Positions 1 through 64,000 of a DNA stretch of 64,000 nt are shown here, one piece after another. The notes below the pieces were generated by a model, which saw only the letters and a list, made by a program, of their open reading frames with translations, did not search any database and was not told the origin of the DNA. Source of the DNA: Dictyostelium discoideum (lineage: Eukaryota); NCBI GenBank assembly GCA_000004695.1, contig CM000151.3, positions 1,600,001-1,664,000 of the forward strand, in the 5' to 3' direction. Numbering within the stretch: the stretch's first letter is position 1; the number at the start of each line of letters is the position of its first letter. A program made the position numbers and the translations under genes.

Positions 1-481
1 TAAAAAAAAAATATAAAAAAAACAATGCAAAGATAATAACAAAAAAAAAAATATTAAAAAAAAAAATATTAAAAAAAAAAAAATATTAAAAAAAAAATTT
101 TTTTTTATTATCTATTTTATCTATTATTAATGAAAATAATTAAAAAAAAAATAAATTATTTTTATTTTTCAATTTTGTAAAAAAAAAAAAAAAATTGTTT
201 TCATACCATCAGAATCTATAATCTTAAACAATTCAGTTTATTCTAAAAAAAGAAAAAATAATTTATTTTTTATTTTTTATTTTTTATTTATATTAAAAAA
301 AAAAAAACGGTTTAGACACCCCAGTCAATTGATGGCAAACCAAAATTCTAAAAATGTTCACTTTCTATCCAATCAACCATTTTAAAATAAAAAAATCTTT
401 GAATTTTTCGTTTTTTGTAAAAATTGACATCTAATCTGAAGTAAAGGCCAATGGAATTCATTCAAACGATAAAACCTTTTG

Positions 482-516
<35 letters not shown>

Positions 517-591
517 AAATTTGCCATATTTTTTTGCAAATTAACATTATGATGTTTTAAAAAAAAAAATGAAGAATCCTTTCTGTTTTTT

Positions 592-622
<31 letters not shown>

Positions 623-727
623 TTTGCTAAAAATAATCAAGTAAGGTCCTAGGGGTTTAATAATTTTTTCATATTTTTATTTATATATTTTTTTTGTATT
701 AAAAAAAAAATAAAAAAAAAAAATAAA

Positions 728-821
728 ATGAAAATTCTATTATATATTGCAATAATTTTATCTTTTTTTAGTTTAATTACTATTTCAAGTGAATGTAAAA
801 TAGCTGTACTTTTATCAGGAT
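728..821 (+). CDS. Grl-type family-3 GPCR, exon 1 (signal peptide MKILLYIAIILSFFSLITISSECKIAVLLSG)
   Basis: ATG at 728, hydrophobic signal peptide, GTAAGT donor immediately after 821 (phase 1). Joins in frame to exon 2. Confidence 0.5.
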
Positions 822-873
822 GTAAGTAATGGAAAAAAAAAAAGAATAAAAATAGTAAATAATTTCAAAATTT

Positions 874-932
<59 letters not shown>

Positions 933-954
933 AAATACAAATAATTTTAAAAAG

Positions 955-1369
955 CCCCAAATGATCTTGGATATAATTATTTAATGAATGAAGCAAGAGT
1001 TAAAGCCGAGAGTGAATTAAAATTAGATTTTTCAATATATTACGAAAATTTAGAAGAGTCAATGGAGGAAGCTGAAAAAGCATTTCAAGATGCACTTCAT
1101 AAAGGTGCAAATTTAATAGTTGTTGGATCATTTGTTCATGTTGGGTTGGGTTTAAAATATGCTGCACTTACAAAAGATCAAGATATTTATTGGATTATCC
1201 GTGGTAACAAAAGACCAAATCCAGATCTTCCTCATGTTGTAATTTTAAATTTTAATTCTTTTGAATTACACTATTTACTTGGTTATTTCTCAGGATTAAT
1301 GACTAAAACCGGTATAGTTGGTTTTGTTGCACCAGGTCCAGATGTTAATACAATTTCAACTGATAATAG
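955..1369 (+). CDS. Grl-type GPCR exon 2 (start of BMP/PnrA-like periplasmic-binding-type domain)
   Basis: AG acceptor at 953-954. Reading frame continues SPNDLGYNYLMNEARVKAE... (ORF track 984..1373). GTAATT donor at 1370 (phase 2). Confidence 0.6.
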
Positions 1370-1430
1370 GTAATTATTTTTAATTTTTTTAATTTTTTTT
1401 TAATTTTTTTTCTAATCCTTTTTTTCCAAG

Positions 1431-1510
1431 CTTTTATTTAGGGGCAAAGTATGCACGTCCAAATATTACCTTTTTGAATGTTTATGTTCAATCCTGGTAT
1501 AATCCAAACG
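1431..1510 (+). CDS. Grl-type GPCR exon 3
   Basis: Acceptor CAAG|C at 1430. Encodes SFYLGAKYARPNITFLNVYVQSWYNPN, which continues the BMP-like domain. GTAAAT donor at 1511 (phase 1). Confidence 0.55.
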
Positions 1511-1676
1511 GTAAATTTTTTTTTAATTTTTTTTTATTTTTTTTTATTTTTTATTTTTTATTTTTTTTGGTCCAAAACTTTTTTAAACTATAAAAAATTT
1601 TTTGTTGGTTCAATTGGTTAAAAAAAAAAGAATGTAGAGTCAATTTATTAATATATTTATAAATATTTAAATATAG

Positions 1677-3439
1677 TTTCATATAGTGCAGCAAAAATGT
1701 TAATTAAAAATGGAGCAGATTTAATTGGTATGTCACAAGATGATATGTCATGTCAAAAAGCAATGATGGATAGTGGATTAATTGGAATTGGTGCAACTGG
1801 ATATCCAACACATCTTTTATTTGGTGGAAATGTTGGTGTTTCTTATATTACCAATTGGACCAACCTTTATGTGAAGTATGCTCAACATGTTTTAAATGAT
1901 GATTGGCCAGATTATAGTTCTTACTTTACCAATTTATCAAGAGAAGATTCAATTTTCATTGATGATTATAGTTATAAAGTACCAATTGATATTCAAAATT
2001 TGGTTAATGATGAAATCCAAAGGTTAAAGAATACATCATATATTCCATACCGTTCAGATCCTTATTTGGCTCAATTGGGTATTCCATTCGATAGTAAAGG
2101 TCTATTGGTTGAAGATCAATTTAGAGCAAATAAAAAGCTATTAAAAGGTGATAGTATTTCAAAAGTTATTGATTTTGGTCAATATTCAATACCGATTGAA
2201 TTTATTGATTATCCAAATTCATTAAAATATGGTGTAACAATTGTATCTGGTGTTTGTATTTTTATATGTTTAGTTTGTATGACATTGGTAGTTGTATTTA
2301 AAAAGGCAAGAGTTATTAAATCGTCAAGTCCAGCATTTTTATTATTAATTTTATTGGGATGTTGTATTATATTTGCTGCATGTATATTATTTGCACAATC
2401 ACCAACCAATCAAACATGTTCAGCTAGAATTTGGTTATTAAGTTTAGGTTATACATTGTTTTTGGGTAATTTGTTAGTAAAGAATTGGAGAATTTGGTTA
2501 TTATTTGATAATCCAAAATTAAAGAAACGTGCAATTACCAATTGGAAATTATATCCATGGGTATTTGCTATATTGGCAATCGATGTAATGATATTGGCTA
2601 TTTGGCAAGGTTTGGGTAATATCAATGCTGAGTCTAGAATTGGCTATGATTCATTAACTCAATATCAATATAAAAATGTTTGTTCAAGTGATGATCAAGG
2701 TTCAATTGCTTTATATCTTTTATTGGTATTTCATGGTTTGGTTTTATTGGTTGCATGTTTTATTTCTTTTAAAATTAAAGTTGTAGATATTGAAGAATTT
2801 AATGAATCAAAACCAATTACAACCAGTGTTTACATTATAACATTTTGTTTATTCATTGTTATACCATTAATGGTTTCACCACAATCATTAACTAGTCAAA
2901 CTACAATCATTTGTGTTTGTGCTATCGTTACAACTTTAATTAGTATGTTGTTATTATTTGGTAGTAAATTCTATAAAATGGCAACTCAAGGCTTAGCAAT
3001 TAATGAAACTTTTGCAACTAGTACAAAATCATCAAGTAAATCTTCAAAATCAAGTTATGGTAAAGATAATCCAAATCCAAATGCTATCAATTTCGGTGAA
3101 GATGATACATCTGATGAAACTTCTGAAGAAAAGCATAAATCTCCAAAACAAAAATCTGTAAATTTTAGTAATAAATCAAATTCTCATTTAGCAGTTTTTA
3201 CAAGTGATGAAGAAACAAGTAAAACAAGTAAATTAAGCATTGATTTTGAAAATTCAAGTAAAGATATTAGTATTGATCAATTACAACAACAAAAACAACA
3301 ACCAATTAACACAAATGGGGATTTAGAAAATAAATCAAATGATAAAATAGATGATGATAATGATAATTCAAGTGTTTTATCTAAAAGAATATCAAATCAA
3401 CAAAATGGTGAAACAGAAATTGATTCCAATAATGTTTAA
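1677..3439 (+). CDS. Grl-type GPCR exon 4: rest of BMP-like domain, 7TM region (KNWRIWLLFDNPKLKKRAI motif, GABA-B-like) and Ser/Asn-rich C-terminal tail
   Basis: ORF track 1697..3439 (580 aa), extended 20 nt upstream to the ATATAG acceptor. Seven hydrophobic helices. Matches the architecture of Dictyostelium GABA-B receptor-like (Grl) proteins. Which grl paralog it is cannot be told. Confidence 0.85.
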
Positions 3440-3584
3440 ATATTTTATTGTAATAAAAAACAATAATAATAAAAAAATAAAAAAATAAAAATATTAAAAC
3501 TTTGTAGATTATTTATAAAAATTATAAATAGAAAAAATAATAGTAAATAAAAGAAAAAGATATATTTTTATTTTAAATGTTGTT

Positions 3585-3640
3585 ATTAAACATTTTTTGT
3601 GAACAATTGATGGACCAGATTGAGTTAATTTCCGAATACC
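3585..3640 (-). pseudogene. Short actin 3'-end fragment (encodes ...[11 protein letters not shown]-like)
   Basis: Sequence tgtgaacaattgatggaccagattgag is nearly identical to the 3' coding end of the actin gene at 7842 and of the pseudogene at 3871. No upstream actin coding sequence follows it. Confidence 0.4.
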
Positions 3641-3870
3641 AGGAGTTAACACCAATTTAGTAATTATACCACTTGGTTTTACAATCTCTAATATTTGAAG
3701 ATAAAAAAATTCAAATGACTACTTCAACCGATATTCGTTCATGATTTCCAATTAAAAATAATATTAAAAAATCAAAAAATAATAATAATAAAAACAAAGA
3801 AAAGAGATAAATTTAAAAAATATATCAATTTTTTTTTTTTTTATTATAAATTTATTTTTAAATGTTTTTT

Positions 3871-4965
3871 AAGAGTTTTTGTGAAAAATTGATGGACCAT
3901 ATTCATCATATTCTTGTCTTGTGACATACAGTTGTAGGAAAGTTGAGAGTGAAGCTAAATAGATCCATCAATCCATACAGAATTTTTACGTTCTGGTGGT
4001 GAAACGATGTTAATGTTCGTGTTAGAAGGTGTTAAAGCAGTTAATTCTTTATTCAAACGATCAGCAAAACCTGGTAGCATGGTTGTACCACCTGACAATA
4101 AAATGCAACCATACAAATCATTTTGAATATCAACATCACACCTCTTGATTGAATTATAAGTTGATTGGTGAATACCAGCTGATCCCATACCTAATAATGA
4201 TGGTTTGAAGAGGGCTTCTGGACAATGGAAACGTTCATTTCCATCGTAATGACTTGACCATCTGGTAATTCGTATGATGTTGAGTTGGCAGCAGTTTTCA
4301 CTTCAGTTTCAAAATCTAAAGCAACGTAGGCGATTTCTCTTTGATATCTCTGACAATTTCTCTTTCGGGCAGTTGTGGAGAATGAGTTACCACGTTCGCT
4401 CAACATTTTCATCATGTAGTCAGTGAGATCATTACCAGCTAAATCTAAATGTAAAATGGAATTTGTCATAGCTTTACCTTCATAAATTGGTACAGTGTGG
4501 GAAACACCACCACCTGAATCAATAACGATACCAGTGGTACGACCAGAAGCGTATAATGATAAGATGGCTTGAATGGAAACATACATGGCTGGAATGCCAT
4601 AACATTCAAACATATATTGAGCCATTTTCTCTGTGTTGACTTTTGGATTAAATGGAGGTTCAGTTAAGAAAACTGGGTGTTGATCTGAAGAGACACAAAG
4701 TTGATCGTTGAAAGCATGATTCCAAAATTTTTTCCATATTTTCCCAGTTAATAATAATAACTTTTTCAATTGGATATTCGAGTCGTTCCAGATCTCTCTT
4801 TGATTGAGCATCATTACCTACATATGAATCAACTTGACCTATTTTCGGTTTGGAAAAACCAACAACTGATGGGAAAGCATGTGGTGATTCATCTCCAGAA
4901 AAACCGACTTTAATAATAGAAGAACCATTATCAATAACTATGGTTAACACAACAACACTTGTTTT
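3871..4965 (-). pseudogene. Actin pseudogene: full-length actin homology broken into three reading frames, premature stop, no ATG start
   Basis: ORF-track fragments 4660..4950, 4191..4814 and 3955..4188 on the minus strand each align to consecutive parts of actin (VIDNGS..., [15 protein letters not shown]..., [17 protein letters not shown]...). Frameshifts lie near 4740 and 4190. TAG stop after ...WIDGSI. The C-terminal [21 protein letters not shown] remnant continues to about 3871. Actin's MDGEDVQ N-terminus is replaced, with no ATG. Confidence 0.8.
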
Positions 4966-5367
4966 TCAATCATTTTTATTTATTGTATTGTAATAAAATG
5001 ATATAAAAAAAACTAATTCTTGGCAAATTTTTGTATTTAACAATAAAATAAATTTTATTTATTTTTATTTTTTATTGTAAAGTTGTTTAATGAATAACTT
5101 TAGATACCGATTATTTTCGAATTCTATTAATCGTTTTAAGCAAATTAAACACAAAAAAAAAAATTTTTGTAGTTGGATTTGCAAAAAAAAAAAAAAAATC
5201 GAAAAAGGTTTTGAAAATTAATATTGTGCGGATTAGCCAAATCTAACATTTTTTAATTTTTTTTTTTTAAATTTTTCAAATCAAACACTTTTTTTTTTTT
5301 TTTTTTTTTTTTTTTTATTTGTTTTTTTTTTTTTTATTATTTTTTTTTTTTTATTATTTTTCTTTTT

Positions 5368-5892
5368 TCACCTTTTTCTTTGGTATTGATTTCTTTTTTT
5401 TTCAGACCAGAAGTTTAGGCTTTGGCGATAAAATCCAATGAACAGTTCTTTGTTTTTAATTAGAGAATTATCGATGGTGTCAATAATCTCATCAAGGAAG
5501 GACCCATGGGAATTACGTTCTCGGTAGAAATGGTTCTTGATATAGCCAAAGAAACGCTCAATGGGATTCAACTCTGGAGAATAGGAAGGAAGAAATATCA
5601 ATTGAACCGAATATTGATTAAACAATTCAAATAGTGCATTTAAAGCTTCGATACCACCGTGAATTGGAGCATTGTCCATTACCAATAATGAACCAGGCTT
5701 GCAAAATCCACTTTCCAAAAGTTCTCTAACATATTGAAAGAAGTCTTCAGTATTATTGGTTTTATCACGGATTTTATACAAACAATCATCCAAACTGATG
5801 GTGAAAAACCCATTGTAGGTCTCAGAAATGCTGGTGCTATTGGTAACATAAACCGGCTCTCCAATCGGTCCAACAGCTTTAGATCTCCTTAA
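5368..5892 (-). CDS. Tc1-like DD34E transposase, C-terminal catalytic block (…LLVMDNAPIHGG…34 aa…SYSPELNPIE…)
   Basis: ORF track 5368..5793, extended upstream in frame to an AG acceptor near 5893. Classic Tc1/IS630 D(34)E spacing between the second D and the E. I could not find the first catalytic D, so the copy may be degenerate. Confidence 0.7.
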   Translation of the reverse strand, partial: LRRSKAVGPIGEPVYVTNSTSISETYNGFFTISLDDCLYKIRDKTNNTEDFFQYVRELLESGFCKPGSLLVMDNAPIHGGIEALNALFELFNQYSVQLIFLPSYSPELNPIERFFGYIKNHFYRERNSHGSFLDEIIDTIDNSLIKNKELFIGFYRQSLNFWSEKKRNQYQRKR

Positions 5893-5934
5893 TTCTAATA
5901 AAAAACCTTATTAGTTTTAATTATTTATTTTGTA

Positions 5935-5996
<62 letters not shown>

Positions 5997-6315
5997 TAAT
6001 TACCTTATAATGTTAATAGTGGAATTCAGAATGGATGGAAAGAAAGACAATTATTTAATTAAAAATATTTTTTAAAAAAAAAAAAAAAAAAATTAGTATA
6101 AATATTTATATTCAATCTAAAATAATAAAATATAATACCTCTAGAAGAAAATGAGCATTCATCTAAAAAATAAATTTTTTTCCAATCAGTATTGTAAATT
6201 ATTGTATTAAAATAAAATAATTTTAATAAATTTTCAATTTTGTATTTATTTTCCTAAAAAAAAAAAAAAAAAATTAACAAATAGTTAGTTATTTAATATA
6301 TTAAAACTTTTTTAC

Positions 6316-6724
6316 TTACTTGTTTATAGGTTGGAGAGTGGTAATTCCATTTCAATTCTTTGAATATTGAACATATCCTCGATTTGTTGACCTTTTTATA
6401 AAAAATACTATTTTGATCTGAGTTAATTTCTTGGGCGATCTCCCTCATTGTGAGATTAGGTCGGACATTAACCATTGCTACCACAGTTGCCACCAAGAGT
6501 TCATACTGTTCTGTAGTAAATGTACTTGGAGATCTGGAGCCGCCATGGGATTGTCTAATTCTATTATCTTTGATATCTCTACGGTAATAATTGAGTTGAT
6601 TTCTGGTCAAACCATTTTCACGAGCAGCTCTACTTATATTACCGATTCTAACCCCATATTCTAATGCATTGTATATTCTCTCAGTATGCTCAATTAAGTG
6701 AGTTAAACTTCTTTTAGGTTTCAT
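6316..6724 (-). CDS. Tc1-like transposase, N-terminal helix-turn-helix DNA-binding block
   Basis: ORF track 6293..6724 (MKPKRSLTHLIEHTERIYNALEYGVRIGNISRAARENGLTRNQLNYYRR...). GTAAGT/GTAAAA donor around 6316-6320. The roughly 420-bp AT-rich spacer to the 5892 acceptor contains an A50 tract. That spacer may be an intron or a disruption. Confidence 0.65.
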
Positions 6725-6990
6725 TATATTGTTATTACTATTATTACTACTATATTGCTATTGCTATCACTATTGTTACTATTATTACTACTATATTGCT
6801 ATTACTATTATTACTATTACTACTATATTTCTATTGCTATTACTGTTATTACTATTATTACAATTATTACAATTATTACAATTATTACTACTATATTTCT
6901 ATTGCTATTACTATTACCATTACTACTATATAGCTATTGCTATTAATATTTCTATTTCTATTTCTATTACAATTATAAATATAATTAATT
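6722..6990. repeat. Roughly 30-bp minisatellite (units like tactatattgctattactattattac), about 8-9 degenerate copies
   Basis: Directly visible tandem periodicity. It produces spurious poly-L/poly-Y ORFs (6729..7028, 6755..6946). It is immediately upstream of the transposase start codon. Confidence 0.7.
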
Positions 6991-7841
6991 ATATTATTAT
7001 TTTGGTTTTATTAATTATGTTTTTTTAATTGTTTTTATTATTATAAACTGCAAGTGGTTTTTTTATTTAAAATAAAAAAATGATCATTTTAACCAAAAAT
7101 GTAGATGTGATGGTTTATTATTATAAAAACTATGGCCAATTGTATTTCATTTTATTTATAGTTGGTTAAAATAATGAGTGAATTTTTTTTTTTTAACTGT
7201 GAAACATTTCCCCCACTTTTTTTTAAATTAAAAAAAGAAAAATAGTTGGAGATATTTTCCCCCACTTTTTTTTAAATTAAAAAAAGAAAAATAAAATAAA
7301 ATAAAAATAAAATCTTTTATCAAAACAAAGATAACTTTTTTAATTTTTTTTTTATTTTAAAAATAATAATAATAATAATAATAATATTAATAATAATAAT
7401 AATAATAATAAAAATAAATAAATAAATAAAATTCAATTTATTTTATTTCCAAAAAAATTTTAGTATAAAATATTTTTATTGTATAGTTTTAAATTTTTAA
7501 AATAAAAAAAAAAATATTCATAATAATTAACTTAGAAAGTTTTTTAATATTTTATAGCGAGTTTAAACCCTTTTTTTATTTTTTTTTTTTTTTTTTTTTT
7601 TTTTGTTTGACTTAAGTGAGTTTTTTTAATTTTTTTTTTTATGATTAATTTGCTCAAAACGCACTATATCTAACTCGCAAACAAAATAAAAATAATTTCA
7701 AAAGTTAATTAAAAAAATCAAAAAAAAAAAAAAAACAATTAAACAAAACTAAAGAAAACAAGATTTGTTTTGAAATATAAATAATTTTTTTTTTTTTTTT
7801 TTAAAAATACAACAATATTTTTTTTTTCTTTATTTATAAAT

Positions 7842-8981
<1,140 letters not shown>

Positions 8982-9240
8982 TTAATTGTATTTATTATTA
9001 TATTAGAATGATTAAAAAAAAAAAAAAAAATTAGTTTTTAAACTTTTTTTTTTTTTAATAATTTTTATAAAAAAAAAAATAAAAAATAAAAAATTGGGTT
9101 TTGGAAGATTTTTTTTTGGGGTTGGGTTTTGTTTTTTTTTTTTTGAAATTGGCTTTGTATTTTTTTTTTTTTTTTCATGAAAACCTTTTTAAAAATAATT
9201 AATAGTTTTGTTAAATTTCTTTTTTTTTTTTTTGGTTGAA

Positions 9241-10085
9241 TTAAATTAGCAACAATATCATAATCATCGTCACAATCACAACCAAAAATACATTATACTA
9301 CTTTTCTTGGTTGCCACAGATACAATAATAAACAGTATTATTCACAAATCACTATCGATTACATAATAATAATCAAAATAATCATGAATCTTCTTCACAC
9401 AAAGATATGGGCCAACCAAAATCAACAGCAAAATCTACCGCAACAATAACATGTATTGATAGCTTTGTTTAAAGATGAGAATATGTTAAGCACATTATGG
9501 TTAGTTTGGAGAATGATCGTTGAAGAGTTATACAATTTAATAAAGAGAAATTTATTATCACCAAATCATTAAAAGAGGGTACTATTGGAAAATGCCATCA
9601 CTATTGTATTTGAAAATCATGAAACTATTGCTTTAATTGGTAAAGAATGTTGTTCCACTAGGAATACTTTTATCTATTCCAATTTCAATACTTTTGTTTC
9701 ACATCAACTGTACTAGATATAGATATTCAACAGAAACAACTACTTCAACAAATTCAACAAGTTTACTATTTTTTAACTCAGTTGACAGAAATAGTATTGG
9801 AGTGGTATAAGTAGGAAAATTGTAGAATAGTAATAGTAGAGGTTATGGCACAAGTAGAAAAAATAGTAGAGAAATTGGTTAGAATCCACTACCGTCTACT
9901 GCCATGGAACCAATACAAACAACTCAATAATCAAATTTCTATTTTAAAAATGAAGTTTCAGATATTTTGCTAAATGATAAATATCAAAAATGAAAGTTTA
10001 GAGAGTAATATAGTAGTCTCAAGTAGAAAACCATGCATTCCCTAAATTAGAGGTAAAAAGAAATGCATATTGGTGGTTAAAAAAA
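9241..10085. repeat. Unclassified, less AT-rich, non-coding segment (about 850 bp) abutting the 5' flank of the split tRNA gene; possible remnant of a tRNA-targeted retroelement
   Basis: Base composition is distinctly different from the surrounding intergenic DNA. No long ORF in any frame. Bounded on the left by a T15 tract (9217-9232) and it ends about 18 bp upstream of the tRNA 5' end. That is the distance window used by upstream-targeting elements such as DGLT-A. Confidence 0.3.
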
Positions 10086-10102
10086 ATTTTTTTCATCAAA
10101 AA

Positions 10103-10172
10103 GCCCGTGTCGTATAGTGGTTATTATATCTGTCTTGTACTATGTGCACAAAGCGATAACAGAGGGTCCTCA
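10103..10172 (+). tRNA. tRNA gene, 5' part (acceptor stem, D-arm, anticodon arm with putative UGU anticodon and about 18-nt intron, variable loop), interrupted by retrotransposon
   Basis: GCCCGTG TC GTAT AGTGGTTATT ATAT C TCTGT CTTGTA[intron CTATGTGCACAAAGCGAT]A ACAGA GGGTC CTCA| . A perfect 5-bp anticodon stem forms only if an 18-nt intron is removed after position 37. U33 and A37 are present. Anticodon TGT (Thr). Confidence 0.6.
10161..10172 (+). repeat. Target-site duplication, left copy (AGAGGGTCCTCA)
   Basis: The identical 12-mer recurs at 15433-15444, directly after the element's poly(A). Confidence 0.8.
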
Positions 10173-10338
10173 AACCGCACCGCGATCAAGAGGATACAAG
10201 ATACACGTGAAAAGTAATTCATCCTTTTCTATCCTTAATCTCGGTCAATTTTAACCAATCTTTCAAAAAAAATCACCAATCCACCACGATCTACAGATCT
10301 AATTTACCAAATCGCCGATTCAAAGGAATCCCATCGAG

Positions 10339-11592
10339 ATGAATTCCTACGCAGACGCGGCTAAAATGGCCAACCCCTCCACCCATATGGACGAGGCATC
10401 AGAGAACTTCATTAAGGAATTCTCCACAAAAACAGCAGAGATAAAGGAGACCTACCCCAAATTATCAATAGGCCTCAAAGACATCTCCAAATACTGCGAG
10501 ACCATATTGAACATGACTGCTCTCTCAACCTACGAGAAAAACAACGGATTCTACCCAATTACACTCGAATTCCCCAAAATGGATCTCATGGGGTTAGAAG
10601 AAATGAGAAAAACACTCTCAAACTACGATATCCCAATCGACAAGATATACATAGGCAAAGGAACTAGAAAAACGATCCACCTGATGATTAAAAACGAACA
10701 ATCTCTCCTAAATATCATTAGAGATAGAAGCAAATTGGGAACCTTCATCACCTCCAGTAGAGACTACCACGTCCTCACAGGAAGAGTAAGAATTCCAAGA
10801 GAAAAGGCAGGAATAGTGGATGCCCTCATCAAAACTGCCTTTGCAGAAGAAATACCCTATGCAATATACCATACTATATACTCCACCGACCACCTCCTAG
10901 TATTCGGTCTAATAGAATGCAAAATAGGCGATCAAATGAAATCTGGCCAACACAATACAGAAATCGCCAACTTTACCATCAGAACGGCCACCAAAACCTA
11001 CTCCTCACAAAAGAAAAATAAGAAAGTAGAGTCAAACAACACGGAAGAACCATTAGAAGATGAGATGACAGATGATCCTCCCAACATCCAAAACAGGATA
11101 GCAATCAAATCCTCTCAACCAAAACCACAACAACAAACAAACAACCCAGCAAACAATAAGTCTGATAAACAATCAACCCAAGAGAAAAAAGCCCAATCAA
11201 AAAAGTCCTCTCAACCTCTTCCCCCCAAAAACCAAGCAGAATCTCAATCTGTCAAACCCACCACAACCACTACCACAACATCCAACGCCATCCAAAAAGA
11301 CAATGCCAACAAAACGAGCACTAACATCCATTCATCCTCGGAAAACAGAGAGAAGACACCAAACATCCCTCCATCACATAAACGCAAGAACGAGGAAATC
11401 CACTCAAACAACGAGGTCACCCAACTCTCACCAACAATAAACAGAAGCAACCCTTACATCCCATCCACCCCTAAGACACCTGTCAATAAAGAAAGGAAAG
11501 GAATCATTGAGAGCTTCATAGAGAGTATCTACCCTTCACCATCCAAACCGCAGCTAAACGACTCCCAAGAGGAGATCGATATCATCTCATAA
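10339..11592 (+). CDS. Retrotransposon ORF1 (417 aa, basic/Ser-Thr-Pro-rich C-terminus; nucleic-acid-binding ORF1p-type)
   Basis: ORF track. Its position is 5' of the RT ORF, and its stop overlaps the ORF2 ATG (TAATG). Confidence 0.8.
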   Translation: MNSYADAAKMANPSTHMDEASENFIKEFSTKTAEIKETYPKLSIGLKDISKYCETILNMTALSTYEKNNGFYPITLEFPKMDLMGLEEMRKTLSNYDIPIDKIYIGKGTRKTIHLMIKNEQSLLNIIRDRSKLGTFITSSRDYHVLTGRVRIPREKAGIVDALIKTAFAEEIPYAIYHTIYSTDHLLVFGLIECKIGDQMKSGQHNTEIANFTIRTATKTYSSQKKNKKVESNNTEEPLEDEMTDDPPNIQNRIAIKSSQPKPQQQTNNPANNKSDKQSTQEKKAQSKKSSQPLPPKNQAESQSVKPTTTTTTTSNAIQKDNANKTSTNIHSSSENREKTPNIPPSHKRKNEEIHSNNEVTQLSPTINRSNPYIPSTPKTPVNKERKGIIESFIESIYPSPSKPQLNDSQEEIDIIS

Positions 11593-14500
11593 TGGTAGTA
11601 ATCAAAATCAACCAATGGAATGTCAGAGGTTGGGGCACTGACACCTCCTTCAAAAACAAAACAGACTTTATCAAATCCCAATCCCCCCCAAACTCATTGG
11701 CACTAACCATAGTCAATGAACTCAACGCCGACGCAACACAAGCACACCAGCTATTTCCTGGCTCCATCATTAGCGCAACCAACAGAGGCAACGGAATAGG
11801 AATACTAAACCACAACAACCAAAACATAAAACTCTCACCAATATTCATAATAGAAGGTAGACTAATAATATCAGACATTCTAATAAAAGATACCACAACG
11901 AGAATCTTGGCCATATACGCCCCGGCCCAACCTGATAAAAGAAAAACACTAGCTTCAACACTAAACAAACACTTCAACAACCAATACCACAACCTAACGT
12001 CTAACCCTAAAAAAAACATCGACATCATAGCAGGCGACTTCAATTGTTTAGACTTCAATGACAATCACACATCAAATGATGACCAAGGCAACTTGACAAC
12101 ACAATCCCCAGATGAGATGGCCACAGTAATCGAAGCCATCAGAATTTCAAATAACCTAATGGATATGGACCAACTAAATAAAAGACCCACCTTCTCAAGA
12201 ACGATACACAACACAAACAATAACCTCACAAGAATCTTGGAAAGGAGACTAGACAGAATATACCTTAACAATAGCATAATCAACTACAGCCAATTATACT
12301 TAAGGAACCTAATCCCCCCAAAAATTAATGACATACCTCTATCAGATCACAACTTCCTATCAACCACCTTCACTCTACCCAACATACAGATGAACAAGCG
12401 CAGATGGAGATTAAAAAAATCCTCAATCCTCTCAAGCATAATGCTTAAGAAAATAGACTTCCTACTTAACGATTATTCAAGGGAGCTGTCATCCAACCAT
12501 AACTCTATTTCCTTCTCTCAACTCAACAGCTTACTAAACAAAATAAAACAACTATACACAGAATTTCAAAAACAAAATGACTACAACAATAAGGCAAACA
12601 TCAAAAATCTAATCTCCCTACTAGAGACAGAATTTAAAGACCAAGCCTTCGCAACCCTTTCAGCAATAAATGAATCTAAAAAAAGAGAAGAACAACTTAA
12701 ACAAGAATTGAACAACTATTGCGAAGAAACCTCACTCAAGTACATCTCCGCGAGAATCAAGAAAAGACACAATGATTTCACCATCAACGCAGTAAAAGAT
12801 GCACAAGGTAGAACAATCAACAAACAGGAATTGATCGAAGAAGAATACGTAAAATATTACTCAAATCTTTATGACTACAAAGAAGATGACCCACCATCTC
12901 ATTATGAAATGTTGGAAAATTGGACAGTGACCAGGGACTCAACATGGGACAACCTTGAAAATGAATTCACATCACAAGAGATCCTAGAAGTAATAAAACA
13001 ATTGAACCCACACAAATCTCCAGGCCCAGATGGAATTCCAAACTTATTCTACATAACACACAAAGAAAAACTAGCTCCAATACTGGCCTCAGCATTCAAC
13101 GACACTCTAAGAAATCCTCATCTAATTAGCAAAAATTACAAAGAAGGCCTCATTATCACGATACCTAAAAAGGGAGACCCCGAACTAATCAAAAACAGAA
13201 GACCAATTACACTGGCTAACTGTATATATAAAATCCACTCAAAACTAATAAACAATAGAATAATCCCAATACTAACGAAAGTGATCAACCACAATCAAAA
13301 AGGTTTCGTACCAGGCAGATTCATTATAGATAATATCATATCAATGAACGAATTAATCAACTATTGTAATGATAAAAGAATTAACGGAATAATTACACTA
13401 TATGATTTCGAAAAAGCTTTTGACTCGATCTCACACGGTTCAATACTCAGATCACTACAACACATCAACATTCCAACCAATATAATCAACCTGATAATGA
13501 ATCTACTCACCAAATCTGAAGCAAGAATTGAAATTAATGGTAGAACTACTATACCCTTTGAGATCAAAAGAGGAGTTAAACAAGGAGATCCACTATCACC
13601 CACCCTGTTCGTCCTTGTAATAGAGGCTTTAGCTAGAAAAATTTTACAAGATGACCGAATTACTGGCCTTCCTCTAAACAACAGCAACCACAGAGAGAAA
13701 TTCCAAAGCTTTGCAGACGACTCGGCTTCAATGGTCCCAGACTCTCAACAACTTGAATTAGTACTACAACACTTCAATTCATTTTGCAAAGCCACTTCCT
13801 CAAAACTAAACATCGACAAATCTTCATCAATTCTTATAGGCAACCCAGACAATACCAACCAAAGAATTCCAATATCTACAAATCCAGAAAGATACTTGGG
13901 ATACTTCTTCACAGGCAAAGGGATAACAAGAAAAATGCCAGAAATATTAAACACAATAAGATCATCCTTAGTACTATGGAAAACCACTGACTCAACAATC
14001 AAAACCAAAACCAACATCCTCAAAGCATTCGCACTCTCTAAATTAACCTACTATTCATATGTAGAGAACTTTAAGGAAGAGGAATTAAACCAAATCAATA
14101 AATTAGTCGAATGGTTTTTATCGGCACCAAACAACAAAAATGCTAGTGGATTTCAAGTTATTAATTTAATGAGAACCAAAAGAGCAAGATACCCACTAAA
14201 AGTAGGGGGCTGGAACATTTGGAATATAGAATTGAGACAACTGGCGCAGAAACTTTGGATCATAAACCAGTTCATCCTAGCACTAGAAACCAAACAAACA
14301 AACTCATCTCATCACAAAAGCTGGGAATATCAGATCCAAAAAAACAAATTCACATCCAGATACCTAAAAGAAAACTTAGACGAATGGAACAAAATAAGAA
14401 TAAAAAAAGCAATCTTCAACAATAATCTCACATCCATAAAAAACGAAAATGGACAACCACTTTCACTGGCAGAATGGTATACCACAATTCAAGACCAAAA

Positions 14501-15296
14501 TCCAACCATCCCTAAAACGGAATTCCAATCATCTCTAAACTTAAGAGGCTACAGCTATAATCAACTCTTCAACAACATACTGAAGATAAAAGACCCTAAA
14601 ACAAGAGACACAATGTTTAGATTCCATGCCAGATGCCTTCCAATAAACTACCTTCACAACAAACAATGCCCACTCTGCAAAGAAGATATGAGCAAAGACC
14701 CATACGGTCACCTGTTCTTCTCATGCAAGAAAACAAAACAATTCATAAAAATAAATAAACTCAAAAATTTCATCTATATTACCACAGGCAAAGGTAAAAA
14801 CTGGCACCATACAAGAATTAGGCAAAATAACAATTTCATTAATAGAATAACTCCAAAATTATCACCGACAGCCAAAAAAGATCAAGAAGTGAATGCAGAT
14901 TACGCCAACCACAGATTCCACAAAGAATACTTTGAATGGAACTATAAAGCAATAGACTATGATCTAACTAGATCATTCGCATATAGAAACCTAATGGCCC
15001 TTATCCTCCACAACATTTGGATTTGGATTTGCAATCAAATATACAGTGAAGATCCTTTAACAGATGAATCACTATCATACAGCTCCCTTCTAAAGAAATG
15101 GCACAAATTGGCCACTCTAGAATACATCAAAAAAGCAAAAGATCTGAAAAACTTATCAGCAAAAGACCATAATAACTTCAAAGATCCTAAGATCCTTCTC
15201 ACTTCAACGATCAAGTTAAGAAAAACAACAGCTAATTACTATTGTATTCCAGAATCATCTCTCCCAAATATTATATCTTTTGATCAATTCATATGA
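11592..15296 (+). CDS. Retrotransposon ORF2 (1234 aa): N-terminal apurinic/apyrimidinic-type endonuclease, central reverse transcriptase (…FVPGRFIIDN…YDFEKAFDSISH…GVKQGDPLSPTLF…FADD), C-terminal CxxC…HxxxxC zinc knuckle
   Basis: Conserved RT motifs (including the catalytic FADD box) and L1-like endonuclease motifs are readable directly in the translation. Confidence 0.9.
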   Translation: MVVIKINQWNVRGWGTDTSFKNKTDFIKSQSPPNSLALTIVNELNADATQAHQLFPGSIISATNRGNGIGILNHNNQNIKLSPIFIIEGRLIISDILIKDTTTRILAIYAPAQPDKRKTLASTLNKHFNNQYHNLTSNPKKNIDIIAGDFNCLDFNDNHTSNDDQGNLTTQSPDEMATVIEAIRISNNLMDMDQLNKRPTFSRTIHNTNNNLTRILERRLDRIYLNNSIINYSQLYLRNLIPPKINDIPLSDHNFLSTTFTLPNIQMNKRRWRLKKSSILSSIMLKKIDFLLNDYSRELSSNHNSISFSQLNSLLNKIKQLYTEFQKQNDYNNKANIKNLISLLETEFKDQAFATLSAINESKKREEQLKQELNNYCEETSLKYISARIKKRHNDFTINAVKDAQGRTINKQELIEEEYVKYYSNLYDYKEDDPPSHYEMLENWTVTRDSTWDNLENEFTSQEILEVIKQLNPHKSPGPDGIPNLFYITHKEKLAPILASAFNDTLRNPHLISKNYKEGLIITIPKKGDPELIKNRRPITLANCIYKIHSKLINNRIIPILTKVINHNQKGFVPGRFIIDNIISMNELINYCNDKRINGIITLYDFEKAFDSISHGSILRSLQHINIPTNIINLIMNLLTKSEARIEINGRTTIPFEIKRGVKQGDPLSPTLFVLVIEALARKILQDDRITGLPLNNSNHREKFQSFADDSASMVPDSQQLELVLQHFNSFCKATSSKLNIDKSSSILIGNPDNTNQRIPISTNPERYLGYFFTGKGITRKMPEILNTIRSSLVLWKTTDSTIKTKTNILKAFALSKLTYYSYVENFKEEELNQINKLVEWFLSAPNNKNASGFQVINLMRTKRARYPLKVGGWNIWNIELRQLAQKLWIINQFILALETKQTNSSHHKSWEYQIQKNKFTSRYLKENLDEWNKIRIKKAIFNNNLTSIKNENGQPLSLAEWYTTIQDQNPTIPKTEFQSSLNLRGYSYNQLFNNILKIKDPKTRDTMFRFHARCLPINYLHNKQCPLCKEDMSKDPYGHLFFSCKKTKQFIKINKLKNFIYITTGKGKNWHHTRIRQNNNFINRITPKLSPTAKKDQEVNADYANHRFHKEYFEWNYKAIDYDLTRSFAYRNLMALILHNIWIWICNQIYSEDPLTDESLSYSSLLKKWHKLATLEYIKKAKDLKNLSAKDHNNFKDPKILLTSTIKLRKTTANYYCIPESSLPNIISFDQFI

Positions 15297-15393
15297 TTAA
15301 AATAACCCTTCAGCTTAAATGATAAGCCTTTAAATAAATATTAAATAAAACTCGTATTAACACAGATGGACATATATCAATCTTGTTAATCCA

Positions 15394-15432
<39 letters not shown>

Positions 15433-15437
<5 letters not shown>

Positions 15438-15444
15438 GTCCTCA
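15433..15444 (+). repeat. Target-site duplication, right copy (AGAGGGTCCTCA)
   Basis: Immediately follows the A35 tail. Identical to 10161-10172. Confidence 0.8.
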
Positions 15445-15465
15445 GTTCGATTCTGAGCTCGGGCA
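15433..15465 (+). tRNA. tRNA gene, 3' part (T-arm CTCAG-TTCGATT-CTGAG, acceptor 3' strand CTCGGGC, discriminator A)
   Basis: Perfect 5-bp T-stem with a B-box-like T-loop (GTTCGATTC). The acceptor strand pairs 6/7 with GCCCGTG at 10103. Followed directly by a T6 Pol III terminator. Confidence 0.6.
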
Positions 15466-15471
15466 TTTTTT
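15466..15471 (+). terminator. Pol III oligo(T) terminator of the tRNA gene
   Basis: TTTTTT immediately after the discriminator base. Confidence 0.5.
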
Positions 15472-15494
15472 CCTCCTAGACAGGATGGATCAAT

Positions 15495-15504
15495 GGTTCG
15501 AATC
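15495..15504 (+). promoter_or_regulatory. Extra B box (ex-B, GGTTCGAATC), about 30 bp downstream of the tRNA 3' end
   Basis: Perfect B-box consensus outside the tRNA body. A downstream ex-B box is an established feature of many Dictyostelium tRNA genes and a TFIIIC site. Confidence 0.5.
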
Positions 15505-15666
15505 TGCAAAAATTAATAATAAAACTTATTTTTTTTTATATTAGGTTTTTAAACTGGTTGTGTAGGTTGTGAGTTTTTATTTTTATTTTTTTATATATTT
15601 TTTTTTTAGCAAATTAAATTGTTTTTTTGGATAGATTCAAACTAAAAAAAATTTTATTTTTTTATT

Positions 15667-16272
15667 TTAATTATTACAGTAATAGATTTCTGGTGTATTT
15701 TGGCTACACTCTGGGAATTCTAGAGCATGAGAGAATATAGCGTTTGTGCAGGAATCGGTACTAAAATAATAATTCTCATCATATGAAGTCTCATTACAAC
15801 TTGTAGTTTTAATAGAGCCAACATCAGTATAGGTGCATATATTTAAACCCAAGGAAGCTACTTGAATAATATCATCCTTCCAAGCAGGGTTAGAATCAGG
15901 GCATTGGCCATTTGTTAAATATTCAACTAGTGAATTAGTTCCAAGATCATAATCTTCTGTACAACTATAAATAACATTATTTGATGTTCCAAAATCATTG
16001 GTACATTTATTTGCTTCAAGATTTATAGATTCAGATCCACCTTGACAATTTGATCCATAATATTGGGTTCTTGTTATATTATTATTTGCAGCATCACATG
16101 TATACATAAGGCTTGTTCCTTCATTACATAAATTGGTTGTTCTATAATGAACAAGGGTCATTCCATTTTTACAAGAATAATCATTTATTTGATAGTATTC
16201 AACTTTAAGATATCCTGAATAAATACTTTTAAATAATAATGATAAAAATATAAATTGAAATAAAATTTTCAT
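15667..16272 (-). CDS. Small secreted cysteine-rich protein (201 aa; signal peptide MKILFQFIFLSLLFKSIYS; about 16 Cys; possibly ponticulin-like)
   Basis: ORF track, N-terminal signal peptide, cysteine spacing typical of small extracellular Dictyostelium proteins. Family assignment is tentative. Confidence 0.55.
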   Translation of the reverse strand: MKILFQFIFLSLLFKSIYSGYLKVEYYQINDYSCKNGMTLVHYRTTNLCNEGTSLMYTCDAANNNITRTQYYGSNCQGGSESINLEANKCTNDFGTSNNVIYSCTEDYDLGTNSLVEYLTNGQCPDSNPAWKDDIIQVASLGLNICTYTDVGSIKTTSCNETSYDENYYFSTDSCTNAIFSHALEFPECSQNTPEIYYCNN

Positions 16273-16615
16273 TTTTTTAATATTTATTAATGACGAGATA
16301 AAAGTAAAACAATTTAAATTTTTTTTTTTTTTTTTTTTTATTTTTAAAAAAAAAGATATTTATTTTTTGTTTGTAAAAAAAAAAAGATATTTATTTTATT
16401 TTTTTTAAAAAAAAAAAAATTAAAAATAAAAAAAAAACATTTGACATCATAAATATCTTCCTATTTATTTAAGTTTTAAAGATATTTTTTTTATCGAAAT
16501 CTAAAATTTTTAAAATAAAAAGAATAAAACTAAAGTCAAAAATTAAAATGATATATTTTTATTTTTATTTTTATTTTTATTTTTAATTTGATTTTATTAC
16601 AATTTATATTTTATT

Positions 16616-16877
16616 TTATTTAAAACTTCTAAGTTTAAAACGTTGTTTTACAGAGAATGATTTTTTCATTGTAAATAATCTAATGGAATATCTATGTTTT
16701 CTATAAATTAAAATAGCACCTAATGTGAGAAGTGAAACACAAACAACTGGTACAACAACAGCAACTGGAATTACCCAATTTTTTTTTGTTTCTGAATTAC
16801 CACAAGATGATTCAAAGTTTGGAGATACTATTATTTTAAAATTAATTAATTAATAATTTTTTTTTAAAAAAATTAGA

Positions 16878-16949
<72 letters not shown>

Positions 16950-19900
16950 TTAAAAAAATTATTATACAAACCTAAAACAGAGAAATCTGGATCAATAAAA
17001 CATTCATTTGAACAATGTGGTAAATTTAAACCAACAACAATTGTAGAAGATGAAGATAAATCTTTAACAATTTCACTAGACATAAAAGTTGATCTTCCAT
17101 CAGATACAACTTTATTAATGAATCTACCACTTAAAATTTTTGAATTCTTTGAAATTGAAATGTAATTTAATGTTAAATTTGGATCAATATTTGAGGTATC
17201 AGATTCAGATTCATGTTGATTACAAGAGTTATCTTCTTCACTATCAAGATTTGATGTTTCACCTGCAGATGATAAAAATCTTAATTGTAATGTATTTAGG
17301 GCACTTTCATATTGATAATTTTTAATTGAAACTGAAATTTTTAAACCACCTTGATCAATTTCTAAATTCATACCTGCAAATGTATATTTTTTAGATGAAT
17401 TAACAATTTCTTCAATTATTAAGGTTATATTTGAAAATTGATCAATTTGTTGTGAAAATTGATAAATATATTTGGTGGATGGATCAATGGTAATATCCCA
17501 TTTCTTTTTTAAATCATTGGTTTTAACAACCTCACCATTATAATCTAATTCAACAATTGAAATTATTGAAATTTCATAATTTACATCTTGATTACTAATT
17601 GATGCTGCCCCAGTTTCCACATTGACTTCTGTTTTTGATACTGGAATTTCTTGATTCTTTGTTTCTCCTCCAATTGTGGTTGAAGTTGTTGATGAAGATG
17701 ATGTTGTAGGTGGTTTAAGTGATGAACAATCAAAACCAGAATAATCAGAACTACAAGTACAAACACCAATTGATGTATCACATTTACCATGATTTGAACA
17801 ATCTTTTGGACATTTAAATACTGTACTAATATATTGGAATTTATTTTTACCAATAAAACTACTACCATTTTGTGTTATGTTTACATCTTTTGTACCTGAG
17901 CCTGCTGGTAATTCACAAATAATTGTATTTTCAGTTTCTATTGGATCAACACATTCAACTCCTCCAATTGTTACTGTTAAATTAATATGTTGATTACTAA
18001 ACCAACCATAAATTGTAACTTGACCACCACTTGTTGTACATGGATCAATTGAACTTAAATAATGAATTGGTGTTGTACAATTATCAGATTTCCAATTGGG
18101 AGTACATTTACATTTACCAATGTCATAATTACAAACACCATTATTTAAACAATTTACTGAACATAAAATACCACTACAATCTGAATAGGTCGTACCATCA
18201 TTACATGAACAAATACCAGTTTGATTATTACATGAACCTAAACCACTACATTCGATATTATTTTTTGATGGACAAGTAATTAAATTTAATTCACAACTTT
18301 CACCTTGATGAGATGAATCACAATTACATTTTCCTATGGTAGTATCACAAATACCATGACCATTACAGTCTGACTGACATCTAATACCACTACAATCAGC
18401 GCCAACTCTACCAATATCGCAGGTACAACTACCAGTTTGATTATTACATGTGCCCCATCCACTACAAATTGCTTTGTTTGAAGTTGGACATGAAACTAAA
18501 TCCATTTCACAACCAGCTCCTTGGTGAGAAGAATCACAATTACATTGACCTACAGTGGTATCACAATAGCCATGTCCACTGCAATCTGATACTGGACATG
18601 AAATACCACTACAATCACTACCTACTCTATTAGCATCACAAGTACAAATACCAGTTTGATAGTTACATGTACCCCACCCACTACAAGTTGCTTTGTTTGA
18701 AGTTGGACATAAAATTAAATCCATTTCACAACCAGCTCCTTGATGAGAAGAATCACAATTACATTGACCTATAGTGGTATCACAATAGCCATGTCCACTG
18801 CAATCCGATACTGGACATGCAATACCACTACAATCACTACCTACTCTATTAGCATCACAAGTACAAATACCAGTTTGATTATTACATGTACCCCATCCAC
18901 TACAAACTGACCTATTTGGCGTTGGACATGAAACAAAATTCATTTCACAATTAGCTCCCTGATGAGATGGATCACAACTACATTGACCTACAGTGGTATC
19001 ACAATTACCATTTCCATTACAGTTTGGTACTGGACATGAAATACCACTACAATCACTACCTACTCTATTAGCATCACAAGTACAAATACCAGTTTGATTA
19101 TTACATGTGCCCCATCCACTACAAATTGCTTTATTTGAAGTTGGACATGAAACTAAATCCATTTCACAACCAGCTCCTTGATGAGAAGAATCACAATTAC
19201 ATTTACCAATACTAGTATCACAATAACCATGATCACTACAATCTGATATTGGACATGCAGTTTCACTACAATCATTACCTGTTCTACCAGTACCACATGC
19301 ACATACACCTGTCTTTTTATCACATATACCAAATCCACTACAAATAAGACTAGAATCATTAGATGGACAAATTAATGAAACGACTATAGATGAACAATCA
19401 ATACCTCCATATCCTTCATAACAATCACAAGATCCAGTTCTTGAAATACATAATCCATGATTACTGCAACCGTTTAGACATTGAAAAATTTTAATTTGAG
19501 TACCATTTTGTAAATTAGGATCATAATCAACTGTTAGATGTACACCCAATGTTTGCCAACCAGCCAAGTTCCTAACGGTTAAATATGTTTTCATATTTAA
19601 ACCCAAAACCAAAGAATCATCGACAGCAGTAGTAGTTGTAGTTCCAAGTTGATTGGTAGTTGCAAGTGAATTATCAGCTATAATTATTTCGCTATTACTA
19701 TTTGTCATTTCAATTGCATTACTAATGACACATTCAATTCTATAAAATGTTGAAGAGATAATATTACAATAATAATTTGAAATATTAATGGAAATTAAAG
19801 TTTTATCATATGTGAAATCAGAACCATCAAAAATAACTGTATAATTTGGATAAACTGTTACCATTGAAACAGTTGGATTGTTTTGAATTACTCTTGCGAA

Positions 19901-20270
19901 TAATGTTACTCCTGGATTTTGGAAAAAAATGGAAAACAATTGATTGGTTGAATAAGTATAACTGGCACTAAATCTTGTTGATGGAATTTCCACTTCCCAT
20001 TGTAAATTTGGTATTGTTACTATATTGCTACCATTAAAACCTAAATTTCTACCTTCCATATAAATTTTACCAGTTCCCATTCTCAATGATGGTTCAATTG
20101 CACCACAATAACTATTTGCTGAATCTTTATTTGTAAAATAATTTCCTAAAAAATTATTTTCTAAATTATTTTTCATAAAACAAATAAAACAATTTGGGAT
20201 TAAACTTTTTTATTTTTATTTTTTTAATAATAAAAAATGGATTAATAATTTTTAATTAAAAAAAAAACAA

Positions 20271-20351
<81 letters not shown>

Positions 20352-21603
20352 TACATACCCAGTAAAACCATTATTTGAAAAATTAGTATTACTAATTGAA
20401 CAATATGATTGTGGAATTGTACCAACTATATTATTATTTGATATATCTAAATTTTTTGTAAAATTTAAATTATGAATTTCTGGTAAAAAACCTCCAATTA
20501 AATTATCTGATAAATTAATGTTCACAACCTTTGATAATACTGAAAAAGCAGATTCAATATTTGTAAAATTTGAACCAGAAAGTTTAAAATTTGAAACTAA
20601 AGATGATACATTTTTAAATTGGAATGAATTAGTTAAAACGATTGAAAAATCTCTACTTGTTATTATTTCTACATCTGTTAAATCTGGATAATTTTTGAAT
20701 GTCAATCTTTGAGGAGTTTTTTGAATTCCAATTTTTAATTTCAATTTTTTTACTGTCATTATATTATCACCTTCAAATAAATAATATTGATTTGTCATTG
20801 AATTAAAATCTCTAGTTGTTATTTCACTTTTTTTTTTGTTTTTTTATTTTTAAAAAAAATAATAATAATTAATAATCACTAATTTTATAATTATTATTAT
20901 TATTATTATTGAAAAAAAGAATAATTTTAAATAAACTTACATTTCCTCAATACCTGTATAATTTCTAAATCTATCAAATGAATTTTCATCAAATTGATTT
21001 TGTAAATCTAATTTAAATTTTTTGATGTTGGTAAATCCTGAAAAATCTGGAAGATTTTTTGAAAATAATTCTCTAATTATCATAATATTAGTTTTTAAAT
21101 AAAATAAAATAAATAATAATCTTAAGATTATTATGATGATGCAAAATACTTACAAAGATCTTGGATATGAAGTACCACCCCCATTACTTCTGGAATATGT
21201 AACTTGTTGAAGACCCCCTATATTTGAATTATCAACAAGTTTTCTTTATACCAAATGAATTATTAGTGATTTATTGATAAAATAAATTATTAAATGAAAA
21301 AAAAAAAAAACTTACAAGTTTACAATATTTGTTAAACCTTCTAAATATTGTACATAGTTCAATGTTGTATTAAAACCAATAAAAACTGATGGTAAATGTA
21401 CTTGAGTTGATATTGATCCAAAAATTGGTCTTGGATTTATTATTTTAACTGATGTTACACCTTGATAATCTTGATTATAATTGTTAGTATTCATAAAATT
21501 TGTAGCATTACTAAAAAAGCTATTGTCAATCATAAAATCATACAAAGTTCTTTTTTATTATATTTAAAAATATATATATATTTATAAAAAAAAAAAAGTG
21601 TAA

Positions 21604-21638
<35 letters not shown>

Positions 21639-21951
21639 CTTACATTGAAGTTAAATTAAAAAAACCAACAAACTCATTGGGCATTGGATTTATATCATCA
21701 ATATTACTGTGTAAAATTATTTCTGTAATATAACTTCCAAAACATTTAAAACTAATTCCATCACACAAAATATTTTCTTTACCAACGAATTCCTTATCGC
21801 TATAAATGGGTTGAATGGTATTATTTCCATGATTATTTAGAATCCCCACTGCTAAATTATATTCAGTTCTTATGATTGCATTATTAATTCCAATTAATAA
21901 TGTTATTATTAATACCAATATTAAAAATAAATTATTAATATAATATTTCAT
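16616..21951 (-). CDS. Multi-exon gene (at least 6 exons) for a type-I membrane receptor-like protein: signal peptide, leucine-rich repeats, large domain with about 10 tandem EGF/tenascin-type Cys repeats, TM helix, short basic tail
   Basis: Exons reconstructed from minus-strand ORFs 21640..21951 (signal peptide MKYYINNLFLILVLIITLLIG), 21312..21545, an exon near 21145-21245, an exon near 20940-21090, 20359..20826 (LRR), 20204..16972 (main ORF 16850..20176) and final exon 16827..16616 (SPNFESSCGNSETKKNW-VIPVAVVVPVVCVSLLTLGAILIY-RKHRYSIRLF...*). Two introns carry (AAT)n microsatellites that the raw ORF reads through as poly-Ile. Confidence 0.6.
16972..20204 (-). CDS. Main exon of the LRR-EGF receptor gene (EGF-like CxxGxCxCxxxxxGxDCS repeats, Ser/Thr-rich stalk)
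   Basis: ORF track 16850..20176 (1108 aa), trimmed at a GTTTGT donor upstream of the (AAT)30 tract and extended to the acceptor at about 20205. Confidence 0.7.
18400..19320. repeat. Near-identical tandem DNA repeats of about 210 bp inside the EGF-repeat exon (units encode CSGWGTCNNQTGICTCDANRVGSDCSGI(S/A)CPVSDCSGHGYCDTT(V/I)GQCNCDSSHQGAGCEMDL…)
   Basis: At least three copies share long stretches of identical nucleotides (for example ccactacaatcactacctactctattagcatcacaagtacaaataccagtttga). This indicates recent repeat expansion or homogenisation. Confidence 0.7.
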
Positions 21952-21973
21952 CTTTTATATTTATTGTATTTTT

Positions 21974-22013
<40 letters not shown>

Positions 22014-22395
22014 AATAAAAAACAAAAACAAAAAAAAAAAAAAATAAAAATAACAATCATCTCAGAATTCTAAAAAAAATGGCAATCGGTAAACGGTTTT
22101 TATTTTATTTTTATTTTTTTTTTATTTTTTTTTAAATTTTAGATATTTTTTGTACAATGTTTTTTTTTTTTTGATCTAGATTGTGTTGGTCAATTTTTCA
22201 TTTTTTTTTTTCTTTTATTTTCATTTTTTAATTTTTTTATTTGAGAAATAGATAATATACATTTTGATATTTTAAATAAAAAAAAAAAAAAAGAAAAAAA
22301 TAAAAAAATAAAAAATAAAAAAATAAAAAATAAAAAATAAAAAATAAATGAAATTTCCAATAAATTATTAAAATATATTTAAATTATTATATTGT

Positions 22396-24930
22396 TTATT
22401 TTTTTAAATTTTCATCACTATTTTCTTCTTTTGGTTGTTGTGGTTCAATTGAATCGACTTCTTTTTGTTGAGATTCAGTTGATAACTCGGCCTCTTTTAT
22501 TTTTTCATTTTCAGTTTCGCCAGTTAATTCAGCCCAAGTAGTTTGTTCACCATATGGACGTGGACCAAGTATAGTTCTGAGATCATCACGTTGAATCACT
22601 TCTTTCTCTAATAAAATTGTAGCCAATTTAATGAGTAATTCTTTCTTTTCATGTAAGAGTTGAGTAGTTTTTGAGTAGGCGTCATTGACCATTCTTCTAA
22701 TTTCTTCATCAATCATACGAGCAGTTGCTTGACTGTATGGTTTAACTACGGTGATATCATCACCTTCCTTTCTGAATGAAGCAACACCAACCTTTTCACT
22801 CATACCATAGTTGACAACACTAGCACTTGCCATTTTGGTGACTTTATCTAAATCATCCATAGCACCTGTTGAAATACGATCGAAAATGATTGATTCAGCG
22901 ATACGACCACCCAATGAGACACAAATACGATCGAATAATTGTTCACGAGTGTAGAGGTATTGATCTTTTGGTTGATATTGTGCGAAACCCAATGTACCAG
23001 AACCACGTGGTACAATTGAAACCTTGAGAAGTGGATCAGTATGTTCAAGGAACCAACCAACAACAGCATGACCAGCTTCATGATGAGCTACGATAGTACG
23101 TTCCTCTGGTGACAATACACGATTCTCTCTCTTTAAACCAACCAATACTCTCTCGATTGCCTCTTCAAAGTGATCGAAATTGGCAGAGGTTGCATCTTTT
23201 CTTGCGGCAACCAATGCACCTTCATTACAAACGTTTGCTATATCGGCACCACTGAAACCTGGTGTAAGGGTTGCCAACTTCTTGGCGATCTCTTCCATTT
23301 CACCATCGAGTTTGATATTCTTTAAATGTACCATGAAAATGTCTTTTCTACCCTTGATATCAGGCTTACCAACATAGATTTGACGATCGAATCTACCTGG
23401 ACGAAGTAATGCTGGATCCAATACATCACTACGATTGGTACCGGCGAATACGACCACACCAGAGGTTGAAGAGAAACCATCCATTTCAACCAACAATTGA
23501 TTCAATGTATTCTCTCTCTCATCATTATGGAAACCACCACGTGATCTTGCTCTACCAACCGCATCGATTTCATCGATAAACACAATACAAGGTGTATTGG
23601 CACGTGCTTCCTTAAAGAGATCTCTAACACGAGATGGACCTACACCAACAAACATCTCGATGAAATCTGAACCACTAATTGTGTAAAAGTTGACACCAGC
23701 TTCACCAGCGGTTGCTTTTGCTAACAATGTTTTACCAGTACCTGGTGGACCTGATAAAATGGCACCCTTTGGTATACGTGCACCCAATTTCTTATAACGA
23801 CTTGGATCCTTCAAGAAGGAGACAAATTCCATAATCTCCTCCTTTGCTTCATCCATACCAGCGACATCCTTAAAAGTGGTGGTTGATGTTGCTTTCACAG
23901 CTTTACTCTTACTCTTAAACAATGATGAGGCACCTTTGGTCAATGATGAATTAATACCACGTGAAAAGTAAATCAATAAACCAATCATTAAAAGTGTTGG
24001 ACTAATTGCAACCAATTCTCTTAGGATCTTATTGGTATGATTGAATGTTGCAAACACTTGTTTGTTCAATGGAATTCCTAATGCATCTTGATCCTCTTGT
24101 AATTTTCTTTGGAAATCCTCTGGACTGATAATGGTGATAGTGTGAACTTTCAACGAACCAATACCACTTCCACCCACCTCTGGTTGTACCTTTTCAACAA
24201 CTTCCGCAGTTGTATTGGTTAATAAAATTGAGTGAATCTCTGCATTTGGTAAAATCTTATTTCTAAATGTTTGATAATCAATCTCATCATTCTGTGGTTT
24301 AATAAATGTAAAAATTAAAATATTTGCTGCAACTATCGCAAGTATTGCTGCTGCTCTTGGTGTAAAAAAACTTGAAATTGGTGAATCTGGTTGATTACCT
24401 TTTTTTTTATCTTCTTTATCTTTATTTTCTTCTTCATTTTCTTTTTCTTCTTTATTTTCTTTTTCTTCTTCTTTTTCTTCTTTTTCTTTTTCATCTTTTT
24501 CTTTTTCATCTTTTACTTTTTCATTTTCATTTTCTTTTTTATTTTCTACATCATTTTTATTTTTATCTTGTTTTACAGTGGTTTCTTTTTCATTTTCAAA
24601 CTTTTTTTCATTATCTTCATCTTTTGGTGATTTTGGTGGTGGTGATGATGATGAAAATCTTTTAAAATTTGATTGAATTTCTGATATAAATAATTTATTA
24701 TTTTCAATTTTATTATTATTAAAACTAGAGTAAATATTACATTTTAATATATTTCTATTACTATTATTATTATTATCTATTATTGATTGTGGTATTTTAT
24801 TATTTTCATTGTTATTTATTAAAGATCTATTTAAATATGATATTAATCTTGACTTTTTTGTTGTAGCATTATTTGAGGCAGTTGAAAATAAAATTTTGGT
24901 AGTTTTGAGGATATTACTACTGCTTGACAT
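22396..24930 (-). CDS. Mitochondrial m-AAA-type FtsH metalloprotease (AFG3/paraplegin-like), 844 aa, single exon
   Basis: Walker A GPPGTGKT, Walker [17 protein letters not shown] zinc site, long N-terminal presequence/TM region and a Lys/Glu-rich insert. Confidence 0.9.
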
Positions 24931-25154
24931 TTTTATAATTGTCCTTTTATATATTAATTAATGTATTATATGTATATATATATATATTTTTTTTTTTTTT
25001 GTGTGTATTGATATTATGTAATTTTGTTTATTTTATTTGTGAATATGTATTTTATTATTTGTTATGTGTTTTTTGATAAATTAATCAAAAACAATGCGCA
25101 AATGGGAAATTAGAATGAAAATGATTAAAAAAAAAAAAAATTAAAAAATTAAAA

Positions 25155-25185
<31 letters not shown>

Positions 25186-26167
25186 AATTAAAAAAAAAAA
25201 AAAAACAATTCAATTTCCATGTAAAGAGTATGTGTTAATTCTTCATTCGTTTTTATTTTCCAAATACAATTTTTTTTTTTATTTATTTAACCACAATCAA
25301 CTTTGGTTTTTTTTAGATTTTTAATTTTTTAAATTTAATAAATAATCTTTTTTTATTTATATTTTTTTTTTTTTTTTTTTTTTTATCCCAAAAAATAATA
25401 CACTAAGATGAAATGAAAAAAAAATTTCAACAGAGAAAAAAAAAAAAAAAAAAAAAATTTTTTTATAATATAGTACAAATAAGAATAATCAATAAACAAA
25501 AAATATAAACCCCAAAAAAAACAATGAGTTAATTGAAAAATACATATAATAAAGTTAATTAAACTTTAATTTGATTTTCGCCATTTTGCTTAAAAAAAGA
25601 AATTAAATTATCAACACTAATATTATTTATAAATATATTTTTTGCCATTAAGTGTTGGTGATGCATCTTTTGCTCAAAATATGAGAGGTGGTGTGTCTGT
25701 ATTTGGTAAAGAAACAATATTTACTGTGTTTCGAGAGTTTGTGCTACTTTTCTCTCCCCTTTAATTTTTAATGATTGATATTAATGAACCAAAAGCAAAT
25801 TTTCATCAATAGACCTTTTTATTTTTTTTTTTTTTTTTTTTTTTAATACAACATTTGGGTAATTTATTTATTTATTTATTTTTTTTTTTTTTTTTTTTTT
25901 TGCCCATAATCAAAAAAATCTTAATCTTTTTTGGAAAGCATTCAGAAATAAAATTAAAAATAAAAAAAAAAAAAAATTAAAAATAAATAAAAAATAAATA
26001 AAAAAAGATTTTTTTTAGATTCTATTGATGAATTTGCTTATGGGGTTTTGATGTGCTATCGAAATTGTGAAAATTAAAAAAAAAAATTATTTAATAATTT
26101 TTTTTTTTTTTTTTTTGTCATTCACAATTTATTTTTCTTCTTTAAAAATCTCTTTTTTTTTTTTATT

Positions 26168-26232
26168 ATGTCTTCAATTAAAATCAAAAGTATAACAATC
26201 AATCACTCAAACTATTTAATTAGAGTGACAAG
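26168..26232 (+). CDS. FG-repeat protein paralog A, exon 1 (MSSIKIKSITINHSNYLIRVT-)
   Basis: ATG + GTAAGT donor. Mirrors exon 1 of paralog B (MLPIRNITINHSSNQIFIT-), and both end in the same splice phase. Confidence 0.55.
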
Positions 26233-26397
26233 GTAAGTTGTTTTTTTTTTTTATTTTTTTTTTTTTTATTTTTTTATTTTAGCATAAGAATATATTTACC
26301 AATAAACCTTTTTTTTTTCTTTCTTTTTTCTTTCTGTTTTTTTTTTTTTTTTTTTATCAATTTTTTTATTTTTTTTATTTATTTTCAAAAAAAAAAG

Positions 26398-28966
26398 ACA
26401 AATTTCATTTGAACCTAGTAATGGAGAGTATGTATTTTATTTACCAGATGAAATAAATAGTAAAGAGGCAATTGATGTTGAAGATCCAGTTTGTAATGGA
26501 TCAACATTATTGTATCCTCGTAAACCATCATTCCCAGCAGATTTGGAACGTTTCAAGAATCAAAGATTCAAAATTCAAACAATTGATGGTTGTCAAATCA
26601 TTGGTAAATTAATTGGTACACATGAATCGTCAAAGACAAGTACCCAAAATGTGGTAACAATTGATGTTGAAACTTTTCATTCACCAAAGAATTCATTAAC
26701 AGTTCCAAAAGGTTTAATATCATTAAACCAATCTCAAGTGTTAACTTATTTCCTTCTAGAAGAATCATCACCATCATCATCAACTGGATTTCAAGTTGGA
26801 AATGCCAATAGATATACAAAGATCGTTATCAACAATACAAGCATTGCAAGAGATATCTTAGTAAGTTATTGTGTCATTGGTAATTCAGATTCACTTGGTT
26901 ATTTTGTTCATTCAGTTAAAGGTATTCAAAGTAAACCATTATACACTAAACCAAATTTAGAATCCAACATTCCAATTAAAATTACAACTGAATATATTTG
27001 GAAACCAATTTGGGATATTACAATTGATAGAGAATCAAATTTAGTTGGTGATGGTCATAACAACAATAACAACAACAACAACAACATAACTGATGATGGT
27101 AGTTTTTATGGTGGGTCAGGTGTAACATTTAATATTATAACAAAAGATGAAAAATATGTTTACACAGTTGAAAATTTTGTTTGTTATAAAAATTATGAAA
27201 ATAAAATTCAACTCAATTCATTCGAAACTACATGTAATCGTGCAGTATTTGTTCATTTAGCTGGTCCAATTCAAATTGCATTATACTTTGAAAATAATTC
27301 AAAATCATTACTATCAAAATCAACTATTAAATTTGTTGATGATTATACTGAATCACCAAATTTAGATTTATCAAAACCAACAACATTCCAACAAAATACA
27401 AGAGATTTTGGTAATAATATCAAAAAACCAGTTGGATTGTTCTTTTCAAATGATAAGAAAACAGAATTTGAATTTTTAAATCCAGTTGAACCAAAATCAA
27501 TTGGTATCATTGTATTTAAAGTTCCAAATGAAAGTATTAAAGTTTACAAGGATATTGCTCATCAACCATTATGGGGAACTAAATCAAAGGAATATAGAAT
27601 CAATGAAATTAAATTATCACTTATCTTTACATTAATGGATGCTCAAGTTTTAAGTAAAATTAAATATCAATTTGTAAATGCAACTCAACTTAAAACAAAA
27701 TATATTGTTGATTGTAATTCAATCACTATTAATAAAACTAATAATAATAACAATGCTTTTGGTGGTGCTACTGCTGCCAATGGTCGTGGTGGTGGTGATG
27801 ATGATGATGATTCCGGATTACCAAGAAATGAAGATGTCAGTATCGATACTTCAAATTGTGAAAAGATTGGTGAAACTTTATACCTTTTTGACTCTTTACC
27901 ACTTTCAATTAATCAATTTGAAATGACCTATAGAAATAAGAAACAATTAATGACTCATTCTAGATTACCACAAGTTGTTTTAACCTATTTAAAAGAAAAA
28001 GGTATTGATGTTAGTTATAGTCCAAATAAATTTGATACTTATGATCTCTCAAGTTTGGATTCAATCACTCAAGATACTCTCATTAAATTAATGGGTACTT
28101 TATCATTGGAAGAGAAAACAAGTAATTATTTCAATAAAGCATTCTCAACAAGTCCAATTGCAAGCATTTTATTCGATGCTTATGATTTCAATCAAACTGC
28201 AAGTAAAGGTTCATTTAATAATAATCCATCTTTCGGTTTATTTGGTTCACAACCACCTCAACAACAACAACAACAACAACAACAGCAACAAGGAGTAGGA
28301 GGTTTGTTTAGTAATGCACCTCAAGCTCATGGTTTTAGTTCTGGAGGTCTTTTTGGTTCAACTGCACCACCACAAACCAGTTCTTTCGGATTTGGAGGAT
28401 TCAGTAGTGCTCCAGTTTCAGCAACACCATCAGCAGCACCATCATTATTTGGTAGATTAGTTAGTGCTCCAGTTTCAGCAACACCATCAGCAGTACCAAC
28501 TGCCACTTCACAATTCGGTGGAACAACAAGTTTTAATAAAATTGAAACTCCAACTGGTACCCCTACCTCTTTTTCATTTGGTGCTTCCACAACACCAAGT
28601 TCCTCAGGATTTGGGGGATTCGGTAGTGCTCCAGTCTCAACAACACCATCATTTGGTGCTATCCCTTCTTCCCCAGTTGAAAAAACAACAGCAACAACAA
28701 CAACAACAGCAACTCCTCATTCAAATACAGAATCATCACTATTTGGAAGCACACAAGCCAATATCACTTCATTGTTTGGTGGCTCGTCTACTCCACAACC
28801 ATCCACATTCTCATTTTCAACACCACAATCAAAATTTGAAAATAATGATACCACTGATTATACTCCAACACCAACTGATAATATTACTCTTACTTCAATT
28901 TCAGCAATGCCACAATTCTCAAATAAATCTGTTGAAGAAATCAAACATGAACAAACAAAAAAATAA
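26398..28966 (+). CDS. FG-repeat protein paralog A, exon 2: about 600-aa N-terminal globular region + C-terminal SLFG/FGxFG/GFGG repeat region (nucleoporin-like)
   Basis: ORF track 26510..28966, extended in frame to the AAAAAAG acceptor. C-terminal FG repeats separated by Thr/Ser/Pro spacers. Poly-Q tract. Confidence 0.75.
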
Positions 28967-29713
28967 ATTTGTAAATCCAATAAATAAATAAAGATAAGAT
29001 TATAGAATATAACATTTTATATATATGTTTTTTTTTTTTCAATATTATTTTATTTTATTTTATTTTATTTTATTTTATTTTATTTTATAAAAATTTTATA
29101 TTATTTTTAAATTATTTCTTTGGTTTTAAAATTTAAATTTGTTTTTTTATCATAAATCAAAAAAAAATGAAATTCTCTTAGTATTTGAGTTATTCAATTT
29201 CATTTGAATAATCAAAATTCAAAAAATAAAAAATATCAATAAAAACTATATAATTTAATTTTATTTTTTTTTAAAAAAAAAAAAAAAATCATTAGAAAAA
29301 TAATCTTTTTATTTATTTCCATATTTTTTATAAAAATAAATTTAATATTGGGTTGAATTATATCATCAAGTTCTATTGAATCTTGTGTTCTTGATGGTAC
29401 TGTATTTGCCCAACAAGATAAAACAAATTTAAATTTGTGAAAAAATTAGTTGTTTCACTATACATAGATTCACAAAAAGTAAATAATATCTTTTTACTTT
29501 TTTTTTTTTTTTTTTTGAACAAAAGGGAAATTATTTTTATTACAATATTAACTATCATCACCATATTAATAAACCTTTTTTTTTTTTTTTTTTTTTTTCT
29601 CTTTCCACTTTTTTTTTTTTTCTTTTTAAATTTAAATTTAGGAAAATACAGAAACTTTTAATTTTCAAATTAATGAAATTAAAGATGAAAATGGTTAAAT
29701 AAAAACATTAGTT

Positions 29714-30922
29714 ATGCCAATTTCAATTTCATTTAAAAAATCAGAAATATTTATAAATTATCCATTGGTTTATTTGCAAAATGTAGCATATCAACCAAAA
29801 GAAACAGTAATTTATAAAACAGATTATCTTGTAACTAGTGGTTGTAAAGATACACCAAGTGATCATACATGTCCAGGTGCAACAGAAATCAATGGTAAAT
29901 TAATAAGAGATAGTCAAGGATTTTGTTGTAGTTGTTAAATGTCTGATTATATTGATGCTGATCAAAATTCAAGAGCAAATTTAGGTTGTTCACTATTAGG
30001 TTCCCAATCATCATCAGCACACTGTTTATCATTTAGTCCAATGAAATATGATGTTTATAATATTGCCAAAACTCAAGTTGAATATAAAATCACAGCAACA
30101 TTAACCTATAGTTATAATCAAAATCCAATCACTCAAGATATAATTTTATCAAATTCAAATCCAATGGGAATGGATTCATTCAGCCAAGCTATGATTAGAA
30201 TTGTTGGCGATTTTCAATCGTCAACTCAAATTAATCAATTCACTGATAAGAAAGTTGTGTTTCCATATAATCAACCAAATTCAATAAATACTGCTATGTT
30301 GTTAGACCAGAATTTCTTTGATTTGTCAGGGTTAACATGTAATAAAATTGGGGTTTCCTATAGTGCCTTTCAAAATCAACCAAATAAATGTGCAGCTTTA
30401 TTTGGGTCTTGCCTTCAAAATCAAATCGCTGATTATTATAATGCTGATGTCACATTAATTTCAAATGGAAAGAAAGGAAACTATATTGCATCTCAATTTG
30501 GTACAAAAGTTGCAGGTGACCAAAATTCAAGATCATTGAAAATTAGATTCGATGAATCTCATAGAACAATGTTAACAATTACATTGAAAGCTGATTCACT
30601 TCAATATAGAGTTGATATATCACCAGGTAAAATTATAAGTTATCAAATCGATCGATTTGAGTCAATGTCAAAAAATGGTATATTAAGAGTAAAAGTTCAA
30701 AATATTGGTACAATTAATTCAGATTATACATTGGCAATAGTTAATTGTTCAGGTGATATTAATCCTATAGATAGTAAAGATGTAACCATAAAATCAAAGG
30801 AAATTTATAGTTTTGAATTTCAAATTTTTACAACTTCAAAATTAGATTCATCTTATCAATGTTTTGGTGATTTATATAATGAAGTTGCTCAAGTTATCCA
30901 TAGTTGCCCATGCCAAAATTAA
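29714..30922 (+). pseudogene. HAP2/GCS1-like ORF interrupted by an in-frame TAA (29936-29938) and ending at the edge of a foldback element; probable gene fragment/pseudogene
   Basis: Two ORFs (29714..29938 and 29939..30922) lie in the same frame, separated by a single stop: …IRDSQGFCCSC*MSDYIDADQNSRANLGCSLLGSQSSSAHCLSF… The CC-x-C … SAHCL pattern matches my recollection of the HAP2-GCS1 signature domain. No TM helix or tail follows. Confidence 0.45.
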
Positions 30923-31463
30923 TATGGCTGCTGAAATTAATATGGTAATTTTGGCATGGGACTTATGTCTGCTAGAATTACCACATTAATTTCAGCAGCC
31001 ATATTAATTTTGGCATGCACAGACCAACTATTTTAGGCTGAAATTAATATGGCTGCCGAAATTAATATGGTAATTTTGGGCATAGAAAAATAAAAAAAAA
31101 ACTCAAAGTCATTTAATTAATAATAATCATCTCAAATATAAAAGAATTAAAAATAATAAAAAAAAACTCATGGGATTAATTACAGTAACAATACTGATGA
31201 CAAGAATAATTATAAAATAAAAAAAAAAAAAAAATCTTTTTTTATCTTTTTATTTTTATTTCTTATTTATTTTCATGTGTTCAAAAAAAGTGGTGGTTTA
31301 AAACAATTTATTTAATTTTAAACTGTATGATTGTTTAAACAATTTCGAAATAAGTTTCTTTAAAGAAATTCTGTATTTCTTTTTTTTATTTTATTTTATT
31401 TCATTTCATTCTATTTTTTTATTTTTATTTTTTTATTTTTTTTTTTTTTTTTGTATATTTAAG

Positions 31464-31620
<157 letters not shown>

Positions 31621-31804
31621 TACTATTATTTAATTGACCGAAGGGATATCTTTTACTTTTTTTTTATATATAATTGTTCGAAACTTTAAAAAATAAAATA
31701 AAAAAAAAAAAATTAAAAAAAAAAATATAAAAAAAAAATTAAAAAAATTAAAAAGTATTTTTTTTTTTTATTTTTTTATTTTTCCACCCGAAGATGTCGC
31801 TTTT

Positions 31805-32206
31805 TTGGAATTTAAAGATGTTGAATTCAATCAAAGTGATGAATTTGGTGTATTATTTAACGAAGTTACTATTGATAAAAATGATTTGAAGTACAAAGTA
31901 AATGTTGAATTTAGAGAGGCGGAGACAAGTAAAAATAAATTGCAAAGGGATATCGAAATAACCAAAAGAAAATCAACAGATGACCTAGTTGAAAAAGCAA
32001 TCGAGCACTCTACCACCGAAGTTAGATCAACACATGAAGCTGCAACAACTTCCAATAATGGTGGAATCACAACTCAATCAAACAAAAACAAAACGGGTAA
32101 AAAAAGAGCTAATCAATTACAATCTGATGCTGATTTTACCAAAAGATTTTCAAACGAAACTTCATCTGTTAGTAACAAAAGAGAAAGTAGAAGAGTCAAT
32201 AATTAA
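31805..32206 (+). CDS. Possible small charged protein (133 aa; Lys/Glu/Thr-rich) inside the foldback element; no ATG at the ORF start (TTG)
   Basis: ORF track only. It is not low-complexity. No homology recognised. Confidence 0.2.
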   Translation: MEFKDVEFNQSDEFGVLFNEVTIDKNDLKYKVNVEFREAETSKNKLQRDIEITKRKSTDDLVEKAIEHSTTEVRSTHEAATTSNNGGITTQSNKNKTGKKRANQLQSDADFTKRFSNETSSVSNKRESRRVNN

Positions 32207-32859
32207 AATAAAAAATTAAAAAAAAAAAATTATTTTAATTTTTTTTTTTTTTTTTTTTTTTTATTTTTAATTTTTTTTTTTATTTTTAATTTTTTTTTAT
32301 TTTTAATTTTTTTTTTTGTGAGCCGTAGACATAAATGAATAATAAAAAAATATATATCAACTAAAAAAAAAAGAAATGAAAATAAATTATAAAATTAATA
32401 ATAAAAACAAAAAGATAAAAATAAATAAAAGATATAAATAAAATAATATGAAAATTTTTTTTTTTTTTTTTTTTATTATTATAATTATTATAATAAAAAT
32501 AATAATAATAAAATTTTGTTTATTTTTGAGATGATTATTAATTAAATGACTTTGACTTTTTTTTTTTTTCTATGCCAAAATTACCATATTAATTTTGGCA
32601 GCTATGTACATGCTGAAATTAATATGGCTGCTGAAATTAATACGGTAATTTTGGCAGACATAAGTCCCATGCCAAAATTAATATGGCTGCTGAAATTAAT
32701 ATGGTAATTTTGGCATGGGACACATAGTATAAGATTAATTTTAATACATCTGAAACTATGATTGATAATGGTCCTCAATCTGGTGAGAATTCATTGGATA
32801 GAGATTCTTTAAATATTGGTTCTCAATTTACTTGTGATGATGTTAGCCCAAATTTGTAA

Positions 32860-32901
<42 letters not shown>

Positions 32902-33396
32902 AAATATTAATTTTAATATTATTCATTTATAATTATTATTTATTTATAGATTAAATATAGTTTGCTATTATGACCAACTAAAAATTTGTAGAACTAAATT
33001 TGCATTGTTTTTAACAGTTCTTGTAGTTATAGTAATAGTTATTATTTTATGTTTTAAATTACCGATTATTAGAAATTTTCTTAGCTAATATTTTGTTGTG
33101 GTTGTTCTTGCTTTAAAAATAAAAAGAAGAAATCACCATCAAGAAAAATAAATCTCAAAAAATAATAACATTAACAAAAAAAAAAAAAAAGAAAAAAAAA
33201 AAAATAAAAAAAAAAAAAAAAAATAACAATTATAATAATAACAATAAAAAATATTCTATTTTTGGAATAACTGATTGGTGTTATTTTTATAATTGTGGTT
33301 ATTCCCCCATTTTTTTTTTTTTTTGATTTGAAATATTTTGATGATTTTCAAAACATAGGGAATTTGTAAATTTGGTTCAGTGGGGTGTAGGTTAAA

Positions 33397-33428
<32 letters not shown>

Positions 33429-33572
33429 TTTTTATTTTTTATTATTACTTTTTTTTTTTATTGTATTATTATTTTTTAATTTATATATTGTTATATAGAT
33501 AATTTATATTACCTTTTTTTTTATTGTATTATTATTTTTTTAATTTTATTTTTTTCATTATCCATTAAAAAA

Positions 33573-33631
33573 ATGCTCCCCATAAGAAATATTACAATCA
33601 ATCATTCTAGTAACCAAATATTTATAACAAG
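33573..33631 (+). CDS. FG-repeat protein paralog B, exon 1 (MLPIRNITINHSSNQIFIT-)
   Basis: ATG + GTAAGA donor. Paralogous to 26168-26232. Confidence 0.55.
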
Positions 33632-33712
33632 GTAAGAGCCATTACTATTGAAAAAAAAAAAAAAATTTATTTAAACAGTTTTTAAATTTTTTTTATTTAT
33701 TTTTATTTTTAG

Positions 33713-36602
33713 ATGTATTTGTATTGGTAATGAAATTGAAAAAAAAAAAAGTATTTTTGGAAATGAAATTGAAAAACATTGTTTATTTCCAATACCAGAA
33801 ACAATAAATAGTGATGAAATAATTACTGTTGAGGATAGTGTTGAAAATGGTTCAACTTTATTTCATTTGAAAAAACCAGAATTTCCAAGAGATTTAGAAC
33901 TTTACAAAAACCAAAAATTTATTTTTCAAACCTTAAACTATGGTCAAATTATTGGCACATTTATTGAAATTGATAATAGAAATAAATTAGAAAACAAATT
34001 TTTAGTATTGGATGTTGAAGAAGTCAATAACATTTGTAATGTAAAACCATTTTCAAAAGGAATAATATTATTAAATGAAAATGAAATATCATCATTTATT
34101 TTATTTGACCCAAAATCTAATATTAGTGGACCAGAAACTTATAAATCAAATGCAAAATTGGTAATCAATAATACCACCATATCAAGAGAGATTTTCGTTA
34201 CCCATTGTTCCAAAGTTAATGAAGAGTCTCTTGGATATTATCATCATTTAATTAGAGGTATTGAATTTAATGACCTATTTACTGAACCAAATTTAAAGCC
34301 AAACATTCCAATTAAAGTTTTAACTGAATTTGTTTGGAAACCAATGTTTAATATTGGTGACATTAATAATAACACACAAGAGTCAAAAGTTTCTTTAACA
34401 ATTATAACAAATGATGAAAAGTCTATTTATTCAGTTGAAAATTTTAAATGTTTAAAAAACTATGAGACAAAGATAATAATCAATTCATTTGAAACAACAT
34501 ATAATAGAGCAGTTTTAATTCATCCAATGGGTCCAAATCAAATTTCAATATATTTCAAAAACACTTCAAAATTATTATTTACAAAATCCACAATTCAATT
34601 GGTAAATAGTTATGAAAACCATATGATTGATTTGGTTGATGGTGAAGAAATATTTCTTCAACAAATTGATTATTTTAATTGTGAAACCCAATCATTGGAA
34701 TTATTGAATTCTGTTAGACCAAACTCCACGTGTGTTATGATTTTAAAAGTTCCTAATGAAAAAATTAAAATCTACCAAGAAATTTCTCACCAACCACTAT
34801 TTCCAGCAAGATCAAAGAGAACAAAAATTCAAAGAATAAAAATTTCAAAGGACATTATTTTTATAGATTTTGAATTTAAAAATAAAATTAAGTACCAAAT
34901 TGTCAATTCCTCTCAATTTAAAACCAAAATGCTTATTCATTGCCCAAATAAAGAATTTAATATTAAAGGAATTTCTTGTAAGGAAATCAACAATGATGTT
35001 GATAGAAATTTATATCTTTTGGATTCAGATGCACTTTCAATAAAAGATTTAACATTATATTCTGTAAAGAACGAACAAGTATTTTCAGGTTCAAGTTTTT
35101 CAAAAGTTATTTCAAAATTCTTAGAAAAAAATGATTTTAAAAATACCATCTTAGATTCAGGAAAATTTGAAATTTTTAATTTTACAAATATGGATAAAAA
35201 ATTTCAAAAAGACCTCTCCAAATTATTAGAAAAAGTGTATTTTGAAAAAAGTGATTCTAGTTATTTTGAAAAACAGTTCTCAAAAATGTCACTAAAAGAA
35301 TCATTATTTGATCCTCTCTTATGGAGGGAGCATTCCCTTTATAGATTTTCAAACCAGAACAAGTTTTTTTTTGATTCTGATGCAAACTCTTTTTTTAAAT
35401 CATTAAGTTTTGATACAGTTTCTAATAACAATACCATTTCTTCAACTGGACCTTACAGCCCCATACCAATTTCTTCCTTCCCATTTCAAAAAAATGCAGA
35501 ATCTTTGGATCCTCCACCAATTCCTATCGAAGATATCTCCAATAGAAAAGATAAAAGTGGTGGCACATCTCCTATACCAAAACCAGTTGGAAAAGAAACC
35601 TCAAATACAAATAAATCATCTCAGGAAAATAATAAAAGAAGCTCTGACAAGAAAGTTACCTTTTGTACAAGTGAACCATCATTAGGTAACAAATCTCTAT
35701 TTGGAAGTTCATCCAATCAACAAACTCCTGTAAAAATAGAGCCATCTTTGGAGACCAAATCTCTTTTTGGAAAACATACAACTCCAAGTACAACTGAATC
35801 ATCTGTGTGTACCAAATCCGCTTTTGGAAGTTCACCCCCATCATTATTTGGTCAATCATCTCCCAACAAAACAACTTCAACCACTGAATCTGGCTTGGGT
35901 GAGGGAGAATCAATATCAACAACAACAACAAAAACTAGTGCATTTGGAAGCTCCTCAACTCCTTCATTTGGTGGTACATCTGCATTTGGTGGCCCTCAAA
36001 CTACAGGTGCATTTGGTAGCACTACAACAACTAGTATGTTTGGAAGATCCCCAACCACTTTATATGGTAGTTCTCCAACTACAACGACTAGTATGTTTGG
36101 AAGTAATTCAAACACTTTATATGGTAGTTCTCCAACTACAACAACTAGTATGTTTGGAAGATCCCCAACCACTTTATATGGTAGTTCTCCAACTCCAACG
36201 ACTAGTATATTTGGAAGCTCCTCAACAACTTTATATGGTAGTTCTCCAACTACAACAACTAGTATATTTGGAAGCACTTCAACCCCTTTATTTGGCAGTG
36301 CTTCAACTACAAAAACTAGTTTATTTGGAAGCTCCTCAATATTTGATGCAAAAAATCTCAACAAGACAACTCCAAAAGAAGAAATAAAGAAAGAATCTGA
36401 GGATATAAATGAAAATTCTTCTGAATTACCAGAATTAGTTCAAGATGAAGATTACGATATAGACCAAGTTGAAGATTTAGATGAAGATCAAGTTGAAGAT
36501 TTAGATGAAGATTACGATGAAGATCAAGTTGAAGATTACGATGAAGATCAAGTTGAAGATTTAGATGAAGATCAAGTTGAAAATTCAAAAGATTCAGTTT
36601 AA
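33713..36602 (+). CDS. FG-repeat protein paralog B, exon 2: conserved N-terminal region + SAFG/SLFG/SMFG repeats + C-terminal acidic (DEDQVEDLDE)n repeat
   Basis: ORF track 33867..36602, extended to the TTTTAG acceptor. Clear collinear similarity to paralog A (…NGSTL(L/F)…(R/K)KP(S/E)FP(A/R)DLE(R/L)(F/Y)KNQ(R/K)F…QIIG…). Confidence 0.75.
36040..36300 (+). repeat. 60-bp tandem repeat x about 5 within the paralog B CDS (encodes SPTTTTSMFGRSPTTLYGS units)
   Basis: Near-identical 60-nt units are visible. They produce overlapping spurious ORFs in other frames (35767..36387, 35996..36364). Confidence 0.8.
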
Positions 36603-36771
36603 GTTGAAGATGATGATGATATTGTTTATTGATGAGATAGTTATTACAAAAATAAAGGACAAAACAAAATAAAAATTCAAACAAAACAAAAAAAAAGATA
36701 AATTCTAAAAAATACCAAACAAAAACTTTGCAACATTATTTTACATCATATGAGTTTTATTTTTTTTTTTA

Positions 36772-38963
<2,192 letters not shown>

Positions 38964-39731
38964 CCAATTTTTATTTTTATTTTTATTTTTATTTTTGAAA
39001 TACAAAATACTTTTTATCTTTCTTTTATAATGAACGAAACAAAAAAAAAAAAAAAATGAAATAAAAAAAAAAAAAAAGAAATAAGGGGGTTGAAATATTA
39101 AAAGAAAAAAAAAAAAAAAAAAAAAAAATTAATTAAAAATAAAAAATAAAAAATAAATTAAAATTAAATAAAAAAAATAAAATATTTTTGTTGAGAAAAA
39201 CGATTTTATTTTCCATAAAAGATTTTATTTTTTTTTATTTTTTTTATTTTTTTTTAATTTTTTATAAAAATGGTTCAATATTTATCCACACTACCTCTGA
39301 AGTTGAAAAATTGAGAAAACTTTCAGCCAAAGGCTGAAATTGAAAATTATCTGTATCATCAAACCATTTACAAAATTGTATTCTCCACACCTGAAACTTT
39401 GGAACGTGATACTCTCCTCTCCTCTCCTCTCCTCTCTGAACGTATGAGTAAATTAGTAGGTTGTTGAACCAAAACATTTGGAAACATCACCCATTCATTG
39501 TGATAAAGAGCTACAAGCCTTAAATGAACTTTATCACCTTCTCAAAAAATTATAATGTTTTTTAAAATACAAATATAAAAAAAAAAAAATTTGGGAAATT
39601 CAAAAAAAAAAAAAAATAAAAAAATAAAAAATAAAAAAAAATAAAAAAATAAAAAAAAATAAAAATAAAATTTTGAAATTTTTTATTTATTAATTTTCTA
39701 TTGTTTTTTTTTTATTTTTTATTTTTCGAAG

Positions 39732-40802
39732 ATGGAAAATAACAATGGCAATAGTGTTATAAATAAAAGCAATGATAAAAATAGTAACAACCCAAACTAT
39801 ATGTTACTAGACAGGATATTCAGATTACAAAAACATAATTTATCAATACTATTATCAAATAATAATAATAATAACAATAATAATAATAACAATAATAGTA
39901 ATATTACCATTCAAAGTGCCACAAACTATTTAAATGAACTGTTAAATTGCCTCAATGAATTGTTAACCAAATTTCAATCAAAAACTTTCCAATCACCACC
40001 ACAACCTATAAATACATCATCAACACAAACCAATTATAATAATCAAAATAATCCTAATCCTAATCCTAATCCTAGTCCTAATCCTAATTCGAATAATAAT
40101 AATAATAATAATACACATATTACAATTATATTATCAACAGAAATAATAATTAAAATTTTAGTTAAATTTTGTTCAGTTTTGCCAATGGATATAAATTATC
40201 ATAAGATATCGGTATATGGATCACCAATTAATTTATCACTAATTCAATTACCTTTAAAATTAGCACAATTAATTGTATTGATTTCTAGATACCAAAATTC
40301 AATAACATTCAATGATCATCCAAATGAATTGGAACAATTAGTAAATTATTTTTTATATATAATTAAACCTGAAAAACAGATTGCATCATCTCCATCCACA
40401 CCTTCTACACCATCATCATCATCTAGATCACAACAGCAGCAGCAACAACAACAACAACAATCATCATCGTCATCGTTATCATCATCATCATCATTTCATA
40501 ATGTAAATACAAATTTAAGAATAGAATCATTGAAAGCATTATCATCATTACTTCATAATAATGGACCAAATATAACGAGTAAATTACAACAACCATTAAT
40601 TGAATGTTTAATAGAATTATCGAATTATTCAGATCAATCAATTGATCAAGAGACTAAAAGAATTGCAATAGTTTCATTAGGTAATCTTTGTATGCAATGT
40701 GGTACCAAACTATCAAAATACTATATTCAAATCTATGATAGATTATCTTTAAATTTAGAAAGAGTAACATCTCATATAAATTCTGATAAATATTTAATTA
40801 AA
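39732..40802 (+). CDS. HEAT-repeat protein (HEATR6-like) exon 1; Asn/Gln/Ser-rich
   Basis: ORF track to a GTAAGT donor at 40803 (phase 0). Confidence 0.6.
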
Positions 40803-40905
40803 GTAAGTTTTATTTTTATTTATTATTTTTATCATCATCATCATATCAATTGAGGTATACCCTCTCTCCCCCTTTATATAAATACTAATTTCATAATTAA
40901 TTTAG

Positions 40906-42648
<1,743 letters not shown>

Positions 42649-42748
42649 GTATGTATATACATATATATATATTATTAAATTTATTTATGAATTTAGTGAC
42701 TTGATATATTAATATATTTTTATTTATTTTAAATGATGATAATAATAG

Positions 42749-44500
42749 GATTATAAAATATGTGAAAAAGAATTTTGGAATTTATTTTTTTTAATATTAC
42801 CATCATTAACAGTTGATCCATATCCACAAATAAGAGCGAGTATTTGTAATATATTTTCAAATATTGGATCAAAACAATTTGAATCAATGACAAAGAATTT
42901 ACAAATGCATTTAGTTAGTGTAGTACTTGGATTAATATTTGATGAACAACATATTGTTAGAGCATCAGCATGTAGATCGGTTGGTATACTAATTAAAATT
43001 GATTCGCTACATGATGATGCAAACTTTTTATCAAATTCCGCATCATGTTTAACTAAATCAATGGGTGATGTAAATATAAATGTTAGAATTAAAGCATGTT
43101 GGTCATTGGCGAATCTATGTGATCATTTAGTATCTTTGAAATCAAAACAAGAATTATTATTCAATGATATACCAAGACAAATATTATCAAAAGTTTTAGA
43201 ATCATTACTAAATAGTAGTTTTGATAATCCTAAAATTCGTTCAAACGTTGTTAGAGCATTAGGTAATTTTGCAAGATTCGCTGATAAAAAGGTTTTATAT
43301 AATCTTAATGAAACTAGTACATTTTGTAAAATAAATGAAAATAATAATCAAAATTATAATAATCAAAATATTAGTGATTATTTTCATAGTATTGGAGGTT
43401 TTAATAATTTAATGAATGGTGTTGGTGGTGGTGGTGGTAGTAGTAGTAGTGGTGGTGGCAATGGTAGTGGTACTATTATTCCAACAACAGAAGAAGAAGA
43501 AGAAAAAGAAGAAATTAATATTGAAAATAAACAAAAACAATCATTACCACCACAATTTTCAAATTCAATAACATTAAAAAAAGATTCAATCATATTGGAT
43601 AGAATAGTTGATTCACTTTTAAAGAATGCTCAAGAACCATCATCTTCATTTAATTTTGTAAAGGTGAAATGGAATGCTTGTTATGCATTAGGTAATATTT
43701 TTTATAATCAAGATATTGAATTTCCAAATGATGATAATAATAACAATAATAATAATAATAATAAATGGTTACCACAAGTTTATTCAACATTAATAACATT
43801 AATGAAAAGTTGTAAAAATTTTAAAACTAGAATTAATGCAACGTCATCATTAGCAACACCAACTCATTCACGTAGGAAGTATGGTCCATTCTATAAGGAT
43901 GTATTTGAAGCAGTTTTAGAATCACTTTCAAATATAAACACTGTATCGGATACTTCTGAATTTCAATATCGTGATAACTTGGAAAAACAATTAGAAATTG
44001 CATTAATCCATTTAATTAGTGAAATGAAATCAAATGAAATTAAATCTTTTGATAATTGTTTCTTTCAATATACTGATATAATTGTAAATAGTTTTCAAAA
44101 ACATCAAATCATTTTACCAATACCGCAACAACCACTACCAACTTCAAAAACATCATCATCATCATCATCCACATCATCAGAAGCAACCCCTTATTTATCA
44201 TCTAGTGTTCCACCTTCTATAGTAACCTCAACACCATCCACAACACCAATGATTTCATCATCTAACCCAAACACCTCATCATTGCCCACATCAGAGAGAC
44301 CAACAATCAAAGAATATCAAAAAGCATTAGAGATTATAAAGGAATTTTGTCAAAATCATAATAATATAGATACTATGGACGATACTCAAAAATTACATCT
44401 ATCTCAATTATGTTTATTATTTGATTTCTCAGAGAGCAATTATCAAGATATGTATTCTAAACTCCAAGAAGTCCACAGTACTGGAAAAAGTAGTCATTGA
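42749..44500 (+). CDS. HEAT-repeat protein exon 3 (HEAT units: …VRIKACWSLANLCDHL…, …IRSNVVRALGNFARF…, …VKWNACYALGNIF…)
   Basis: AATAG acceptor at 42748. In frame with ORF 42887..44500. The repeated V(R/K)xxACxxL(A/G)N motif is typical of HEATR6-type proteins. Confidence 0.65.
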   Translation, partial: DYKICEKEFWNLFFLILPSLTVDPYPQIRASICNIFSNIGSKQFESMTKNLQMHLVSVVLGLIFDEQHIVRASACRSVGILIKIDSLHDDANFLSNSASCLTKSMGDVNINVRIKACWSLANLCDHLVSLKSKQELLFNDIPRQILSKVLESLLNSSFDNPKIRSNVVRALGNFARFADKKVLYNLNETSTFCKINENNNQNYNNQNISDYFHSIGGFNNLMNGVGGGGGSSSSGGGNGSGTIIPTTEEEEEKEEINIENKQKQSLPPQFSNSITLKKDSIILDRIVDSLLKNAQEPSSSFNFVKVKWNACYALGNIFYNQDIEFPNDDNNNNNNNNNKWLPQVYSTLITLMKSCKNFKTRINATSSLATPTHSRRKYGPFYKDVFEAVLESLSNINTVSDTSEFQYRDNLEKQLEIALIHLISEMKSNEIKSFDNCFFQYTDIIVNSFQKHQIILPIPQQPLPTSKTSSSSSSTSSEATPYLSSSVPPSIVTSTPSTTPMISSSNPNTSSLPTSERPTIKEYQKALEIIKEFCQNHNNIDTMDDTQKLHLSQLCLLFDFSESNYQDMYSKLQEVHSTGKSSH

Positions 44501-44731
44501 AAGTACAAAAAAAAAAAAAAAAATAACTATAAGTAAAATAAAATATAAAAAAAAACATATTTATTTATTTATTTATTAGTTTTTTTTTTTATTTAAATAT
44601 TCAACCTCTTAACCTATTTGTTATATTAACACAATCTTATTTGTTTTTTTTTTTTTTTTTACTTTTTTTTTTTTTTTTTTTTTTTATTTATTTATTTTAT
44701 AATTTAATGATTGGAATTTCAACTAACTCGA

Positions 44732-45135
44732 TTAGAGATAGTTTGCTAACCACCTGAAACCTTCAGCATAACCGTATCTCTTTACAACACTACACATAAA
44801 TACTTCAATTGGTCTAACACCATTGAGTGTAGTTTTACCTTTACCTGTAGTTTGAGTGAGACCTAATGATGCTCTGAATTTCTCTTCTGATGTATTACCA
44901 ATATCAACTTTATTACCAAGAATGAGGAATGGAACATTTGCGAGTTCATCTGATGATAAAAGTGAATCTAATTCTTTCTTTGATTCAACAAATCTATCTT
45001 GAGCTGATGAATCAATTAAATAAACAATAGCATCGACTGATGGATAATAATCTTTCCAAAGTCTACGAGCTGACTCGTGACCACCTAAATCGAATGCTTT
45101 AAATCTAATATTACCCATTGCTAATTCTTCTGAAG
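44732..45135 (-). CDS. Sar1 (COPII small GTPase) exon 3
   Basis: ORF track 44732..45118 (…[21 protein letters not shown]…NKVD…[11 protein letters not shown]…), extended to the AACAG acceptor. Includes TSEELAMGN. Confidence 0.85.
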
Positions 45136-45262
45136 CTGTTTTTTAAAAAAAAAAAAAAAAAAATTAAAAATTAAAAATTGTTAATATTAAATTTATTTTT
45201 ATATATAAAGAAAAAAGAAAAAAAAAAAAAAAAACTATGTAGTTCATAGAGTTGATATTTAC

Positions 45263-45382
45263 TTGGATGGAAAGTTGGAAGATATGAAGAAAGACGACCA
45301 TCTTTTAATACACCAAGGAGTGTAGTTTTACCTGCATTATCTAAACCTAAAAATAAGATTTTGGCATTCTTATTGTAGAGAC
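45263..45382 (-). CDS. Sar1 exon 2 ([39 protein letters not shown])
   Basis: P-loop [15 protein letters not shown] donor and CAATAG acceptor. Phase-1 boundaries are consistent with exons 1 and 3. Confidence 0.75.
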
Positions 45383-45438
45383 CTATTGTTGTTTTTAAAT
45401 AAAATAAGATTTTAGAATATTATCATCACCATTATTAC

Positions 45439-45495
<57 letters not shown>

Positions 45496-45684
45496 AAAAA
45501 GAAAAAAGATAACTGTTATAATTGAAAAGGTGGTAATAATGAACATAATCTTCTATTCTTTTTGACTAATTTATATTCCTATAATTATTATTAAAATCCA
45601 CGCCACCACCACTACCAGTATTCTTATTTCATCTTATTTCTTTTTTTTTTTAATAACTATTTTTGTTGTTTTATTGATAAATAC

Positions 45685-45727
45685 CTAAAAAACTTAAAAC
45701 ATTCCAAAACCAGTCGAATAAAAACAT
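45685..45727 (-). CDS. Sar1 exon 1 (MFLFDWFWNVLSFLG, amphipathic N-terminal helix)
   Basis: ATG, hallmark Sar1 N-terminus, GTATTT donor. Intron 1 (about 300 bp) contains an (AAT)n microsatellite. Confidence 0.65.
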
Positions 45728-46251
45728 TTTATATATAATTTAACCTAAACCTTTACTATATGTAAATAAACAAATAATAATTAATTAATAAATAAGGGGT
45801 ATTAAAAATAATTTTAAAAAAAAAAATAAAAAAATAAAAAATAAAAAGAAAAAAAATAAAATAAAATTAAAAAAATAAAATAAAATAAAAAAAAACAAAA
45901 CAAAAATAAAAAACAGACAAAAAAACAGTTTAGAGTGTGTGTCGTGCAAACCACAAAAAAAAAAAAAAAAAATATGAAATACAATTACTAACTATTTATT
46001 GTATAATAATAAAAAAAAAAAAATGAAAAAACTTTATTATTATATATTCTTATTTCTATTTATGCTGAATTTGTTGTATCTTTTTGAATTGGCGATAATT
46101 AAACCATTTCACATTATTATTATTTATTTATTTATTTTATTTTATTTATTTGTTTTTATTTATTTTGAAAAAGTTTATTTGAATTTTTTGTCTTATTTTC
46201 TTTTCTTTTTTTTTTTTTTTTTTTTTTTTTTATTTCTAATGAACATACATT

Positions 46252-46291
<40 letters not shown>

Positions 46292-46461
46292 TTGAAAATA
46301 GTAAATAATAATAAAAAAAAAAAAAAAAGTAAATTTTTTAAACAATAAAACAATATTAAAATATCAATAATAAAATAAAAAAATATGAAACAAGTGTTAT
46401 AACACTTACAAAATATCGATTTGAGTATTATTAGGTTGTTTTGTGAAAAAAACTTATAAAT

Positions 46462-46492
<31 letters not shown>

Positions 46493-46713
46493 AAAAAAAA
46501 AAAAAATAAAAAATAAAATAAAATAAAAAAAAATAAAAAAAAAATAAAAAGTTTTGGTTGGGAAAAGTAAAAAATTTTCTAGGGTGTGATGACTTCAAAA
46601 CACCCAAACTATTAAGTTTTTTTTTTTTTTTTTTTTTTTCTTACTATCGATTGTCATATGATTTATCATTTTTAAAGTTTTCTATTTGTTTAGAAAACTA
46701 AAATTTATTGAGA

Positions 46714-46751
<38 letters not shown>

Positions 46752-46886
46752 AAATATCTTTTCCTATTATTTTTTTATTTTTTTTTATTTCTATTTTTAT
46801 TTAATATTTTCATTTGTTTAATGTTGAAATTATTTTTTTTTTTTAAATTTTTTTTTTTTTTATTTTTTTTATTATATTTATTTCAT

Positions 46887-48032
46887 TTAAACAGATAATT
46901 TAGTTAATTTATCTAAAGCACCAAAACCTTTTTCCATGTATTCAGCTTTGGTAATCCAGAAATCATCACGATCCTTGGTAAGATCAGCCAAGACAGCACC
47001 ACCGAGGAAAACCATGTGCTTTCTTCTTGGTGGATCTTCGATTCTGCATTTGAATTTAGCGAGACCTTCTTTGTTTCCTTTTAATACACGTTCCAAATAG
47101 AGAGATCTAATTTCCTTTTCGAGACGAGATGGTAAACCTGGATACATAGAGGAACCACCAGAAAGGACGATATGTTGATAGAAACCTTGTTGAAGATCAC
47201 GGTCTGCCTTGGTGATACAATCAAACAATTGTTCATGGACACCACCACCTTCGACATCGACCAAAGATGGATTGAAGAGGGCTTCAGAGGCTTGGAATCT
47301 CTCTTGGCCAACTTTGATTACACGACCGTCTGGGAGGGTGTAGTTTTCGACGAGAACAGTGGTCTCTGAGGCCAATTTCATCTCTTGTTGAACATCGTAT
47401 GCGACATAACAGAGTTTCTCTTTGATTTGACGGATGGTTTCGAAATCGGCGGTACGATTGAAAGCGTAACCACGGAGTAATAATAATTTGATGAGGTAAC
47501 GAGTTACATCACGACCGGCAACATCGAGACGACGAGTCAAATGTGGGATTGAGTAACCCTCATAGACTGGAATGATATGGGTGACACCATCACCTGAATC
47601 TACGACAACACCAGTCAAGAGACCTTGAGCATAGAGTGTGAGTACGGCTTGAATTGCTACGTAAACTGCTTGGAATCCATACTTTTCAAACATACATTCA
47701 ATCATTTTTTGACGATTTGCAACTGGATTCATTGGTGGTTCGGTCAAGAGGATCTTGCATTCAGTTGGATCACTAACTTTTAATTTCTCTTTAAGTGCAT
47801 AGTCCCATACGTGTGTAATATCATCCCAATTACGAATGATACCATTTTCCAATGGATAGGTGATTTGTAACATTGATCTTAATTTGGCTGCTTCATCACC
47901 AACCATAATATCTTTAATCTCTACATTTTCTACCTTTTCTTCTGAACGTAAAATTGGTCTACCAACCATTGATGGAAAAATGGCTGTTGGGAAATTTGCA
48001 CCTGCAAAACCACATTTTACAAACTAATAAAA
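46887..48032 (-). CDS. arpB: Arp2 (actin-related protein 2) exon 2
   Basis: ORF track 46887..47969, extended 63 nt to the TTATTAG acceptor. Motifs …[27 protein letters not shown]…[26 protein letters not shown]… are diagnostic of Arp2 rather than actin. Confidence 0.85.
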
Positions 48033-48358
48033 AAAAAATAAATAAATAATTTTAAAAAAAAAAAAGTTGAAAATAAGTTTTTTTTTTTTTTTTTTTTTTT
48101 TGTGTGTTTGAAATATTTGATGTTCATATTTTTTTTTTTTTTTTTTTTTTTAATAATAAATTTAAAATAATATTAATTAGTATTCAAGTTTTATTATTAT
48201 GAAAATAAAAAAAATATATAAATTATTGAAATTTCATTGTGTATTTGAGATTTTTATTTTTTTATTTTTTTATTTTTTTTATTTTTTTTGAAGTTGTGAT
48301 GTTGATTATTTTATTATTATTAATAAATGAGTGAAGTTATTATAATTTTTCAACTTAC

Positions 48359-48400
48359 ACCAGTACCATTATCCATAACGATAACTTTATTTGAATCCAT
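48359..48400 (-). CDS. arpB: Arp2 exon 1 (MDSNKVIVMDNGTG)
   Basis: ATG. Conserved Arp2 N-terminus. GTAAGT donor, phase 0, joins FVKCGFAG. Confidence 0.7.
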
Positions 48401-48716
48401 TTTTTAGCTTATATATATATTAATACAATAAATTATGGTGTGGGTGTTAAATATGGATAAATAATAGTTTTTTTTTTTTTTTTTTTTTTTATAGTGTACA
48501 AAATAAAGAGTGAAAAAAAATGATTCCTTTTTTAAATCCCCTTATTATCGAATTTACAATGAATTATTTAATTTAATAAATAAAAAATAGGTCAAATTTT
48601 AAAGTAGTAATACTATAAAAAGTGATGGTGGATGTTTGAGTTGTAATATAAAAAAAAAAAAAAAAAAATTAAAAAAAATTTTTTTTTTTTAAAAAAAAAA
48701 AAAAGATTTTTTTTTG

Positions 48717-48749
<33 letters not shown>

Positions 48750-49338
48750 AAAAAATTTATGCTGAAAAGATGGGTTTAATTTTTTTTTTTTTTTGATTTT
48801 TTTTTTTATTATAATTTAATGAGCCAATTCCACTTTGTGATTAAAAAAAAAAAATAAAAAAAATAAAAAAAATAAAAAACAAAAAAAATAGAAATAAAAA
48901 AAAAAAAAAGAAGAAGGATTTAATTTATTTATTTATTTTTATAAATAATATGTTTTAAAATATTTTTCTCTTTTTATTAAATTTTTATTTTTTATTATTA
49001 TTTTATTTTTTTTTTTTATTTTTTTTTTTTTTATTTCTAAAAAAAAAAAAATAAATTTTGAATTAGGAAATAGTTTTTTTTTTTTTTTTTCAGATAGACA
49101 TTAATTAAACTTGCCATCACAAAAATGGATAATGGAAAAACTTTAGGGAAAGTATATCCTGCTATAGCAATTGCAGACAAGTGAAAAAAAATAAAAAAAT
49201 TACTCAAATGTTTTAATTCTTTAGTCCCACCCAATTAAGTTCATACCTAAAAAAAATTCAAACTAAGGAAATTTTTTAAGTCTGAACTTAATTTGAATGG
49301 AGACCCAAAGAATTAAAAATAGATTTAAGTAATTTTAA

Positions 49339-49378
<40 letters not shown>

Positions 49379-49860
49379 AAAACTTTTGTGTCAATGTGTG
49401 AAAATAAATATAAAAGAAAAAAAAGTTTAAATAAAAAAATAATGGATATAATTTTTTATTTATAAATTTTTTTAATTTTTTATATTTATTTTTATTTTTT
49501 TAATTTTTTATTTTTTTATTTTTTTATTTTTTTAATTTTTTATTTTTTTATTTTTTTATTTTTTTTCTATTTTTGCAATGGAGTAAAGTTTTTGGATAAA
49601 ATGTATTAAAATAAAAATTATTGATTTATCCACCCCTATATCTTAATTAACAAAAATTAAATAAAATAAAATAAAAATGTGGGTTTCATTTTATTGTTTT
49701 TTTTAATTATTTTTTTTATTTTTTTATTTTTTTTTTTTTTTTTTTAAAAAGTGATTTAATTAATTTTTTTTTTTTATTTTTTTATTTTTTTAAATTACTT
49801 TATTTATTTTTCATTTTTTATTTTTTTTTATTTAATTTTTTTTTTATTTAATTTTTTATA

Positions 49861-49900
49861 ATTAATAGTAAAATAAAGTGAGAGAGAGAAAGAGTGAGAG

Positions 49901-49931
<31 letters not shown>

Positions 49932-49975
49932 TAAAAACATACAATAGTTTGTGTGTATGTGTGTGCATTACAGTG
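49861..49975. repeat. Compound GA/GAAA/GT microsatellite (agtgagagagagaaagag…gaaagaaagaaag…gtgtgtatgtgtgtg)
   Basis: Direct observation. G-containing simple repeats are unusual in this AT-rich intergenic context. Confidence 0.8.
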
Positions 49976-50097
49976 ATACTCAGAACAAATAAAAATAATT
50001 AATTAATACATGGATCATAGATTTACAATAATTTATTGAAGCAATAATTTCAATACCATAATAATAAAATAAAATAAAATAAAATAAAATAAATTAA

Positions 50098-50161
<64 letters not shown>

Positions 50162-50400
50162 TATAATAAAATATAATAAAATAAAATAATTAAATTTTAA
50201 TTTTTTTAAAAGAAATTAGATAATAATAATAAAAATAATAATAATAACAATTAACATTAAAGAATTTTTTTTTATTTTTTTTTATTTTATTTTTTTTTTA
50301 TTTTTTTATTTTCACACATATTAAACATTCCACATTCAATCATTATCAATTAAATAAATAAAAAAAAAAAAATAATAAAAAAAAAAAAAAAAAAATACAA

Positions 50401-50446
<46 letters not shown>

Positions 50447-51017
50447 TATTCTTTCTTTTTAGTAAAAGAAAACGAAAAAATAACAACCACAATAACAAAA
50501 TAATAACAACAATCAGTATTTTTTAAAAAAACCAAAACAAAAAAAAAAAAAGTCTCTCAACGATAACTAACGAGTTGGTTAGTAAATAATTTCATAAAAA
50601 AAAAAAAAAAAACAAAATAAAAAAAAAAAAAAAAATAAAAATAAAAATAAAAAAAAAAAAAAAAAAAAAGAAAAACAACAAAAAATAATTTTTTTTCTCA
50701 TTTTTTTTCAATTTTTAATTTAAAAAACTAATTTAAATAATCGCCCTATTTTGAACATAGGTGTTAAATAGTAATATTAGTAATAGTAACATTATAAACA
50801 TAGAATATATTTTTTTTTTTTCCTTTTTTTTTTCAAAATTTTTTTTTTTCTCCACAAATAAGTAATAGTCCAAAATAATAATTGGTCAATTCAAAATTAA
50901 ATACTTTTTCAAATAAATAAATAAATAAATAATTTTCAAATAAATAAATAAATTAATAAATAAATAATAGTAAAGAAAAAAAAAGAAAAAAAAAAAAAAA
51001 AGATTAAAATCGCAACA

Positions 51018-51240
51018 ATGATGTCAAATGTGGAAACTAAAACACCAAATTGGAGATTCAATCCAAAAACTTCAGAACCTGATATATCAGAAGATGGACT
51101 AGATATTGTAGATTCAGGTAAAAACAAGGCATGGACAACAGCTATAGCATCAGATATATCAATAAATAGACAATCCAATACATTATATTATTATGAAATT
51201 AGGGTTAATTTTTGTAATGTTTCAAATTCAATTAAAATTG
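51018..51240 (+). CDS. SPRY-UBZ-RING protein exon 1 (start of SPRY/B30.2 domain)
   Basis: ATG ORF 51018..51257, trimmed to the GTATGT donor (phase 1). Confidence 0.6.
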
Positions 51241-51328
51241 GTATGTACTATTTATAATAATTTATAATAATAGTAATAATAATAGTAATATTAATGATAA
51301 GTATAATTATAATTTTTAAAAATTCTAG

Positions 51329-51783
51329 TATTTGGTATAATGGGAGAGAATTATATGACAAGGATATTATCAATAACACGTGGTTTAGTTGGTAGTTTAA
51401 AAGGGTCATGTCCATATGGATATTATCCAGATTTTGGTATTGGTACTCTATGTTATTTTGCAAATGGTTCCATTGTTAGGGATGGTGTATCGTTGGCTGA
51501 AAAAGCACAAAGTTATACAACAAATGATCGAATAGGAATGTTGGTTGATACTTGCAATAATTCAGTAGCATTCTTTAAAAATTCACAACTTCAAACTTCT
51601 TTTATTAATATTTATAATAGTTTTCAATCTTCAAATAATCGTCAACAACAACAACAACAACCAACTGTAAATTCAAACAATAACACCACCACTAGCACAA
51701 CCACTACCACCACCACCACCACCACCACAAATTCAACATCATCACCATCATCGTCTTTAGCATCTTTAAACAATAACAACAAC

Positions 51784-51818
<35 letters not shown>

Positions 51819-52337
51819 ACCAAGTAAACCTCTTTTAATTTTTCCTTCAGTTTCATTAATTAAAGAAAATGCTATTTCAATCATTGATAATCCAACTATA
51901 CCTACATTTGACTATGAGGATATTATAGCTAGAACTATGAAACAAATGAAGTTGTCAGAACAATCAAAAGCAGATCCACCAAAAACAGCAACAACAACAA
52001 CGACAACAACTACTGCAACTACAAAAACACCAGCAAATACCCCAACACCCCCTAAACCATTACCACCACCAACAGCATCATCATCATCACCACCAAAGAA
52101 ATCACCTGTAAATATTAGCAACACCACCACCACCACCACCACCACCAATAATAATAATAATAATAATAGTAGTAATCCTAAAACTCCAAATGGAAAAGAA
52201 GGTGGATTACCAGATCTAAATAATAACTGCCCAGTTTGCGGTATTTCATTTAAATCTATTGGAAAGGATTGGCCATCAATTAATAAACATATCGATGAAT
52301 GTTTAACCTTTAATTTATTGGATAAAGAGACATTAGA
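51329..52337 (+). CDS. SPRY-UBZ-RING protein exon 2 (rest of SPRY domain, Gln/Thr/Pro-rich linker, UBZ4-like CPVCG…H…C zinc finger)
   Basis: TCTAG acceptor. In frame with ORF 51340..52341. GTAAGT donor after 52337 (phase 2). Confidence 0.6.
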
Positions 52338-52454
52338 GTAAGTAATAGTAGTAGTAGTGGCAGCAGACATCTTTAATATACTGACAACAAAATACCTTTT
52401 ACCAGAAATTTTCATAACTAACTTTTTTAATTTTTTATTTTTAAAATTTAATAG

Positions 52455-52599
52455 TCCAAAAGCCAAATCAACAACTATTAAATGTCCTTACAGTGGATGT
52501 AAAAAGTCAATGACAACAGTAGAATTTATAAATCATTGTAATGAAAAGCATTTGCTAGACGATGTTCATAATTATAAGTGTCCTTTATGTAATGAAAAG
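52455..52599 (+). CDS. SPRY-UBZ-RING protein exon 3 (C2H2-like CPYSGC…H…H and CPLC motifs)
   Basis: AATAG acceptor, GTAATT donor, phases consistent. Confidence 0.55.
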
Positions 52600-52692
52600 G
52601 TAATTTATTATATTTTTATTTTTATTTTTATTTCCAAGATTTCCCCAGATTTTAACACCTATTTTTTTTTTTTTTTTTTTTTTTTTTTACAG

Positions 52693-52935
52693 TCACCAAA
52701 TTTAATTAGCCATCTAAGTAAAACACATATAAGGGTTCAACAAAAACAAGTTGGTGTTGGTTATTCAACAAGTGTACTTGAAAATGATTTAAGTGAAGAT
52801 ATTGAATGTCCAATTTGTCTTGAAGAGTTCACAAAAGGTCAAAATGTGGCCCGTTTAGAATGTTGGTGCATATTTCATACAAATTGTATTTCTGAATATT
52901 TATTAAAATCAAAGAAATGCCCAGTCCATAATTAA
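52693..52935 (+). CDS. SPRY-UBZ-RING protein exon 4 (RING-H2: CPICLEEF…H…CWCIFH…C…KKCPVH)
   Basis: TTTACAG acceptor, in frame to the stop at 52935. Overall SPRY + C-terminal RING-H2 architecture (RSPRY1-like E3 ligase). Confidence 0.6.
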   Translation, partial: SPNLISHLSKTHIRVQQKQVGVGYSTSVLENDLSEDIECPICLEEFTKGQNVARLECWCIFHTNCISEYLLKSKKCPVHN

Positions 52936-52962
52936 CTTATTTAAAAAGAAGAACAAAAATAA

Positions 52963-52994
<32 letters not shown>

Positions 52995-53466
52995 CAAAAG
53001 AAAAAAAAAAAAAAAAACAATAATTAATAAATACGTATAATAACAACACAGGTAATAGTTATTATTTATAATTAATCAAAATCCACAGATTTTCAAATTC
53101 CTTTTTTTTTTTTTTTTTATAAAACTAAAATAAAATTTATTACACAAATAAAAAAAAAAAAAAAACATTCTTTAAAAATTGGGAAGAGGAGTTATTAATG
53201 TCTTTATTTTTTTAAATTGCTTATTATTATTTTTAGAAAAAAAAAAAAAAACCAAATTCGGTTGGAAATAAAAATGAAATATAAATTAATTTTAATTAAT
53301 TTTTCTCTTTTTTTATTTTATTTTTTTTTTTTTTTTTTTTCAACAATTTCTTGAGAAATCAATTTTAGGAATTTTTTTTATATAAATTCAAAATTTTTTT
53401 TTTTTTTTTATTAATTTTAATTATTATTATTATTACTATTATTAATCCTATAATTCAAATGTAAAA

Positions 53467-54051
<585 letters not shown>

Positions 54052-54074
54052 AATAAAAATAATTTTATTTGTAT

Positions 54075-54123
<49 letters not shown>

Positions 54124-54709
54124 AAAATGTTGTTTAAATATTTACATTATTCATTGTAATTTTTATTTTTTTTATTTTTTTTTTAAAAAAAAAAACTTGA
54201 ATTTTCATTTATTTTATATGGGCTTGGAACTTAATCCTCATTTTTTTATGACGTGGTTGTATCCTAAAATATTTGAGGAAATTATTAAAAAAATTAAAAA
54301 AATTAAAAAATTCCAATTCACATAAAACCAAAATAAAAATTTAAAAATAGAGTAGCTTTGTGAAGTCATTCTTTGCTGGTTTTTATTTTTAATTATTTTT
54401 TTATTTTTTTTTTATGATTTTTTTCCATTTTTTTTTTCCATATAAAAACATTTTTTTTTTTTTTTTAATTTTTTTAATTATTACCAAATAATAAATTTAT
54501 TTATCTATATTAAATAATATATAAAAAAAAAAAAATTCCAAATATTTATTTTAATTAATTTTAAGGTATTTATTAATATTTTTAAAATCATCACTGTTTT
54601 TTTTTTTTTTATTATTATTTAAATTATTTAAAATTAATTACTTCCCTTCATTTTTAAATATAAAATCCACAAACTTTTACCTCTCCCAAAAAAAAAAAAT
54701 TTTTTTTAA

Positions 54710-54764
<55 letters not shown>

Positions 54765-55024
54765 GAATTTTTTTTTTTTTTTTTTTTTTTTTTTTGTTGA
54801 TTTTTTTTTTTTTTTTAGTGGTGTATTTGTAAATTAAAAACAACAATAATAATTAATTATATATTAACATTAAATCAATATTCAAAAAGGCATTATAAAT
54901 AAAATCGATTTTATTTTATTTTTTCCCTTTTTTGTACAATAACAATTATCAATAACGCAAAAAAAAAAAAAAAAAACAAACAGATCATAAAAAAACAAAC
55001 AAACAAACAAATACATAAAACAAA

Positions 55025-55264
55025 ATGAGTAACGCACTTCCACTTGATGAATGGGTAGAGACTGCACGTCAATGCAAATATTTACCAGAAAATGATTTAA
55101 AGAAACTTTGTGAAAGAGTTAAGGAACTTTTATTAGAAGAATCAAATGTACAACCAGTTAGAAGTCCAGTTACCATTTGTGGTGATATTCACGGTCAATT
55201 TTATGATTTATTAGAATTATTCAAAACCGGTGGTGAAGTACCAGATACAAACTATGTTTTCATG
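55025..55264 (+). CDS. ppp6c: Protein phosphatase 6 catalytic subunit (PP6c/Sit4-type) exon 1
   Basis: …[49 protein letters not shown]…NYVFM then GTAAGT. The N-terminal [10 protein letters not shown](K/R)LC motif is PP6-specific rather than PP2A/PP4. Confidence 0.85.
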
Positions 55265-55308
55265 GTAAGTTGTTTTTTTTTTTTTTTAATGTGTAGGATC
55301 GATTACTA

Positions 55309-55360
<52 letters not shown>

Positions 55361-55396
55361 TCTTTTTTTTTTTTTTCTTTCTTCTCCTTTAAATAG

Positions 55397-55618
55397 GGTG
55401 ATTTTGTCGATAGAGGATATTACAGTTTAGAAACATTTACATATTTACTTGCACTCAAAGCTAGATACCCAGATAAAATTACATTATTAAGAGGAAATCA
55501 TGAAAGTAGACAAATCACACAAGTTTATGGTTTTTATGATGAATGCCAACAAAAATATGGTAATGTAAATGCTTGGAAATATTGTACAAGTGTTTTCGAT
55601 TTCTTAACTTTAGCTGCT
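55397..55618 (+). CDS. ppp6c: PP6 catalytic subunit exon 2 ([50 protein letters not shown]…)
   Basis: AATAG acceptor, GTAGGT donor, phase 0. Confidence 0.8.
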
Positions 55619-55666
55619 GTAGGTTTTTTTTAAAAAAATAATTTCTATTTTTAATAATTTCTATTT

Positions 55667-55697
<31 letters not shown>

Positions 55698-55780
55698 TAA
55701 CTTTTTTAAATCTAACTTTTTTATTTTTTTATTTTTTATTTTTTTTTTTATTATTATTTATTTAAAATTTCTACCTTTAG

Positions 55781-56236
55781 ATTATTGATGGTAAAGTACT
55801 TTGTGTTCATGGTGGTTTATCACCAAAAGTACGTACTTTGGATCAAATTAGAATTATTTCAAGAAATTTAGAGATTCCACATGAAGGTCCATTCTGTGAT
55901 TTAATGTGGTCAGATCCAGAAGATATTGAACAATGGCAACCATCACCAAGAGGTGCAGGTTGGTTATTCGGAAGTAAAGTCACTGCAGAGTTTGAACATA
56001 TCAATGGTCTTAACCTCATTTGTCGTGCTCATCAATTGGTACAAGAAGGTTATAGATATATGTTTGATAATAGTTTAGTCACTGTTTGGTCTGCTCCAAA
56101 CTATTGTTATAGATGTGGTAATGTCGCTTCCATCCTTTCACTCAATGAAAACTTGGATAGAGATTTCAAAATTTTCCAAGCCGTTCAAGAAGAAAGAAAT
56201 ATACCAACTCGTCCAACTATGCAATATTTCTTTTAA
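55781..56236 (+). CDS. ppp6c: PP6 catalytic subunit exon 3 (…CVHGGLSP…WSDP…GAGWLFG…LICRAHQLV…YCYRCGN…YFF*)
   Basis: TTTAG acceptor. In frame with ORF 55838..56236. Total 305 aa. Confidence 0.85.
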
Positions 56237-56255
56237 ATTATTAATTTTATTCATC

Positions 56256-56293
<38 letters not shown>

Positions 56294-56405
56294 AATAACT
56301 TGTCATCAACATTATAACAATACTCATCATCACCACCAAACAAACAATATCTTTATTTTTATATCCCCCCTTTTTTTAGAAGAAAAAAGTAATATTAAGT
56401 TTTTG

Positions 56406-56442
<37 letters not shown>

Positions 56443-56496
56443 AAATATTTATATTAAAAAAATAATAATAATAATAATAGTAATAGGTATTTTTTC

Positions 56497-56730
56497 CTAA
56501 ATATGGTTTATATATTTTTTTACAGCAAAGAATACAATAAAGAGTGTTGATACTATTATTAATACTAATTTTGGAATTTCAGGTGGTACTCCTATAGTTT
56601 CAGTATCCATAATGAGATCAAAACTTTGATATTTATAACCATCATTTTTTACAAATGATGGTGTGATTGCTAAATTAATTGCATCAATCATAATAATTGA
56701 GCATGGATTATGTTTAATTCTATTAAGTTC
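56497..56730 (-). CDS. Small type-I membrane protein gene, exon 3 (…IGVPPEIPK-LVLIIVSTLFIVFFAV-KKYINHI*)
   Basis: ORF 56497..56757, trimmed to an AG acceptor. Contains the C-terminal TM helix. Confidence 0.45.
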   Translation of the reverse strand, partial: ELNRIKHNPCSIIMIDAINLAITPSFVKNDGYKYQSFDLIMDTETIGVPPEIPKLVLIIVSTLFIVFFAVKKYINHI

Positions 56731-56787
56731 ATATGATTCCTTTTTTTTTTCCCCCAAATGTATAAATAATTTAAAAAAAACAATAAA

Positions 56788-56832
<45 letters not shown>

Positions 56833-56890
56833 AATATATATATATATATATATTGATGATAGTATAAAACAATATTAATAATTTACATAC

Positions 56891-57049
56891 TATAACATAA
56901 GAACTGGAATCAGTCTTAAATTTAATAATTTCAGTATTTAAAAGGTCTCTTGATTTTGGTTTTTCATCTTCATTCAATTTGAATTTATTTAAAACCTCTG
57001 TAGTTATTAAAGGGTTATCAAAAAATTTGATTCTATAATCTGTTGGGCT
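56891..57049 (-). CDS. Small type-I membrane protein gene, exon 2
   Basis: AAAAG acceptor and GTATGT donor. The intron to exon 3 contains (TA)n. Confidence 0.45.
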
Positions 57050-57113
57050 CTTTTATAAATTTAAATTTAAGATTTTTAGTAAAATGGTTTGAGTTTTTTT
57101 GGATTTGTTTGAA

Positions 57114-57152
<39 letters not shown>

Positions 57153-57156
57153 ATAC

Positions 57157-57229
57157 TGTTGCTGGGTATGATATTCTTAATGCATATTGAGTATTTGGTT
57201 TAAGATCTTTTAATAAAAAATATAAAGTA

Positions 57230-57273
<44 letters not shown>

Positions 57274-57507
57274 GTTTTTACTACTAAATTGTTCTGGTAT
57301 TGATTTTATAACAACATCTCTCAAACCACCAAGGTCAGGTTTTAATAAAGTAACTTTTTCAGATACTGATTTAGGAATATATGTAAAACATGAATCTTTT
57401 GAATTTATTTTGCTTTGATCCTGTAAAGCATTTAAAAATTTACAATTAACTATAATAAAAAATGTAATAAGAATATTTTTCAAAATTTGTTTATTATTGA
57501 CCATCAT
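57157..57507 (-). CDS. Small type-I membrane protein gene, exon 1 (signal peptide MMVNNKQILKNILITFFIIVNCKFLNA…, poly-Asn)
   Basis: ORF 57076..57507, trimmed at a GTATGT donor. The read-through produces an artefactual poly-Phe tail. Confidence 0.5.
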
Positions 57508-57533
57508 GAAATAAAATTTGGGTGTCTTAAATG

Positions 57534-57569
<36 letters not shown>

Positions 57570-57803
57570 AATTTTTTATTCAACTTTGAGAAAAGTTTTG
57601 TTGAGCAAGTAACAATGCTTTCAGTTTATAAAAATGATTTAGAAAAAATAAAATAAAATAAAATAAAATAAAAATAAAAATGAAAATGAAAAAAAAAAAA
57701 ATTTAAATAATAATAATAATAATAAAAAATATTTTAAAATGAACATATTAATGTTTTTGATGATTTTCCCATCATTCAAAGATTTTTTGGAACAAAAATG
57801 CCA

Positions 57804-57860
<57 letters not shown>

Positions 57861-58417
57861 GTTTTTTTTTTTTTTTTTTTTTTCAATGTTTTTTTTTTTA
57901 ATTTTATTTTTAGACATTGTATTGTTTTTTTTTTTTTTTTTTCAAAAACCACACACACACACACAATCAACGTTGTCAAAAAAAAAAAAAAAATAAAAAT
58001 AAAATAAAATAAAAAAATAAAATATTTATTTTATTTAAATCATAATATTAATTAAACCACACTAAATATAGCATTTCATTTATTTATAATTTTTTTTTTT
58101 TATTGTATTGAAATTTTTTTATTTTTTTTTATTTTCACTCGCAACAAAAGACATTATATGAAATAACATTTACTTTTTTTTTTTTATTTATTTATTTAAA
58201 ATAATTTATATTTTAGAATATAAATTAAAAATAAAAAAAATTATAGTCCCTAGATTTAGTTATTATAATTATTTATATGTACCTTAAAAAAAAAGGAAAG
58301 AATAATTATAATTTCTATAAAAATAGTAAAAACTATATTGTAATAATAAAATAATAATAGTAATAACAGTAATAATAATAAAAATTAAATAATAAAAAAA
58401 AAAAAAAAAAAAAAAAA

Positions 58418-58619
58418 ATGTCAACTGGATTATTAAATAAAGTAATTTCATCTATTTTTCTTGGTGGATCAACTTACTGTCATTGGGTTGGAGAAAAGAT
58501 TAAAATGTTTTCATCAATAATAGGGGATAGTTTAAATGAAAGAGTTGAAATAATTAAATTATTTGAATATTCTTCACTCGAATTTGAAAAGCAAGATACT
58601 TTAGAAGCTATTAAAAAGG
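58418..58619 (+). CDS. CLU-domain/TPR protein exon 1
   Basis: ATG ORF 58418..58663. A GTAATT donor after AAAAAGG (phase 1) joins in frame to the 58685..63847 ORF through a 90-nt AT-rich intron. Confidence 0.5.
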
Positions 58620-58709
58620 GTAATTTAGATTCTATTTTATTTATCATACATTTAAATTTTTAACATTAATATTAACATATATGTATGTGGTTTTTAATCT
58701 CAATTTTAG

Positions 58710-63847
<5,138 letters not shown>

Positions 63848-64000
63848 ATAATAAAAGTTGTTTTTTTTTTTTCATTAATAAAAACATTTAAATTTGACAA
63901 ACATATAATTGACTTAAATCTTTTTTTTTTTTTTATTATTAATTATTTATTTTTTTATCTTTTTTTTTTTTTTTTTAAAAAATAATTGGTAAATTTTAAA

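Follow-up and report, generated by a model that had tools for sequence, protein, structure and literature searches.

Introduction

Dictyostelium discoideum has a compact haploid genome, in which the TRE elements are a standard case of retrotransposon survival through insertion at fixed, harmless distances from tRNA genes. TRE3 elements end in an oligo/poly(A) tail and carry short UTRs and two ORFs, the second (ORF2) in the -1 frame relative to the first; they insert in the same orientation as the tRNA gene and can use an internal or an external B box (PMC5911963). TRE5 elements have a modular UTR structure and, oriented against the tRNA gene, insert upstream of its start (PMC5911963). The published consensus lengths are 5229 bp for TRE3-A, 5279 bp for TRE3-B, and 4734 bp for TRE3-C (PMC5006619 Table 1). 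For TRE3-A, a distance of 14-228 bp downstream of tRNA genes was reported (n=60 of 67 copies), and 13 intact full-length copies of TRE3-A and 9 of TRE3-B were reported in AX4 (PMC5006619). Reviews place TRE3 "always" downstream of tRNA genes. Experimental follow-up of mobility in the literature searched concerned TRE5-A only, and no report of a TRE insertion inside a tRNA gene was found in that literature, which is not proof that such an insertion is unreported.

The sequence analysed here is a 64-kb stretch of D. discoideum AX4 chromosome 2, referred to as the window, and all coordinates are counted from its first base unless another locus is named. In all likelihood, a full-length TRE3-A in this window arrived by target-primed reverse transcription and landed within the body of a tRNA-Thr(UGU) gene that was functional and contained an intron. 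The features of the locus are shown in Table 1.

Table 1. Features of the TRE3-A insertion and of the interrupted tRNA-Thr(UGU) gene in the window
Feature	Position	Strand	Evidence
tRNA-Thr 5' fragment, gene positions 1-70	10103..10172	+	ARAGORN -i; uninterrupted in L001, L005, L006
tRNA-Thr exon 1	10103-10139	+	ARAGORN -i, joined flanks
tRNA-Thr A box	about 10110-10120	+	
tRNA-Thr intron, 18 nt	10140-10157	+	ARAGORN -i, joined flanks
tRNA-Thr exon 2 start	10158-10172	+	ARAGORN -i, joined flanks
Left 12-bp target-site duplication AGAGGGTCCTCA, mature tRNA positions 41-52	10161..10172	+	
Full-length TRE3-A non-LTR retrotransposon, 5260 bp	10173..15432	+	Identity to other copies, 5' end, length
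Element 5' UTR	10173-10338	+	
ORF1, 417 aa, intact, no Pfam family	10339..11592	+	
ORF2, 1234 aa, intact, -1 frame	11592..15296	+	
Element 3' UTR	15297-15398	+	
Poly(A) tail, 34 A	15399..15432	+	
Right 12-bp target-site duplication AGAGGGTCCTCA	15433..15444	+	
Internal B box AGTTCGATTCT, complete; uses last duplication base and 3' fragment	15444-15454	+	
tRNA-Thr 3' fragment, gene positions 71-91	15445-15465 (with terminator 15445..15471)	+	ARAGORN, Rfam
Pol III terminator T6	15466-15471	+	
External B box (ex-B box) GGTTCGAATCT	15495..15505	+	Motif scan; 4-strain alignment

Structure and coding capacity of the element

The element body without its tail measured 5225 bp, and its 5' end (AACCGCACCGCGATC) was the same as in other full-length copies. 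The two ORFs overlap by one base (TAATG). The run at 15399-15433 holds 35 A, of which the final one doubles as the first base of the duplication, so that the tail has 34 or 35 A. The initial annotation had described intact ORFs, a long poly(A) and a probably young insertion, a description with which these results agree.

Residues 59-417 of ORF1 correspond to the AX4 protein XP_645263.1 (DDB_G0272448), and ORF1 is one amino acid off the proteins P0136 and P0138, which are present at seven AX2 loci. Residues 176-1234 of ORF2 correspond to XP_645264.1 (DDB_G0272290), and the whole of ORF2 is letter-identical to the GenBank entry AAD43055.1, "pol [D. discoideum]". Exact protein look-ups showed that ORF1, ORF2 and the flanking protein have consecutive accessions on AX4 chromosome 2 (XP_645263, XP_645264, and XP_645265), which identifies the window as AX4. 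The reverse transcriptase domain of ORF2 was recognised by Pfam (RVT_1, residues 524-771, E = 1e-33). The N-terminus of ORF2 resembles an AP endonuclease, with the whole Exo_endo_phos profile matched over residues 9-253 at a weak E of 0.005 that lies below the Pfam cut-off, and a C-X2-C-X10-H-X4-C motif was read from the translation near the C-terminus. Among Dictyostelium proteins, the protein search gave just two distant relatives of ORF2, P0004 and P0005 (about 1560 aa), at 30% identity.

Family assignment and behaviour of other copies

The element is TRE3-A, formerly named Tdd-3, by its length (5225 bp vs 5229 bp) and by its behaviour. It has the two ORFs, the -1 frame ORF2 and the tail (A34-35) of this family, and the domains of ORF2 follow the TRE3-A order of endonuclease (weak match), reverse transcriptase and zinc motif. 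The window copy was 98.5-99.7% identical to the other copies in loci L002-L014. A search of AX2 revealed 13 full-length 5' ends carrying ORF1, a count that equals the AX4 figure reported for TRE3-A and exceeds the figure of 9 reported for TRE3-B.

Ten other copies that were fetched each lay downstream of a tRNA gene on the same strand. The tRNA genes called by ARAGORN (8/8) were on the element strand, 61-160 bp upstream of the element 5' ends, while the copy in L010 and the 5'-truncated copy in L015 were about 75-90 bp downstream of tRNA genes that were read by eye. The copies in L003 and L007 were element-element tandems. TRE3-A copies lie downstream of both B boxes.

The interrupted tRNA gene

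ARAGORN (option -i) on the joined flanks (10103-10172 and 15445-15465) called a 91-nt tRNA-Thr(UGU) gene. Its 18-nt intron occupies the canonical site (37/38), its acceptor stem contains a single U.U mismatch, and its T arm is perfect. The intact gene in L001, the corresponding locus of assembly GCA_054883475.1, scored 47.6 bits with the Rfam tRNA model RF00005 (E = 4e-9, full model length), for which the gathering score is 29. The target is thus a cloverleaf tRNA with a canonical intron position, A and B boxes, an oligo-T terminator and a score above the curated threshold. Both programs upheld the reading in the initial annotation that the joined flanks make a tRNA. Together with the empty site in L001, they also bore out its central claim: the tRNA-Thr(UGU) gene is a genuine one with an intron, and the full-length LINE-like element is within it, not beside it.

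Alignment of four strains (the window, L001, L005, and L006) showed that the exons are 100% identical, while the intron and the flanks vary. The ex-B box was kept in 4/4 strains within a diverged spacer. ARAGORN, run with introns allowed on the unjoined window, found no tRNA, so that the split gene escapes tRNA scanners. AX4 would have one tRNA-Thr(UGU) gene fewer than AX2.

Insertion junctions

The element separates tRNA-Thr gene positions 70 and 71 and has the orientation of the tRNA. The 12-mer at its two ends occurs exactly twice in the window, where about 0.05 matches would be expected even with one mismatch allowed; the duplication noted in the initial annotation is therefore real. The junctions imply a bottom-strand nick at 10160/10161, a top-strand nick 12 bp further on at 10172/10173, and priming of the poly(A) end at the first, bottom-strand nick. 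The perfect duplication, the poly(A) at the 3' junction, the complete 5' end and the intact ORFs are hallmarks of target-primed reverse transcription. The filled site is longer than the empty site by the element and one 12-mer, which is 5272 bp exactly.

The initial annotation had put the split at tRNA position 70, within the B box. In mature tRNA numbering, the top strand was broken between positions 52 and 53, which is the 5' edge of the box, and owing to the duplication a complete B box survives on the right of the element. The element 5' junction lies 21 bp before the tRNA-Thr 3' end, outside the published range of 14-228 bp downstream, while the orientation is that of the published rule. 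The insertion position is a property of the event and not of the element sequence, so the copy stays in the TRE3-A family, and it is a member of a known family that behaves as an outlier.

The element is not a tRNA-derived composite that carries these sequences in its own ends, since the 12-mer and the tRNA halves were absent from the ends of other copies, whose flanks differ each time. The ex-B box is 50 bp downstream of the insertion point, and the arithmetic of the initial annotation (about 50 bp) was correct on this; its hint at mis-measured targeting, read as a TRE5-like measurement, is not supported, as the element is TRE3-A and nothing links the 50 bp to a mechanism. A TRE5-like 48-bp rule measured from the ex-B box was likewise rejected, given the family of the element and its orientation, which is wrong for TRE5 (PMC5911963).

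Strain distribution and age of the insertion

Locus L001 (10808-10898, minus strand) contained the joined tRNA sequence exactly, with a single 12-mer, and was flanked by the same CfaA-like and actin genes as the filled site. The tRNA-Thr gene was also uninterrupted in two wild D. discoideum isolates (L005 and L006), and every empty site had one copy of the 12-mer. The comparison with other strains that the initial annotation had proposed thus revealed an intact gene in GCA_054883475.1 and in both wild isolates. GCA_054883475.1 differed from the window by 12 substitutions in 20.7 kb (0.06%), mostly in low-complexity sequence, while the wild isolates were about 3% diverged. From its assembly statistics (PMC12745789 Table 1) and this near-identity, GCA_054883475.1 appears to be AX2-214. 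The clone DdB gave rise to AX2 and AX3 in separate lines of descent (PMC2643946).

The insertion probably arose during laboratory propagation of the AX3/AX4 lineage. Such an origin is the most likely one because the insertion is absent from AX2-214, which shares the clonal ancestor DdB (1967 at the latest). Judged from the sequence, the insertion is recent, as indicated by the intact ORFs, the long poly(A) and the identical 12-bp duplications.

No progenitor with 100% identity was found among the sampled AX2 copies, which represent part of the family; the best match was 99.56% over 3420 bp, and the sampled best matches were 99.56-99.73%. Exact protein look-ups found the ORF1 and ORF2 proteins, in identical form, at this AX4 locus and at no other, and the sole exact protein sub-match elsewhere was P0095 in L015, a 5'-truncated copy at the canonical position downstream of an intron-containing tRNA gene. 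For a sample that covers only part of the family, the missing identical source counts against a very recent copy.

An older insertion, either polymorphic in the NC4/DdB stock or precisely deleted in AX2 through the 12-bp repeats, would fit this missing progenitor in the sampled AX2 copies and protein look-ups, as well as the structural heterogeneity of NC4 stocks (PMC2643946). It is nevertheless unlikely in view of the identical duplications, the two intact ORFs, the long tail and the flanks, which are those of the AX2 haplotype (0.06% substitutions, mostly low-complexity). In addition, DdB was a clone, non-LTR elements do not excise, precise deletion mediated by 12 bp is rare, and both wild isolates are also without the insertion.

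Mechanism of integration

Most probably, the Pol III complex guided target-primed reverse transcription here to a wrong position, a rare occurrence represented by this one event. The pre-integration complex would have been recruited by Pol III factors on the tRNA-Thr gene, as in normal TRE3 targeting, for which recruitment by TFIIIC has been hypothesised in the literature. The nicks would then have been made inside the gene, roughly 80-180 bp upstream of where they usually fall. Recruitment of this kind would account for the canonical orientation, and also for the fact that a target amounting to about 0.1% of the genome was hit. With 5.3 kb now between its A box and its B box, this gene copy should be silent, a loss that would be tolerated owing to tRNA gene redundancy.

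A TRE3-A complex without Pol III guidance might instead have struck the tRNA gene by chance. The insertion position fits no known TRE3 distance rule, and little sequence preference of the endonuclease is visible, as the nick site (ATAAC/AGAGG on the top strand) is not rich in A. However, about 418 tRNA genes (PMC5633606) of roughly 80 bp amount to about 0.1% of the 34-Mb genome, or 0.05% with matching orientation, and 10/10 of the other copies here and 60/60 of those measured in AX4 are associated with tRNA genes, so such events must be rare. A chance hit is improbable.

Binding of TFIIIC to the ex-B box in inverted orientation would make "downstream" point back into the tRNA, about 50-60 bp away. 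The box is nearly palindromic, its minus strand (GATTCGAACC) still fits the B-box pattern, and the motif scan matched 15495-15504 on both strands; the distance from ex-B box to nick (50-62 bp) also resembles that from ex-B box to element (about 60-70 bp) at the canonical sites L002 and L004. The orientation of TRE3 is, however, coupled to that of the tRNA (PMC5911963; 8/8 measured copies), which predicts a minus-strand element where a plus-strand element was found, and inverted binding is thus very improbable.

The tRNA genes of D. discoideum are sometimes paired, which would favour canonical targeting about 100 bp downstream of another tRNA gene or an orphan B box that landed inside tRNA-Thr by coincidence, as would the use of internal or external B boxes by TRE3 (PMC5911963). 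This explanation has only a slim chance and is effectively refuted already: beside the negative ARAGORN search of the window with introns, no other tRNA-like sequence was found upstream of the insertion in the interval 9300-10400 (Rfam, E-value mode), and a window scan for the B-box motif G[GA]TTC[GA]ANNC gave none between 5574 and 13437 on either strand.

That a repeat copy was misplaced in the AX4 reference assembly is hardly credible. Repeats were difficult to position when the original shotgun assembly was made, and identity among TRE3-A copies is 98.5-99.7%. A target-site duplication, however, cannot arise through mis-joining; at the left junction the tRNA 5' part is followed by the 12-mer and the exact element 5' end, at the right junction poly(A) is followed by the same 12-mer and the remaining tRNA, and the length difference to the empty site is exact.

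Implications

The window copy reveals that the landmark tRNA gene itself can be hit. As a dated polymorphism between the two main laboratory lineages, it implies recent TRE3-A activity, and an insertion of the laboratory era, if true, would attest directly to the present mobility of TRE3-A.

More tentatively, and with the chances rather against it, TRE3-A insertions that are new and have not passed through selection may be spread more broadly around the Pol III complex than the fixed copies suggest, and may reach the tRNA gene body. If so, the pattern of "always about 100 bp downstream" would come partly from purifying selection in nature and not from intrinsic precision alone, and the AX4-specific event of the laboratory era would be the first visible example of this wider scatter. 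The orphaned B box, paired with the ex-B box, could then remain as a site for TFIIIC with no gene attached. The locus makes testable the question of whether the targeting precision of TRE3 comes from mechanism or from selection.

Comparison with known systems

The window copy shares with TRE3-A the length, the two ORFs with a -1 frame ORF2, the domain order of ORF2, the poly(A), the strand of the tRNA gene and the sequence identity. It differs in lying 21 bp inside a tRNA gene, whereas described copies lie 14-228 bp beyond the end, and in wrecking the gene that is presumed to serve as a safe landmark. With TRE5-A (DRE) it has in common that both are Pol III-associated non-LTR elements of the same superfamily; TRE5, in contrast, inserts upstream and in the opposite orientation, and the 50 bp seen here, which the initial annotation had set beside the preference of TRE5 for about 48 bp upstream, run to the ex-B box and not to the tRNA start. 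Fish Dada DNA transposons and site-specific elements of the R1/R2 type likewise lie within multicopy RNA genes, whose redundancy softens the damage (PMC8869645). Those elements recognise a fixed sequence in the RNA gene as a rule, whereas the insertion described here is a single exception in a family that lives outside the gene.

Insertion junctions and the interrupted tRNA gene

The initial annotation placed a 12-mer on both flanks of the element and a tRNA gene with an 18-nt intron and anticodon UGU in the joined flanks, and both were borne out. The 12-mer AGAGGGTCCTCA had exactly two matches in the window (chance expectation ~0.05), one at each end of the element. The element begins with AACCGCACCGCGATCAAGAGG just after the left 12-mer and closes with 35 consecutive A, the final A of which doubles as base 1 of the right 12-mer. 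ARAGORN without introns found no tRNA in the window, while the joined flanks (10103-10172 and 15445-15465) gave, with introns allowed, a tRNA-Thr(UGU) fold with an 18-nt intron at 37/38; its T arm is perfect, and its acceptor stem has a single U.U mismatch. Half-genes of this kind escape standard tRNA scanners. On the top strand the break falls between mature tRNA positions 52 and 53, 21 bp short of the gene's 3' end, and the duplicated 12 bp correspond to mature positions 41-52. The A box is left of the element; the complete B box, the terminator and the ex-B box are right of it, 5.3 kb off. The interrupted copy should be transcriptionally dead, since tRNA promoters depend on the spacing between A box and B box. 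The features of the locus are shown in the table below.

Features of the interrupted tRNA-Thr(UGU) locus (window positions)
Feature	Position	Strand	Description
Left 12-mer	10161-10172		AGAGGGTCCTCA
ORF1	10339-11592	+	417 aa, intact
ORF2	11592-15296	+	1234 aa, intact; -1 frame, one-base TAATG overlap with ORF1
35-A run	15399-15433		3' end of the element
Right 12-mer	15433-15444		AGAGGGTCCTCA
B box	15444-15454		AGTTCGATTCT, complete
T6 terminator	15466-15471		after the 3' part of tRNA-Thr
ex-B box	15495-15505		external B box, GGTTCGAATCT

Coding capacity and family assignment

The reverse transcriptase domain of ORF2 is strong (RVT_1, E = 1e-33), its AP-endonuclease family match at the N-terminus is weak but full-length, and a C-X2-C-X10-H-X4-C motif lies close to the C-terminus. 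Exact look-up identified XP_645263.1 (DDB_G0272448) as ORF1 from Met59, XP_645264.1 (DDB_G0272290) as ORF2 from Met176 and XP_645265.1 (DDB_G0272198) as the neighbouring CfaA-like protein; the three are consecutive accessions on AX4 chromosome 2 (8,484,197 bp), which makes the window AX4 reference sequence. GenBank AAD43055.1, "pol [D. discoideum]", equals ORF2 letter for letter, and this original reference protein of the family may derive from this atypical copy or an identical one.

The element body measures 5225 bp; in PMC5006619 Table 1 the consensus of TRE3-A is 5229 bp long, that of TRE3-B 5279 bp and that of TRE3-C 4734 bp. The comparison set, taken from AX2, comprised 13 further copies complete at the 5' end (L002-L004, L007-L014) and one, L015, that is 5'-truncated; of two upstream tandem partners it included the 3' ends. 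Full-length copies shared 98.5-99.6% identity with the window copy. ARAGORN called a same-strand tRNA gene 61-160 bp upstream of eight copies (Ser-AGA, Phe-GAA, Leu-AAG, Asn-GUU, Ser-UGA, Arg-UCU and two genes with introns), L010 and L015 lay ~75-90 bp downstream of tRNA genes read by eye, and L003 and L007 were element-element tandems. In orientation and downstream distance the sampled copies thus behave as published TRE3, which inserts in tRNA orientation 40-150 bp downstream (PMC5911963); for TRE3-A in AX4 the distances run from 14 to 228 bp (60 of the 67 copies measured; PMC5006619). A composite element carrying its own tRNA-like ends, which the initial annotation had considered, was rejected, as neither the 12-mer nor tRNA sequence was found at the ends of the compared copies.

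Two sister copies had unusual ends. In L002, tRNA-Ser(AGA) is separated from a full-length TRE3-A by a 45-bp piece of a TRE3-A 3' end (2785-2829) that bears an A12 tail, so that the tandem includes a copy with extreme 5' truncation. The tail is attached inside the 3' UTR (…cgtatt/A), a sign that an alternative polyadenylation site may have been used. In L009, 29 nt of the TRE3-A 5' end, aaaaaaaaccgcaccgcgatcaagaggat, are repeated at ~1800-1829 immediately before the full-length copy, perhaps through a 5' template switch or as what is left of an earlier copy.

The uninterrupted gene in other strains

The empty site that the initial annotation proposed to look for was found in three other assemblies. 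L001 (GCA_054883475.1) was retrieved through the neighbouring CfaA-like protein (minus strand, window 15670-16272). Its CfaA-like and actin genes are spaced by 1423 bp and those of the window by 6695 bp; the excess of 5272 bp exactly matches the element together with one 12-mer. L001 positions 10808-10898 (minus strand) equal the joined flanks exactly, with a single AGAGGGTCCTCA, and the Rfam tRNA model scored this gene at 47.6 bits (gathering score 29, E = 4e-9, whole model covered). The uninterrupted gene was also present in two further D. discoideum assemblies, at L006 (GCA_054859355.1) and L005 (GCA_054859385.1). Alignment of the four versions showed identical exons, up to 4 differing positions in the intron and diverged flanks, with the ex-B box and its 5' context GATCAATGGTTCGAATCTG conserved, as would be expected if a functional tRNA gene is held under constraint. 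The ancestral state is the empty one. In the wild isolate GCA_054859385.1 the locus is rearranged (L005 8600-12016), with the adjacent actin gene inverted and the tRNA-Thr gene between two actin genes, not beside the CfaA-like gene.

Lineage and timing of the insertion

From the match of GCA_054883475.1 to PMC12745789 Table 1 and the near-identity of the flanks, we strongly infer that this assembly is AX2-214. Over 20.7 kb, only 12 substitutions and some differences in homopolymer length separate the L001 flanks from the window; the two wild isolates are ~3% diverged. AX2 and the AX4 parent AX3 go back separately to DdB, an NC4 clone selected by 1967 at latest (PMC2643946). Since the site is filled in AX4 and empty in AX2, the insertion most likely took place in the laboratory lineage of AX3/AX4. 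An old polymorphism in the DdB stock and a precise deletion in AX2 are both unlikely in view of the identical duplications, intact ORFs, long tail and shared haplotype. No identical source copy was found among the sampled part of the family, whose repeats are imperfectly assembled; the nearest sampled copies were 99.56-99.73% identical, and the exact ORF1 and ORF2 proteins were found by look-up only at this locus.

Across window 339-26294, the differences from L001 are almost wholly in A/T homopolymer length, the AX2 runs being always shorter, which is probably long-read assembly compression rather than biology. The few substitutions form clusters at 21681-21793 and 25458-25464.

Target choice

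The window copy has the canonical orientation, but its junction, inside the gene, falls outside all distances reported or measured. The junction structure is observed directly. Normal recruitment of the TRE3-A complex to Pol III factors on the tRNA-Thr gene is an inference, and so is the reason for the displacement. The nicks would have been displaced ~80-180 bp upstream of their usual position, with target-primed reverse transcription from a bottom-strand nick at 10160/10161 and second-strand cleavage 12 bp further on. A purely random hit on a tRNA gene is improbable, as such genes make up ~0.1% of the genome, or half of that with the strand required to match; normal recruitment is favoured for this reason. 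D. discoideum has ~418 tRNA genes (PMC5633606). Were TFIIIC inverted on the ex-B box, which matches the B-box pattern on the minus strand too and lies at about the right distance, "downstream" would point into the gene, but a minus-strand element is then predicted and the actual one is on the plus strand. The initial hint that the ~50 bp to the ex-B box might be a TRE5-like measurement fails because the element is not TRE5 and TRE5 inserts in the opposite orientation (PMC5911963). For TRE5-A, de novo integrations of a tagged element have been profiled (PMC3159450, PMC5391098). A canonical distance from another target was rejected, with no tRNA in the window (ARAGORN, introns allowed), no tRNA-like match in 9300-10400 (Rfam, E-value mode) and no B-box motif on either strand of 5574-13437. 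The insertion inside tRNA-Thr is a single event.

Other features of the window

An Rfam match to the mir-7131 microRNA precursor lies at 30921-31007 on both strands (93-94 bits versus a gathering score of 74), in a near-palindromic hairpin. A large ComC-like EGF/TIG gene (16850-20176, minus strand) contains internal ~219-bp tandem repeats (80-83% identical), and its model length varies by strain (1525, 1427 and 1557 aa). A second actin copy (3876-4830, 84% identical) lies beside short minus-strand ORFs within 3876-6724, and the AX2 gene model at L001 14273-17009 joins DDE_3 transposase and actin domains in one protein; the two regions may represent a DNA-transposon remnant next to an actin paralogue.

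Comparison with known TRE3 insertions

The element is an ordinary TRE3-A member already annotated in the reference genome. The split tRNA gene and the AX4/AX2 polymorphism appear to be unreported in the literature searched. According to reviews, TRE3 "always" sits downstream of tRNA genes; the copy described here is an outlier of that known system and does not represent a new kind of element.

Follow-up and report, generated by a model that had tools for sequence, protein, structure and literature searches.

The HAP2/GCS1-like reading frame on chromosome 2 of Dictyostelium discoideum AX4 is, with a probability of roughly 90%, part of a non-functional duplicated pseudogene: a copy of hapA (= hgrA) that would postdate the split from D. 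purpureum, inactivated by multiple small lesions and by a thug-S-like transposon. Positions given here are those of the window, the 64-kb stretch of AX4 chromosome 2 that was analysed; a window coordinate is the chromosome 2 coordinate minus 1,600,000, and the pseudogene spans about 1,629,288-1,633,170 of the chromosome. This is a third HAP2 locus of D. discoideum, apart from hapA/hgrA (DDB_G0276069, at 2:6,445,628-6,448,087, 4.8 Mb away; PMC4910948) and mrhA (= hgrB, DDB_G0281923; PMC4910948). D. discoideum is said to have two HAP2-GCS1 homologues, hgrA/hapA and hgrB/mrhA, with DDB_G0272452, the present locus, going unmentioned (Okamoto et al., 2016; PMC4910948), and we found no discussion of a third locus, or of its accessions, in the available literature. 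The novelty is modest: the family itself is well known, and a decayed duplicate with a transposon inside it is ordinary by itself; what is new is the third locus, together with intact and apparently constrained alleles elsewhere.

In AX4 the locus is annotated as a 327-aa “HAP2 domain-containing protein,” DDB_G0272452 (XP_645269.1; UniProt Q559R5), which an exact-sequence look-up matched residue for residue to the ORF at 29939-30922 on the + strand. This model begins at internal Met164 and finishes in transposon sequence; with an internal methionine as its start, and neither signal peptide nor membrane anchor, it is an ORF-calling artefact. The gene order in the window is a ComC-like gene, an AAA/FtsH gene, an FG-repeat gene, the HAP2 copy, and a second FG-repeat gene. 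Window ORF ends at 28966 and 36602 coincide with the positions of the neighbours DDB_G0272200 (2:1,626,168-1,628,966) and DDB_G0272294 (2:1,633,573-1,636,602), as listed by Okamoto et al. (Table S3, PMC4910948). A tblastn search of the 64-kb window with the intact protein described below found no second HAP2 copy.

The initial annotation described positions 29714-30922 (+) as one continuous frame broken by a single TAA at 29936-29938, and this is what the sequence gives: the translation, ending in ...VIHSCPCQN*, is identical to the peptide it quoted. It also identified the HAP2-GCS1 domain from the cysteine pattern, and proposed a profile search with the read-through product. Against Pfam PF10699 (HAP2-GCS1) this product scores E=7e-102, with 342 bits (cut-off 27.4) over profile positions 46-458 of 515, and the two halves around the TAA match separately (3e-18 and 4e-78); the match of the read-through frame is far above chance level. 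The ATG at 29714 is not the gene start, corresponding to internal Met89 of the ancestral protein. Nor is the stop inside the signature motif, as had been thought: it is ancestral codon 163 (TCA, Ser), just past the conserved GFCCxC segment, and the historical H/G motif lies about 120 codons further on.

A homology search found an intact protein of 637 aa, 97% identical to the read-through product (ACTFIW_011523, here P0001). The 90% cluster of P0001 also contains a 641-aa protein (ACTFIR_012485, here P0015) and the AX4 fragment. Both intact loci have the same position, the same neighbouring genes, and the same two introns as the window. The P0001 locus (L001) is collinear with the window over 22 kb at about 92% nucleotide identity (blastn), and its spliced translation is P0001 exactly. 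By sequence inspection P0001 has every part of a HAP2 protein: a signal peptide, the PF10699 domain (E=8e-120, 401 bits, covering positions 1-513 of the 515 in the profile), a transmembrane segment, the CCGCSC motif, and a tail that is basic/acidic. It also matches solved HAP2 ectodomains of T. cruzi, Chlamydomonas, Arabidopsis, and Cyanidioschyzon, 5OW4 at 3e-61, and 5MF1, 6E18, 5OW3, 6DBS, and 7S0K at 1e-41 to 1e-48 (about 1e-48 for the first three). The two alleles resemble the AX4 copy in their ectodomain, which is 97% identical at the protein level where alignable, but differ from it in having no transposon and intact ORFs, each encoding a signal peptide, a full PF10699 domain, a transmembrane segment, and a tail.

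With the gene structure taken from L001, and lesions scored by aligning the window with the intact alleles L001 and L004, the following parts of the gene can be recognised in AX4:

29288-29478, + strand: exon 1 remnant, with the signal peptide and N-terminus (hydrophobic N-terminus from 29291), by alignment with L001/L004
29479-29641, + strand: intron 1, GTAAAT...TTTAG, 14% GC, positioned as in the intact allele whose spliced translation is P0001
29642-30904, + strand: 5′ part of exon 2, HAP2 ectodomain, codons 65-487, by Pfam and by tblastn of P0001 (96.7% identity over 423 aa)
32729-32855, + strand: 3′ part of exon 2, end of domain III and stem, by alignment with the intact allele
32856-32949, + strand: intron 2, GTAAAT...TATAG, 4% GC, matched in position by an intron of the D. 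purpureum gene
32950-33172, + strand: exon 3 remnant, by alignment with the intact allele
32999-33055, + strand: transmembrane segment FALFLTVLVVIVIVIILCF, in exon 3, 3′ of the transposon
33094-33111, + strand: CCGCSC juxtamembrane motif, in exon 3, 3′ of the transposon

The gene had been taken to be truncated, with no transmembrane or cytoplasmic region following the ORF. It is in fact interrupted: the rest of exon 2, intron 2, and exon 3, the last with both the transmembrane segment and the CCGCSC motif, lie beyond an 1818-bp insertion. Exon 1 and intron 1 (29288-29641) had been missed as well. Signal peptide, ectodomain, transmembrane segment, and tail are thus each recognisable, yet no single ORF of type I topology can join them: the start is lost, and stops, frameshifts, and the 1.8-kb insertion intervene.

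The description in the initial annotation, a decaying extra copy of a sexual-fusion gene, was sound. The stop noticed there is real, but it is one of at least a dozen lesions relative to the intact alleles at the same position, including three independent nonsense codons and five 1-nt deletions:

29288-29290, + strand: start codon ATG>ATC
29354-29356, + strand: nonsense GGA>TGA, codon 23
after 29430, + strand: 1-nt deletion, codon 48
29434-29436, + strand: Cys50>Phe, a cysteine kept in all dictyostelid orthologues
29696-29698, + strand: nonsense AAA>TAA, codon 83
29936-29938, + strand: nonsense TCA>TAA, codon 163 (the stop noticed initially)
between 30506 and 30507, + strand: 6-nt in-frame deletion
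30905-32722: 1818-bp insertion
after 32733, + strand: 1-nt deletion, codon 489
32845-32847, + strand: Cys527>Ser, a cysteine invariant in two homologue alignments
after 33081, + strand: 1-nt deletion, codon 574
33082-33084, + strand: TAG in the ancestral frame, codon 575, arising only after a frameshift
after 33143, + strand: 1-nt deletion, codon 595
before 33165, + strand: 1-nt deletion, codon 603

Of the cysteine framework, GFCCSC is kept in the window, as is Arg175; Cys50 and Cys527 are lost by the substitutions listed. The acidic C-terminal tail of the AX4 copy is scrambled or lost, and can no longer be aligned. At the lesion sites, D. purpureum, P. violaceum, C. fasciculata, H. album, and T. 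lacteum all keep the ancestral state. Because the AX4 copy carries several disabling changes that its intact orthologue lacks, and the outgroups support the ancestral states, it qualifies as a pseudogene; the retention of both introns, and the existence of a functional paralogue (hgrA) elsewhere in the genome, mark it as a duplicated, non-processed one. In gametes whose fusion requires hgrA, this copy does not substitute for it.

The insertion is a mobile element, with these features:

30905-32722, unstranded: thug-S-like non-autonomous DNA transposon, 1818 bp, absent from L001, L004, and L003 but present in a second assembly (L002)
30905 to about 31125 and about 32528 to 32722, unstranded: terminal inverted repeats of about 220 bp, by alignment with each other
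30899-30904 and 32723-32728, unstranded: 6-bp target-site duplication CATAGT, the exact 6-nt overlap between the two blastn pieces of the intact allele
30921-31007, both strands: terminal foldback, a mir-7131 microRNA precursor hairpin that scores 93.8 bits with Rfam RF03716 (gathering score 74)
31805-32206, + strand: 133-aa ORF inside the transposon, without a known domain (no Pfam match) and not a transposase

Three other genomes (L001, L004, and L003) have the uninterrupted empty site, ATCCATAGTATAAGA; this precise empty site, the target-site duplication, and the inverted repeats at both ends together identify the insertion as a DNA transposon. CATAGT is read as the 6-bp target duplication from this one insertion. 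The ORF had been reported to end exactly where an inverted-repeat element begins. HAP2 sequence does abut the element, its last codon being AGT at 30902-30904, but the last six codons of the ORF (TGC CCA TGC CAA AAT TAA) come from inside the element, which starts at 30905.

At its left end the element has a near-perfect hairpin (fold -83 kcal/mol, z=-11.9), and miRNA_can_D3-5p and -3p both have exact matches within the element. The miRNA_can_D3 has been assigned to the DNA transposon thug-S (Meier et al.), a non-autonomous D. discoideum element and multicopy miRNA source. The AX4 element resembles thug-S in its long, structured inverted ends, in a small ORF containing an intron, in the exact miRNA_can_D3-5p and -3p copies, and in the Rfam mir-7131 hairpin. 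We call it thug-S-like, a probable family name drawn from miRNA content and the literature. In the second assembly a 126-aa gene is called at the place of the 133-aa ORF. A (TAT)n tract occurs in the transposon interior. Scans of the whole window for tRNAs and Rfam families returned the mir-7131 hairpin only, and a literature search on mir-7131 found nothing.

The hapA/hgrA gene (DDB_G0276069, XP_643321.1) is the D. discoideum HAP2-GCS1 orthologue, which type-I and type-II gametes need in order to fuse (Okamoto et al., 2016; PMC4910948). It was compared with the window gene through the primers of Okamoto et al. (Table S1), and the identities given here therefore refer to 188 nt (seven primers). 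Nine hgrA primers find their sites along the window gene in the order expected, the first at the start codon and the last near codon 505. Over the 188 nt of primer sequence, hgrA and the window gene are 80% identical, while D. purpureum is 68% identical to hgrA and 67% to the window gene. The classical 49-aa H/G motif of HgrA is numbered as residues 283-331 (Okamoto et al., PMC4910948); residues 283-331 of P0001 are CNKIGVSYSAFQNQ...CLQNQ, the motif at the identical place, so HgrA and P0001 correspond position for position. The two D. discoideum genes are thus alike in family, layout, start codon, and H/G numbering, and both are on chromosome 2; they differ in that hgrA is intact and functional in KAX3/AX2, while the window copy, 4.8 Mb away, is disabled. 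With about 80% identity between the copies, and 67-68% of either to D. purpureum, the simplest reading would be that hapA was duplicated within the D. discoideum lineage, later than its split from D. purpureum.

At the protein level, the window gene is 59% identical to D. purpureum XP_003291595.1 (DICPUDRAFT_156210), 41% to C. fasciculata XP_004359139.1, and 36% to H. album EFA79298.1, all three alignable from signal peptide to transmembrane segment. These proteins are listed as HgrA orthologues by Okamoto et al. (PMC4910948). Since the D. purpureum gene is about equally far from the window gene and from hgrA, it would be a co-orthologue of both D. discoideum copies. It shares the position of intron 2 with the window gene, but is a single gene among unrelated neighbours (YhhN, mitochondrial carrier); a search for neighbours common to this locus and the window, which might have pointed to the copy in the ancestral position, found none.

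The surrounding DNA of the intact alleles is only about 92% identical to AX4, and the “D. discoideum” assemblies carrying them therefore represent divergent lineages. They are probably the tropical isolates CR116C and OT3A, which mate with AX2, whereas the cryptic sister species M4B and S6B mate poorly with it (bioRxiv 10.1101/2025.08.01.668227). The second assembly mentioned above (L002; GCA_054883475.1, from long and short reads) matches the window at 99.7% identity across 21 kb, with every lesion and the transposon present; it is probably AX2-214 of the same study (bioRxiv 10.1101/2025.08.01.668227), and it and AX4 derive from one isolate. In a further genome, ACTFIZ (“D. cf. discoideum”), the gene is also broken, but in another way: it has lost about 145 codons at the 5′ end, carries deletions of 400, 17, and 4 nt, and has stops at codons 426 and 571. 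The difference between this lesion set and that of AX4 implies at least two independent losses of the gene. The initial annotation had suggested looking for a sense codon at 29936 in other strains: the intact alleles have TCA (Ser), and so does ACTFIZ at position 163.

This serine codon bears on programmed readthrough or recoding of the TAA at 29936 as a route to a functional HAP2-like protein. The frame is perfectly continuous across this single stop within 29714-30922, which is what readthrough would need. The site is however a plain Ser codon in the intact alleles and in all outgroups; upstream, the ATC start, two further stops, and one frameshift remain, and downstream there are the 1818-bp insertion and four more frameshifts. 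Readthrough of one stop rescues nothing, because other lesions lie on both sides of it, and the chance of this explanation, already ranked as the less likely one in the initial annotation, is practically nil. Errors of sequencing or assembly in the reference, the real strain being intact, are likewise extremely improbable: several lesions are 1-nt deletions in A/T runs, a typical error class, but nonsense codons and an insertion are not errors of the homopolymer type, and the start loss, stops, deletions, and transposon recur in GCA_054883475.1. The lesions are not sequencing errors, since an independent, near-identical assembly carries them all.

Splicing could in principle remove the stop, leaving a shorter functional protein, or the 327-aa ORF could be a genuine soluble protein. 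A GTAAAT...AG pair does bound an in-frame 81-nt segment containing the TAA (29895-29975), and was used by the gene finder in the second assembly to give a 337-aa model (P0002). At 27% GC this segment resembles the exons (28%) and not the true introns (14 and 4%), and it is coding in all intact alleles; without it, the protein would lack the invariant DSQGFCCxC stretch as well as the conserved Arg175. Both the 337-aa and 327-aa models are without a signal peptide or membrane anchor. No peptides are found for them in the published gamete-membrane proteome, whose table lists both neighbours of DDB_G0272452 but not the gene itself; this absence is weak evidence, because HgrA itself is barely detected there. 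A shorter or soluble product of either kind is very unlikely. Also very unlikely is that the locus is a transcribed pseudogene or transposon host which works through regulatory RNA, for instance by supplying mir-7131 or small RNAs directed at hgrA. The strong Rfam mir-7131 hairpin and the exact copies of published mature miRNAs would fit such a role, as would the pseudogene’s approximately 80% identity to hgrA at the primer sites. The miRNA is however a multicopy feature of the transposon family rather than of this locus, and 80% identity is low for siRNA cross-targeting.

A disabled duplicate remains the preferred reading, and its history might be reconstructed as follows. A copy of hapA/hgrA would have arisen in the D. 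discoideum lineage after the D. purpureum split and landed with an FG-repeat gene on either side. Inactivation followed on the branch of the laboratory strains: the start codon was lost, nonsense codons and single-base deletions were acquired, and a cut-and-paste transposon of the thug-S-like kind, its terminal hairpin a mir-7131 precursor, split the gene; the timing and order of these events are conjectural. The AX4 locus can yield no full-length secreted, membrane-anchored fusogen, and is presumably not expressed. The gene models DDB_G0272452 (AX4) and ACTFIT_002506 (second assembly), and the fused ACTFIZ model, should accordingly carry a pseudogene-fragment label, and hapA primers, probes, and peptide searches need checking against this roughly 80%-identical copy.

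The P0001 and P0015 alleles differ by 11 nonsynonymous and 13 synonymous changes, an omega of 0.21 that departs from neutrality (P=2.6e-4), so the intact alleles appear to be under constraint. On the AX4 branch, codons 1-600 have 23 nonsynonymous and 24 synonymous changes (pN/pS 0.25). Relaxed selection was not detected on this branch, the ratio being indistinguishable from that of the intact tips (Fisher P=0.6). A ratio like that of intact alleles suggests that decay was recent relative to the roughly 10% synonymous divergence between lineages (dS ~0.1). Recent decay fits somewhat uneasily with a dozen lesions.

It is possible, if doubtful, that the intact allele is a working third gamete fusogen: an in-paralogue of hapA, present or absent within the D. 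discoideum species complex and lost at least twice, whose presence or loss is one reason why laboratory strains differ from tropical or cryptic-species isolates in mating efficiency or gamete compatibility. The locus is of some interest for how sex genes come and go. The intact copies in what are probably tropical isolates offer a natural present/absent contrast for the role of a duplicated fusogen, in a species with three or more mating types.

The HAP2 pseudogene (DDB_G0272452) lies between two FG-repeat genes:

Window 26168-28966: DDB_G0272200, FG-repeat gene on the upstream side of the pseudogene
Window 33573-36602: DDB_G0272294, FG-repeat gene on the downstream side

These two genes are paralogues with 36% identity across 555 aa, and DDB_G0272294 scores above the Pfam threshold for Nucleoporin_FG. 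The duplicated fusogen copy therefore either inserted within a tandem FG-repeat pair or came to be flanked by it. In "D. cf. discoideum" (locus L003, 6001-10361; GCA_054859235.1), the gene model ACTFIZ_001521 joins the upstream FG-repeat gene to patchy HAP2 pseudogene remnants in a single 1143-aa product; this fusion is an annotation artefact, drawn across a HAP2 copy that decayed independently.

Additional HAP2 copies are found in other dictyostelids. T. lacteum has two adjoining HAP2 genes (DLAC_00291 and DLAC_00292; proteins P0174 and P0006) that fall in a common 90% cluster, one member of the pair being just 387 aa long, and H. album has a second, short HAP2-like protein of 371 aa (PPL_08729; P0042). 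Duplication and decay of the HAP2 fusogen may be repeated events in this group. In the word-index protein search used here, a missing match does not mean that a protein is absent: HgrA of AX4, the hgrA product, was never among the matches, and Physarum GCS1 was missed although it was in the query alignment.

Two GCS1 genes had previously been cited for D. discoideum (Hirai et al., 2008); according to section 3.1 of Okamoto et al. (2016; PMC4910948), both are portions of hgrA. DDB_G0272452 is a locus distinct from hgrA, with about 80% identity at the hgrA primer sites, and might be the true source of one of these two entries.

Within the transposon that splits the pseudogene, at window 31469-31620 and 31805-32206, lie a microsatellite consisting of a long (TAT)n tract and an ORF of 133 aa, the ORF occupying 31805-32206. 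The ORF has no Pfam match; over it, the annotation of the second assembly (GCA_054883475.1) places a spliced gene encoding 126 aa.
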